NCBI GenBank assembly: GCA_963514005.1
Contig: OY740789.1
Location: 1,054,001 to 1,118,000, forward strand
Source of the DNA: Raja brachyura
Lineage: Eukaryota
Direction of reading: 5' to 3'
DNA: 64,000 nucleotides
The notes under the pieces were generated by a model, which did no database searches, was not told where the DNA came from, and saw only the letters and a program-made list of their open reading frames with translations. The position numbers and the translations under genes were made by a program. Shown piece by piece: positions 1 through 64,000 of this stretch; the stretch's first letter is position 1; every line of letters starts with the position of its first letter.

Positions 1-1057
1 CTGAATAGGAAATGTGAGAGAGTAATGGTGGATGGCTGTTTGTCAGGGTGGAAGCCGGTGACTAGTGGGGTGCCTCAGGGATCTGTGTTGGGTCCACTGT
101 TGTTTGGCATGTACATTAATGATCTAGATGATGGGGTGGAAAATTGGATTAGTAAGTATGTAGATGATACTAAGATAGGTGGTGTTGGGGATAATGAAGT
201 AGATTTTCAAAGTCTACAGTGAGATTTAGGTCATTTGGAAGATTGGGCTGAAAGATGGTAGATGGAGTTTAATGCTGATAAGTGTGAGGTGCTACATCTT
301 GGCAGGACAAATCAAAATAGGACGTACATGGTAAATGGTAGCAAATTGAGGAATGCTGTGGAACAGAGGGATCTAGGAATAACTGTGCATAGTTCCCTGA
401 AGGTGGAATCGCATGTTGATAGGGTGGTAAAGAAAGGTTTTGTTGTGCTGGCCTTTATAAATCAGAGCATTGGGTATAGAAGTTGGGAAGTAATGTTAAA
501 ATTGTACAAGGCATTGGTGAGGCCAATTCTGGAGTATGGTGTACAATTTTGGTCGCTCAACTATAGGAAGGATGTCAACAAAATAGAGAGTACAGAGGAG
601 ATTTACTAGAATGTTGCCTGGGTTCCAGCAACTAAGTTACAGAGAAAGGTTGAACAAGTTGGGTCTTTATTCTTTGGAGCGCAGAAGGTTAAGGGGGGAC
701 TTGATTGAGGTCTTTTAAATGATGAAAGGGATAGACAGAGTTGACGTGGATAAGCTTTTCCCATTGAGGGTAGGGAAGATTCAAACAAGAGGGCATGACA
801 TGAGAATTAAGGGACAGAAGGTTTAGGGGTAACATGAGGGGGAACTTCTTTACTCAGAGAGTGGTAGCTGTGTGGAATGAGCTTCCAGTGGAAGTGGTGG
901 AGGCAGGATCGATTTTATCATTTAAAATAAATTGGATAGGTATATGCACGGGAAAGGAATGGAGGGTTAAGGTCTGAGTGCAAGTAGATGGGACTCGGGG
1001 AGAATAAGTGTTAGGCACAGACTAGAAGGGGCGAGATGGCCTGTTTCCGTGCTGTAA
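1..1057 (+). mobile_element. CR1 LINE 3' fragment (RT C-terminus and 3' UTR), pseudogenised
   Basis: Broken ORFs 25-222 and 262-609 carry CR1 RT motifs ([23 protein letters not shown]). Ends at ctgtttccgtgctgtaa, the same 3' end as the copies at 7152 and 52294. Confidence 0.93.
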
Positions 1058-1111
1058 GATAATGTGAGGGTTTTGGAGACATTAGTGACTATGAGACTGG
1101 TGTAAGTAAGG

Positions 1112-1516
1112 TCAGAATGAGGGGGTGTATGTGTCTTGTTTGGGGAACAATGCTTCACCTTCATACGTAATAATACTAGCCCAGAGGGGTCTTTCATTAA
1201 AGCCATGAAAGCTAAAAACATAAGGAGTGTGGTTAAAAGAAGCGTAGGGTTCAGACATCAATTGTTTGGCTGGCTGGAGAGCATGTTGGGGGGTTGGGGA
1301 GCATGGCTGATTAAAATTGGTTTGACCATTGGGGTCGCATTACTTGCAGTGGCAATAATGTTGTGCTGTGTTTTCCCCTGTATTAAGTTTCTCCTGGTGA
1401 AAGCTGCTGTGAAGCAACTACCAATGATTACGGGTGAAGATGAATCCGGCCCCCAAGGGAAGTGGACCTCAGTGATAGAATACTATGATGGAGAAGAAGT
1501 GTTAGGAAAATGTTAA
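1112..1516 (+). pseudogene. env: Retroviral envelope transmembrane-subunit remnant
   Basis: Reads SE*GGVCVLFGEQCFTFIRNNT: the end of the immunosuppressive domain plus a CX6CC motif degraded to CX6CF. This is followed by a W-rich membrane-proximal region, a hydrophobic TM segment (IGLTIGVALLAVAIMLCCVFPC) and a cytoplasmic tail. Confidence 0.82.
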
Positions 1517-2265
1517 ACAAAGTCTGTAAGGGAAGCTGGATCGTTTTTCCTGCCTCACGTAATGGGGGTGGGTTTTTGGTCCAGTTTCTCAGGGAGCCAG
1601 AGAAAGAACACTGCACAGCATTACACTAACTTAATTAGAAGAGCCTGCATTTTAGGGCTCTATGGGTGATTAGACCTGGGGGATGTGTGTGTGGTTTTCT
1701 TTGTCTTTTGAGACTGGGTGGAATCTCAGAGAAGGGAGTTGTATGGAAGTTATAGAAGACTTAATTAAAACATTTATCATAGCCAGCAAATGTCAGCTAT
1801 TTTACATAATCAGCTTATTGTACTCAGACTCGCATGACTGTTAGTTTTGCAGCACTTAATTAAAACGTTTATCTAGCAATTAATTAAAACATTTATCTAG
1901 TAACCAAGGCACTAAACAAGTTACTTATTTTTACTTTTGTACCTTTGTAATCTTAATAAATACATTTGTATCTTTGTGTGTAAACTTATAAACTAATATG
2001 TAACAGTGTAATATGGTTTGTGTGACCTTGGTTTTGGCTGAAGCATGATGGTGGCAGGACATAGCTGGGACATTAGAAGTTACATTTAAGGGTGGCGAGT
2101 GAAGGACGAGATATGGGGGGGAAATGTAACGTGCTGTAATTGTTAAATGGTTACGATAATGTGATGTTTTTGGAGACATTAGTGACTATGAGTGTGTAAG
2201 TGACTATTAGTGACTGGTGTAAATAAGATTGATCCAAGGTCGGATGTTAATGGTGGTGAGACAGA

Positions 2266-2775
2266 ATAGAAACATAGAAACATAGAAATTAGGTGCAGGA
2301 GGAGGCCATTCGGCCCTTCGAGCCTGCACCGCCATTCACTATGATCATGGCTGATCATCCAACTCAGTATCCCGTACCTGCCTTCTCTCCATACCCTCTG
2401 ATCCCCTTAGCCACAAGGGCCACATCTAACTCCCTCTTAAATATAGCCAATGAACTGGCCTCAACTACCCTCTGTGGCAGAGAGTTCCAGAGACCCACCA
2501 CTCTCTGTGTGAAAAAAGTCCTTCTCATCGGTCCTAAAGGATTTCCCCCTCATCCTTAAGCTGTGACCCCTTGCCTGGACCTCCCCAACATCGGGAACAA
2601 TCTTCCTGCATCTAGCCTGTCCAACCCCTTAAGAATTTAGTAAGTTTCTATAAGATCCCCTCTCAATCTCCTAAATTCTAGAGAGTATAAACCGAGTGTA
2701 TGCAGTCTTTGTTCATAAGACAGTCCTGACATCCCAGGAATCAGTCTGGTGAACCTTCTCTGCACTCCCTCTATG
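2266..2775 (-). mobile_element. 5'-truncated CR1 inserted in the ERV LTR
   Basis: IEGVQRRFTRLIPGMSGLSY on the minus strand; (tttctatg)n tail; gaata at 2264-2268 and 2775-2779. Confidence 0.9.
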
Positions 2776-3894
2776 AATATTAGAATTGAAGATAGATTGA
2801 TGCTAAAGGGGTACAGCATGCAAGATAATGCAGCAGAGATGGGGCTAGAAACTGTAATGAAAAGCTGCTTGTTTCTGGGATTCAGAGAGCAATTAGAGAA
2901 CGGACAGGTGGTGTCGTGTCTGAATGTTCCAGCTGATATTTGCAAATAAAGACTTTAGTCTTCTTGAAGAATTCTCCGTGACTGTGTCATCTTATCCAAA
3001 CTTTTAGTATCTGAACCACGACAATGATCGGCCATGATCACAGTGAATGGCGGTGCTGGCTCGAGGACCGAATGGCCTCCTCCTGCACCTATTGGATATT
3101 GTCTAAAATAGCAGAAACAATTTCATTTCCAACATTCCATTTCATTTCCCAATTTTTCATTTGTTTTACCGCAACTATTCGTGAAACTGCAAATTTTCAT
3201 TAGGAATTTACTAAATAGAGGGACATTGTGTTTAAATGGCATTGGGAGCCAGAGACAAACACAAATTCAAATTCTCTTTCTAATAAATCCATGGATTTAA
3301 ACGTTATTCCAAAATGATTACTGTTCCGAAATCTCCCCATTTTACATGCAACGCATCTTCCAAATGGGAAACTGCGGGATCATTGACATAAAACAGATTG
3401 GGTTAGGCAGGAACTGTGGAAAGACAAAACCAAGCAGTTTCCAGGTCGACTATCGTTGGGAGACTAAACCATGGCAAATTCCGTTTGGAGTCCAGATATA
3501 GCATAGAAATAGATCCTTCTGCCAACCAAATCAACGGCGACACACGCGTTCCACGTTATCGCACGGTCTCATCCACCCCTGACCCACCCGGGTCAATTCA
3601 CCTGCAACCCTGCACTATTTTGGTTGTGGGGGGGGGGGGGGGGGGGGGAGAAGCAGGGCACCAGTGAGAAACCACAGGGAGATCGCACACTTCTCACAGT
3701 CTGCACCTGATTTCGGGAACAAAGTCGGGTCCCTTGCTCTACCAGCTGTCATTCGGTTCCCCTCTATGTTCATTGTTCCAATAACCACCGAGCCATTCAT
3801 TGTTGAAATAAAGATGAATAACACACTACACGTGGATTACATAAATACCATTTCCATAGAATGTGAATTCCCTTCAGTTCCTCCGTCACCCTAG

Positions 3895-6016
3895 TTCCTC
3901 TGGGATGTCAGGACTTTCATATGAGGAAAGACTGGATAGACTCGGCTTGTAGTCGCTGGAATCTAGAAGATTGAGGGGGGATCTTATAGAAACTTACAAA
4001 ATTCTTAAGGGGTTGGACAGGCTAGATGCTGGAAGATTGTTCCCGATGTTGGGGGAGTCCAGAACAAGGAGTCACAGTTTAAGGATAAGGGGGAATTCCT
4101 TTAGGACTGAGATGAGGAAAACATTCTTTACACAGAGAGTGGTGAGTCTCTGGAATTCTCTGCCACTGAAGGCCAGTTCATTGGCTATATTTAAGAGGGC
4201 ATTAGATGTGGCCCTTGTGGCTAAAGGGATCGGGGGTATGGAGAGAAGGCAGGTACAGGATACTGAGTTGGATGATCAGCCATGATCACATTGAATGGTG
4301 GTGCAGGCTCGAAGGGCCGAATGGCCTACTCCTGCACCTATTTTTCTATGTTTCTATGTTTCTCTATCCCCTAATACACTCGGTACATTCTCATTCTATA
4401 GATCGAGTTTCACGGACTTAGCTTTGCTGTATCATTGGTTCACATGGCCAACTCATTGTACTTCAAGAGAGATGAAAAAAGTTGGAGTAACTCAGCGGGA
4501 CAGACAGAGTCACTCCAGCTTTGTGTCATTTGTCAGCATAAACCAGCACCAATCCACAGTTCCTTCCTATTCATTCTACTTCAAGATATATAACTGCTCA
4601 ATTCACGCTGCCGCTGAACCTTGCACTTCTGCTAGATGCTGGAAGATTGTTCCCGATGTTGGGGGAGTCCAGAACAAGGGGTCACAGTCTAAGGATAAGG
4701 GGGAATTCCTTTAGGACCGAGATGAGGAAAACATTCTTTACACAGAGAGTGGTGAGTCTCTGGAATTCTCTGCCTCAGAAGGTAGTTGAGGCCAGTTCAT
4801 TGACTATATTTAAGAGGGCGTTAGATGTGGCACTTGTGGCTAAAGGGATCAGGGGGTATGGAGAGAAGGCAGGTACGGGATACTGAGTTGGATGATCAGC
4901 CATGATCACATTGAATGGCGGTGCAGGCTCGAAGGGCTGAGTGGCCTACTCCTGCACCTATTTTCTATGTTTCTATGTTTTCTGTGTTTTGCTGCAAGAA
5001 ATGTTGACTTCTTCCATGCAAGTTTTGTTAGCAATTGGATGAAAGGTGACAAGGCGATTCCACCAATTAATACATACACTTTAGAAACTTGAACATTTTA
5101 CACCCAGGATCTATCCCTTTCTATCGCTTGTTTCATATGCGCTGAGAAGAAACAAACTGAGACAAAGTACCTGCTGTTGATCAGAAAATACATAGAAACA
5201 TAGAAACATAGGTGCAGGAGTAGGCCATTCGGCCCTTCGAGCCTGCACCGCCATTCAATGTGATCATGGCTGATCATCCAACTCAGTATCCCGTACCTGC
5301 CTTCTCTCCATACCCCCTGATCCCTTTAGCCACAAGGGCCACATCTAACTCCCTCTTAAATATAGCCAATGAACTGGCCTCAACTATCTTCTGTGGCAGA
5401 GAATTACAGAGACTCACCACTCTCTGTGTAAAGAATGTTTTCCTCATCTCGGTCCTAAAGGAATTCCCCCTTATCCTTAGACTGTGACCCCTTGTTCTGG
5501 ACTCTCCCAACATCGGGAACAATCTTCCTGCATCTGGCTTGTCCAACCCCTTAAGAATTTTGTAAGTTTCTATAAGATCCCCCCTCAATCTTCTAAATTC
5601 CAGCGAGTACAAGCCGAGTCTATCCAGTCTTTCCTCATATGAAAGTCCTGACATCCCAGGAATCAGTCTGGTGAATCTTCTCTGTACCCCCTCTATGGCA
5701 AGAATGTCTTTCCTCAGATTTGGAGACCAAAACTGTACGCAATACTCCAGGTGTGGCCTCACCAAAACCCTGTACAACTGCAGTAGAGCCTCCCTGCTCC
5801 TATACTCAAATCCTTTCGCTATGAATGCTAACATACCATTTGCTTTCTTCACTGCCTGCTGCACCTGCATGCCTACTTTCAATGACTGGTGTACCATGAC
5901 ACCCAGGTCTCGTTGCATCTCCCCTTTTCCTAATCTGCCACCATTCAGATAATAGTCTACCCTCATGTTTTTGCCACCAAAGTGGATAACCTCACATTTA
6001 TCCACATTATACTGCA
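3895..6016. mobile_element. Three 5'-truncated CR1 copies (3895-4362 +, 4630-4985 +, 5190-6016 -) in the presumptive J-C intron
   Basis: Near-identical C-terminal ORF ending GYGEKAGTGY, each with a (tttctatg)n tail. Confidence 0.9.
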
Positions 6017-6336
6017 ATGCTTAAAATACAGTTGGATGCATCGCAGACCACGGAAATCTCTAACAATTAGAAAGCTTAGTGAAAGCAAATTGATGCACAA
6101 TATTCCCACTAATTAGGAACTAAACCGCATCCGTTTCATAGTCAAAGGATGGAAAGTCAAGTTTAAATGGGGAATCTCACTGCAGCGGAATCACATAACA
6201 TTCTAAAGCAACATCGATCCAACGTTGCAATGAATGGGTAATTGATGTAGAAGAGCTATTGAATACAATTATTGGGAATATAGAGTAACATTACAAGTGG
6301 ATACATGTAGAGCCTGAATGGGATGAGCTTTCTTAC

Positions 6337-6708
6337 CGCTGGTGACCGTCAGCATGGTGCCCCCTCCCCAGTATTCAATGGCCATCCGGCCCACTGGTGT
6401 CCGTATCCCACAGTAATAGACAGCGGTGTCTTCCATCCTCAGCTCCCTGGCCGTCACCGTGAAGATATTATTCGAGTTGTCTGTGGAGGGAGTGAATCGG
6501 CTCTCTACCCCCGGAGCGAAGTACTTGATGAAAGCCGGACTGCGGTAGCGGAGCAGCCACTCCAGCCCTTGCCCGGGGACCAGGCGGATCAAAGACACAT
6601 GTTGGCTGCCAACACTGAACCCGCTGACTTTACAGGTCAGTGTGATGGAGCCTCCAGGGCGGGCGGTCTCTGTCTTGGGCTGAGTTAGAACGACACTGGA
6701 ATGGACAC
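6337..6708 (-). CDS. IGHV: Immunoglobulin heavy-chain pre-joined V(D)J exon (chondrichthyan VH, IgM-like framework; isotype not determinable)
   Basis: Acceptor ttgcAG|GT at 6708 and donor AGCG|GTAAGA at 6337; 372 nt, phase 1-1, open. Translation: (R)VHS-SVVLTQPKTETARPGGSITLTCKVSGFSVGSQHVSLIRLVPGQGLEWLLRYRSPAFIKYFAPGVESRFTPSTDNSNNIFTVTARELRMEDTAVYYC-GIRTPVGRMAIEY-WGGGTMLTVTS. Both canonical Cys, DTAVYYC and the J motif WGxG are present; no RSS between V and J. Confidence 0.96.
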
Positions 6709-6889
6709 CTGCAAGTTAAAAAAGGCATGAATGGATGGATGGCGAGGATGAAACAGTGACCATTGATCCCCACTCTAATTATCAAGAGGAAATACATTGG
6801 GCGGGTTCTACAGTGGGTAGAAGGGGAATGGCGGCGTGGAGATACCACTGAGGAACTTGAGTGAGGAATTTGTCCAACTCATTACTCAC

Positions 6890-6935
6890 GGACTATTAGC
6901 GCCAGGAACAGACTCAGTGAAACCGCCGACCTCAT
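6890..6935 (-). CDS. IGHV: Ig heavy-chain leader (signal peptide) exon
   Basis: ATG at 6935 gives MRSAVSLSLFLALIV plus 1 nt, then a GTGAGT donor. A 46-nt phase-1 exon typical of VH split leaders, joining the V exon in frame across a 181-nt intron. Confidence 0.93.
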
Positions 6936-7024
6936 CCCCGCTGGGACCTGGGACCCGGTTGTATCTGTACAGAACCTCGCAACAAACCAACTGCAAGGAA
7001 GTTGGATTTTGGACCCTCATGGAG

Positions 7025-7100
7025 AGAATTAAATACCCGGCAAAAGAGGGTGCGGCTGTGGGCGGGACTGGAAACCGAGTGGGGCAGCGGGCGGGGCTGA
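7025..7100 (-). promoter_or_regulatory. Putative VH proximal promoter
   Basis: TATTTAAT (minus, 7028-7035) about 95 nt upstream of the ATG; two GGGCGG boxes near 7060 and 7088. Confidence 0.45.
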
Positions 7101-7151
7101 GACACGGCTCCCAACTCAACAGCAAGATGCACTCACGCTTTCACACCTATT

Positions 7152-10076
7152 AACCATATAACCATATAACCATATAACAATTACAGCACGGAAACAGGCC
7201 TTCTCGGCCCTTCCAGTCTGTGCCGACCATTAATTTCCCCCTAGTCCCATCTACCTGCACTCAGACCATACCCCTCCATTCCCTTCCCGTCCATATACCT
7301 ATCCACTTTACTTTTAAATGTTAAAATCGATCCTGCCTCCACCACTTCGGCAGGAAGATCATTCCACACAGCCACCACTCTCTGAGTAAAGAAATTCCCC
7401 CTCATGTTACCCCTAAACTTCTGTCCCTTAATTCTCATGTCATGCCCTCTTGTTTGAATCTTCCCTACCCTCAATGGGAAAAGCTTATCCACGTCAACTC
7501 TGTCTATCCCTTTCATCATTTTGAAGACCTCAATCAAGTCCCCCCTTAACCTTCTGCGCTCCAAAGAATAAAGACCTAACTTGTTCAACTTTTCTCTGTA
7601 ACGTACTTGGTGGAACCCAGGCAACATTCTAGTAAATCTCCTCTGTACTCTCTCTATTTTGTTGACATCCTTCCAATAATTAGGCGACCAAAATTGTACA
7701 CCATACTCCAGAATTGGTCTTACCAATGCCTTGTACAATTTTAACATTACTTCCCTACTCCTATATTCAATGCTCTGATTTATAAAGGCCAGCACACCAA
7801 AAGCTTTCTTTACCACCCTACCTACATGCGATTCCACCTTCAGGGAACTATGCACAGTTATTCCTAGATCCCTCTGTTCCACAGCATTCCTCAATTCCCT
7901 ACCATTTACCATGTACGTCCTATTTTGATTTGTCCTGCCAAGATGTAGCACCTCACACTTATCAGCATTAAACTCCATCTGCCATCTTTCAGCCCATTCT
8001 TCCAAATGGTCCAAATCTCTCTGTAGACTTTGAAAATCTACTTCATTATCCACAGCACCACCTATCTTAGTATCATCTGCACACTTACTTATCCAATTTT
8101 CCACCCCATCATCTAGATCATTGATGTACATGACAAACAACAGTGGACCCAACACTGATCCCTGAGGCACCCCACTGGTCACCGGCTTCCACCCTGACAA
8201 ACAGCCATCCACCATTACTCTCTGGCATCTCCCATTCAACCACTGTTGAATCCATCTTGCTACTCCGCCATTAACACCCAAAGATTGAACCTTCTTAACC
8301 AACCTTCCATGGGGAACCTTGTCAAAGGCCTTACTGAAATCCATATAGACAACATCCACTGCTTTACCCTCATCAATTTCCCTTGTAACCTCTTCAAAAA
8401 ATTCAAGAAGGTTTGTCAAACATGACCTTCCAGGCACAAATCCATGTTGACTGCTCTTGACCAGACCCTGTTTATCCAGATGCTTATATATATTATCTCT
8501 AAGTATCCTTTCCATTAATTTGCCCACTACTGACATCAAACTAATAGGTCTATAATTGCTAGGTTTATTCTTTGAACCCTTTTTAAACAATGGAACAACA
8601 TGCGCAGTACGCCAATCCTCCGGCACTATTCCCGTTTCTAATGACATCTGAAATATTTCTGTCCTAGCCCCTGCTATTTCTACACTAACTTCCCTCAATG
8701 TCTTAGGGAATATCCTGTCAGGACCTGGAGACTTATCCACTTTTATATTTTTCAAAAGTGTCAGTACTTCCTCCTCTTTGAATCTCATAGTTTCCATAGC
8801 TACTCTACTTTTTTCCCTTACCTCACAGAGTTCAATATCTTTCTCCTTGGTGAATACCGAAGAAAATAAATTGTTCAATATCTCCCCCATCTCTTTTGGC
8901 TCTGCAGATAGCTGTCCATTCTGGCGCTCTAATGGTCCAATTTTATCCCTCGTTATCCTTTTGCTATTAATATAGCTGTAGAAACCCTTTGGATTTACTT
9001 TCACCTTTTTTGCCAAAGCAACCTCATATCTTCTTTTAGCTTTTCTAATTTCTTTCTTAAGATTCTTTTTACACTCTTTATACTTATCTAGCACCTCATT
9101 TACTCCATGCCTCCTATAAAAATTGTAGATATCTCTCTTTTTTCGAAACAAGTGTCCAATTTCCCTTGAAAACCATGGCTCTTTCCGATTTTTACTATTA
9201 CCTTTCAACCGAACAGGGACATAAAGATTCTGTACTCTTACAATTTCCCCTTTAAATGTCCTCCATTTCTCTTCTACATCCTTCCCATAAAACAAAATGT
9301 CCCAATTCACTCCTTTTAACACCTTACGCATTCCCTCAAAGTTAGCCTTTCTCCAATCAAAAATCTCAACCCTAGGTCCAGTTCTGACTCTCTCAATAAT
9401 TATATTGAAACTAATGGTATTGTGATCACTGGTCCCGAAGTGCTCACCAACGCATACCTCCGTCACCTGACCTGCCTCATTTCCTAACAGGAGGTCCAGC
9501 ACTGCCCCTTCTCTGGTCGATACCTCTATGTATTGCTGCAAAAAACTATCCTGCACACATTTAACAAACTCCAAACCATCCAGCCCATTTACAGAATGTG
9601 TTTCCCAGTCTATTTTTGGAAAATTGTAATCTCCCACAATCACTACCTTGTGCTTACTACTAATATTTGCTATCTCCTTACAAATTAGCTCTTCCAATTC
9701 TCGCTCCCCATTTGGCGGTCTATAATACACCCCTAAAAGTGTTGCTACACCATTCCCACTTCTCAGTTCCACCCAAATAGCCTCCATAGACAAGCTCTAA
9801 TCTATCCTGCCAAAGCACTGCTGTAATATCTTCTCTGACAAGCAATGCAACACCTCCACCTCTGGCCCCTCCAATTCTATCACACCTGAAGCAACGAAAT
9901 CCTGGAATATTTAGTTTCCAATCACAACCCTCCTGCAACCATGTTTCACTGATCGCCACAACATCATATTTCCAGGTGTCAATCCAGGCTCTAAGTTCAT
10001 CCACCTTTCTTACAATGCTCCTAGCATTAAAATATACACATTTTAGAAACCCACCATCCCTTATTCTCTGTTTATT
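7152..10076 (-). mobile_element. CR1 LINE with nearly complete ORF2 (APE endonuclease and RT), one frameshift
   Basis: ORF 9720-10130 (YFNARS, ISETWL) and ORF 7241-9793 (850 aa; [19 protein letters not shown]) are offset by a small deletion near 9795; (ccatataa)n tail at 7152-7180. Confidence 0.95.
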
Positions 10077-10631
10077 ATCTTTTAAAGCAGTTAATCCAGC
10101 TTTGTAGAAAATATTATTGACCAACATCATCTATATTCACTTCAACTTTATTTTTACAGGAGAGAACGTCGACAATTTAAAATAAATGTCTCTGATGTAA
10201 TCTGTTCAGAGATTTGCATTTCTTTCTCACTTTATCTGTTTTCCGCCTCTAGGGAAACATTGATTCTGTTTCTGTCCTTCAGTCAACGAACCTGGGTCTG
10301 GGGCTGTTGAAATCAACGTTTATTTAAATCAGCTCGTCTCTGTTTCCAGCCATTTTTAGAGCAACACAAACAAGGCAATGAAGATATCATTCTCCACGGC
10401 GATTATATGTTTTAACGATGTTGGCAGTTGGCGCGAGTCAACTGAATTCTCCGAGGAAGTCTATTTTATCATATCCCGTTCAAATAAAATGATGTGATTT
10501 TATATTACGGATTCACTTCAGAATATGATTTTGTTGCCCACTTGAATCTCCACTTGAAGAAATGTCTGAGCACGCGAGACCAATTGAGGAATCGAGTTCT
10601 GTCCACACCTCCACTGTAGGGTTTTTAATAT

Positions 10632-11254
10632 NNNNNNNNNNNNNNNNNNNNNNNNNNNNNNNNNNNNNNNNNNNNNNNNNNNNNNNNNNNNNNNNNNNNN
10701 NNNNNNNNNNNNNNNNNNNNNNNNNNNNNNNNNNNNNNNNNNNNNNNNNNNNNNNNNNNNNNNNNNNNNNNNNNNNNNNNNNNNNNNNNNNNNNNNNNNN
10801 NNNNNNNNNNNNNNNNNNNNNNNNNNNNNNNNNNNNNNNNNNNNNNNNNNNNNNNNNNNNNNNNNNNNNNNNNNNNNNNNNNNNNNNNNNNNNNNNNNNN
10901 NNNNNNNNNNNNNNNNNNNNNNNNNNNNNNNNNNNNNNNNNNNNNNNNNNNNNNNNNNNNNNNNNNNNNNNNNNNNNNNNNNNNNNNNNNNNNNNNNNNN
11001 NNNNNNNNNNNNNNNNNNNNNNNNNNNNNNNNNNNNNNNNNNNNNNNNNNNNNNNNNNNNNNNNNNNNNNNNNNNNNNNNNNNNNNNNNNNNNNNNNNNN
11101 NNNNNNNNNNNNNNNNNNNNNNNNNNNNNNNNNNNNNNNNNNNNNNNNNNNNNNNNNNNNNNNNNNNNNNNNNNNNNNNNNNNNNNNNNNNNNNNNNNNN
11201 NNNNNNNNNNNNNNNNNNNNNNNNNNNNNNNNNNNNNNNNNNNNNNNNNNNNNN
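10632..11254. other. Assembly gap (623 N)
   Basis: Run of N. Confidence 1.
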
Positions 11255-13170
11255 ACAACACCGAGCCTTGCCTCACATCATTTGTCACTGCCTGGCATTC
11301 TGAAAAGGACCGGTTAATGCCTACTCTTTGCTTCCTGTCTGCCAACCAGTTCTCTATCCATATCAATACCTTTCCCCAATACCATGTGATCTAATTTTGC
11401 ACACTAATCTCTTGTGTGGGACCTTGTCAAAGGTTTTTCTAGTCCAGATACACGACATCCACTGGCTCTCTCTTATCCATTCTACTTGTTGCATCCTCAA
11501 AAAATTCCAGAAGATTAGTCAAGCATGATTTCCCCTTCGTAAATCATGCTGACTCGGACCGATCCTGTTACTGCTATCCAAATGTGCGGCTATTTCATCT
11601 TTTATAATTGACTCCAGCATCTTCCCCACCACCGATGCCAGGCTAACTGGTCTATAATTCCTTGCTTTCTCACTCGAGCCTTTCTTAAAAAGTGGGATAA
11701 CATTAGCTACCCTCCAAACCACAGAAACTATTCCTGTCTATAGAACATTGGAAAATTATCACCAATGCATCCACGATTTCTAGAGCCACTTCCTGAAGTA
11801 CCCTGGGATGCAGACCATCAGGCCCTGGGGATTTATCAGCCTTCAGTCCCATCAGTCTATCCAACACCATTTCCTGCCTAATGTGGATTTCCTTCAGTTC
11901 CTCCTTCACCCCACCTCGGTCCCCTAGTATTTCTGAGAGATTGTTTGTGTCTTCCTTAGTAAATACTGAACCAAAGTACTTATTTAACATTCTGCCATTT
12001 CCTTGCTTTCCGTTAGAAATTCACCTCTCTGACCAACATTTTCCTCACTGATCTTATCCTGTTTACATATTTAAAGAAGCTATTGCAGTCAATGTTGATA
12101 TTCCACGCAAGCGTTCTTTCATGCTCTCTTTTCCCGCTCTTATTTAACCCTTGTTTCCTCCCCTCTTGAGTTCTCCACCATCAACACTATAAGTATAATT
12201 TGCCCATCTATCCTAGCCAATTCCCGACTCATACCCTCAACGTCTCTTAATAGTTAGTTAATAACATTTGGCTTGGCGCTGCATATAAAAGATGCTTCAA
12301 TCCCTTGTGTTATGGTCTTGGAGACAACACATCATTCCTCCACAGTGAACATATTATAATCAGTTTCCATTTAAATCAGAAAAAGCATTTCCCTCACATT
12401 TGATCCTCGCTTACCATCTTAAATCCATTTTAATTTACGTGAAGCCACCACCATTCAATGGTCATCAATGATAGGCTGGTTTATACATAAATTGCTAGAT
12501 TCTGTAGAACATGGATGTGCTGAGGGATCTTGGAGTCCAAGTTCATAGCTCGCTGCAGTTGGCAGCACATGTAGGTGGTAAAGTGGACGAATGGTGTGCT
12601 TGTGTTCATTGCTGGGGGTATTGAGCAGTTCTATATGAGTTTGATGAGGCTGCAATTGGAGTATTGAGTACAGATCCGATCGCCCCATTAAAGGGAAGGA
12701 ATGGAGGTTTTGGAGAGGGTACCAGACAGGTTAACCAGAATGCTGCCTGGATCAGCCACAGGGAGAGATTGGCTATCCGGGGATTGTTTTCTCTGGAATG
12801 TTGGAGGTTCATGGGAGACTTGATGGGAGTACATACAATGATGAGAGTCATTGATAGGGTGGACATTCAGTATCATTTTCCAGGATGGAAATGTCCAACA
12901 CGAGAAGACGTTGCTACAAGGTGTGAGGGGGAACGTTTAATGCAGATGGGCCAGGCAAGTATTTTACACGGAGTGTGGTACGGACCTGGAACACATGATG
13001 GTGGTGGTGTGGGTGGCTATGATAGCGGTGTTTAACAGGCTCATTGTAGGTACAGGGAAATGCACAGAGTACAAGGATATGGATCAGGACAGGCCGATCA
13101 ATTTAATTGGGCTTAATGTTCGACACAACATTGCGATCCTAAGGTCCCGTTACAGCCGATATTCAATAAA
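11255..13170. mobile_element. Degenerate CR1 fragments (11255-~12190 minus; ~12450-13170 plus)
   Basis: KSPGPDGLHPR and NYRPVSL on minus; a decayed RT C-terminus on plus. Confidence 0.8.
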
Positions 13171-13269
13171 TCTCTGCACCTGTGTATGTATTTTTAGTCT
13201 GTTTTCTGTATTCACCACGATCAGAGGCAACACGCATTTTACCTGTTTATATCATGTTGTTTATGTCAT

Positions 13270-13965
13270 CTCACAATATCATAATCATAACCATAATCAT
13301 ACTTTATTAGCCAAGTATGTTTTGCAATATACGAGGAATTCATTTTGCCGTACAGACATACTGATAAAAAGCAACAGAACACACAAACTCCATTTAACAC
13401 GAACATCCACCACAGTGACTCCTCCACATTCCTCACTGTGATGGAAGGTGAAATATACTTCAATCTCTTCCCATCTTTGTTCTCCCGTGGTCCTGGGCCT
13501 CGAGCCTTGCGTTGATCTTGACTCTTGTAGCCGGCGTCAGGGTGATCAAGCTCCTACATCGGGGGGATCTCTGCTCCCCGTGCCGGGCGATCTGACCCCC
13601 GGGTCGGGGCGGGTCAAACCTTCCGCGTTGCTGGAGCTTCCCGACTCTGTCTCCCCCGAGACTGCGAGCTCTTTAATGTGAAACTCCGCAGGCCACGGTT
13701 GGAACGTGGATCCCAGGCAAGGAATCGGCTCCGATGGTGAGTCCACGCCCGGCGGTGGGGCTCAACGTCAGTCCCGAGCGAGGCCTCCAGCTGCACGATG
13801 TTAGGCCGCAGAGCGACTGGAGATACGACCCAGAAAACAGTCGCATCTCCGGCACGGTGAGAGATTAAAAACTTTCCCCCGATCCCCGCCCTCGCCCCCC
13901 ACATAAAACAAACCAGACAACATTAGCACAAACTTTCAAAACACACTAAAAATGATAAAAAACAA
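13270..13965 (-). repeat. Unclassified non-autonomous retroposon-like repeat with GC-rich core
   Basis: On the minus strand it ends in AATAAA followed by a (tatgat)n tail; CpG-rich non-coding body. Family not assignable from sequence alone. Confidence 0.45.
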
Positions 13966-14119
13966 CGATATATTGTCCAACTTGTTGTTTTATCTAACCT
14001 TGTCTTGGCCCCGCATAAACCATATTAGACCCAGCCCCCATATTCATTAAACTCACTCTACATGAAAAGGCAATAATGACCGCTCTTTTCACAATGCATC
14101 GTGTTCTCTTTTCTCATAT

Positions 14120-14420
14120 TTAGTTTTGTTTAGTTTGGAGACACAGCGCGGAAACAAGCCCTTCGGACCTCCGAGTCCACACCGACCAGTGGTCCCCATA
14201 CACTCGCACTATCCAACACACTGTGGACAATCTACATTCCTTTCCAAAGCCAATTAACCAACAAAGCTGGACGTCTTTGGAGTGTGGGAGGAAACCGGAG
14301 CACCCGGAGGAGACACACGCGGGGTCACATGGAGAAGGACATACACCGTACAGTCAGCCTCCAGTCAGGATGGAATCTGGGCCTGTGGTGCTGTAAGGCA
14401 GCAACTCTACCACTGTGCCA
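14120..14420 (-). mobile_element. tRNA-derived SINE with CR1-like 3' tail (HE1/V-SINE type)
   Basis: tRNA-like head tggcacagtggtagagttgctgcc, core ccgggtgctccggtttcctcccacac, CR1-type end gggcttgtttccgcgctgt and a (ctaaa)n tail. Confidence 0.75.
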
Positions 14421-15299
14421 GCTGTCGCCCCTTATGCCACTGTACCACCCCTATATCTACTATAATACACATCATCCTTGTTTATGGGCTGTATTTATTT
14501 ATATGACATTTTGAATCTCTAACCTAAAAAAATAAAATAACTATAGTGCCATGTTGTGAAGCACAATTCCATGTCACATTAGGCCTTCATCTCCATACTT
14601 TACACTGAAACACGCATCCATCTGTCAAGCCCAACGTCTGTATTTGCTTAAATCACAATCTGCCTCGACCTTCTGCACCTTACACTGAGCACACTCCGCA
14701 ATAGTCTTGCAAAGACACTGCATAGACCATAGAAATGTACAGCACAGTTTCATGCCTTTCGACTCACAACCTCTCTGCTAAATATAATGCCAGGATAAAC
14801 TAATCTCACCTACGTGCAAATCTCACCTACCGGCCACTCTCTGCATATCCATATGTCTGTCTAAATCCTTCTGTTGCATTACACAATGTGTTTAAAGCAC
14901 CTCTCCACTTCACATGCTTCACTACGTCTACAATAATTACACCCCAAAATGCCGCCAGCTCGCGGGCACGAGGGCGCGTCTATATTTATTTCAGACTTCA
15001 CCAAAAACTGTATTAATCCTACAGAGACTGTGGCAGTCTGGAATAAAGTTATCCGTGTGGCAAGTTGGGTTAAGGTCACACATTTTCTCCGTTCCACTAC
15101 CGGACCTGGGCTGCGCCACTCTTTGTGCAACAAATATACGAAAAATACAACAAGTATTTGAAAATTCTGAATAAACTTTATCAACTGATAATAATCACTT
15201 TGGTTCTCTGTTAAAACAAGATGGAAACCTAGAATGATGGAAATACTGCATCCTGCATCTGGTTTAACGTCACCGTAAATTATCTGTTTATAGATGCAG

Positions 15300-18200
15300 A
15301 AAATCTCAAAGCACTTTGTGGTCATGTTTGCAGATGATATGAACATAGGTAGAGGGACAGGTAGTGTAGATGAAGCTGGAGCCTGCAGATGAACTGGACA
15401 GGTTGGCAGAATGGGCCACATGGATATAGAAAATGTTGAGCCGTGTTTGGGCCCATATCTGTGGAGGGATAAGCTAGCCTTGGAGAGGGATCCGATGAGG
15501 CTTAGAATAATGATCCCGGGGGTGACTGGGGTAACCAATGATGAGCATTTGACGGCACTAGGCCTATGCACGCTGGACTTTAAAAGGATGTGGTGAGACC
15601 TTATTGCGACTGATTGAAGATTGAGAGGCCCGAGGAGGGTTGATGTGGAGACGATGTTTCCACTCGTTGGAAAGTCTAGGACAAGAGAGCACAGCCTCAG
15701 TGTAAAAGTACATAGACTTAGAGAGGAAATGAGGAATGTCTTTGGTCACCGGTGAATCTGTGGAATTCATTGCCACAGGCAGCCGTGGAGGCCAGGTTAT
15801 ATGGTTATGTTTTAAAGCGGAGATTGGCAGCAGAATGGGTACGAGAGAGAAAGATAAATCAGCGGCGATTGAATGGCGGAGTAGACTCGACGGGCCAAAT
15901 GATATAATTATGCTGCTATGATTCATGAATATCTGAACTTATGAAAGTACGCTGAAACACCGGAGTAACTGCAGTAACTAATGCGCTAGACATCGACAAA
16001 CCACCTGGACCCAATGACTTGAATGTGAGCGTTAGAAATAAGTAGATAAGTAGACAAAGAGAGTATGGATTATAATATATTACAAAATGACGTAACATTG
16101 TGGGAAAACTCTAACTGTTAAAACTGTAAAAGTGATTACGATTAAGAAGGAGGAGAGCCAGAAATGAGCACGAAAAACGTCAAATAGTCGAACATCTATC
16201 AGAGGGGAGATATTGAATTCCATGATTAAAAAGATAATATCCGGGTGCTTAGGATTCATAAGCACTTCTAACAGACTGTTCATCATTTTTTGAAAAAACA
16301 ACGGTATTTGACAAAGTTGTTGTAAGTCTTTGAAGATGGAGTGTATATCCTGGTTAGTTTTTGGATGAGGTACTTGCATAGATCAGTGATGATATGTCAA
16401 CTGTTTACAATGCATAATCATAACTTCAATAAATGCACCGTTTACCGTGTTGAGGCCTTTTGACGGCACAAATAGCGTTCCGGTGAGAAGTGTCAGGCTA
16501 ACACATAGAACCTGCAGACTGATTCCTGGGATGTCAGGACTTTCATGTGAGGAAAGATTGGATAGACTTGGCTTGTACTCGCTGGAATTTAGAAGATTGA
16601 GGGGGGATCTTATAGAAACTTACAAAATTCTTAAGGGGTTGGACAAGCTAGATGCTGGAAGATTGTTCCCGATGTTGGGGGAGTCCAGAACAAGGGGTCA
16701 CAGTCTAAGGATAAGGGGGAATTCCTTTAGGACCGAAATGAGGAAAACATTCTTTACACAGAGAGTGGTGAGTCTCTGGAATTCTCTGCCACAGAAGGTA
16801 GTTGAGGCCAGTTCATTGGCTATATTTAAGAGGGCGTTAGATGTGGCACTTGCGGCTAAAGGGATCAGGGGGTATGGAGAGAAGGCAGGTACGGGATACT
16901 GAGTTGGATGATCAGCCATGATCACATTGAATGGCGGTGCAGGCTCGAAGGGCCGAATGGCCTACTCCTGCACCTATTTTCTATGTTTCTATGTTTCTAT
17001 GTGTACTCATTAGAGTGCAGGTGAAGATATCGATTGGCAGATTTCTGGAGGAAGGATACGGACAATGGGACGTTTTGTAGGTTTCTAATTAGATCATGAC
17101 TGGAGACATCTCTAATGCCTGGGACTTTTGTAAGGGCGGCAGTGAAGGTTCACTCAGCTGATCCTTGCATGACAAGATGACGTAGAGAGACAGATAAACA
17201 GAAAGTGACCACTGCATAAAAATGTCAAAGACTTTGAGATGACCTCACTATTGTTACTATTCTGAGCTGGGTTGATGGGCTCGCTGGTGAGATTATTTGT
17301 TCTACAGTGGTGTTCAAGACTAAGGAGCGTGGATTCCGAATAAGGGCCAGCCAATGTGATCGATGATTCAGAGTAATTTGTGTCAATGAGTTGTGGCACT
17401 TTGGAATTCTCTATTCCCAAAAACAATGGATATGAATATATTGACAATATTTAAATTGGATGCTGGGGGAGTTTAAAACAATCAAATAAGGCAAGGAGTG
17501 TGTGGAATGAGAGGAAAGGTGATGAGAATTCTTAGACGGTATCCGCCGGGATCTCATGGACGAGCGAAGCAACCTCGAATGATGGGTCAGCATCTTTCTG
17601 CAATGTTTCTCGGTTGACAATAGACAATAGACAACAGGTGCAGGAGTAGGCCACTCGGCCCTTTCAGCCAGCACCGCCATTCACTGTGATCATGGCTGAT
17701 CATCCACAATCAGTACCCCGTTCCTGCCTTCTCCCCATATCCCCTGACTCCGCTATCTTTAAGAGCTCTATCTAACTCTTTCTTGAAAGCATCCAGAGAA
17801 CCTGCCTCCACTGACTTTTGAGGTAGAGAATTCCACAGATTCACAACTCTCTGGGTGAAAAAGCTTTTCCTCATCTCCGTTCTAAATGGCCGGCCCCTTA
17901 TTCTTAAACTGTGCTCCCTGGTTCTGGACTCCCCCAACATCGGGAACATGTTTAATAGAAACATAGAAATTAGGTGCAGGAGTAGGCCATTCGGCCCTTC
18001 GAGCCTGCACCGCCATTCAATATGATCATGTCTGATCATCCAACTCAGTATCCCGTACCTGCCTTCTCTCCATACCCTCTGATCCCCTTAGCCACAAGGG
18101 CCACATCTAACTCCCTCTTAAATATAGCCAATGAACTGGCCCCAACTACCCTCTGTGGCAGAGAGTTCCCGAGACTCACCACTCTCTGTGTGAAAAAAGT

Positions 18201-18730
18201 CTTTCTCATCTCGGTCTTAAAGGATTTCCCCCTTATCCTTAAGCTGTGACCCCTTGTCCTGGACTTTCCCAACATCGGGACCAATCTTCCTGCATCTAGC
18301 CTGTCCAACCCCTTAAGAATTTTGTAAGTTTCTATAAGATCCCCTCTCAATCTCCTAAATTCTAGAGAGTATAAACTGAGTCTATCCAGTCTTTGTTCAT
18401 AAGACAGTCCTGACATCCCAGGAATCAGTCTGGTGAACCTTCTCTGCACTCCCTCTATGGCAATAATGTCCTTCCTCAGATTTGGAGACCAAAACTGTAC
18501 GCAATACTCCAGGTGTGGTCTCACCAAGACCCTGTACAACTGAAGTAGAACCTCCCTGCTCCTGCCTCTAGTGTGTCCAATCTCTTAATAATCTTACATG
18601 TTTCAATAAGATCCCCTCTCATCCTTCTAAATTCTACAAGCCCAGTCACTCCATTCTTTCAACATATGACAGTCCCGCCATCCCGGGAACTAACCTCGTG
18701 AACCTACGCTGCACTCCCTCAATAGCAAGA
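15300..18730. mobile_element. CR1 cluster: old copy ~15300-15920 (+), 16514-17002 (+), and 17617-18730 (-) with a younger CR1 nested at ~17955-18562
   Basis: CR1 C-terminal ORFs. The host copy breaks at gggaacatgttt and resumes at cctgcctctagtgtg. Confidence 0.85.
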
Positions 18731-18912
18731 ATCCCCTATTTTCAAGCAATACACAAACTGATGTAGCGTTTCAGCGAACCAACGAACATCTGTGGAGGGG
18801 CTGGACAGATGACGTGTCCTAACGGGATGCTTTCTTCTGAGTAATTGCCGTCGGAGTGGGGAGAAAACTGGAAAAGAGTGGGTGTGGCAGGACAGAGTTT
18901 GGCAAACAATAA

Positions 18913-20170
18913 GTGGAAGATAGACACAAAATGCTGGAGTAATTCAGTGGGACAGGCAGAATCTCTTGAGAGAAGGAATGGGTGACGTTTCGGGTCGAGA
19001 CCCTCCTTCAGACTGATGTCAGGGGAGTGGAGGGTACAGAGTTCAAATGTAGTTGGAGCCAGCGAGGCTGGTGGGAGAACTGGGAAGGGGGAGGGGATGG
19101 CTAGAGAGGAAAAGCAAGGGCTGCTTGATGTTAGAGAAGTCAGTGTTGATACCGCTGGGGTGTGAGCTGCCCAAGCAAAATATGAAGTGCTGTTCCTCCA
19201 ATTTGCACTGGGCCTCACTCTGACAATGGAGGAGGCCCAGGACAGAAAGGTCAGTGTGGGAATGGGAGGGTGAGAAAGTGTTGAGCAACCGGGAGATCAA
19301 GTAAGCTTAGGCGAACTGAGCGGAGGTGTTCTTCGAAATGGTCGCCGAACCTACACTTGGTCTCGCCGATATACAAGAACTAACACCAGGAACAGCGGAT
19401 ACAGTTGATGAGGTTGGAGGAGGTGAATGAAGCTCTGCCTCACCTGACAAAACTGTTGGGGCCCTTGGATGGAGTTGATGGGGAGGTTCAGGGACAGGTG
19501 TTGCAGGGGAAAGTACCTGGGTGGCTTGGGTGGGAAGGGGGGAGTTGGCCAAGGATTTGCGATGGGAGCTGTCTCTGCCTCTGTGGAAAGCAGAAAGGGG
19601 TGCAGATGAGAAGATGTGGCTAGCAGTGGGATCCTGTTGGAGATGGCGAGAATGTCGGAGGATTATGTGCTGTATGCGGCAGCTGATGGGGTGGAAGCCG
19701 AGGACAAGGGGGAATCTGTCCTTGTGGCAAATGGGGGGAAGGGAGAGCAAGAACGGAGCTGCAGGATTTCGCCAAAACCCTAGTGAGAGCCTCATCTATA
19801 ATGGAAGAGGGGATCCCCTATTCCCTGAAGAATGAGGACATCTCGGATGACCTGGCATGGAACACTTCATCGTGGGCGCAGATGCGGCGTAGGAGGAGGA
19901 ATTGGGAGTAGGGGGAGAATCTTTACAGGAAACAGGCTGGGAAGAAGTCTGGATAGCAATGAGAGTCAGTGGGTTTGTCATAGATTTCAGTCGATAGCCT
20001 GTCTCCTGTGGTGGTGATGGTCAGATCTGGAAACGGCATGGAGATGTCGGAGATGGTCCGAGTGAATTTCAGTGCAGGATGGAAATGTGGTCGTGACGTT
20101 AATGGTCAGTGAGTTCTGCATCGGTGCAGGAGGTGGCACCAATGCAGTCGTTCATGTAGCTGAGGTAGAG
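18913..20170 (-). mobile_element. Penelope-like element, 3' part (RT C-terminus, GIY-YIG endonuclease, pseudo-LTR), frameshifted
   Basis: Fragments RHLQQDPTASHIFSSAPLSAFHR and KLEEQHFIFCLGSSHPSGINTDF are typical of vertebrate PLEs. A hammerhead-like motif lies downstream of the ORF at 18984-19011. Confidence 0.8.
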
Positions 20171-20229
20171 TTTTTAAACATTTAAATGATGAAGCTGACT
20201 TGAGAGCTGGATGCTGGGGAGTAAAATAT

Positions 20230-22330
20230 GTGCACAAGAATGAGACAGAGAGCGTGTGCAGGGTGCTATGATTCTAAATTGGAGAAATCGGTGTTGATAC
20301 TGTTCCATTGCAAGATATCCAAGCGGATCATCAGGTGCTGCTCTCCACTGTGTGTGAGGCCACGGTCGACAATGGAAGATGCTCGGTATGGGAATGGGAA
20401 GCTGAGCTTAACTGGCTGTGAACCTTACAGAGAGAGCGTAAATGGTCATCAATACGGTCGCCTAGTGTACATGTGGTCTCACCAATGTACACGAATGAGC
20501 ATCGCGGGAAACAAATGCTGCACGCGTGATCTGCAGAGGTGCATGTGAATCTTAGTCTGAACTGGGACGACTGCCCGCGTGGCTGGTGGAAGTGAAACAG
20601 GAGATGTCCGGCCGGGCGTTACGTTCCATGCGGATGTAAGGGAAATGCTGGGGAATGGAGCGGTTTCGGTGGGGAGAGATGAGCAGACCAAGCAACTGCG
20701 GACAATGTGGTCTCTACGGAAAGCGGAGAGTGATAGATAAGATAGAGAAAGATAAGGGAAAGATAGAGTGATACAGTGTGGAAACAGGCCCTTCGGCCCA
20801 ACTCGCCCACACCGACCAACAATGTCCCAGCTACACTTGTCCCACTTGCCTGCGCTTGGTCCATGACCCTCCAAACCTGTGCTATCCATGTACCTGTCCA
20901 ACTGTTTGTTAAACGATGGGATAGACCAAGCCTCAATATCCTCCTCTGGCAGCTTGTTCCATACACCCACCACCCTCTGTTTGAAAAAGTTACCAATCGT
21001 ATTCCTATTAAATCTTTTCCCCTTCACCTTGAACCCATGTCCTCTGGTCCTCGATTCCCCTATTCTCATGATTTTGTACACCTCTATAAGATCACCCCTC
21101 ATCCTCCTATGATCCATGGAACAGAGACCCAGCCTACTCAACCTCTCCCTGTAGCTCACACCCTCTAGTCCTGGCAACATCCTCGTAAATCTTTACTGAA
21201 CCCCTTCAAGCTTGACAATATCTTTCCTATAACATGGTGCCCAGAACTGAACACAATATTCTAAATGCAGTCTCACCAACGTCTTATACAACTGCAACAT
21301 GACCCCCCAACTTCTATACTCAATACTCTGACTGATGAAGGCCAAAGGGCCAAAAGCCTTGTTGACCACCTTATCTACCTGCGACTCGACCTTCAATGAA
21401 CCATGCACCTGTACTCCTAGATCCCTCTGCTCTACAACACTACCCAGAGGCCTACCATTCACTGTGTGGGTCCTGCCCTTGTTCGAGGATGCAAAATGCA
21501 ACACCTCACACTTCTCTGTATTAAATTCCATCAACCATTCCTCCGCCCACCTGGCCAATCGATCCAGATCCTGCTGCAATCGTTCACAACCATCTTCACT
21601 ATCTGTTGTGTCATCAGCAAACGTGTTAATCTTGCCCTGTATGTTCTCATCCAAATCATTGATGTAGGTGACAAACAGTAACAGGCCCAGCACTGAACCC
21701 TGAGGCACACCACTAGTCACAGGCCTCCAGCCCGAGAAGCAACCTTCCACCATCACCCTCTGTTTCAGTACTTCCTCGACGGTAACCCTGACTGCTGTCA
21801 TGACACTTCCAGTGACCAGATGCGACTGGAGATGAGATCACGTTGAAGATATTGGATACGTCGGAGAATGATATATTATATGTGCAGGCTGGTGTGGTGA
21901 AAAGCGAGGTCCAGAGGAACATTATCCTTGTTCCGTCTGAGGAAGGGCGAGCGAGAGCAGAACTGCGAGACACAGGGAAGATATGGATGGAGGTGTAATC
22001 CACAACTGCACGGCTAAACCACGGCTACTGAAATTACAGGAAGGTTTCGCATGTCGCTGGGTGAAAAGCGTTATCGTAGAAGTAGAAGTAGCTGAGACGG
22101 AGAAATCGAGAGTAAGGGATGGCTTCCTTGCAAGGGGCAGATTGGAAGATGCAGTCAAAGTGACTGAGAATCAGCGGGTATTAATGGATGTCTGTGCGTA
22201 GTCTACATTTTGTGATGGAGACAGACAGATCCTGAAAGCAGAGTTCAGTCACAGAGATTGTCCTCGTGAAGGTCCGTTGTTCTATTGAATTTCTCCAGGT
22301 CAGTAACACTCTCTGTAGACGTAAAGCCAG
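20230..22330 (-). mobile_element. Older Penelope-like remnants (~20230-20750 and ~21803-22330) with an inserted CR1 (20766-~21800)
   Basis: Both remnants are degenerate matches to 19150-20170; the CR1 has ORFs 20479-21180 and 21193-21801. Confidence 0.6.
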
Positions 22331-22540
22331 ATAAGCATCACTACGTTCTGCCGGATTCTGAAAGTATTGGACATTGTCAAGGTGAATTATCATCATTTAT
22401 TCACATTTAAACTCTCTGACATGTCATTTTTACCATGTTATGCTGTTTATCAAATGTTGAGAGAATGGAGCAGCTGGGCTTGTAAACTCTGGAGTTTAGA
22501 AGATGAGAGGGGATCTTAGAATAAGGGGTAAGCCATTAGC

Positions 22541-24770
22541 CAGGGGAGTGAACACACTGGACCTAGCCTATACGAACATCAAGAAGGCATTCAAGGCAGT
22601 CCCCCGCCCCCACCTTGGCTCCTCAGACCATATCTCTGTGATGCTAATTCCTGCATACATGCCCCTGCTTACCAGAGAAAAACCTACTGTGAAGCAGGTT
22701 AGGGTCTGGCCAGAGGGAGCTATGACAACACTACAGGACTGTTTTGAATGCACGGACTGGGACATGTTCAAGAAGGCTGCAACTGTCAGTCAACACATCA
22801 ACCTGGAGGAGTACACTGCGTCCGTGTCTGCTTACAAGGAGAAGTGCATTGAGGATGTCTGTGTCACCAAGACCATCACTGTACGGGCCAACCAGAAACC
22901 CTGGATGACCACAGAGGTACGTGGAATGCTGAGAGCACGTAATGCCGCGTTTAAATCCGGCGACGTGGTGGCACTCAGATCCGCAAGAGCCAACCTGAAC
23001 CGAGTCATCAGGCTGGCCAAGCGTGCCCATGGTCAGAAAATCCAGAGCTTCTTCCATGACCCCAAGAACACCAAGCGCATGTGGCAGGGAATCAAATCAA
23101 TCACGGACTATAAGACTGCTTCACCACCCTGTGGTGACAACATTGAGTTCCACAATGAACTCAACAACTATTTTGGACGGTTCGAGGCATTAAATAACAC
23201 ACCTGCGAGAAAAGGTATTCCTCACTGTGATGAACAGGCACTCAGTCTTGACATAGTGGATGTTCGAAGGACCCTAAAAGGAGTGAACGCACGAAAGGCG
23301 GCAGGCCCTGATAACATACCAGGGCGGGTGCTCAGGGAATGTGCTGATCAGCTGGCACATGTCCTTATGGACTTATTTAACACCTCGCTGAACCAGGCTG
23401 TCGTCCCATTATGTTTCAAGACTGCCACCATCATACCAGTGCCAAAAAAATCCAACATACAATGTCTCAACGACTACCGCCCTGTAGCACTCACCCCCAT
23501 AATGATGAAGTGCTTCGAGAGGCTGGTCAGGGACCACATCACCTCCAGACTCCCCTCCACACTCGACCAATACCAGTTTGCTTACAGGCCAAACCGCTCC
23601 ACAGAGGACGCTATATCCTCCGTACTCCATCTGAGCCTGGAACATTTAGAGGAGAAAAACACCTATGTGCGAATGCTGTTCGTGGATTTCAGTTCAGCAT
23701 TCAACACCATTATCCCCCAGCACCTGATAAGCAAACTGGTTCCATTGGGCCTCGGCACCCCCATGTGTAACTGGCTACTGGACTTCCTCACTGACAGACC
23801 CCAGTCTGTGAGGGTTGGAAATAACACCTCTAACATCATCTCTATGAGCACCGGCTCCCCTCAGGGCTGTGTCCTGAGTCCACTGCTGTTCACCCTGATG
23901 ACTCACGACTGTTGTGCCAGGTTTAGTACAAACCACATCATGAAGTACGCAGATGACACAACAGTGGTGGGCCTCATCAGGGACGACAATGAGCTGGCTT
24001 ACAGGGAGGAGGTGAAACAACTGGCGGACTGGTGCAATACGAACAACCTGATTCTGAATGTCAAAAAAACAAAAGAGGTTATCGTCGACTTCAGGAAAAC
24101 CCGGCACAGTCCCACACCACTTCACATCAACGACAGCGATGTAGAGGTGGTCAGTAGCACAAAGTTCCTGGGGGTGCAGATCACTAACAGTCTGACCTGG
24201 TCGAATAACATCTCATCAACAGTTAAGAGAGCGCAGCAGCGGTTGCACTTTCTGCGCCGGATGAGAAGAGCTCACCTCCCCCATCCCATCCTCACTACTT
24301 TCTACAGGGGCACCATAGAGAGTATTCTGACCATCTGTATCTCTGTCTGGTTTGGGGACTGTAGAGCCTCCGACTGGAAGTCTGTGCAGAGAGTGGTGAG
24401 GACAGCGGAAAAAATCATCGGGACCTCTCTCCCCTCAATCGGGGATATTGCAACCAAACGCTGTGTGTCTAAGGCCAGCAGTACTATAAAAGACCCCACA
24501 CATCTCCATCACGGTCTGTTCACTCTGCTGCACTCGGGAAAAAGATACCGCAGCATAAGGAGCAGAACATCAAGGTTCTGCAACAGCTTCTTCCCACGAG
24601 CCATCAGACTCCTGAATGCCATGTAATGTGCCGCCACTATTATCTATTTTATCTTTTTATCTATTTTATCCGTTTGTTATTTTATGTTGCACGGTGAGCC
24701 AGATGCAACAAGATTTCGTTCAGATTTGCATTTGTGGGTGTATTTTTGAATGACAATAAAGTCTTTGATT
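22541..24770 (+). mobile_element. Rex1/Babar LINE, 5'-truncated, with an uninterrupted ORF
   Basis: ORF 22503-24626: [10 protein letters not shown] (APE end), [65 protein letters not shown]; AATAAA near the 3' end. The first ~13 codons come from an adjacent CR1 fragment. Confidence 0.92.
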
Positions 24771-24772
24771 AC

Positions 24773-25660
24773 CATAGAAACATAGAAACATAGAAATTAA
24801 GTGCAGGAGTAGGCCATTCGGCCCTTCGAGCCTGCACCGCCATTCAATATGATCAAGGCTGATCATCCAACTCAGTATCCTGTACCTGCCTTCTCTCCAT
24901 ACCCTCTAATCCCTTTAGCCACAAGGGCCACATCTAACTCCCTCTTAAATATAGCCAATGAACTGGCCTCAACTACCCTCTGTGGCAGAGAGTTCCAGAG
25001 ACCGACCACTCTCTGTGTGAAAAAAGTCCTTCTCATCTCAGTCCTAAAGGATTTCCCCCTTATCCTTAAGCTGTGACCCCTTGTCCTGGACCTCCCCAAC
25101 ATCGGGAACAATCTTCCTGCATCTAGCCTGTCCAACCCCTTAAGAATTTTGTAAGTTTCTATAAGATCACCTCTCAATCTCCTAAATCCTAGAGAGTATA
25201 AACCGAGTCTATCCAGTCTTTCTTCATAAGAAAGTCCTGACATCCCAGGAATCAGTCTGGTGAACCTTCTCTGCACTCCCTCTATGGCAATAATGTCCTT
25301 CCTCAGATTTGGAGACCAGAACTGTACGCAATGCTCCAGGTGTGGTCTCACCCAGACCCTATACAACTGAAGTAGAACCTCCCTGCTCCTATACTCAAAT
25401 CCTTTTGCTATGAAAGCTAACATACCATTCGCTTTCTTCACAGCCTGCTGCACCTGCATGCCTACTTTCAATCTGAAAGTAGGCATGCAGGTCTGAAGAA
25501 TGGTCTCGACCCGAAACGTCGCCTATCTCCTTCGCTCCTTAGATGCTGCTGCACCCGCTGAGTTTCTCCAGCCTTTTGTGTACCCTGCCTACTTTCAATG
25601 ACTGGTGTACCATGACACCCAGGTCGCGCTGCATCTCCCCTTTTCCTAATCGGCCACCAT
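24773..25660 (-). mobile_element. 5'-truncated CR1 carrying a hammerhead mini-element insertion
   Basis: ORF 24872-25486; CR1 sequence resumes at 25586. Confidence 0.9.
25491..25585 (+). ncRNA. Penelope-derived mini-element with minimal hammerhead ribozyme motif (stem II mismatch)
   Basis: CTGAAGA-A-TGGT-CTCG-ACCC-GAAAC-GTC at 25493-25520; 14-bp TSD tgcctactttcaat at 25459-25472 and 25586-25599. Confidence 0.72.
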
Positions 25661-26599
25661 TGATTGATTGATTGATAGAACGAGATGAGGAAACATTTTT
25701 TTACATAGAGATTTATGAGTCTGTGGAATTCTCTGCCTCAGAGGGCGGTGCAGGCAGGTTCTCTGGATGCTTTCAAGGGAGAACTAGATAGGGGTCTTAA
25801 AGATAGCGCAGGACTGAATGACCTGCTCCTGCACCTGTTATTTATTGTCTATTGTTATTCCGCATGGGACATGCTCCAGGGAAATATTTGTAACGCGATT
25901 TCATGAACAACAGTGTTGTAGACTGAAACATATTTATAGTAACGGATCATAGCTAGACACGAACATTAACGATGGATCAAGGTAGGCCATTGGGCCCTTA
26001 AAACTGGTTCAGCCTTCAACCCAATCATTGCTGTCTGATTCTTCCAAATATTATTCGATCCCTCCAACTCCAGGAACTGCATCTAGCAGGTTTGTGAATG
26101 GATGTAATGAGTGTCCATTCGGTCGTTTAATCAATTGCATTTCTCACTTTCAGTCCAGAGTGGCTTTGGGTCTAAACTGTCAGAAGAGCACAATTAAATG
26201 ATGAATCCTAAAGACCCATTGGTTATCCAATTGCGTCGCCAGGTCAGGGTACGAGACGCGTGTTGCTGGGCAGATCTTGGAGTTGTTAGTTTGCAGTCAG
26301 CAGCTCTGTGCATCGGGCTGGAATCAGTACATTCATTTCTCTAAATAATCCACAGGTGCTTCCGTTCAGTTACCTCCTGCTCTTTGCCAAGGGTCGAGTG
26401 TTGGACTCCAGCCACATCATACGTGGGGGAAAGGTGAAATGAAATGGAATCAGAATAAATATGAATAAATATGAAATGCCTTTTTTTTTTTAATTCAGCT
26501 TGAACGGTGAGTTCTGAGGCTAATAAAATGAAGTGAGGCACAGATGCGGCAGGGAAAACGTAACATTTTGGCCGATCATTCATGATCAAGTTGAACGAC

Positions 26600-29500
26600 C
26601 AATAAGCAATAAGCAATAGCAAGGAGAGACATTCGTTTGGATGTTGTATAATCAGCATGGGTAGAACTGTGAAATAGCCAAGGGCAGGAAACGCTTGTTG
26701 GAGTTGTATACAGACCCCAAACAGCAGGATGGAGGTTGGGGATAGCATCAAGCAGGAAATGAGGGATGCGTGCAGCAAAGATACTGCGGCTATCATGGGT
26801 GACTTTAATTTACCGATAGATTGGGCCAACCACATTGATAACAGTGCTGAGGAGGATTTCCTGGAATGTATACGGGATGGGTTTTTAAACCAATATGTAG
26901 AGGAACCGACTAGAGGGCAGGCTGGGCATTGTATAACAAGGAAGGATTAGTTAGCGCTCTTGTTGTACAAAGCCCCTTGGTCAACCGTGACTATAATATA
27001 GTGGAATTCCACATTAGAATGGAGAGGGACACGGTTAATTCACAGACCGGGCTCCTGAACTTGAATAAAGAAGACTTTGAAGGTATGAGACGGGAACTGG
27101 CTCGGAGAGACGGGCACATTGTATTTAAAGGGTTGACAGTGGAGATGCAATAGCGAAGATTTAAAGATAAACTCCAGAAATTGTTAGAGTCACAGAGTCA
27201 TAGTGTTCCAGTCATAGTGTGGAAACAGGCCCTTCGGCCCAACTTGCCCACATCGGCCAACAATGTCCCAGCTATACTAGTCCCATTTACCTGCGCTTGC
27301 TCAATAGCCCTCCAATCCATGTCATATCAATGTACCTGTCTAACTGTCTTTTAAATGATGGGATAGTCCCAGCCTCAACTACCTCCTCTGGCAGCTTGTT
27401 CCATACACCCTCCACCCGTTGTGTGAAAATATTACCTCTCGGATTCCTGTTAAATCTTTTCCCCTTCACCTTGAACCTATGTTCTCTGGTCCTTGATTCC
27501 CTCACTCTGGGCACAAGTCTCGGGGCATCTTCCCGATCTATTCCTCTCATGATTTTGTACATCTCCATAAGAGCTCCCCTCATCATCCTCCTGCGCTCCA
27601 TGGTGAAAGAATAAAACTGGGAAGGAGGCTTAACCGTGGCTGAGGAGGGAAGAGAATGATACTGTTAAATCCAATGTAGAGGCATATAAATTGGCCAGAA
27701 GAAGCGGCAAATCAGGGGACTGGGAGAAATTTGGAACTCCAACAGAGGAGGACAAAGGGCTTAATTAAGATGGGGGAAGAGCATGAAAGAAAGCTTGTGG
27801 GGTAAAAACAGCAAACTATAAAATCTGACGGTAAAAGTTTATTTTGGTATGTAAAAAGAGAAAGATTAGCGAATGTAGGTCCCTTACAGTCAGAGACAGG
27901 TGAATTTATAATTAGAAACAAAGAAATCGCAGAACACTTAATCCTCGGTCTCGCAGAAATACTAGGGACCGAGGATCTAGTGGGAGGGAGGATCTGAAGG
28001 GAATCCACATTAGTCAGAAAATGGTGTTAGGTAAACTGTTGGGACTGAAGGCAGATAAATCCCCATCAGATAAATCTGATGGTCTGCATCTTAGACTCCC
28101 CAAGAAGGTGACCCGGGGATGCATTAGTGATCATTTTTCACTGTATTCCCGACTGGATCAGTTCCTGTGGACTGGAGGGTAGCCAATTTTAAGAAAGGAG
28201 GGAGAGAGAAAACGGGGAATTGTAGACCAGTTAGCCTTACATCGGTAGTGGGGAAGATGCTTGAGTCGAATGTTAAAGATGTAATAGCAGCGCATTTGGA
28301 AAGCATTGACGGGATCGGTCAAAGTCAGCAAGGGGAAACCATGCTTTACTAATAGTTTAGAATGTTTTGAGGATGTAACAAGTAGAATGGATAAAGGAGA
28401 CCCAGTGGATGTGGTGTATCCAGACTTGCAGAAAGCCTTTGACAAGGTCCCACAAAAGACATTAGTGTGCAAGATTAGAGTACACGGTATTGGCATGGAT
28501 AGAGAACTGGATGGTGGACAGGCAGCAAAGAGTAGCAATTAATGGGTCCTTTTCAGAATGGCAGGCAGTGACTAGTGGGGTGCCACAAGGCTCGGTGCTG
28601 GGACCCCAGTTGTTTACAATATACATCAACGATTTGGACGAGGGAATTAAATGTAACCTCTTTAAGTTTGCGGGTGATACAAAGCTAGGTGTCAGTGTGG
28701 GCTGCGAGGAAGATGCTATGCGGCTGCTGGGCTTATAGCATCTTGTATAGGTTGGGTGAGTGGGCAGAAGCATGGCAGATGCAGCATAATGTGGATCAAT
28801 GTGAGGTTTTCCACTTTGGTGGCAAGAACAGGAAGGTAGATTATTATCAGAATGGCGTCAGATTAGGAAAAGGGGAGATGCAATGGGACCTGGGTGTGCT
28901 TGTACATCAGTCACTGAAAGTAAGCATGCAGGTACAGCAGGCAGTGAAGACAGCGAATGGCATGTTGGCCTTCATTGTGAGAGGATTTGAGTTTCGGAGC
29001 AAGGAGGTCCGACTGCAGTTGTGCAGGGCCCTGGTGAGACCACACCTGGAGTATTGTGTGCAATTTTCGTCTCCTAATTTGAGGAAGGACATTCATGCTA
29101 TTGAGGGAGTGCAGCATAGGTTCACCAGGTTAATTCCCAGGATGGCGGAACTGACATATGATGAAAGAACGGGTTGACTGGCCTTGTATTCGCTGTAATT
29201 TAGAAGGATGAGAGGGAATCATGTAGAAACATATAAAATTCTTAGAGCATTGGACGGGGTAGATGCAGGCATAATGTCCCGATGTTGGGGGTGTCCAGAA
29301 CTAGGGGTCACAGTTTAAGATTTTAAGGGATAGGCCATTTCGGACTGAGATGAGGAAAAACTTTTTCACCCAGAGAGATGTGAATCTGTGGAATTCTCTG
29401 CCACAGAAGGCAGTGGAGGCCAAATCACTGGATGTTTTCAATAGAGAGTTAGATTTACATCTTAGGACTAACGGACTCAATGGACATGGAGAGAAAGCGG

Positions 29501-29619
29501 GAACGGGGTACTGATTTTGGATGATCAGCCATGATCGTATTGAATGGTGGTGCTGGCTCAAAGGGCTGAATGGCCTACTCCTGCATTTATTTTCTATCTT
29601 TCTATGTTTGTATGTTTCT
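26600..29619 (+). mobile_element. Degenerate long CR1 with an antisense CR1 nested at 27187-27603
   Basis: APE motifs (IMGDFN) and RT motifs (PQGSVLGP) spread over broken frames; (tttctatg)-like tail. Confidence 0.85.
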
Positions 29620-30290
29620 AACGCATAATCTGAGATTGAACGGCCCACTCATGCGATCTATCTGTTACCTTTTGTCCTCCTATGTTTTATCAGATTCATT
29701 TTAACTCGCTGCCATATCGATCAGGTTCCCCGTGTCTTCTCCAAGACTACTGTTGCCCATTAAATCCATGTGGGGAAAACTAAATTAACTTTATTAACGC
29801 CTCACACTGCCCTCTAATTGTCTGTTTTTATGTGTTTCTGCACAAACGGTCTGTATCATAAGAGTACGCATTGAATAAGTGATAGAATAATTATGCATAC
29901 GGAAGGAATGCATTTAAGATTCGGCCGAATCTGAATATCCCCCGTCTTCTACATTTTCTGTGGCGGAATTATGAACGATGGGCAAGAGCTCACCGTGTAC
30001 CTGAAAGGAAACACCTGTGTCGGCCGTGCTGCTAAATTAATCCGGCACTTTCAGCCTGCTGCTCAATCACTGAAAACTGATGGTGAATAACAACTAACAA
30101 CATAAAAAACGACCTCGCAATCTACATCTCGCAAACCTCCAGCTACCGATCGTATTGGCTACATGCTGCATCATTTTGATTAAACTGTCAGGAGTACACA
30201 TTCTGATCATGTAAATCCCGGCTACTGTGTTTGATTGGGATTAGCTTTCACGTGTACAGTGGGATCAATGTCTCTTGGATTCTGTATGGA

Positions 30291-33200
30291 ATAGAAACAT
30301 AGAAACATAGAAAATAGGTGCAGGAGTAGGCCATTCGGCCCTTCGAGCCTGCACCGCCATTCAATGTGATCATGGCTGATCATCCAACTCAGTATCCCGT
30401 ACCTGCCTTCTCTCCATACCCCCTGATCCCTTTAGCCACAAGTGCCACATCTAACGCCCTCTTAAATATAGCCAATGAACTGGCCTCAACTACCTTCTGT
30501 GGCAGAGAATTCCAGAGACTCACCACTCTCTGTGTAAAGAATGTTTTCCTCATTTCGGTCCTAAAGGAATTCCCCCTTATCCTTAGACTGTGACCCCTTG
30601 AATCTGTTTAGAGATTATCTGACACAGAGTTACAGTATAAGGTAGATCATATAATGGGTATGATTGCTAGTCACACACCACACAGATAGTGTACAAGGTT
30701 GTACAAGGCATTGGTGAGACCAAATCTGGAGTATGGTGCACAATTGTGGTCGCCCAATTATAGGAAGGATGTCAACAAAATAGAGAGGGTACAGAGGAGA
30801 TTTACTAGAATGTTGCCTGGGTTTCAACAGCTAAGTTACAGAGATAGGTTGAATAAGTTAGGTCTTTATTCTCTGGAGCGCAGAAGGTTAAGGGGGGACT
30901 TGATAGAGGTCTTTAAAATGATGAGGGGTAGACAGAGTTGATGTGGACAAGCTTTTCCCTTTGAGAATAGGGAAGATTCAAACAAGAGGACATGACTTTA
31001 GAATTAAGGGACAGAAGTTTAGGGGTAACATGAGGGGGAACTTCTTTACTCAGAGAGTGGTAGCGGTGTGGAATGAGCTTCCAGTGGAAGTGGTGACGGC
31101 AGGTTCGTTGGTATCATTTAAAAATAAATTGGATAGCCATATGGATGAGAAGGGTATGGAGGGTTATGGTATGAGTGCAGGCAGGTGGGACTCAGGGAAA
31201 AAAGTTGTTTGGCACGGACTTGAAGGGCCGAGACGGCCTGTTTCCGTGCTGTAATTGTTATATGGTTATAGTGACCTGAATAAAAATGTGTAAAATACCG
31301 AATGGATGCTCATTATCTTCCAGTTTAGCGAAGACCAGAGGTGTCCACATTGTTTCCCTTTGCACACTGAAGCCGAGTACATGAAGTGAACGCTTCTGCG
31401 TGGCGGTCACTGGGTGATATAATGTAGGCGTGTGTGAAAATGTAAAACATATCTGGGATGATCAGTGGGGTCTGGATTCCATGTTCTTTAGCCAGAGCAC
31501 ACAGACACAGAGTACACAAAATCGACCAACACTGCGATCCATGTATTCCCCGCGTATTTTCCTGCACCAGTCATCTCTTTCTGACTATTGAGTGCGGTAG
31601 AAATACTCCTTTGGCGCATGCACTGCCATGCGCTTGTGTTAAACCTATCAACCCTTATGATTTAATTGTCATTTAATTGTATATTTCACATTGTTTTAGT
31701 AAAGTAATGCACCGCAATATAACAACATTTATGAAAGGAAAGGATTTATGAAAGATGGAATCATGCTTGACTAATCTTCTGGAATTTATTGAGGATGTGA
31801 CAAGTAAAATGGATGAAGGGGAGCCAGTGGATGTAGTGTATCTAGACTTTCAGAAAGCCTTTGATAAGGTCCCGCACGGGAGACTGGTGACTAAAATTAG
31901 AACACGTGGTATTGGGGTAGGGTGTTGACATGGATAGAAAATTGGTTGGCAGACAGGAAGCAAAGAGTAGGAGTGAACTGGCCCTTTTCAGAATGGCAGG
32001 CAGTGGCGAGTGGAGTGCCGCAAGGCTCGATGTTGGGGCCGCAACTGTTTACCATATATATTAGGTATGTTACAAAAATTACATTCAGTGGCGCTGCAGT
32101 TCTGTCACTGGCCGTGTGCGCGACTTTGCCGCCTTTGGGGGGGGGGGGGGCGGGGTTAAAATGCGGTTTTCCAATGCCATCCGGAATTATATTTTCTCGG
32201 AGTGCGAGCTATTTCTGGAGATTCGTTCCGACTGCCGGTAAGTGATTTTTTTTTTAAATCGCCCGACTATTTCAGCGCTGCAGGAAAACAAAAATGAGCT
32301 CCTAATGCCGTGAACGCCGACAACGGGGACGGATTTTACGTAGGGGACAGGTAAGTGAAAGCTGTTTATTTTTACATATAAACTTGCTTTTTTAGATTAC
32401 CTTAATCAACATTTCATGTTGCGAAACGGTGATTTAGTCCCCATACAAACCGGCAGTGTTTTTCCTGCCGATATTGGGTTTAAATTCACCGCAACCGCAA
32501 CCTTCCAATCAATTGTGTTCCAGAAAAACCCACTCGCAAGCTGTTTAAAATGCCCATTAATTTACGGGCATTAAACACTAAATTCCTTCAATTTGGCCTA
32601 TAAATTCATAACAATGAGATTTAAAAATCATGTTATATTGTGAATTGTTGTGTGAATGTTATTTGGACATTAAAAAAAATGTAGGCTTAAAAAAGAAAGT
32701 TAATCTTTTCTTAAGAAATAATTCTAGTTATTGAATTTTGTAATTAGTTGCAACTGGATAACTAACTAATTATCTGCTTTAATTTCAGGTCATCCAAGTA
32801 AGATTGTTTCATATTCATTTCAGAATGCTTCAATCTATAATAACTGAAAATGTCTTTCAGTTCTCTTAATTTTTAAGAAAGTTATGGGCTTTTAACTGTC
32901 CTCGATCACAACTTTTGTCAATGGAAAAGCAATAGGGAACAAGTTGCTAATTTCCGTGTATGAAAATGGCCCTAACTTTTTTAATACTGAAGATATGAAA
33001 GTAAATTAGATGTCAAATTAAACTTCTTTTTATGCTTTATCTGATGGGATAAATTGCAGACTTAATTTTTTAAATCTCAAAATTTTGTAACATTGCTATA
33101 TATATATATTTGATTTGGAAGAGGGAATTAGGAGCAACACTAGCAAGTTTGTGGATGACACAAAGCTGGGTGGCAGTGTGAACTGTGAAGAGGATGTTAG

Positions 33201-34655
33201 GAGGTTGCAGGGGGACCTGGACAGGTTGAGTGAGTGGGCAGATGTGTGGCAGATGCAGTATAATATAGATAAATGTGAGGTTATCCACTTTTGTGGCAAA
33301 AACAAGGGGGCAGATTAATATCTCAATGGGGTTAGGTTAGGTAAGGGGGAGGTACAGCGAGACCTGGGTGTCCTTGTACACTGGTCACTGAAAGTTGGCG
33401 TGCAGGTACAGCAGGCAGTGAAGACAGCTAATGGAATGTTGGCCTTCATAACAAGAGGATTTCAGTACAGGAGTAAAGAGGTTCTTCTGCAGTTGTATCG
33501 GGCTCTGGTGAGACCACGTCTGGAGTATTGTGTTTCGGTCTCCTAATTTGAGGAAGGACATCCTTGTGATTGAGGCAGTGCAGCATAGGTTCATGAGATT
33601 GACCCCTGGGATGGCGGGACTGTCATATGAGGAAAGATTGAAAAGACTAGGCTTATATTCACTGGAGTTTAGAAGAATGAGGGGATATCTTATAGAAACA
33701 TGAAAAAAATATAAAAGGACTGGACAAGCTAGATGCAGGAAAAATGTTCCCAATGTTGGGCGAGTCCAGGACCAGGGGCCACAGTCTTAGAATAAAGGGG
33801 AGGCCATTTAACATAGAAACATAGAAATTAGATGCAGGAGTAGGCCATTCGGCCCTTCGAGCCTGCACCGCCATTCATTATGATCATGGCTGATCATCCA
33901 ACTCAGTATCCCGTACCTGCCTTCTCTCCATACCCTCTGATTCCCTTAGCCACAAGGGCCACATCTAACTCCCTCTTAAATATAGCCAATGAACTGGCCT
34001 CAACTACCCTCTGTGACAGAGAGTTCCAGAGACCCACCACTCTCTGTGTGAAAAAAGTCCTTCTCATCTCGGTCCTAAAGGATTTCCCCCTTATCCTTAA
34101 GCTGTGACCCCTTGTCCTGGACCTCCCCAACATCGGGAACAATCTTCCTGCATCTAGCCTGTCCAACATCTTAAGAATTTTGTAAGTTTCTATAAGATCA
34201 CCTCTCAATCTCCTAAATTCTAGAGAGTATAAATCGAGTCTATCCAGTCTTTGTTCATAAGACAGTCCTGACATCCCAGGAATCAGTCTGGTGAACCTTC
34301 TCTGCACTCCCTCTATGGCAATAATGTCCTTCCTCAGATTTGGAGACCAGAACTGTACGCAATACTCCAGGTGTGGCCTCACCAAGACCCTATACAACTG
34401 AAGTAGAACCCCCCTGCTTCTATACTCAAATCCTTTTGCTATGAAAGCTAACATACCATTCGCTTTCTGAAAGCTAACATACCATTCGCTTTCTAGACTG
34501 AGAGTATTTGATTTAAGACTGTGAGAAAAACCTCAGAGAGTTAACCCAGAGAGTTGTGAATTTGTGGAATTCCCTGCATCACAATGAATGGCGGTGCTGG
34601 CTCAAAGGGCCGAATGGCATCCTCCTGCACCTATTTTCTATGTTTCTATGTTTCT
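30291..34655. mobile_element. CR1 insertions specific to duplication copy 1 (30291-30600 -, 30699-31270 +, 31744-34655 + with a nested minus copy ~33810-34494)
   Basis: CR1 ORF fragments and tails; absent at the matching positions of copy 2. Confidence 0.85.
32062..33098. mobile_element. Non-autonomous DNA transposon (~1.04 kb) with imperfect TIRs, inserted in a TA run of a CR1
   Basis: Left end taggtatgttacaaaa versus right-end reverse complement tagcaatgttacaaaa. The host CR1 is split at ccatatatat / tatatatt tgatttggaagagg. No transposase ORF. Confidence 0.65.
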
Positions 34656-35247
34656 AAAATCAATGATTAAATTATACTTTATTGCCCAATATTCACTGCT
34701 TTAGTTGCCGTGAATTTCTTTATGTTTGCATACAATCTAGTAAAATCGCACAGCAGCCCTCATCTAGGTAATGCACAAAGAGTCGCCATGTTTCTGGCAC
34801 AGAGAAAGTTACAAAATGTCTATTGAACCGACATCGATGGCAGGTCAGTCAAAAGCCAATTTATTTGCACGGATAGAATCCGTCCGTGATTTCACCATCA
34901 CAGCTAAGCATTAGCGGTATATCCGCTGGAGTCACTCCGTGGGCAATGACACCACTGGTAAATACATGGTTATCTCCATAAACATTGTTCCTTCCAATGC
35001 TACAAGGGCAGAGGGATGTACTGCTAATATACTGAGCAAAGCCCTCGCGACTGTCTTTCAGACAAATATTATAGGGGAGGGTAACCCTTGACGTGACCCG
35101 ATGACAGTTCACTAGACTCTCTCCCATGAATGGGCTGGGACAGATGCAGCGTTGGTTGGATGTGGAGACGAGATCCATCAATAAGCTATAAAGCGCACAG
35201 AGCGTGTATTTAGTGTGGTGCTCCTGCTCATGTCCTAATCTGCACAC

Positions 35248-35525
35248 TGCCACACAGTTGCACCGATCCAGGTTCGATCCTTACCTCGGGAGCTGTCTGT
35301 GTGGAGGTTGCAACCACGTAGATTTCCTCCGGGAGCTCCGGTTTCCTACCACATCCCAAAGATATACGGGTCTGTAGATGCAATGGGCTGTGCATTATTG
35401 CCTTTTATATGTTCGATGTGGATGAGAAAGTGGGGTAACAATAAACTAGTGTGAACGGCAGGTCGATGTTCGCCATGGACTCGTTAGGCACAAGGGCCTG
35501 TATCCATGCGGCATCTCAAAAATTA
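35248..35525 (+). mobile_element. tRNA-derived SINE (HE1/V-SINE type), degenerate
   Basis: B-box ggttcgatcc, core tcctccgggagctccggtttcctaccacatcccaaag, CR1-like tail gggcctgtatccatg. Confidence 0.7.
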
Positions 35526-35639
35526 ACATTAAATATATCCACAAGGATAGATACCTAAAGCGGCTATTTCCATGATTTCTCATGAATGCTTCTCTTGCAC
35601 TGCTCACTCTTCTACGCCCGAAAACATTCCCAGGTCATT

Positions 35640-38600
35640 GAAAATGTAGATGATGAGGATCGTGTTAAATCCAATAAAGAGGCATAAAAACTGGCCAGAG
35701 GAAGCAGCAAACCGGAGGTCTGGGCGACATTTAGAATTCAACAGAGGAGGACAAAAGGTTTAATTGAGGGGGGAAATAGAGCATGAAAGAAAGCTTGCGG
35801 GGAATTTAACAACTGACTGTAAAAACCTTTAAAGATATGTGAAGAGGAAGAGATTAGTGAAGGCAAATATAGGTCCGTTACAGTCAGAAACAGGGGAATT
35901 TATAATGGGAAACATGAAATGGCAGACCAGTTAAACGAGTGCTTTAATTTTGTCTTCACTAAGGACAACACAAACAATCTCCCAGAACAACGAGGGGAGC
36001 GAGGATCTACTGGCAGGCCGTGACTAGTGGGGTGCCGCAAGCCTCGCTGCTGGGACCCCCGTTGTTTACAATATATATTAACGATTTAGACGATGGAATT
36101 AAATGTAACAATAAGTTTGTGGGTGACACAATGCTGGGTGGCAGTGTGGGCTGCGAGGAAGATTCTATGAGGTGCGGGGTGACTTGTATAGGTTGGTTGA
36201 GTGGGAAGAAGCAGGGCAGTGCTGTCTAATGTGGATTCATGTGAGGTTATCCACTTTGGTAGCCAAAACAAGAAGGCAGATTATTCGTCAGATGATGAGA
36301 AGGGGAGGTGCAACGAGGCCTAGCTGTGCTTGTACATCAGTCACTGAAAGTGAGCATGCAGGTACAGTAGACAGTGAAGAAAGCTAGTGGCATGTTGGCC
36401 TTCATAGCGAGAAGATTTGAGCTTAGGAGATTCTACTGCAGTTGCACAGAGCCCTGGTGAGACCCCACCTGGAGTATTGTGTGCCATTTTGATCCCCTAA
36501 TTTGAGGAAGGACCTTATTGCTATTGAGTGAGTGCAGCATAGGTTCAACATGTTAATTCCCGGGATGTCGACTGGACTTGTATTTGCTGGAGTTTAGTAG
36601 GATGAGGAGGATCTTATAGAAACATATAACATTAGTAGAGCATTGGACAGCGTAGATGCAAGCATGATGGTCCCGATGTTGGGGGAGTCCAAAACCAGGG
36701 TCACAGTTTAAGATTAAGGGATAGGCCATTTAGGACTGAGATGAGGAAAAAACGTTTTCACCTAGAGAGGTGTGAATCTGTGGGATTCCCTGCCGGAGGA
36801 GGCAGTGGAGGCCAAGTCACTGGGTGTGTTCAAGAGAAAGTTAGATTTAGCACTTAGAGCTAACGAATTCTAGGGATATGGGGAAAATGCTGGTACTGAG
36901 TTTGGATGATCTGCAGTGATCATATTGAATGGTGATACTGGTTCAAAGAGCCGAACGGCCTACTCCTGCACCTAATTTCTATGTTTCCAACCTGTAATCT
37001 GAGATCGAACGGCCCACTCATGCAATTCATCTGTAACCTTTTGTTTGCTTATGTAATATCAAATTAATTTTAATTCGGTAACATATCGATTATCTTCCCC
37101 ATTTCTTCTACAAGACTACAGTGGTCCATTAAATCAAAGCGGGGAAAATTAAATTAACTTTATTAACACCTCACACTTCCCTCTAATTGTTTGTATTTAT
37201 GTGGCTCTGCAGAGATGGAAACATAGAAACATAGAAATTAGGTGTAGGAGTAGGCCATTCGGCCCTTCGAGCCTGCACCGCCATTCAATATGATCATGGC
37301 TGATCATCCAACTCAGTATCCTGTACCTGCCTTCTCTCCATACCCCCTGATCCCTTTAACCACATCTAACTCCCTCTTAAATATAGCCAATGAACTGGCC
37401 TCAACTACCTTCTGTGGCAGAGAATTCCAGAGACTCACTACTCTCTGTGTGAAAAATGTTCTCCTCATCTCGGTCCTAAAGGAATTCCCCGTTATCCTTA
37501 GACTGTGACCCCTTGTTCTGGACCTCCCCAACATCGGGAACAATATTCCAGCATCTAGCCTATCCAAACCCTTAAGAATTTTGTAAGCTTCTATAAGTCT
37601 TCTAAATTCTAGCGAATACAAGCCGAGTCTATCCAGTCTTTCCTCATATGAAAGTCCTGACATCCCAGGAATCAGTCTGGTGAACCTTCTCTGTACCCCC
37701 TCTATGGCAAGAATGTCTTTTCTCATATTTGGAGACCAAAACTGTACACAATACTCCAGGTGTGGCCTCACCAAGACCCTGTACAACTGCAGTAGAACCT
37801 CCCTGCTCTTGTACTCAAATCCTTTCGCTATGAATGCTAACATACCATTTGCTTTCTTCACTGCCTGCTGCACCTGCATGCCTACTTTCAATGACTGGTG
37901 TACCATGACACCCAGGTCTCGTTGCATCTCCCCTTTTCCTAATTTGCCACCATTCAGATAATAGTCTACCCTCATGTTTTTGCCACCAAAGTGGATAACC
38001 TCACATTTATCCACATTATACTGCATCTGCCATGCATTTGCCCACTCACCCAGCCTATCCAAGTCACCTTGCAGCACCTAGATAGTCCTTATTATCATAA
38101 GAATGCGCATTAAATAAATGATAAAAATGACTGATAGTATAAGGAATGAATGAATGCATTTCAGATTCTGCCGAATCAGAATATCCCCCCCCTTCTACAT
38201 TTTCCGTGGCCAAAGACAAAACATTTCATTATGAACGATGGGCAAGAGCTCACCATGTAACTGAAAGGAAACACCTGTGTCGGCCGTGCTGCTAAATTAA
38301 TCCGGCACTTTCAGCCTGCTGCTCAATCACTGAAAACTCTGATGGTGAATAACAACTAACAACATAAAAAACGACCTCGCAATCTACATCTCGCAAACCT
38401 CCAGCTACCGATCTTATTGGTAAAATTTTATAATAAGATTATAATATTCTACAGACAGTTCCAGGTGACTCACATTGACCAGAAAGTCACAATTCAGCCA
38501 TTCAGCAAATACCCGCCTTTGGTAAACGACATCTCTATTTGTTAAACTGTCAGGAGTACACATTCTGATCATGTAAATCCCGGCTACGGTGTTTGATTGG

Positions 38601-41120
38601 GTTGCCTTTCACCTTTACAGTGGGATCAATATCTCTTAGATTCTGTACGGAATCTGTTTAGAGATGATCTGACACAGAGATATAAGGTCATTGTGAATCA
38701 AACACCACACAGATAGTGACCCGAGTAAAACAGAGTAAAATACTGAATGGATGCTCATTATCTTCCAGTTTAGCGAAGGCCAGAGGTGTCCACATTGTTT
38801 CCCTTTGCACACTGAAGCCGAGTACGTGAAGTGAACGCTTCTGCGTGGCGGTCACTGGGTGATATAATGTAGGCGTGTGTGAAAATGTAAAACATATCTG
38901 GGATGATCAGTGGGGTCTGGATCCCATGTACTTTAGCCAGAGTACACAGACATTTTACAAACCGACCAATGCTGCGATCCATGAGTTCCCCGCCTATTGT
39001 ATATTTCACTTTGATTTAGCAAATTAATGCACCGCAATGCAACAAAATCGATGATGCAATGTTACTTTATTGCCACATGCACTAGGTCCAGTGAAATTCT
39101 TTATGTTTGCATACAACCCAGTAAAATCCCACAGCAGACCTCATCGAGGCAGTGCCCAAAGTCGCCATGTTTCTGGCACCGTGAAAGTTGCCAAATGTCT
39201 ATCGAACAAACACCGATGACAGCTCAGTCAAAAGTCAATTTCTTTGCACCTATAGAATCCGTCCATGAATTAACCATTTAATCATTTAACCTTAGCTGTG
39301 ATTAACCATTTAATCTGTATATCCACTGGAGTCACTCCGCAGGCAATGACACCGCTGGTAAATACATGGTCATCTCCATAAACACTGTTCGTTCCTATTC
39401 TACAAGGGCTGGGGAATGTACTGCTAATATACTGAGCAAAGCCCGCGCAACTGTGTTTTCAACAAATATTATAGAGGAGGGTTAGCCTTGACGAGACCCA
39501 ATGACATCATTCACTTGGCTCATTGGCATGAAATACACTGGGACAGACTAAACTTCTGGAATCTTTTGAGGATGTAACATGTAGAATGTAACAAGTTTTC
39601 CATTGAGAGTAGGGAATATTCAAACAAGAGGACGTGTTTTGAGAATTAAGGGACAGAAGTTTAGGGGTACAAATGAGGGGGAACTTCTTTACTCAGAGAG
39701 TGGTGGCTGTGTGGAATGAGCTTCCAGTGGAAGTGGTGGAGGCAGGTTTGTTTTTATCATTTAAAAATAAATTGGATAGGTATATGGACGGGAAAGGAAT
39801 GGAGGGTTATGGTCTGAGTGCAGGTAGATGGGACTGGGTGAGAGTAAGTGTTCGGCATGGACTAGAAGGGCCGAGATGGCCTGTTTCTGTGCTGTAATTG
39901 TTATATGGTTATATGGTTATATAATGGATGTAGTGTATCTGGACTTACAAAAAGGCCCCACACAGGAGATTAGTGTGCAGAATTAGAGCACATGGTATTG
40001 GGGGTAGGGTATTGACATGGATAGAGAACTGGTTGGCAGACAGGAATCAAAGAGTAGGAATTGACGGGTCCTTTTCAGAATGGCAGTGAGGGAATTGTGG
40101 GTTGTTGCAAGGCAGTGCTGGGACCCCAGTTATTTACAATATATATTAACGAATTAGACGATGGGAATTAAATGTAACATCTCCAAGTTTACGGATGACA
40201 ATGATAGGTGGCAGAGTGAACTGAGAGGAAGATGCTATGAGCCTGCACTGTGCAGGGTGACTTGGATGGGTTGGGTGAGTGGGCAGATAGATGCATGGCA
40301 GATGCAGTATAATGTGGACAAATGTGAGGTGGCAAGATCACAAAGGCAGATTATTATCTGAATGGTGTCAGATTCCTAAATCTGACACCATTCAATGATA
40401 CCTGGGTGTGCTTGTACATCATCACTGAAAGTAAACATGCAGGTACAACAGGCAGTGAAGAAGGCCAATGGCATGTTGGGCTTCATAGCAAGATAATTTG
40501 AGTTTAGGAGCAAAGAGGTCCTACTGCAGATGTACAGGGCCGTGGAGAGACCACACCTGGAGTATTGTGTGCAGTTTTGATCTCCTAATTTGAGGAAGAA
40601 CATTCTTGTTATTGAGGGAGTGCAGTGTAGGTTCACCAGGTTAATTCCCAGGATGGCGTGACTGACATATGATGAGAGAATGGGTCGACTGGGCTTGTAT
40701 TCACTGGAATTTAGAAGGATGAGAGGGGATCTTGTAGAAACATATACAATTCTTAAGGGATTCGGGACGCTAGATGCAGAAAAAATGTTCCCCTTGTTTG
40801 GGGAGTCCAGAACCAGGGGTCACAGTTTATGAATAGGGTGAAGGCTATTTATTATTGAGATGAGCAAAACCTTTTTCACCCAGAGAATTATGAATCTGTG
40901 GACTTCTCTGCCACAGAAGGCAGTGGAGGCCAATTCATTGGATGTTTTCAAGAGAGAGTTAGATTTAGCCCCTATGGCTAACGGAATCAAGGGATATGGG
41001 GAAGAAGCAGGGACGGGGTACTGATTGTGGATGATCAGCCATGATCATGTTGAATGGCGGTGCTGGCTCAAAAGGCCAAATGCCCTAGTCCTGCACCTAT
41101 TGTCTATGTTTCAATGTTTC
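35640..41120. mobile_element. CR1 fragments (35640-36985 +, 37217-38078 -, 39550-41120 + with a nested 3' end at ~39595-39922)
   Basis: CR1 RT motifs and family-specific tails. Confidence 0.85.
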
Positions 41121-42214
41121 TCAGCCTCATCACGCACAACCAGGCCGGGATCATCGTGGGTCAGCTTCAGGCTACTTTACTTCCACCCTACAGCTGAATA
41201 CACATATTACATGTTGATACAAGTCTCCCGCCTCACACTATCCTCAGCCTTTCACACAGAACATGGCTTCCTTCACATTGACATTCGGGTATTGCCAGTT
41301 CTGGGAGACGTGGCGAAAAGTTTATTAAAGAGTGAGTTGGTGTAGAGAGAGCGCTGGGTCAAGGAACTCCCCTCTCCCCATTCCAGCCTTCCGAATGTTC
41401 CCACAAACTACGAGTTCTGGATTTCTTTACCTGAAGTGAAGGTGGATATAATCTCCATTATATTATCAAATGACGAGCAGAAAACCATCTGAAACATTCA
41501 CCATGCTTCTGAATCGGTTGAAGATTTGCATGGGGCACGGCCTAATTCTGTACTGCGGTGGTCGGGACAATTAGATGCTGTTTCTGTCTGTCAGTGTTCT
41601 AATCTGGGACTTCTATTTCTGATTATTTACATCAATGCGTCCAGCTGCGGTCACGTCTATAATAAACACAAAAACAATGTTCCTCAATGTGTTTTCGCAA
41701 CTGACCAGAGGGATTCTTTTCTGGCACTGGCAGCAATAAAGTGACCTGAGATTTCCCGGACAGGATTATATTTTGTGCCAAGGGGATGGCAATAAGATGG
41801 CAGAGAATAACGCGGCGTTTGTGCGAGGGCAATGCAAGTATGCGACACCACTTGTGGAGAACAGGCTGCTCGTCCACAATGTCCATTTGCTAGAGGATTG
41901 AAACCATTCGAACTCAGCACCTTTCACCTTGACCAAAGGACACTCGGACTGACCCAAACATGCCGCATTATTTAACGTCCACAGATTTAACTGCAAAACG
42001 TTTACATTTCAAGAATGAAAATTGAAACATTTCAGATTGGGTCATAATATGTACCTTTGAGAGTCTCAATGTCCTAAATAACCCCACAGCCACTCCGCGC
42101 TTTAAAAATGCTCACCTGATCAGAATCTAGCAAAATATCAGCAATGTAAACACAACAGATTCCGATGAGATCTTCGCAATTTTAGCAAGGCCGATTGTGG
42201 AATAAACATGGAAC

Positions 42215-45200
42215 GATAGAAAATAGGTGCAGGAGTAGGCCATTCAGCCCTTCGAGCCTGCACCGCCATTCAATATGATCATGGCTGATCATTCAACTCA
42301 GTATCCCGTACCTGCCTTCTCTCCATACCCCCTGATCCCTTTAGCCGCAAGGGCCACATATAACTCCCTCTTAAATATAGCCAATGAACTGGCCTCAACT
42401 ACCTTCTGTGGAAGAGAATTCCAGAGACTCACTACTCTCTGTGTGAAAAATGTTTTCCTCATCTCGGTCCTGAAGGAATTCCCCCTTATCCATAAACTGT
42501 CCCCTTGTTCTGGACCTCCCCAACATCAAGAACAATCTTCCTCCATCTAGCTTGTCCAACCCCTTAAGAATTTTGTACGTTTCTATAAGGTCCCCCCTCA
42601 ATCTTCTAAATTCTAGCAAGTACAAGCCGAGTCTATCCAGTCTTTCCTCATATGAAAGTCCTGACATCCCAGGCCTCCGACTGGAAGTCTGTGCAGAGAG
42701 TGGTGAGGACAGCGGAGAAAATCATCGGGACCTCTCTCCCCTCAATCGGGGATATTGCGACCAAACGTTGCGTGTCTAAGGCCAGCAGTATTATAAAAGA
42801 CCCCACACATCTCCATCACGGACTGTTCACTCTGCTGCCCTCGGGAAAAAGATACCGCAGCATAAGGAGCAGAACATCAAGGTTCTGCAACAGCTTCTTC
42901 CCACGAGCCATCAGACTCCTGAATGCCATGTAATGGGCTGCCACCATTGTCTATTTATCCTTTTCACCCATGCCTATCCTTCTGTTAATTTATTTTATTG
43001 TGTTGCACAGGGAGCCAAATGCAACGTAATTTCGTTTGGAACTGCATGTATCAATGTATTTCTAAATGACAATAAAGTTTGTTTGACTTGACTTTGACTT
43101 GACTTTGATCAGTCTGGTGAACCTTTTCTGTACCCCCTCAATGGCAAGAATGGCTTTCCTCAAATTTGGAGACCAAAACTGCATGCAATATTCCAGGTGT
43201 GGTCTCACCAAAACCCTGTACAACTGCAGTAGAACCTCCCTGCTCCTATACTTAAATCCTTTTGCTATGAAAACATCTTGAAAGCATCCAGAGAACCTGC
43301 CTCAATCACCCTCTGAGGCAGAGAATTCCACAGACTCACCACTCTCTGTGAGAAAAAGAGTTTCCTCGTCTCCGTTCTAAATGGCTTACTCCTTATTCTT
43401 AAACTGTGGCCCCTGGTTCTGGACCCCCCCAACATCGGGAACATGTTTCCTGCCTCTATTGTGTCCAAGCGCTTAACAATCTTATATGTGTCAATGAGAT
43501 CCCCTCTCATCCTTCTAAACTCCAGAGTGTACAAGCCCAGCTGCTCCATTCTCTCAGCATATGACAGTCCCACCATCTCAGGAATTAACCTTGTAAACCT
43601 ACGCTGCACTCCCTCAATAGCAAGAATGTCCTTCCTCAAATTAGGGGACCAAAACTGCACACAATACTCCAGGTGTGGTCTCACTAGGGCTCTGTACAAC
43701 TGCAGAAGGACCTCTTTGCTCCTATATTCGATTCCTCTTGTTATAAAGGCCAACATGCCATTGGCTTTCTTCACTGCCTGCTGTACCTGCATGCTTACTT
43801 TCATAGACTGATGTACAAGGACCCCCAGATCCCGTTGTACTTCCCCTTTTCTAAACTTGACGCCATTTTGATGGCAATCTGCCTTCCTGTTTTGGCTACC
43901 AAAGTGGATAACCTTACATTTATCCGCATTAAACTTCATCTGCCATGCATCTGCCCACGCACCCAACCTGTCCAAGTCACCCTGCATCCTCATAGCATCC
44001 TCCTCACCGTTCACACTGCCACCCAGCTTTGTGTCATCTGCAAATTTGCTAATGTTACTTTGAATCCCTACATCAAAATCATTGATGTATATTGTAAATA
44101 GCTGGGGTCCCAGCACCGAGCCTTGTGGTACCCCACTAGTTACTGCCTGCAATTCTGAAAGGGACCCGTTAATCCCTACTCTTTGTTTCCTGCCTGCCAA
44201 CCACTCCTCTATCCAAGTCAGCACTCTACCCACAATACCATGTGCCCTAATTTTGACCACTAATCTCCTATGTGAGACCTTATCAAATGCTTTCTGAAAG
44301 TCCAGGTACACTACATCCACTGGCTCTCCCTTGTCCATTTTCCTAGTTACAGCTTCAAAATCCCAGAAGATTAGTCAAGCATGATTTCCCCTTCGTAAAT
44401 CCATGCTGACTCGGACCGATCCTGTTACTGCCATCCAAATGTGCGACTATTTCATCTTTTATAATTGACTCCAGCATCTTCCCCACCATCGATGTCAGGC
44501 TAACTGGTCTATAATTCCCCGTTTTCTCTCTCCCGCCTTTCTTAAAAAGTGGGATAACATTAGCTACCCTTCAATCCACAGGAACTAATCCTGTCTATAG
44601 AACATTGGAAAATTATCACCAATGCATCCACGATTTCTAGAGCCACTTCCTTAAGTACCCTGGGATGCAGACCATCAGGCTCTGGGGATTTATCAGCCTT
44701 CAGTCCCATCAGTCTATCCAACACCATTTCCTGCCTAATGTGGATTTCCTTCAGTTCCTCCGTCACCCCAGATCCTCTGGCCACTACTATATCAGGAAGA
44801 TTGTTTGTGACTTCCTTAGTGAAGACAGATCCAAAGTACCTGTTCAACTCATCTGCCATTTCCTTGTTCCCCATAATAGATTCACCTTTTTCAGTCTTCA
44901 AGGGTCCAACTTTGGTCTTAACTAATTTTTCCTCTTCACATACCTAAAGAAGCTTTTACTATCCTGCTTTATATTCTTGGCTAGCTTACCTTCGTACCTC
45001 ATCTTTTCTCCCCGTATTGTCTTTTCAGTTATCTTCTGTTGTTCTTTAAACGTTACCCAATCCTCTTGCTTCCCGCTCATCTTTGCTACGTTGTACTTCT
45101 TCCCTTTAATTTTTATACTGTCCCTGACGTCCCTTGTCAGCCATGGTCATCCCTTTCTCCCCTTGGAATCTTTCTTCCTCCTAGGAATGAACTGATCCTG

Positions 45201-47290
45201 CACCTTCTGTGTTATTCCTAGAAACACCTGCCATTGTTGTTCCACTGTCATCCCTGTTAGTGTATCTTTCCAGTCACCTTTGGCCAGTTCCTCCCTCATG
45301 GCCCCATAGTCCCCTTTATTCAACTGTAACACTGACACCTCCGATCTACCCTTCTCCCTCTCCAATTGTAGATTAAACCTGACCATATTATGGTCACTGC
45401 CTCCTAATGGCTCATTAACCTCGAGGTCCTTTATCAAATCCGGTTCATTACACAACACTAAATCCAGAATTGCCTTCTCCCTGGTAGGCTCCAATACAAG
45501 CTGCTCGAAGAATCCATCACGAAGGCACTCTACAAAGTCCCTTTCTTGGGGTCCAGTACCAACCTGATTTTCCCAGTCTACCTGCATGTTGAAATCTCCC
45601 ATAACAACCACAGCATTACCTTTGCTACATGCCAATTTTAACTCCTGATTCAACTTGTGCCCTATGTCCAGGCTACTGTTTGGGGGCCTGTAGATTAGTC
45701 CCATTAGGGTCTTTTTACCCTTACAATTCCTTAGTTCTCTCCATACTGACTCCACATCTCCTGTTTCAATGTCACCCCTTGCAAGGGACTGAATTTCATT
45801 CCTCACCAACAGGGCAACCCCACCCCCTCTGCCCACCTGTCTGTCTTTTCGACAGGAGGTATACCCTTGAATATTCAGTTCCCAGCCCTGGCCCTCTTGC
45901 AGCCATGTCTCAGTAATTCCCACAACATCATACTTGCCAGTTTCCAACTGAGCCTCAAGCTCATCCACTTTATTCCTTATACTTCACGCATTCATATACA
46001 ACACTTTGACCTCCGTATTCACTTCCCCCCTCGCACCGCTCGCAATTTTCCCTGACCTCACTCTGTTGTCCCTTCTCGAGCTTTCCTTCCCATTAATTCA
46101 AGAATCTTTTGTAATATTTCCGTAGATTATCTCCCCATTTAGAAACTAGTCTACGCCTGTGCTGCACTATATTCCGCCTGCCACTTCCCCGCTCACTCTC
46201 ACAACCTATCTCAGTCCTTCTCCAGAGTCCCTGCTTTCTCTACACTACCTGCCCCTCCACATATTTTCATTTCTTCTGCGAACCTGGCCACAAAACCTTC
46301 ATTCCTCTGTCTAAATCATTAATCTACAACATGAAGGATAGCGGCCCCAGCACCGACCCCTGTGGAACTTCACTGGTCACTGGCAACCTACCAGATAGAG
46401 CCACATTTATTGCCACCTTTTGTCTTCTCCCAAACCACAAACCTCCAACTACCAAGATGCACAGCTCCACAATTTGCTACACTCTATTCCCTCTGTCCAT
46501 TCTCTGCCCACTCTCCTATCCTGTCCAAGTCCTTCTGCAGTGTCCCTGCTTTCTCGACACTACCTGCCCCTCCATCTATTTTCGTATAATAACTAATCTT
46601 GGCCACAAAGCTTTCAATCCCCTTATTCAAATCATTCATATACAACGTGAAGAATAGTGGCCCCAGCACTGAGCCCTGAGGTACTCCGCTAGTCACTGAC
46701 AACCGACCAGAAAGCCCCTTAGTTGCCACACATTGCCTTCTGCCATCCCTCCAACCTCCTAGACATGCGAGTATCTGCCCTTTGATATTGTGGTCTCTCA
46801 GTAGCAGCCTCACGTGTGGCAGCTTATCAAAGGCGTTCTGAAAATCTAAGACAATAATATCTCTTTACTCTCCTTTGTCTGCCCTGCTATATACGTCTTC
46901 AAAGACGTTCAGCAAATTGGACAAGCAAGATCTCCTCTTCACAAAGCCATGCAGACCGGCCTATTTTATTGTCAACTTCAAAGTACTCTGTAAACTAATC
47001 CTTTATAATGGACTCTAAAATCTTACCAAACACTGAAGTGAGACTAATCGACCGGCAGTTCTCACGATTCTGCTTTGCTTCCTTCATGTGCATCGGGGCA
47101 ATATTGGCAATTTTCCATCATCTGGGACTACTCCTGACTCTGATGATTCCTGAAATATCACTACCAGCGCCTCCACAATCTCTAAAGCCAACACTTGAGA
47201 ACCCGAGGATGCAGTCTGTCCTTTCCAGGTGACATCCACCTTCAGCCCAGTCAGTTTCCCAAGCACCTTCTCCATAGTAATCAGCATTGG
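42215..47290 (-). mobile_element. Stacked minus-strand CR1 copies, including a near-full ORF2 copy (~43275-46110) and an older copy (~46180-47290)
   Basis: ORFs 45147-45968 (APE: ITETWL, GDFN, SDH), 44560-44901 and 43265-44338 (RT, FADD). Confidence 0.9.
42672..43107 (+). mobile_element. Rex1/Babar 3' fragment inserted in a CR1
   Basis: Near-identical to 24366-24626 in the coding part; AATAAA and (gactt)n tail; host CR1 split at catcccagg / atcagtctggtg. Confidence 0.9.
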
Positions 47291-47866
47291 GGCTCTTTGT
47301 ATAAATTACTGGGGTCCTATATTTAGTAAATGATGCAGGCTACGGACTCTGTACATTTGACGTTATGTCTGACATTAAGTTCCTTAATTCATAAGTGAAG
47401 AGAGCAGAATTAGTTCATTACCAGACTGATTCCAGGGATGTCAGGACTTTCATATGAGGAAAGACTGGATAGACTCGGCTTGTACTCGCTGGAATTTAGA
47501 AGATTGAGGGGGGATCTTATAGAAACTTACAAAATTCTTAAGGGGTTGGACAGGCTAGATGCTGGAAGATTGTTCCCGATGTTGGGGGAGTCCAGAACAA
47601 GGGGTCACAGTCTAAGGATAAGGGGGAATTCCTTTAGGACCGAGATGAGGAAAACATTCTTTACACAGAGAGTGGTGGGTCTCTGGAATTTCATTTCGGA
47701 GTCACGTGAGTGACTTCGTGAAGAGCCCGCCGGCGCGCATGCTCGACATATCGTCGTACCGCGTTGCTGCGACGGCTGGCGGTGGAGCGCGCTCCTCGCC
47801 AGCCCTTCATAAGGGGCCACGGAGGTAAGTATTCTACCTTTAGTTGGTGGTCCTTGTTGTCTGATT

Positions 47867-50800
47867 ATGTCTTGCAGCAAGGACATGGATGGGAGTTTCA
47901 AGGGCCGGAGGATGTCTGGACGAATTCGACGGCCAACAGTTCCGGGGCCATTACCATCGGCAGTACCTGCAACGCAGGCCGGGACTCAGGCGGAGATGTG
48001 GGTAAGCCCTGTGTTTACAGGTCCAAATCCGCCAGCACACCACAGCTCGGAGGAGTTCGACGAGGAGAAGTGTGGTGTGCCGCCAGAGCAGGGGGACCCT
48101 GCCATGGCAGTCAGGTCGTCAGCGGGCTCGCTGGCGACCTCGAGCAGGGCACGTGCCGTTGCACGGCCTGTTCCACTCAGCCCTCCGAGAAGGGGGAGGG
48201 CAGGAGCCCAGAAGCCTAACCCTGTTAGGGCTAAGGCATTGCCTGCCGCGGAGGAGCGGTCAGGTTCCAGGGCGAGACCCGGGGCGGCTGTGAGGTCCAG
48301 CCGGCACACCCCGACTCTCGACGCCGGGACGGGTCGGTTGAGTCGGGTCTCGTCACGGTCGCCGAGCCCCCCATGGATGGGTGGGCGAGACCATGCGTCG
48401 GCAAGGTCCACGATGTGGGCAGCCGGCAAGACTGCGCGGGCCCCAGGCAGCCATGCTTCGGCTGGTGCCGACACCACGCCGCAAGTGTCCTTAGTGGCAG
48501 CGGCTTCAGCTCCCGCTAAACGGAGGCGGTTGAACACGCCCGCGCAGGAATCGCGCAGTTTCGCCTCGGCGGCTGTCAGCGACAACTACCGGCACCGGCA
48601 GGGCCTCGACGAGGTGCGGGCCGATGACAGGAGCCCGGTTTTCTTTTCAGAGCCGGAGGACTCCGACCACCTGAGTGTTCAGGGTGAAGGGCGTATTGAC
48701 CGTATGGAGCGGCTGCTGGAGCTCCTGCTTCAACGTCAACAACAGCAGGGCAGCAACAGGCACAGGGCGTCTTCACCAACATCCACTATCAGCCTGGAGC
48801 AGCAGGAGGAGGAGGTTCTGGTGGATCCTGTACCACCTCCGTTGGAGGTGCCAGCGGAGGAACTCTTGGATGTGGCGACCAAATTCGCGGCCCCACATTC
48901 ATCTGGTCTTCCTCTAAATACAAAGCTGGCAGCCACAGTGGACTTTCTTAATAATCAGGTGCTGCAGGAAGAAGTCCTCATCCAGGCTATGAGCTGTCAC
49001 AAGGCTCCATCAAACTGCAACTCCCTCAACGTGCCTGTGGTCAATACGCCAATATGGGGCAACATCAGTGCGGCTATCCGTCAACAGGAGCTAAAATTGC
49101 AGCGGATCCTGAAACTCCTCACGGCCGGTATTACCGCCTTTGCGCGGTCGGTGGACAGGGACGAACTGAATTTGGACCAGGAAGATGCTCTGGCCCTATT
49201 GTGCGCGACCCAGCACGAAATCACGGGACCAATATCCTGGCGGGGAAATTTGCAAAGGCCACTGGGGAGACTTTAAACTAGAATGGTTGGGGCGAGGGAT
49301 GCAAATAGCAAAAGCTAGTAGACAGAATGGGAGGCAGGAAGCAGGAAAGGGAAGCACTCGGACACAAGAGGAGAAAGAAAAAAAAGGAAATAAACAGAGA
49401 ATAAGAGATGAGGGGTTTCTTAAATGTGCATATTTTAATGCTAGGAGCATTGTAAGAAAGGTGGATGAGCTTAGAGTCTGGATAGACACCTGGAAGTATG
49501 ATGTTGTGGCGATCAGTGAAACATGGTTGCAGGAGGGCTGTGATTGGAAACTAAATATTCCAGGATTTCGTTGCTTCAGGTGTGATAGAATTGGAGGGGC
49601 AAGAGGTGGAGGTGTTGCATTGCTAGTCAGGGAAGATATTACAGCAGTGCTTTGGCAGGATAGATTGGAGGGCTCATCTAGGGAGGCTATTTGGGTGGAA
49701 CTGAGAAGTGGGAAAGGTGTAGCAACACTTATAGGGGTATATTATAGACCGCCAAATGGGGAACGAGAATTGGAAGAGCAAATATGTAAAGAGATAGCAG
49801 ATATTAGTAGTAAGCACAAGGTAGTGATTGTGGGAGATTTCAACTTTCCACACATAGACTGGGAAACACATTCTGTAAATGGGCTGGATGGTTTGGAGTT
49901 TGTAAAATGTGTGCAGGATAGTTTTTTGCAGCAATACATAGAGGTGCCTACTAGAGGAGGGGCAGTGCTGGACCTCCTGTTAGGAAATGAGACGGGACAG
50001 GTGGCGGAGGTATGCGTTGGGGAGCACTTCGGGTCCAGTGATCACAATACTATTAGTTTCAATATAATTATGGAGAAGGACAGAACTGGGTCTAGGGTTG
50101 AGATTTTTGATTGGAGAAAGGCTAACTTTAACGAGATGCGAGATGATTTAAAAGGAGTGAACTGGGACATTTTGTTTTATGGGAAAGATGTAGAGGAGAA
50201 ATGGAGGACATTTAAAGGGGAAATTGTAAGAGTACAAAATCTTTATGTTCCTGTTCGGTTGAAAGGAACCAGTAAAAATTGGAAAGAGCCCTGGCTTTTC
50301 AAGGGAAATTGGACATCTTGTTTGGAAAAAGAGGGAGATCTAAAATAATTATAGGTAGCATGAAGTAAATGATGTGCTTGAGGAGTATAAGGAATGTAAA
50401 AAGAATCTAAAGAAAGAAATTAGAAAAGCTAAAAGAAGATATGAGGATGCTTTGGCAAGTAAGGTGAAAGTAAATCCAAAGGGTTTCTACAGCTATGTTA
50501 ATAGCAAAAGGATAACAAGGGATAAAATTGGTCCATTGGAGAGACCGAGTGGACAGCTATCTGCAGAGCCAAAAGAGATGGGGGAGATATTGAACAATTT
50601 CTTTTCTTCGGTATTCACCAAGGAGAAGGATATTGAATTATGTGAGGTAAGGGAAACTAGTAGAGTAGCTATGGATACTATGAGTTTCAAAGTAAAAGAA
50701 GTACTGGCACTTTTGAAAAATATAAAAGTGGATAAGTCTCCAGGTCCTGACAGGATATTCCCTAGGACATTGAGGGAAGTTAGTGTAGAAATAGCCGGGG

Positions 50801-52699
50801 CTATGACAGAAATATTTCAAATGTCATTAGAAACTGGAATAGTCCCCGAGGATTGGCGTACTGCGCATGTTGTTCCATTGTTTAAAAAGGGTTCTAAAAG
50901 TAAACCTAGCAATTATAGACCGGTTAGTTTGACTTCAGTGGTGGGCAAATTAATGGAAAAGATACTTAGAGATAATATGTATAAGTATCTGGATAAAGAG
51001 GGTCTAATTAGGAACAGTCAACATGGATTTATGCCTGGAAGGTCATGTTTGACTAATCTTCTTGAATTTTTTGAAGAGGTTACTAGGGAAATTGACAAGG
51101 GTAAAGCAGTGGATGTTGTCTATATGGACTTCAGTAAGGCCTTTGACAAGGTTCCTCATGGAAGGTTGGTTAAGAAGGTTCAACTGTTTTGTATAAATGC
51201 AGGAATAGCAAGATGGATTCAACAGTGGCTGAATGGGAGAAGCCAGAGGGTAATGGTGGATGTCTGTTTGTCGGGTTGGAGGCAGGTGACTAGTGGGGTG
51301 CCTCAGGGATCTGTGTTGGGTCCTTTGTTGTTTGTCATGTACATCAATGATCTGGATGAAGTGGTGGTAAATTGGATTAGTAAGTATGCAGATGATACCA
51401 AGATAGGGGGTGTTGTGGATAATGAAGAGGATTTCCAAAGTCTACAGAGTGATTTAGGCCAGTTGGAAAAATGGGCTGAAAGATGGCAGATGGAGTTTAA
51501 TGCTGATAAATGTGAGGTGCTACACCTTGGCAGGACAAATCAAAATAGGACGTACATGGTAAACGGTAGGGAATTGAAAAATACAGTTGAACAGAGGGAT
51601 CTGGGAATAACCGTGCATAGTTCCTTGAAGGTAGAATCTCATATAGATAGGGTGGTAAAGAAAGCTTTTGGTATGCTAGCCTTTATAAATCAGAGCATTG
51701 AGTATAGAAGCTGGGATGTAATGTTAAAATTGTACAAGACGTTGGTGAGACCAAATCTGGAGTATGGTGTACAATTTTGGTCGCCCAATTATAGGAAGGA
51801 TGTCAACAAAATAGAGAGGGTACAGAGGAGATTTACTAGAATGTTGCCTGGGTTTCAACAGCTAAGTTACAGAGATAGGTTGAATAAGTTAGGTCTTTAT
51901 TCTCTGGAGCGCAGAAGGTTAAGGGGGGACTTGATAGAGGTCTTTAAAATGATGAGAGGGATAGACAGAGTTAATGTGGACAAGCTTTTCCCTTTGAGAA
52001 TAGGGAAGATTCAAACAAGAGGACATGACTTTAGAATTAAGGGACAGAGGTTTAGGGGTAACATGAGGGGGAACTTCTTTACTCAGAGAGTGGTAGCGGT
52101 GTGGAATGAGCTTCCAGTGGAAGTGGTGGCGGCAGGTTCGTTGGTATCATTTAAAAATAAATTGGATAGGCATATGGATGAGAAGGGTATGGAGGGTTAT
52201 GGTATGAGTGCAGGCAGGTGGGACTAAGGGAAAAAAGTTGTTCGGCACGGACTTGAAGGGCCGAGATGGCCTGTTTCCGTGCTGTAATTGTTATATCAAC
52301 GGGTTTCGCAAAAACAGCATCCGCCCAGCACTCAACCCGAAGTTTGCAGGATTGTGCAAACCACCGCCGCCGCCGCCGCCCCGTCAGCTCTTTGATGAGG
52401 ACCTCTCGAAGAGAGTCAAAGAGCTTGACGAACAAGCCAAAACGGTGGGGATCATGCGCTCTCAGAGTGCCCCCACACCGTCAGGCTCAAAAGCTCCATA
52501 CATTCGCTCACGAGGGTCGGCCAGTGCCTCGACGAGGACTCACCCTCTAGCTCCACAACGACAACAGCACCAGAACCAGCACCAAGGGTCTTTTTTAGGA
52601 CAGGGTCGACAGAGACCTTGGTGGAAATCGAAGACGCCGCGCCCTCAAGCCAACCCAGCACCTCCACGGCCACCCACACGTGTCAAGGACCGCCGGTAA
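47867..52699 (+). pseudogene. gag: DIRS ORF1 (gag-like), split by a CR1 insertion
   Basis: 47867-49223 joined to 52299-52699 restores the frame (...ALALLCATQHEI-NGFRKNSIRPALNPKFAGLC...LFDEDL...), giving 585 aa. Confidence 0.85.
49224..52294 (+). mobile_element. CR1 LINE (ORF2 with a frameshift and stops near 50295-50358) inserted in DIRS gag
   Basis: ORFs 49185-50348 (APE) and 50374-52227 (RT, YADD); atca duplicated at 49220-49223 and 52295-52298. Confidence 0.95.
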
Positions 52700-52701
52700 C
52701 C

Positions 52702-54630
52702 ACGGAGGTGAGGGGGTCTGGTTCTCTTTTTTCTCTTTGTTTAACTTCCCAGGTTGGTGGTCGTTTACGGTTGTTTTTGGGTGCATGGGGTAATTTTACT
52801 GGTGATGAGTATGTGTTGCGGAATATTCAGGGGCATAAAATTGAGTTTATTAATGACGACATTCCTCCATCCCAGCACATGCCTGGTCGTACGTTTAAAT
52901 TGTCTGCTGCAGAACAGGCAGCAGGTTATAAGGAAATTTTAAGTCTGGAACAGAAGGGTGTGGTTGAGAAAACGGTGCATGAGCCAATTGAATTTGTTTC
53001 GAACATATTTACCAGACCGAAGAAGGATGGAGGCTGTCGTGTCATTATTGATCTAACCCGTTTGAATACGTTTGTAACATATACTCATTTTAAAATGGAT
53101 ACGTTTGAAACAGCCAAATCATTGATTTCTCATGGTTGCTTTATGGCATGCATCGATTTGAGGGATGCATATTATTCAGTATCCATCCAGAAATATGATA
53201 GAAGGTTTTTGAAATTTATCTGGATGGGGCAACTTTGGCAGTATAAGGCTTTGCCTAATGGGCTCACTACAGCCCCTAGATTGTTCACTAAATTGGTGAA
53301 GCCAATCATGGCTTATTTGAGACAACGACATCATATAGTTATGGCCTATTTAGATGATGTCTTTATTGTGGGCCACACCCTGCAATTGGCTGAACAGGGT
53401 GTTGCAGCTGCTGTCAATATATTTCAACAATTAGGATTCATTGTCCATCCAGAGAAATCGAAGTTCTGCCCTGCCCAGGTAATTAATTACCTTGGGTTCA
53501 CGGTGAACTCAATGAGCATGAGGATAACTATACCAATTAACAAAATTGAGGAAGTCACTCAGGTGTGCAGAGATTTAATTGGCACCAATATACCATCGAT
53601 TCGGCATACAGCCACAGTAATTGGCAAGCTAGTGGCTTTGTTTCCGGCAGCACGATATGGACCTTTGCATTATCAGAATTTGCAAAGAGCTAAAATTACT
53701 GCGTTAAAACGGAACGCTGGTCATTATGATCGATCAATGCAGCTGCCGTCCGAAGCGATAACTGAGTTGCAATGGTGGGTGTGTCACATTAGCAACTCAT
53801 TCAAGCCTGTTAGGGAGGCTAATCCGGTGGTATATTTACAGACTGATGCAAGCTCCAATGGCTGGGGAGCTACTGATAATTGCTCTAGTTGTGGGGGAAA
53901 AGGGGACACCCTTGAGTCATCGATGTTGTTGACTCAAGGGATTAACTATTTGGAGTTGCTGGCAGCATTCCACGGACTTCGTGCATATTGTTCCAAGCTT
54001 GTTGGAGCACACGTCCGTCTCCAAATAGACAACACCACAGCTGTGGCATATTTAAACCATATGGGTGGTACCAGGTCAGTTTCGTGTGACAAATTGGCTA
54101 ACTCAATTTGGCTCTGGTGTGTTCAAAGAGACATTTGGATTTCAGCTACCTATTTGCCAGGTGAGCTTAACACTGTGGCGGACACCAGGTCACGCAAATT
54201 TAATGACAATATTGAATGGATGTTGCATCCTGAGATTTTTTCTAAAGTCACAGCCAAATTTGGTAAACCGAACATTGACCTTTTTGCGTCACGGTTGAAC
54301 CATCAGGTACCAGCCTACGTTTCATGGGAACCAAATCCTGGGGCAATAGCGCTAGATGCATTCTCGCTGGACTGGGGGAATTGGTTTTTCTATGCCTTCC
54401 CCCCGTTTTGCCTCATCAGTCGGGTATTGCGAAAGATTCAGGCAGATGCTGCCAAGGGCATCCTTATTATACCCGACTGGCCCACACAGCCTTGGTATCC
54501 GGTGGTCTTTGACATGCTCAACGAACCTTGGGTCCTTTTGGAGGGTTGCCCACAATTGGTTACTCACCCTGTCTCAGGGGAGCCACATCCCTGCCATGGC
54601 TATTTAAATTTGTTGGCTTGCAGGTTCTGA
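52702..54630 (+). CDS. pol: DIRS reverse transcriptase, RNase H and adenine-methyltransferase-like polyprotein
   Basis: Open frame: VGGRL, IDLRDAY, LPNGL, YLDD (RT); TDAS, INYLEL, IDNTTA, NTVAD (RNase H); IDLFAS...YAFPPF (MTase-like). Start uncertain; see findings. Confidence 0.92.
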   Translation, partial: TEVRGSGSLFSLCLTSQVGGRLRLFLGAWGNFTGDEYVLRNIQGHKIEFINDDIPPSQHMPGRTFKLSAAEQAAGYKEILSLEQKGVVEKTVHEPIEFVSNIFTRPKKDGGCRVIIDLTRLNTFVTYTHFKMDTFETAKSLISHGCFMACIDLRDAYYSVSIQKYDRRFLKFIWMGQLWQYKALPNGLTTAPRLFTKLVKPIMAYLRQRHHIVMAYLDDVFIVGHTLQLAEQGVAAAVNIFQQLGFIVHPEKSKFCPAQVINYLGFTVNSMSMRITIPINKIEEVTQVCRDLIGTNIPSIRHTATVIGKLVALFPAARYGPLHYQNLQRAKITALKRNAGHYDRSMQLPSEAITELQWWVCHISNSFKPVREANPVVYLQTDASSNGWGATDNCSSCGGKGDTLESSMLLTQGINYLELLAAFHGLRAYCSKLVGAHVRLQIDNTTAVAYLNHMGGTRSVSCDKLANSIWLWCVQRDIWISATYLPGELNTVADTRSRKFNDNIEWMLHPEIFSKVTAKFGKPNIDLFASRLNHQVPAYVSWEPNPGAIALDAFSLDWGNWFFYAFPPFCLISRVLRKIQADAAKGILIIPDWPTQPWYPVVFDMLNEPWVLLEGCPQLVTHPVSGEPHPCHGYLNLLACRF

Positions 54631-55607
54631 ACAGGCCGTTAGTCCAATACGGCCTCTCGGATCGGACCATGGATACCATCGGGGCGTCGTGTCGAGAGTC
54701 CACAAGGCGAAGATACCGCTCGCATATTAAGAAGTGGGAAGCCTACTGCAGCCGCTCTCGCATCACGTATGATGACGTGACAATAACCGACGTCCTGGAA
54801 TTCCTCGCGGGGTTGCACCATGATGAACACTTAAGTTACAGTGCCATCAACAGCGCCAGAAGTGCGCTATCATTCTACCTCAATATTGAGGTAGGATCCA
54901 ACAGGCTAGTGTCCAGACTCATGCGGGGTATATTCAATATGAATCCGCCTACACCACGCTATAGTATCACCTGGGATGTCAGGGACGTATTAACCCTGCT
55001 CAGGACGTGGTCTCCCATGGAAGGGCTCCAACTGGACCAACTCACCATGAAGCTGGTGATGTTACTAGCGCTGACTTCAGCTCAGAGGGTACAGACACTA
55101 CACAAACTTCGTGTCGACAGAATGATTTCTACCCCTACAGAAGTAGTCTTTTTTATTGACGAGCTACTAAAGCAGCATAGACCTGGGTGCACAGGGCTGC
55201 AGCTGAAGTTCCCGGCATACCCCGCAGATGCTAGGCTATGTTTAGCCTCACATATCCGCCACTATGTCAAGGTGACGGCACGCATCAGAGGAATGGAGAG
55301 ATACCTGCTTGTCACTCATAAGAGACCTCATCATCGAGTGACAGTCCAGACGATATCCAGGTGGCTGCGAGTCGTCTTGGGTAAGTCAGGTATCGACACT
55401 AATGTGTTCAAGTCTCATTCCACCAGGTCTGCATCGACGTCAAGGGCGAGGGTCATGGAGGTGACAATGGACCAAATTCTCGCCACAGCAGGATGGGCTA
55501 ATGAAGCTGTGTTCCTGCGTTTTTATAACAAGCCTGTTGCTGCTCCTCTACAGTTCGCAGAAGCCGTGCTGAATGCAGGTTCAGAACGTGGAGATGTCCC
55601 CGCATGA
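54528..55607 (+). CDS. DIRS tyrosine recombinase
   Basis: Open frame with an N-terminal SAM-like domain (LSYSAINSARSALS) and catalytic residues R (AQRVQTL), HxxR (HSTRS), W (AGW) and Y (LRFY). The true start may be the ATG near 54669. Confidence 0.92.
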   Translation: MGPFGGLPTIGYSPCLRGATSLPWLFKFVGLQVLNRPLVQYGLSDRTMDTIGASCRESTRRRYRSHIKKWEAYCSRSRITYDDVTITDVLEFLAGLHHDEHLSYSAINSARSALSFYLNIEVGSNRLVSRLMRGIFNMNPPTPRYSITWDVRDVLTLLRTWSPMEGLQLDQLTMKLVMLLALTSAQRVQTLHKLRVDRMISTPTEVVFFIDELLKQHRPGCTGLQLKFPAYPADARLCLASHIRHYVKVTARIRGMERYLLVTHKRPHHRVTVQTISRWLRVVLGKSGIDTNVFKSHSTRSASTSRARVMEVTMDQILATAGWANEAVFLRFYNKPVAAPLQFAEAVLNAGSERGDVPA

Positions 55608-55749
55608 GGGGTTTTTGATTTGTTATTAATAAATATGCTCTTGTTTTGCAGTATGAACTATTGAGCAAGTTTGTTCCTCCCATCCATCCCTGGTAGTGGT
55701 GTGTCAGCATGGACGTGGTCCAGGGCGTGTAATCACAGAAGCTTTGAAG

Positions 55750-55862
55750 TCTTCACGAAGTCACTCACGTGACTCCGAAATGAAATAGTAAGATTGAACG
55801 AGAACTTACCAGTTCGAAGGTTGATCTTTATTTTATGAGGAATCGAAGTGAGGGATTTCGTG
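55750..55862 (+). repeat. DIRS internal complementary region (ICR)
   Basis: Reverse complement of the left terminus joined through AAT to the reverse complement of the right terminus, i.e. a template of the circle junction. Confidence 0.95.
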
Positions 55863-56826
55863 CCCTCCTCGCCCAACCCTCAATCACCTTCATCTGGTAA
55901 TCTTAGTCAATTCAATCATACTATGCGAAGTCATTTCTATTGTTGGTTCTGTGATTCCACGCCGCTACTTTGAAGTATGTCGAGCATGCGCGCCGGCGGG
56001 CTCTTCACGAAATCCCTCACTTCGACTCCTCATAAAATAAAAATCAACCTTCGAACTGGTAAGTTCTCATTCAATCTTACTATTCTCTGCCACAGAAGGT
56101 AGTTGAGGCCAGTTCATTGGCTATATTTAAGAGGGTGTTAGATGTGGCACTTGTGGCTAAAGGGATCAGGGGGTATGGAGAGAAGGCAGGTACGGGATAC
56201 TGAGTTGGATGATCAGCCATGATCACATTGAATGGCGGTGCAGGCTCGAAGGGCCGAATGGCCTACTCCTGCACCTATTTTTCTATGTTTCTATGTTTCT
56301 ATTTGGCACATCAAGTATACTCCGCCAGTTAGTAATGGCTGATCTATCTCTATCTCCCAACCCCAATCGCCTGTCTTCTCCCCATCACTCCTTACATCCG
56401 TACTAATCGAGAATCTATCAACCTCTTCCTAAATATATCTATTCACTTCGCCTCCACAGCCTTAAGTGGCAAGGCATTCCACAGATGTTCCACCCTGCAA
56501 CTTACAAAAACCCTTGTCGTCTCCTTCCTCATGGAACGTCCTTTAATTCTGATGCTAGAACGTCTGTTCGTAAACTCTCCCACTAGTGGACCAGGAGTCC
56601 CTTCGGCCCATCTGTAAGTTTTCCCTCTGCTAGTATTAAACCTCACCCCAGTATTTTTCTCCCTTCCTTCATTTGCTCCCTGTGAGATCCAGGCCAGGAT
56701 AGACCTTCCTCCTTCATTGCTGTGATCTTCAGAAAAAGATGAAAAATGTCTAAAATTGATTCTCTACCTGCTCCCTCTTCTCTCTCACAGTCTCTCATCT
56801 GTTTTGGGCAGAATTTCGGGCAGTTT

Positions 56827-58122
56827 CTGAGCTGCCAGCCCACCAGGCCTGAGTGACTGAGCTGCCAGCCCACCAGGCCTGAGTGACTGAGCTGCCAGCC
56901 CACCAGGCCTGAGTGACTGAGCTGCCAGCCCACCAGGCCTGAGTGACTGAGCTGCCAGCCCACCAGGCCTGAGTGACTGAGCTGCCAGCCCACCAGGCCT
57001 GAGTGACTGAGCTGCCAGCCCACCAGGCCTGAGTGACTGAGCTGCCAGCCCACCAGGCCTGAGTGACTGAGCTGCCAGCCCACCAGGCCTGAGTGACTGA
57101 GCTGCCAGCCCACCAGGCCTGAGTGACTGAGCTCCAACCCACCAGGCCTGAGTGACTGAGCTTCTAGCCCAATATGCCTGAGTGACTGAGCTGCTAGCCC
57201 ACCAGGCCTGAGTGACTGAGCTTCTAGCCCAATATGCCTGAGTGACTGAGCTGCCAGCCCACCAGGCCTGAGTGACTGAGCTGGCAGCCAACCAGGCCTG
57301 AGTGACTGAGCTGCCAGCCCACCAGGCCTGAGTGACTGAGCTGCCAGCCCACCAGGCCTGAGTGACTGAGCTCCAACCCACCAGGCCTGAGTGACTGAGC
57401 TGCCAGCCCACCAGACCTGAGTGACTGAGCTCCAACCCACCAGGCCTGAGTGACTGAGCTTCTAGCCCAATATGCCTGAGTGACTGAGCTGCCAGCCCAC
57501 CAGGCCTGAGTGACTGAGCTGCCAGCCCACCAGGCCTGAGTGACTGAGCTGCCAGCCCACCAGGCCTGAGTGACTGAGCTGCCAGCCCACCAGGCCTGAG
57601 TGACTGAGCTGCCAGCCAACCAGGCCTGAGTGACTGAGCTTCTAGCCCAATATGCCTGAGTGACTGAGCTGCTAGCCCACCAGGCCTGAGTGACTGAGCT
57701 CTAACCCACCAGGCCTGAGTGACTGAGCTTCTAGCCCAATATGCCTGAGTGACTGAGCTGCTAGCCCACCAGGCCTGAGTGACTGAGCTGCCAGCCCACC
57801 AGGCCAGAGTGACTGAGCTGCCAGCCCACCAGGCCTGAGTGACTGAGCTGCCAGCCAACCAGGCCTGAGTGACTGAGCTGCCAGCCCACCAGGCCTGAGT
57901 GACTGAGCTGCCAGTCCACCAGGCCTGAGTGACTGAGCTGCCAGCCAACCAGGCCTGAGTGACTGAGCTGCCAGCCCACCAGGCCTGAGTGACTGAGCTG
58001 CCAGCCCACCAGGCCTGAGTGACTGAGCTGCCAGCCAACCAGCCCTGAGTGACTGAGCTGCCAGCCCACCAGGCTTGAGTGACTGAGTTGCCAGCCCACC
58101 ATGCCTGAGTGACTGAGCTGCC
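56827..58122. repeat. 30-bp minisatellite, about 43 units
   Basis: Unit gagtgactgagctgccagcccaccaggcct, with recurring 29-bp (ctccaaccc) and cttctagcccaatatg variants. Confidence 0.97.
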
Positions 58123-58300
58123 GGGGTGGAGGGCTTGGGGCTTGGGGCTTGGGGGGTGTGGGGGTGTGGGGGTGTGGGGGTGTGGGAGGGGGAGAATGGT
58201 GGGGGAGGGGGGTGAGGGACAGTGTGTATGTGGGATTGGGGTGGGATGGGGAGGGGTGTGTGAGGTAGGAGGAGGGTGTGGGAGGGAGGGGGTGTGTGGG
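58123..58300 (+). repeat. G-rich low-complexity tract with G-quadruplex potential
   Basis: Many G3-G6 runs with short loops (ggggctt and gggggtgt repeats). Confidence 0.85.
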
Positions 58301-58550
58301 CTCAACGGTTCCCGGCCCCGGTTCCGACCGCACTCACCGGCTCCAGGACCCGGCTCCGGACTCACTCCATTCCCAGCCCCGGCTACACACATCGGCTCTT
58401 GCCTCATTGTGGTGGTAGCCGTCCCCGCCCGTGAACACAGCCCCGCCCACACTATGCTTACTCAGCTCCTTTAGCTTTATTCTCGCCGCCGGTGATTGAC
58501 AGCGGGTGCCGGAAACGGCGGCACCGTCCCAGAGAATAACAGACCAATAA
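58300..58550 (-). promoter_or_regulatory. CpG-rich segment with a putative promoter and first exon (58338-58407)
   Basis: Two CCCCGCCC boxes, CCGGAA and CCAAT; ATG at 58407 and a CCG|GTGAGT donor at 58338. May instead be repeat-borne. Confidence 0.35.
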
Positions 58551-58861
58551 CATTTGTATGATGTCATCTATCGGAAGAAAACGTGATGCACTTGCAGCAC
58601 AGGAGAATGGCGAGTAAGGTGGCAAAAAATCATAGCCTGATCCGGTACCTTTTTTGCGCAATTTGAAAAACAAGATGAGAATTTTATATGTATATAGATT
58701 GCAGTACATGAATGTGGAGTGGCATGGGGGTGGTCGCCCGAGATACAATAGAAATTGATGTCCTTTGTTGTCAAACAAATTTGATAAAAATCTTGTGACT
58801 TTATTGCTCTCTTTACCCTTTGTGTTTGCGGATGTTGCGCTCTCCAGCACCCTAGTTGTTT

Positions 58862-58953
58862 GTCTGAAGAAGGGTCTCGACCCGAAACGTCGCCTATCTC
58901 CTTCGCTCCTTAGATGCTGCTGCACCCGCTGAGTTTCTCCAGCTTTTTGTGTA
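58862..58953 (+). ncRNA. Penelope-derived mini-element with intact minimal hammerhead ribozyme core
   Basis: CTGAAGA-A-GGGT-CTCG-ACCC-GAAAC-GTC at 58864-58891; 13-bp TSD accctagttgttt at 58849-58861 and 58954-58966. Confidence 0.78.
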
Positions 58954-60804
58954 ACCCTAGTTGTTTAAGCCTAGTGTAGTCCTCCAAATATCGATGTCGA
59001 AGATGGGCGCGCAGTTGTGTTTGGCTGCCCATCGTCGCCCGTCTGGATGTCCACGTTGCCTGCGGGCAATCTTGGTCTACAAACGCCAAACTCTCCTGGA
59101 CATCCGAGCCTCTGCCGTCGATGTCTTCATCCTAGGCCCCGGATAAAGCCCCGGACAAGGCTTCCTCTACGGTTCGCTCCGCGTTCGGCTCCCGGTGAGT
59201 GTACGGGCTTGGCCTTGCGGCCGCCGCCACACACCGGACTGGGAGGCGGCGTAAACACGTGGGCACCCTGGAAAGGTTGAAGAATCTCGCCCGCGCCCGC
59301 TCAACATCAGCCTACCTTGCTCAGCGCTGTGAAGTCGGATCTGGCCGGCCGTACCGCTCCATCCATTGGCGGTCCCTTGAGCCCAGGTATGTCTCTCTCC
59401 GGTCGATCTTCCCGGTCCCCGGTCTGTCGGCCCGTGGACTCCCAACCAGGCCGTGTGTGAAACGCAGCGGCGTGTTCTCCCTGAACCTCCGCCCGCTGGC
59501 GTGGGAGCCGTTAACGGATCACAATTCACCTGCAGTCCCTGCAACAGTGGCCCTGATCAATGCGAGCTCAGTGCTGAACAAAACCTTCATCCTCAACGCC
59601 TTCTTCACCGCACGTGGACTGGACTTCCTACTGGTCACAGAAACCTGGCTTAATCCCGGCATAATCAGTGGAACTCTGTCCTGATAACTGCGACTTTTCC
59701 AGCTCGTCCAGGCTCTCCGGACGTGGTGGGGGCCGAGCCACTGAGTTCAAGAAACATTTCAACTGCCGCCTCCTGAACGCTGATCATTTCTCCAGCGTCG
59801 AACATCAACTTATTATAGTTGGTCGAGTCTGTCCCCTTTTAATTGTTCTTGTGTATCGCCCACCAAAAATGCATAAGGACTTTATCCCACAATCTGGTGA
59901 TCTTATCTCTAGCTGTTGCCCAAACTTGACCGGGTCCTGATTCTTGGTGACTTTAACATTCATGTCTGCTGTCGTACTAAGCCTCTTGTGAGTGAATTGA
60001 TGAACCTGGTTGAGTCCTTCAATCTGACTCTACTCACCACTGGACCCACGCATAAACTTGACCATACACTCGACCTGGTGCTATCGTCTGGTCTCCCAAT
60101 CTGTAATACAGAAATTATTGATGCCTGTCTGTCAGATCATACTGCAATTATATTTGATACATCTCTGCCTTTCTCTCCCTCAAAATCCCATCTCCCTGTT
60201 CGTTACTACCGCTACATAAACTCCACGACTGCCAGTAAGTTTTCTGAGGCTCTCATAGCCGCCCCCGACATCTGCACCATCGAGGCGTCTCCCCTCCATC
60301 TCAGCACCGACGACCTCATCTCTTTATTCAATACCATTTGCTCTTCCATCCTGGATTCTGTTGCTCCTCTTAAAATGAAAAAGCTTAAGCCTAAAGGCTG
60401 GCCCTGGCTCAATGACACCACCAGAGCCCTAAGAAGCGAGTGCAGAAAATCAGAACGGAAGTAGCAATGTGATGCTTCAGATTTCCTTTGAACTTCTGAG
60501 AAACAATCTTCTCAAATACCAGGAAGCAGTAAAGTCTGCGAGAACACAATACTTTTCCGACCTTATTTCCAAAAACGCCCATAATTCCAAGGTCCTATTT
60601 AGTACCATTACCTCTGTCATATGCACAGTACCAGTTTAGCTGGGTCCCCTGCTAAGTGCAAAGAATTTTCTACATTTTTCACCAGCAAAGTTGAGAAGAT
60701 CAGAATGAGTATTTCCCCTCCCGTCCGTGACCTAACTGTCTCATTGGTCTGTTCCTATAAATTAGACTGTTTCCAACCCGTTACTCTACCCCCCCCTTGT
60801 AAAA

Positions 60805-62509
60805 GGCTTGGAGCTGAACATCCAGGGATATTCAATATTCAGGAAGGATAGACAGAAAGGAAAAGGAGGTGGGGTAGCGTTGCTGGTTAGAGAGGAGATT
60901 AATAGAAAGGAAGGACATTAGCTTGGAGGATGTGGAATCGATATGGGTAGAGCTGCGAAACTCTAAGGGGCAGAAAACGCTAGTGGGAGCTGTGTACAGG
61001 CCACCTAACAGTAGTAGTGGAGTTGGGGATGGCATCAAACAGGAAATTAGAAATGCGTGCAACAAAGGTAAAACAGTTATAATGGGTGACTTCAATCTAC
61101 ATATAGATTGGGTGAATCAAATTGGCAGGGGATGCTGATGAAGAGAATTTCTTGGAATGTATGCGGGATAGTTTTCTAAACCAACATGTAGAGGAACCAA
61201 CGAGAGAACAGGCTATTCTAGACTGGGTATTGAAAATGAGGAAGAGTTAGTTAGCAGTCGTGTTGTGTGTGGCCCCTTGGGCAAGAGTGACCATAATATG
61301 GTTGAGTTCTTCATTAGGATGGAGAGTGACATTGTTAATTCAGAAAAAAGGGTTCTGAACTTAAAGAAAGGTAACTTTGAGGGTATGAGACGTGAATTGG
61401 CCAAGATAGACTGGCAATTGATTCTTAAAGGGTTGATGGTGGATATGCAATGGAAGGAAATAGCAGGGGACCGGGGGTCAAATGAGATGGAGGAACTGAG
61501 TGAAATCCAGGATAGCCGGGAAGTGGTGTTGGGAAAATTGAAAATTTTCAAAACTCTTTAGATTCTGGAGTAGTTCCTGAGGATTGGAGGGTAGCTAATG
61601 TAACCCCACTTTTTAAAAAAGGAGGGAGAGAGAAAGCGGGGAATTACAGACCAGTTAGTCTAACATCGGTAGTGGGGAAACTGCTAGAGTCAGTTATTAA
61701 AGATGGGATAGCAGCACATTTGGAAAGTGGTGAAATCATTGGACAAAGTCAGCATGGATTTATGAAAGGTAAATCTTGTCTGACGAATCTTATTGAATTT
61801 TTTTAGGATGTAACTAGTAGAGTGGATAAGGGAGAACCAGTGGATGTGTTATAACTGGACTTTCAGAAGGCTTTCGACAAGGTCCCACATAAGAGATTAG
61901 TATACAAACTTAAAGCACACGGTATTGGGGGTTCAGTATTGATGTGGATAGAGAACTGGCTGGCAGACAGGAAGCAAAGGGTAGGAGTAAACGGGTCCTT
62001 TTCAGAATGGCAGGCAGTGACTAGTGGGGTACCGCAAGGCTCAGTGCTGGGACCCCAGCTATTTACAATATATATTAATGATCTGGACGAGGGAATTGAA
62101 TGCAACATCTCCAAGTTTGTGGATGACACGAAGCTGGGGGGGCAGTGTTAGCTGTGGGGAAAATGATAGGAGGCTGCAAGGTGACTTGGATAGGTTGGGT
62201 GAGTGGGCAAATGCATGGCAGATGCAGTATAATGTGAATAAATGTGAGGTTATCCACTTTGGTGGCAAAAACAGGAAAGTAGACTATTATCTGAATGGTG
62301 GCCGATTAGGAAAAGGGGAGATGCAACGAGACCTGGGTGTCATGGTACACCAGTCATTGAAAGTAGGCATGCAGGTGCAGCAGGCAGTGAAGAAAGCAAA
62401 TGGTATGTTAGCATTCATAGCAAAAGGATTTGAGTATAGGAGCAGGGAGGTTCTACTGCAGCTGTACAGGTTCTTGGTGAGACCACACCTGGAGTATTGC
62501 GTACAGTTT
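60805..62509 (+). mobile_element. Internally deleted CR1 inside the L2, lacking its 3' end
   Basis: APE and RT fragments; switches to L2 sequence at EYCVQF|YGVGIDG. Confidence 0.88.
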
Positions 62510-64000
62510 TACGGGGTTGGTATTGATGGCATTGCCCTGAGCTGGTTCATCTCCTACCCCAAAGGTAGGAGTTTCTGTACTAACATAGGCAACTCTCTCT
62601 CCTCCCCAGCTAGCCTCTGCTGCGGGGTTCCACAAGGTTCCATCCTTGGCCCCATTCTCTTCTCCCTGTGTATGTTCCCCCTGGGCCATGTCATTCAAAG
62701 GCCGGCATTTCCTTCCACTGCTATGCAGACGATACACAACTCTATCTCTCCCTGAAACCCAACGACCGATCAAATCTACTCAGGCTTATGCACTGTCTCG
62801 AGGATATAAAGTGTTGGATGGCCCAGAACTTCCTGCAACTAAACGAGAGCAAGTCTGTAATCCGACTCGGCCCCTCGTACGCCACCAAAGCGACAGCAGG
62901 CAGCCTTGGAAGCCTAACCTCCTGACTCAAACCGCACGTCAAGAACCTTGGTGTGATATTTGACTCCGCGTTGAAGATTGATAAACAGGTCAATGCCGTG
63001 GTAAAAGCTGGCTTCTTCCAGCTTCGCACGATAGCAAAAATCACACCATTCCTCCAATTCCACGACCTTGAAAAGATCATCCACGCATTCACCTCCTCCC
63101 GCCTTGATTACTGCAACTCCGTATACACTGGCATCAGACAATCATCCCTGTCCCACCTGCAACTGGTTCAAAACGCTGCAGCGAGACTTGTGACAGGTAC
63201 CTGTAAAAGGGACCACATCACCCCGATCCTGGCCTCTCTCCACTGGCTCCCTGTGTGGTACAGAATCAGTTTCAAGCTCCTCCTATATGTATACAAAGCC
63301 CTTAACGGGCTTGCCTCCCCCACCCTATATCACAAATCGTCTAACCCACCATTCCACCTCCAGGTCCCTCAGGTCGGCCGACTTGGGGTTACTGACCATC
63401 CCACGGTCCAGGTTTAAGCTTTTGTGGTTGCAGCACCTAGACTGTGGAACAGCATCCCTCTCCTCATCAGAATTGCCCCCTCCATCGACTCCTTTAAGTC
63501 TAGACTTAAAACCTATTTCTACTCGCAAGCGTTTCTTGAGGTCCTCTGAGGGGGCGCTGTAAACAGTTAATGTACGTATTGTTAGATCTATGTACCACTG
63601 TATGTAGCACATTAGTACCTGCACTGATGGAAAGCACTTTGGTCAACGAGAGTTGTTTTTAAATGTGCCGTACAAATAACATTGACTTGACTAGCAGGTT
63701 TAGCTGAATACCAGCATTAGGACCCTGTGTACTCTTTACATCTCGTGCAACAAGGGGCGTTTACATTCAGTGTCGCCCAGAGGGAGCCTGCATCAGCTGC
63801 CATCTCGTGGTGCATATTTGTATTACAGATTTTTGGATTTTAGATTGAATTTTGAACATTACCTGTGACCAGAGGATGGTGCTATGACCACTGGGTTGCA
63901 CTGATACAGATATGTTCTTTGTTACCATAGTTTAGCTTCCTTTAGTGTCACGTTTACAGAGGAATAGTGAAAAGCTGTTGTTGCGTGCTAACTACTCAGC

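Follow-up and report, generated by a model that had tools for sequence, protein, structure and literature searches.

A complete IgM heavy-chain cluster with a likely germline-joined V-D1-D2-J exon in Raja brachyura

Introduction

Does an IgM gene whose V, D and J segments lie already fused in the assembled genome still supply an antibody chain, or is it drifting towards a pseudogene? The question is raised by positions 6337-6935 of a 64,000-nucleotide stretch of Raja brachyura DNA (contig OY740789.1, here C9; C9:1054001-1118000, referred to below as the window). Part- and fully germline-joined IgM clusters of cartilaginous fish are described in the accessible portions of several papers (PMC5192425, PMC4279169, PMC2435157). 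Germline-joined IgM has long been known, and C9 is an unusually intact further copy. A long-standing question is whether such joined heavy chains in sharks and skates serve a purpose or are mere relics, and nurse shark IgM1gj is the main positive case.

Structure of the cluster

The first-pass annotation of this stretch had described an in-frame leader, an intron and a fused VDJ exon with canonical splice sites and without RSS, and both translation and an RSS scan bear it out (Table 1). Leader and VDJ exon share one reading frame with zero stops, and the fused exon begins with V framework 1, includes the J motif WGGG and ends at the donor site. Its CDR3, GIRTPVGRMAIEY (6409-6371), is flanked by a Cys (6412-6410) and a Trp (6370-6368). 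The V domain is recognised as Pfam V-set (E=1e-14), and the best matches of its structure model (pLDDT 79) are antibody VH domains, with a TM of ~0.8. The Leu found in framework 2 in place of the usual Trp was considered as a defect and dismissed, since it is common to most paralogues. The scan found no RSS site in 6000-7200, against seven in each of three split control clusters, where the hits include the true V, D and J signals. Spacer DNA of a split V-D-D-J cluster had no match in C9:994001-1118000 (124 kb). On the 5' side, homology to the paralogues stops at a repeat at position 7154, and we take the motif TATTTAA (7035-7029) within this region to be TATA-like.

Table 1. Features of the C9 cluster; positions are those of the window unless preceded by C9.
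Feature	Position	Strand	Evidence
Promoter/5' region, common to paralogous clusters	6936-7154	minus	homology
Leader exon, 46 nt, MRSAVSLSLFLALIV, GTGAGT donor	6935-6890	minus	translation and splice site
Leader-V intron, 181 nt, GT-AG, TTGCAG acceptor	6889-6709	minus	splice sites
Fused V-D1-D2-J exon, 372 nt, open frame, ends in AGCG followed by GTAAGA at the J donor	6708-6337	minus	
V-D1 junction, 3 to 8 bases without V or D template (N region)	6401-6408	minus	
D1 core, 10/11 matches to germline D1	6390-6400	minus	
D2 core, 7/8 matches, 3' end untrimmed	6382-6389	minus	
Palindromic (P) addition to D2 end, 4 nt	6378-6381	minus	
J-Cmu1 intron, 11.3 kb in total, part in the window	1-6336	minus	
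Cmu1	C9:1049001-1048705	minus	open exon
Cmu2, 318 nt, open	C9:1044177-1043860	minus	AG/GT sites
Cmu3	C9:1036678-1036376	minus	open exon
Cmu4 with extended tailpiece	C9:1034729-1034311	minus	open exon
TM1, Ile-to-Asn in the membrane span	C9:1030478-1030351	minus	open exon
TM2	C9:1030227-1030219	minus	open exon

The 60 kb to the left of the window were examined for C exons, which the first-pass annotation had suggested would lie left of position 1, and Cmu1-4 and the TM exons were found there. The C9 locus is a complete IgM cluster, composed of leader, VDJ, Cmu1-4 and TM1-2. All eight coding exons are open, and their splice sites match those of the split paralogue C2a, including a shared GC donor after TM1. 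The lengths of the Cmu and TM exons equal those of the split C2 cluster, and the best PDB matches of Cmu4, tailpiece included, are Ig mu chains (E ~1e-45). The domain cysteines are all kept, as are the glycosylation sequons of C2a except one in Cmu2. Also kept are the Cmu1 Cys and most VH-VL interface residues. The gene spans 30.7 kb, compared with 13.5 kb in the colinear split C2 cluster, because of extra intron DNA, largely repeats; the J-Cmu1 intron, for example, is interrupted by insertions such as a LINE piece at 6022-5193. The gene had been described as intact amid decayed repeats; its intactness holds, but the repeats lie inside its introns as well and not just around it. No other V of the IgM V family was found on C9, and the locus lies near the contig end.

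Elsewhere in the window, two long open frames of 622 and 733 residues occupy ~50359-54627 on the plus strand. We take the former to be of LINE type and the latter to be of another retroelement type, both presumably mobile elements. Tandem repeats of ~30 bases, with open repetitive frames, form an array at ~56650-58300 on the minus strand, and a stretch of N (10632-11254) is found upstream of the gene among LINE frames.

The junction and the origin of the join

Germline D references drawn from 13 split clusters were used to dissect the junction. The ordered D1+D2 score of the C9 junction is 15, a value reached by 0/300 shuffles; the D-core scores of other joined loci are weaker, with 11/300 shuffles reaching that of L025, 24/300 that of L004 and 73/300 that of L006. 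Part of the untemplated V-D1 bases may be a mutated V end, and the last base of the P addition may be templated by J. In V(D)J chemistry, as set out in the available part of PMC2193156, P bases derive from hairpin opening by RAG and N bases from TdT. The combination of P bases, N bases and D cores in one junction thus argues for RAG/TdT joining.

The sister of C9 in the V tree is a locus on C47. The two are colinear in their upstream flank to ~5.8 kb, and the C47 junction is different and out of frame. The shared flank together with the different junctions makes it likely, as judged from the sequences, that the two loci were joined separately after their duplication. Transposition-like spread of the dispersed copies through a common 5' breakpoint was also considered and was not seen, as upstream homology runs for different lengths through repeats.

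The join in sequencing reads

The same join was present in public sequencing runs. Run X4 (sample S2, study P2) yielded a 163-nt contig matching 6297-6459 with 0 differences, which spans the junction and 40 nt of the J-C intron. In run X1 (sample S1) a contig matching 6194-6689, again with 0 differences, spans the junction into the J-C intron. S1 is possibly the source of the assembly. S1 and S2 belong to different studies under the same organism label, and they may come from one animal. The first-pass annotation had proposed looking for the junction in other material: S2 contains the identical join with its intron DNA, and no split version was seen. From the same junction in two samples, we consider it likely that the join is carried in the germ line.

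A second run from sample S1, X3, has zero depth over either intron. A 345-nt contig from this run is identical to 6658-6337, where the match ends at the J donor; beyond it stand 23 further letters, known by count. We infer from the read layout that X3 behaves like RNA. Only the last 7 bases of the C9 J recur in other J exons. Two of the 26 other Cmu1 exons, each belonging to a split cluster, begin with the same 33 bases as the C9 Cmu1. Together this means that a 31-mer contig of spliced message would end 23 bases into Cmu1. The same reasoning predicts the observed end of the X1 contig at 6689. The 5' end of the X3 contig (6658) differs from this genomic prediction (6689), and X3 has no cover over the 46-nt leader exon. 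The C9 message is likely spliced from J to Cmu1. A search of RNA for the exact CDR3 had been suggested as well; what it gave is an intron-free contig containing this CDR3, whose letters beyond the J donor fit Cmu1 by count. No run listed as RNA was found among the public runs carrying the sequence. Sixteen run rows from ten other organism labels share 0.06-0.08 of the sequence words, and X5, the sole such run assembled, yielded no junction-spanning contig at 92% likeness.

Joined and split loci across the genome

At least 27 V loci of this IgM family were found across the genome. Among these 27, 13 are split, with two D segments, five are part-joined (two V-D1, two D-J and one VD-DJ) and nine are fully joined. 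Three of the nine (C9, C24 and C15) are in frame with complete Cmu exons, while the other six are broken, five being out of frame and one lacking the second V cysteine. The split paralogues are ~85% identical to C9. This multicluster organisation is in itself indicative of a cartilaginous fish. Joined and part-joined forms recur as duplicated pairs or as a four-contig family with shared junctions, which argues that the joins are inherited. The full joins represent six or more separate events, and several contain additional bases at the junction; this genome-wide pattern suggests that RAG and TdT-type activity has recurred in the germ line of the lineage.

The distribution of the loci is uneven. 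Outside the two arrays (C2:150.3-151.1 Mb and C3:5.2-6.3 Mb), 10/10 V loci are joined (L001-L006, L020, L025, L026 and L028), nine of them fully and one as VD-DJ. Within the arrays, full joins are absent and 13/17 loci are split. Of nine dispersed loci measured, seven are found no further than 1.4 Mb from a contig end. Copies are not independent, and Fisher tests of joined state against position, which count duplicates separately, carry no weight here. Joins may be purged by homogenisation inside the arrays, or dispersal may be accompanied by RAG breaks.

Several individual loci deserve mention. L006 (C24:41.94-41.95 Mb) and L025 (C15:0.55 Mb) are in-frame joined IgM with complete Cmu exons and ordinary tails, and their CDR3s comprise 10 and 13 residues, respectively. 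L025, the most divergent, adjoins distant V exons arrayed over C15:0.67-1.5 Mb, possibly T-cell receptor genes. One D-less join with loss of the second V cysteine is present on four contigs (L002, L005, L026 and L028, at the ends of C4, C5, C17 and C2), at least three of its copies lying within 0.1 Mb of a contig end. The L028 copy has a junction grown as a short tandem repeat, and ~5 kb is inserted between its leader and V. L016 and L017, in the C3 array, are D-J joined with a V RSS apparently shortened by deletion, and they may be unable to complete rearrangement. Cmu exons without a V of this family in the upstream DNA examined occur at C35:31.56 Mb, C3:128.6 Mb, C15:59.04 Mb and C19:48.33 Mb. 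The C35 set is a divergent Cmu1-4 (Cmu1 51% identical), and at C3:128.6 Mb Cmu1, 2 and 4 are present with no match to Cmu3.

Tailpiece and membrane exon

The secreted tailpiece of the paralogues ends SCQ-stop-E-stop in 24/24 Cmu4 exons whose tail could be read; an additional fragment lacked a readable one. In C9, as read from the assembly alone, Leu codons replace both stops and a Cys codon follows further on, which gives SCQLELISSKCL-stop. The C9 tailpiece is thereby nine residues longer and carries a second Cys in the penultimate position. C9 has also lost the first AATAAA but retains the second. TM1 has Asn where 6/6 paralogues examined have Ile.

In neutral simulations both stops were open in 2-4% of cases, and open together with a penultimate Cys in 0.03-0.08%, in a test that was chosen post hoc. 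The penultimate tailpiece Cys of mammalian IgM links monomers and J chain, according to the part of PMC7709107 available, so by analogy the longer tail with two cysteines would likely alter polymer and J-chain assembly. The changes of tail and TM1 may represent specialisation towards the secreted form, or early decay. No comparable extended IgM tail was found in the literature searched, the coverage of which lay mostly outside subscription papers.

Constraint and mutation

The C exons of C9 have fewer private substitutions (52/1407 sites) than its non-coding DNA (548/8120; Fisher p=6e-6). The same deficit is observed in the out-of-frame loci on C47 (p=2e-3) and C30 (p=0.015) and is absent from the split C2a (p=0.38), which makes it a weak test of present function. 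In V, framework pN is 0.069 against a pS of 0.151. The CDR1+CDR2 codons of C9 differ most from the paralogue majority, with a pN of 0.39 against 0.15-0.35 in the 13 others tested. Germline hypermutation was considered and discarded, as non-coding divergence near V (6-8.5%) shows no excess over that far from it (4-8%), and tandem changes number 14/68 near V and 78/559 far from it. Protein searches, in a word-limited index, returned no cartilaginous-fish IgM with the C9 CDR3; the matches were V domains of bony fish, reptiles and mammals, 31-50% identical, and one shark IgW.

Alternative explanations

A single exon from V to J without RSS, solitary near a contig end, could also be a V exon of UrIg type that was never split, or a processed retrocopy. 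We regard either origin as practically negligible, since the D1 and D2 cores stand in order in the junction and the exon is so close to split paralogues. The gene has also retained its promoter and every intron, colinear with the split cluster, and the first-pass annotation was right to argue against a retrocopy. A somatic rearrangement of a B cell might have been assembled as genome, and the N and P bases do give the junction the look of a B-cell product. This is very unlikely, however, because an identical junction with its intron DNA occurs in a second sample from another study, the non-coding DNA near V has no footprint of hypermutation, and no split version of the C9 V was found in the genome. 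Neither a split locus in other reads nor a lack of C exons, the two outcomes that the first-pass annotation had named as speaking against its reading, came to light.

More weight has to be given to the view that the joined cluster is no longer needed and, while still transcribed from an intact promoter, is drifting into a pseudogene, the long tail and the TM change being its first lesions. This seems possible to us, though it is not the reading we favour. Most fully joined loci are already broken, and the introns of C9 have taken up many repeats. The dN/dS of its C exons against the paralogue majority is 0.86 (0.82 in the split clusters), and Cmu1 has an excess of replacement over silent changes (10.5:0.5 in C9; 14.5:1.5 in the broken C4 copy). 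Loss of the stops, the Ile-to-Asn change and loss of the first AATAAA may all be early lesions. Against decay, 1725 coding bases contain no frameshift or internal stop despite 6.7% private substitutions and 30 private deletions in the non-coding DNA. An unconstrained frame survived the whole branch in only 2/1500 simulations. An open frame is likely, however, if constraint ended late: survival rises to 14% when neutrality is confined to the last quarter of the branch and to 44% for its last tenth, and constraint on the exons therefore cannot be dated to after the join. The retention of the domain cysteines and of all but one sequon, and the rarity of the tail among neutral simulations in the post hoc test, also speak against decay. 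On balance, we think it probable that the germline-joined IgM of C9 is still used as a functional inborn chain.

Comparison with known systems

The joined IgM clusters of horn shark and skate (VDJ, VD-J and VD-DJ) have the same V-D1-D2-J-Cmu minilocus as C9, as far as the accessible parts of PMC5192425 and PMC2435157 describe them, and C9, fully joined and without RSS, likewise stands alongside split and part-joined paralogues. The excerpt of PMC2193156 reports that message of the horn shark joined heavy chains was not detected. In contrast to those chains, C9 has a likely spliced message and open frames in all exons, as well as the longer tail with its second Cys.

In nurse shark IgM1gj a fully germline-joined VDJ resides on a mu chain, as in C9; in the portions available of PMC5192425 and PMC4279169, IgM1gj is without Cmu2 and has three C domains, whereas the Cmu2 exon of C9 is intact. 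The first-pass annotation had drawn this comparison, which is apt for the germline joining but does not extend to the absence of Cmu2, as C9 has a 318-nt open exon. Judged by its exons, C9 is not IgM1gj. The C9 V falls within the V family of its own genome, so its join is likely independent of that of IgM1gj. IgM1gj is the dominant serum Ig of neonates, expressed in the epigonal organ, with a germline-joined sigma-2 light chain as its partner. By analogy, C9 may likewise work as an early ready-made antibody, and may have the innate-like role with fixed specificity that the first-pass annotation proposed.

Two further systems are relevant. The nurse shark NS4 light chains, as presented in the available part of PMC2193156, resemble the situation here in having several independent joins, hairpin P nucleotides, and in-frame genes as well as pseudogenes; the NS4 joints show little TdT activity, whereas the heavy-chain joint of C9 has 3 to 8 non-templated bases. 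UrIg/UrIg2 of elasmobranchs have, like C9, a non-rearranging antibody-like V exon. They are proposed never to have been split, in the sections available of PMC12227049, whereas the C9 V belongs to IgM, has been rejoined and contains D cores. Every type I light chain of skate is germline-joined, according to the accessible part of PMC2192082, and a wholly preset binding site would therefore be possible.

Conclusions

The events leading to the C9 product may be pictured as follows. In the germ line of an ancestor an IgM cluster was probably rearranged by RAG and TdT. The gene would be transcribed from its kept promoter, with J spliced to Cmu1, and a B cell could express the chain without rearranging it. 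The heavy chain would pair with a light chain, as the kept Cmu1 Cys and interface residues suggest. The product would be an antibody chain, mainly secreted, whose heavy-chain binding site is preformed. Its secreted form would end in the nine-residue-longer tail with two cysteines, by which polymer and J-chain assembly are predicted to be altered, while the TM1 Asn would make for a weaker membrane form. It is conceivable, though we hold it to be unlikely, that selection after the join built a secreted-only IgM with a fixed site through stop read-through, the penultimate Cys and a weaker anchor, as a second route to the role of IgM1gj. If so, an independently evolved inborn subclass would alter polymer assembly through its tail and not through deletion of a domain. 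For the old question of joined heavy chains, C9 offers a single-copy, fully mapped four-domain candidate, and its unique tags, the CDR3 and the tail peptide, make it traceable in message and protein.
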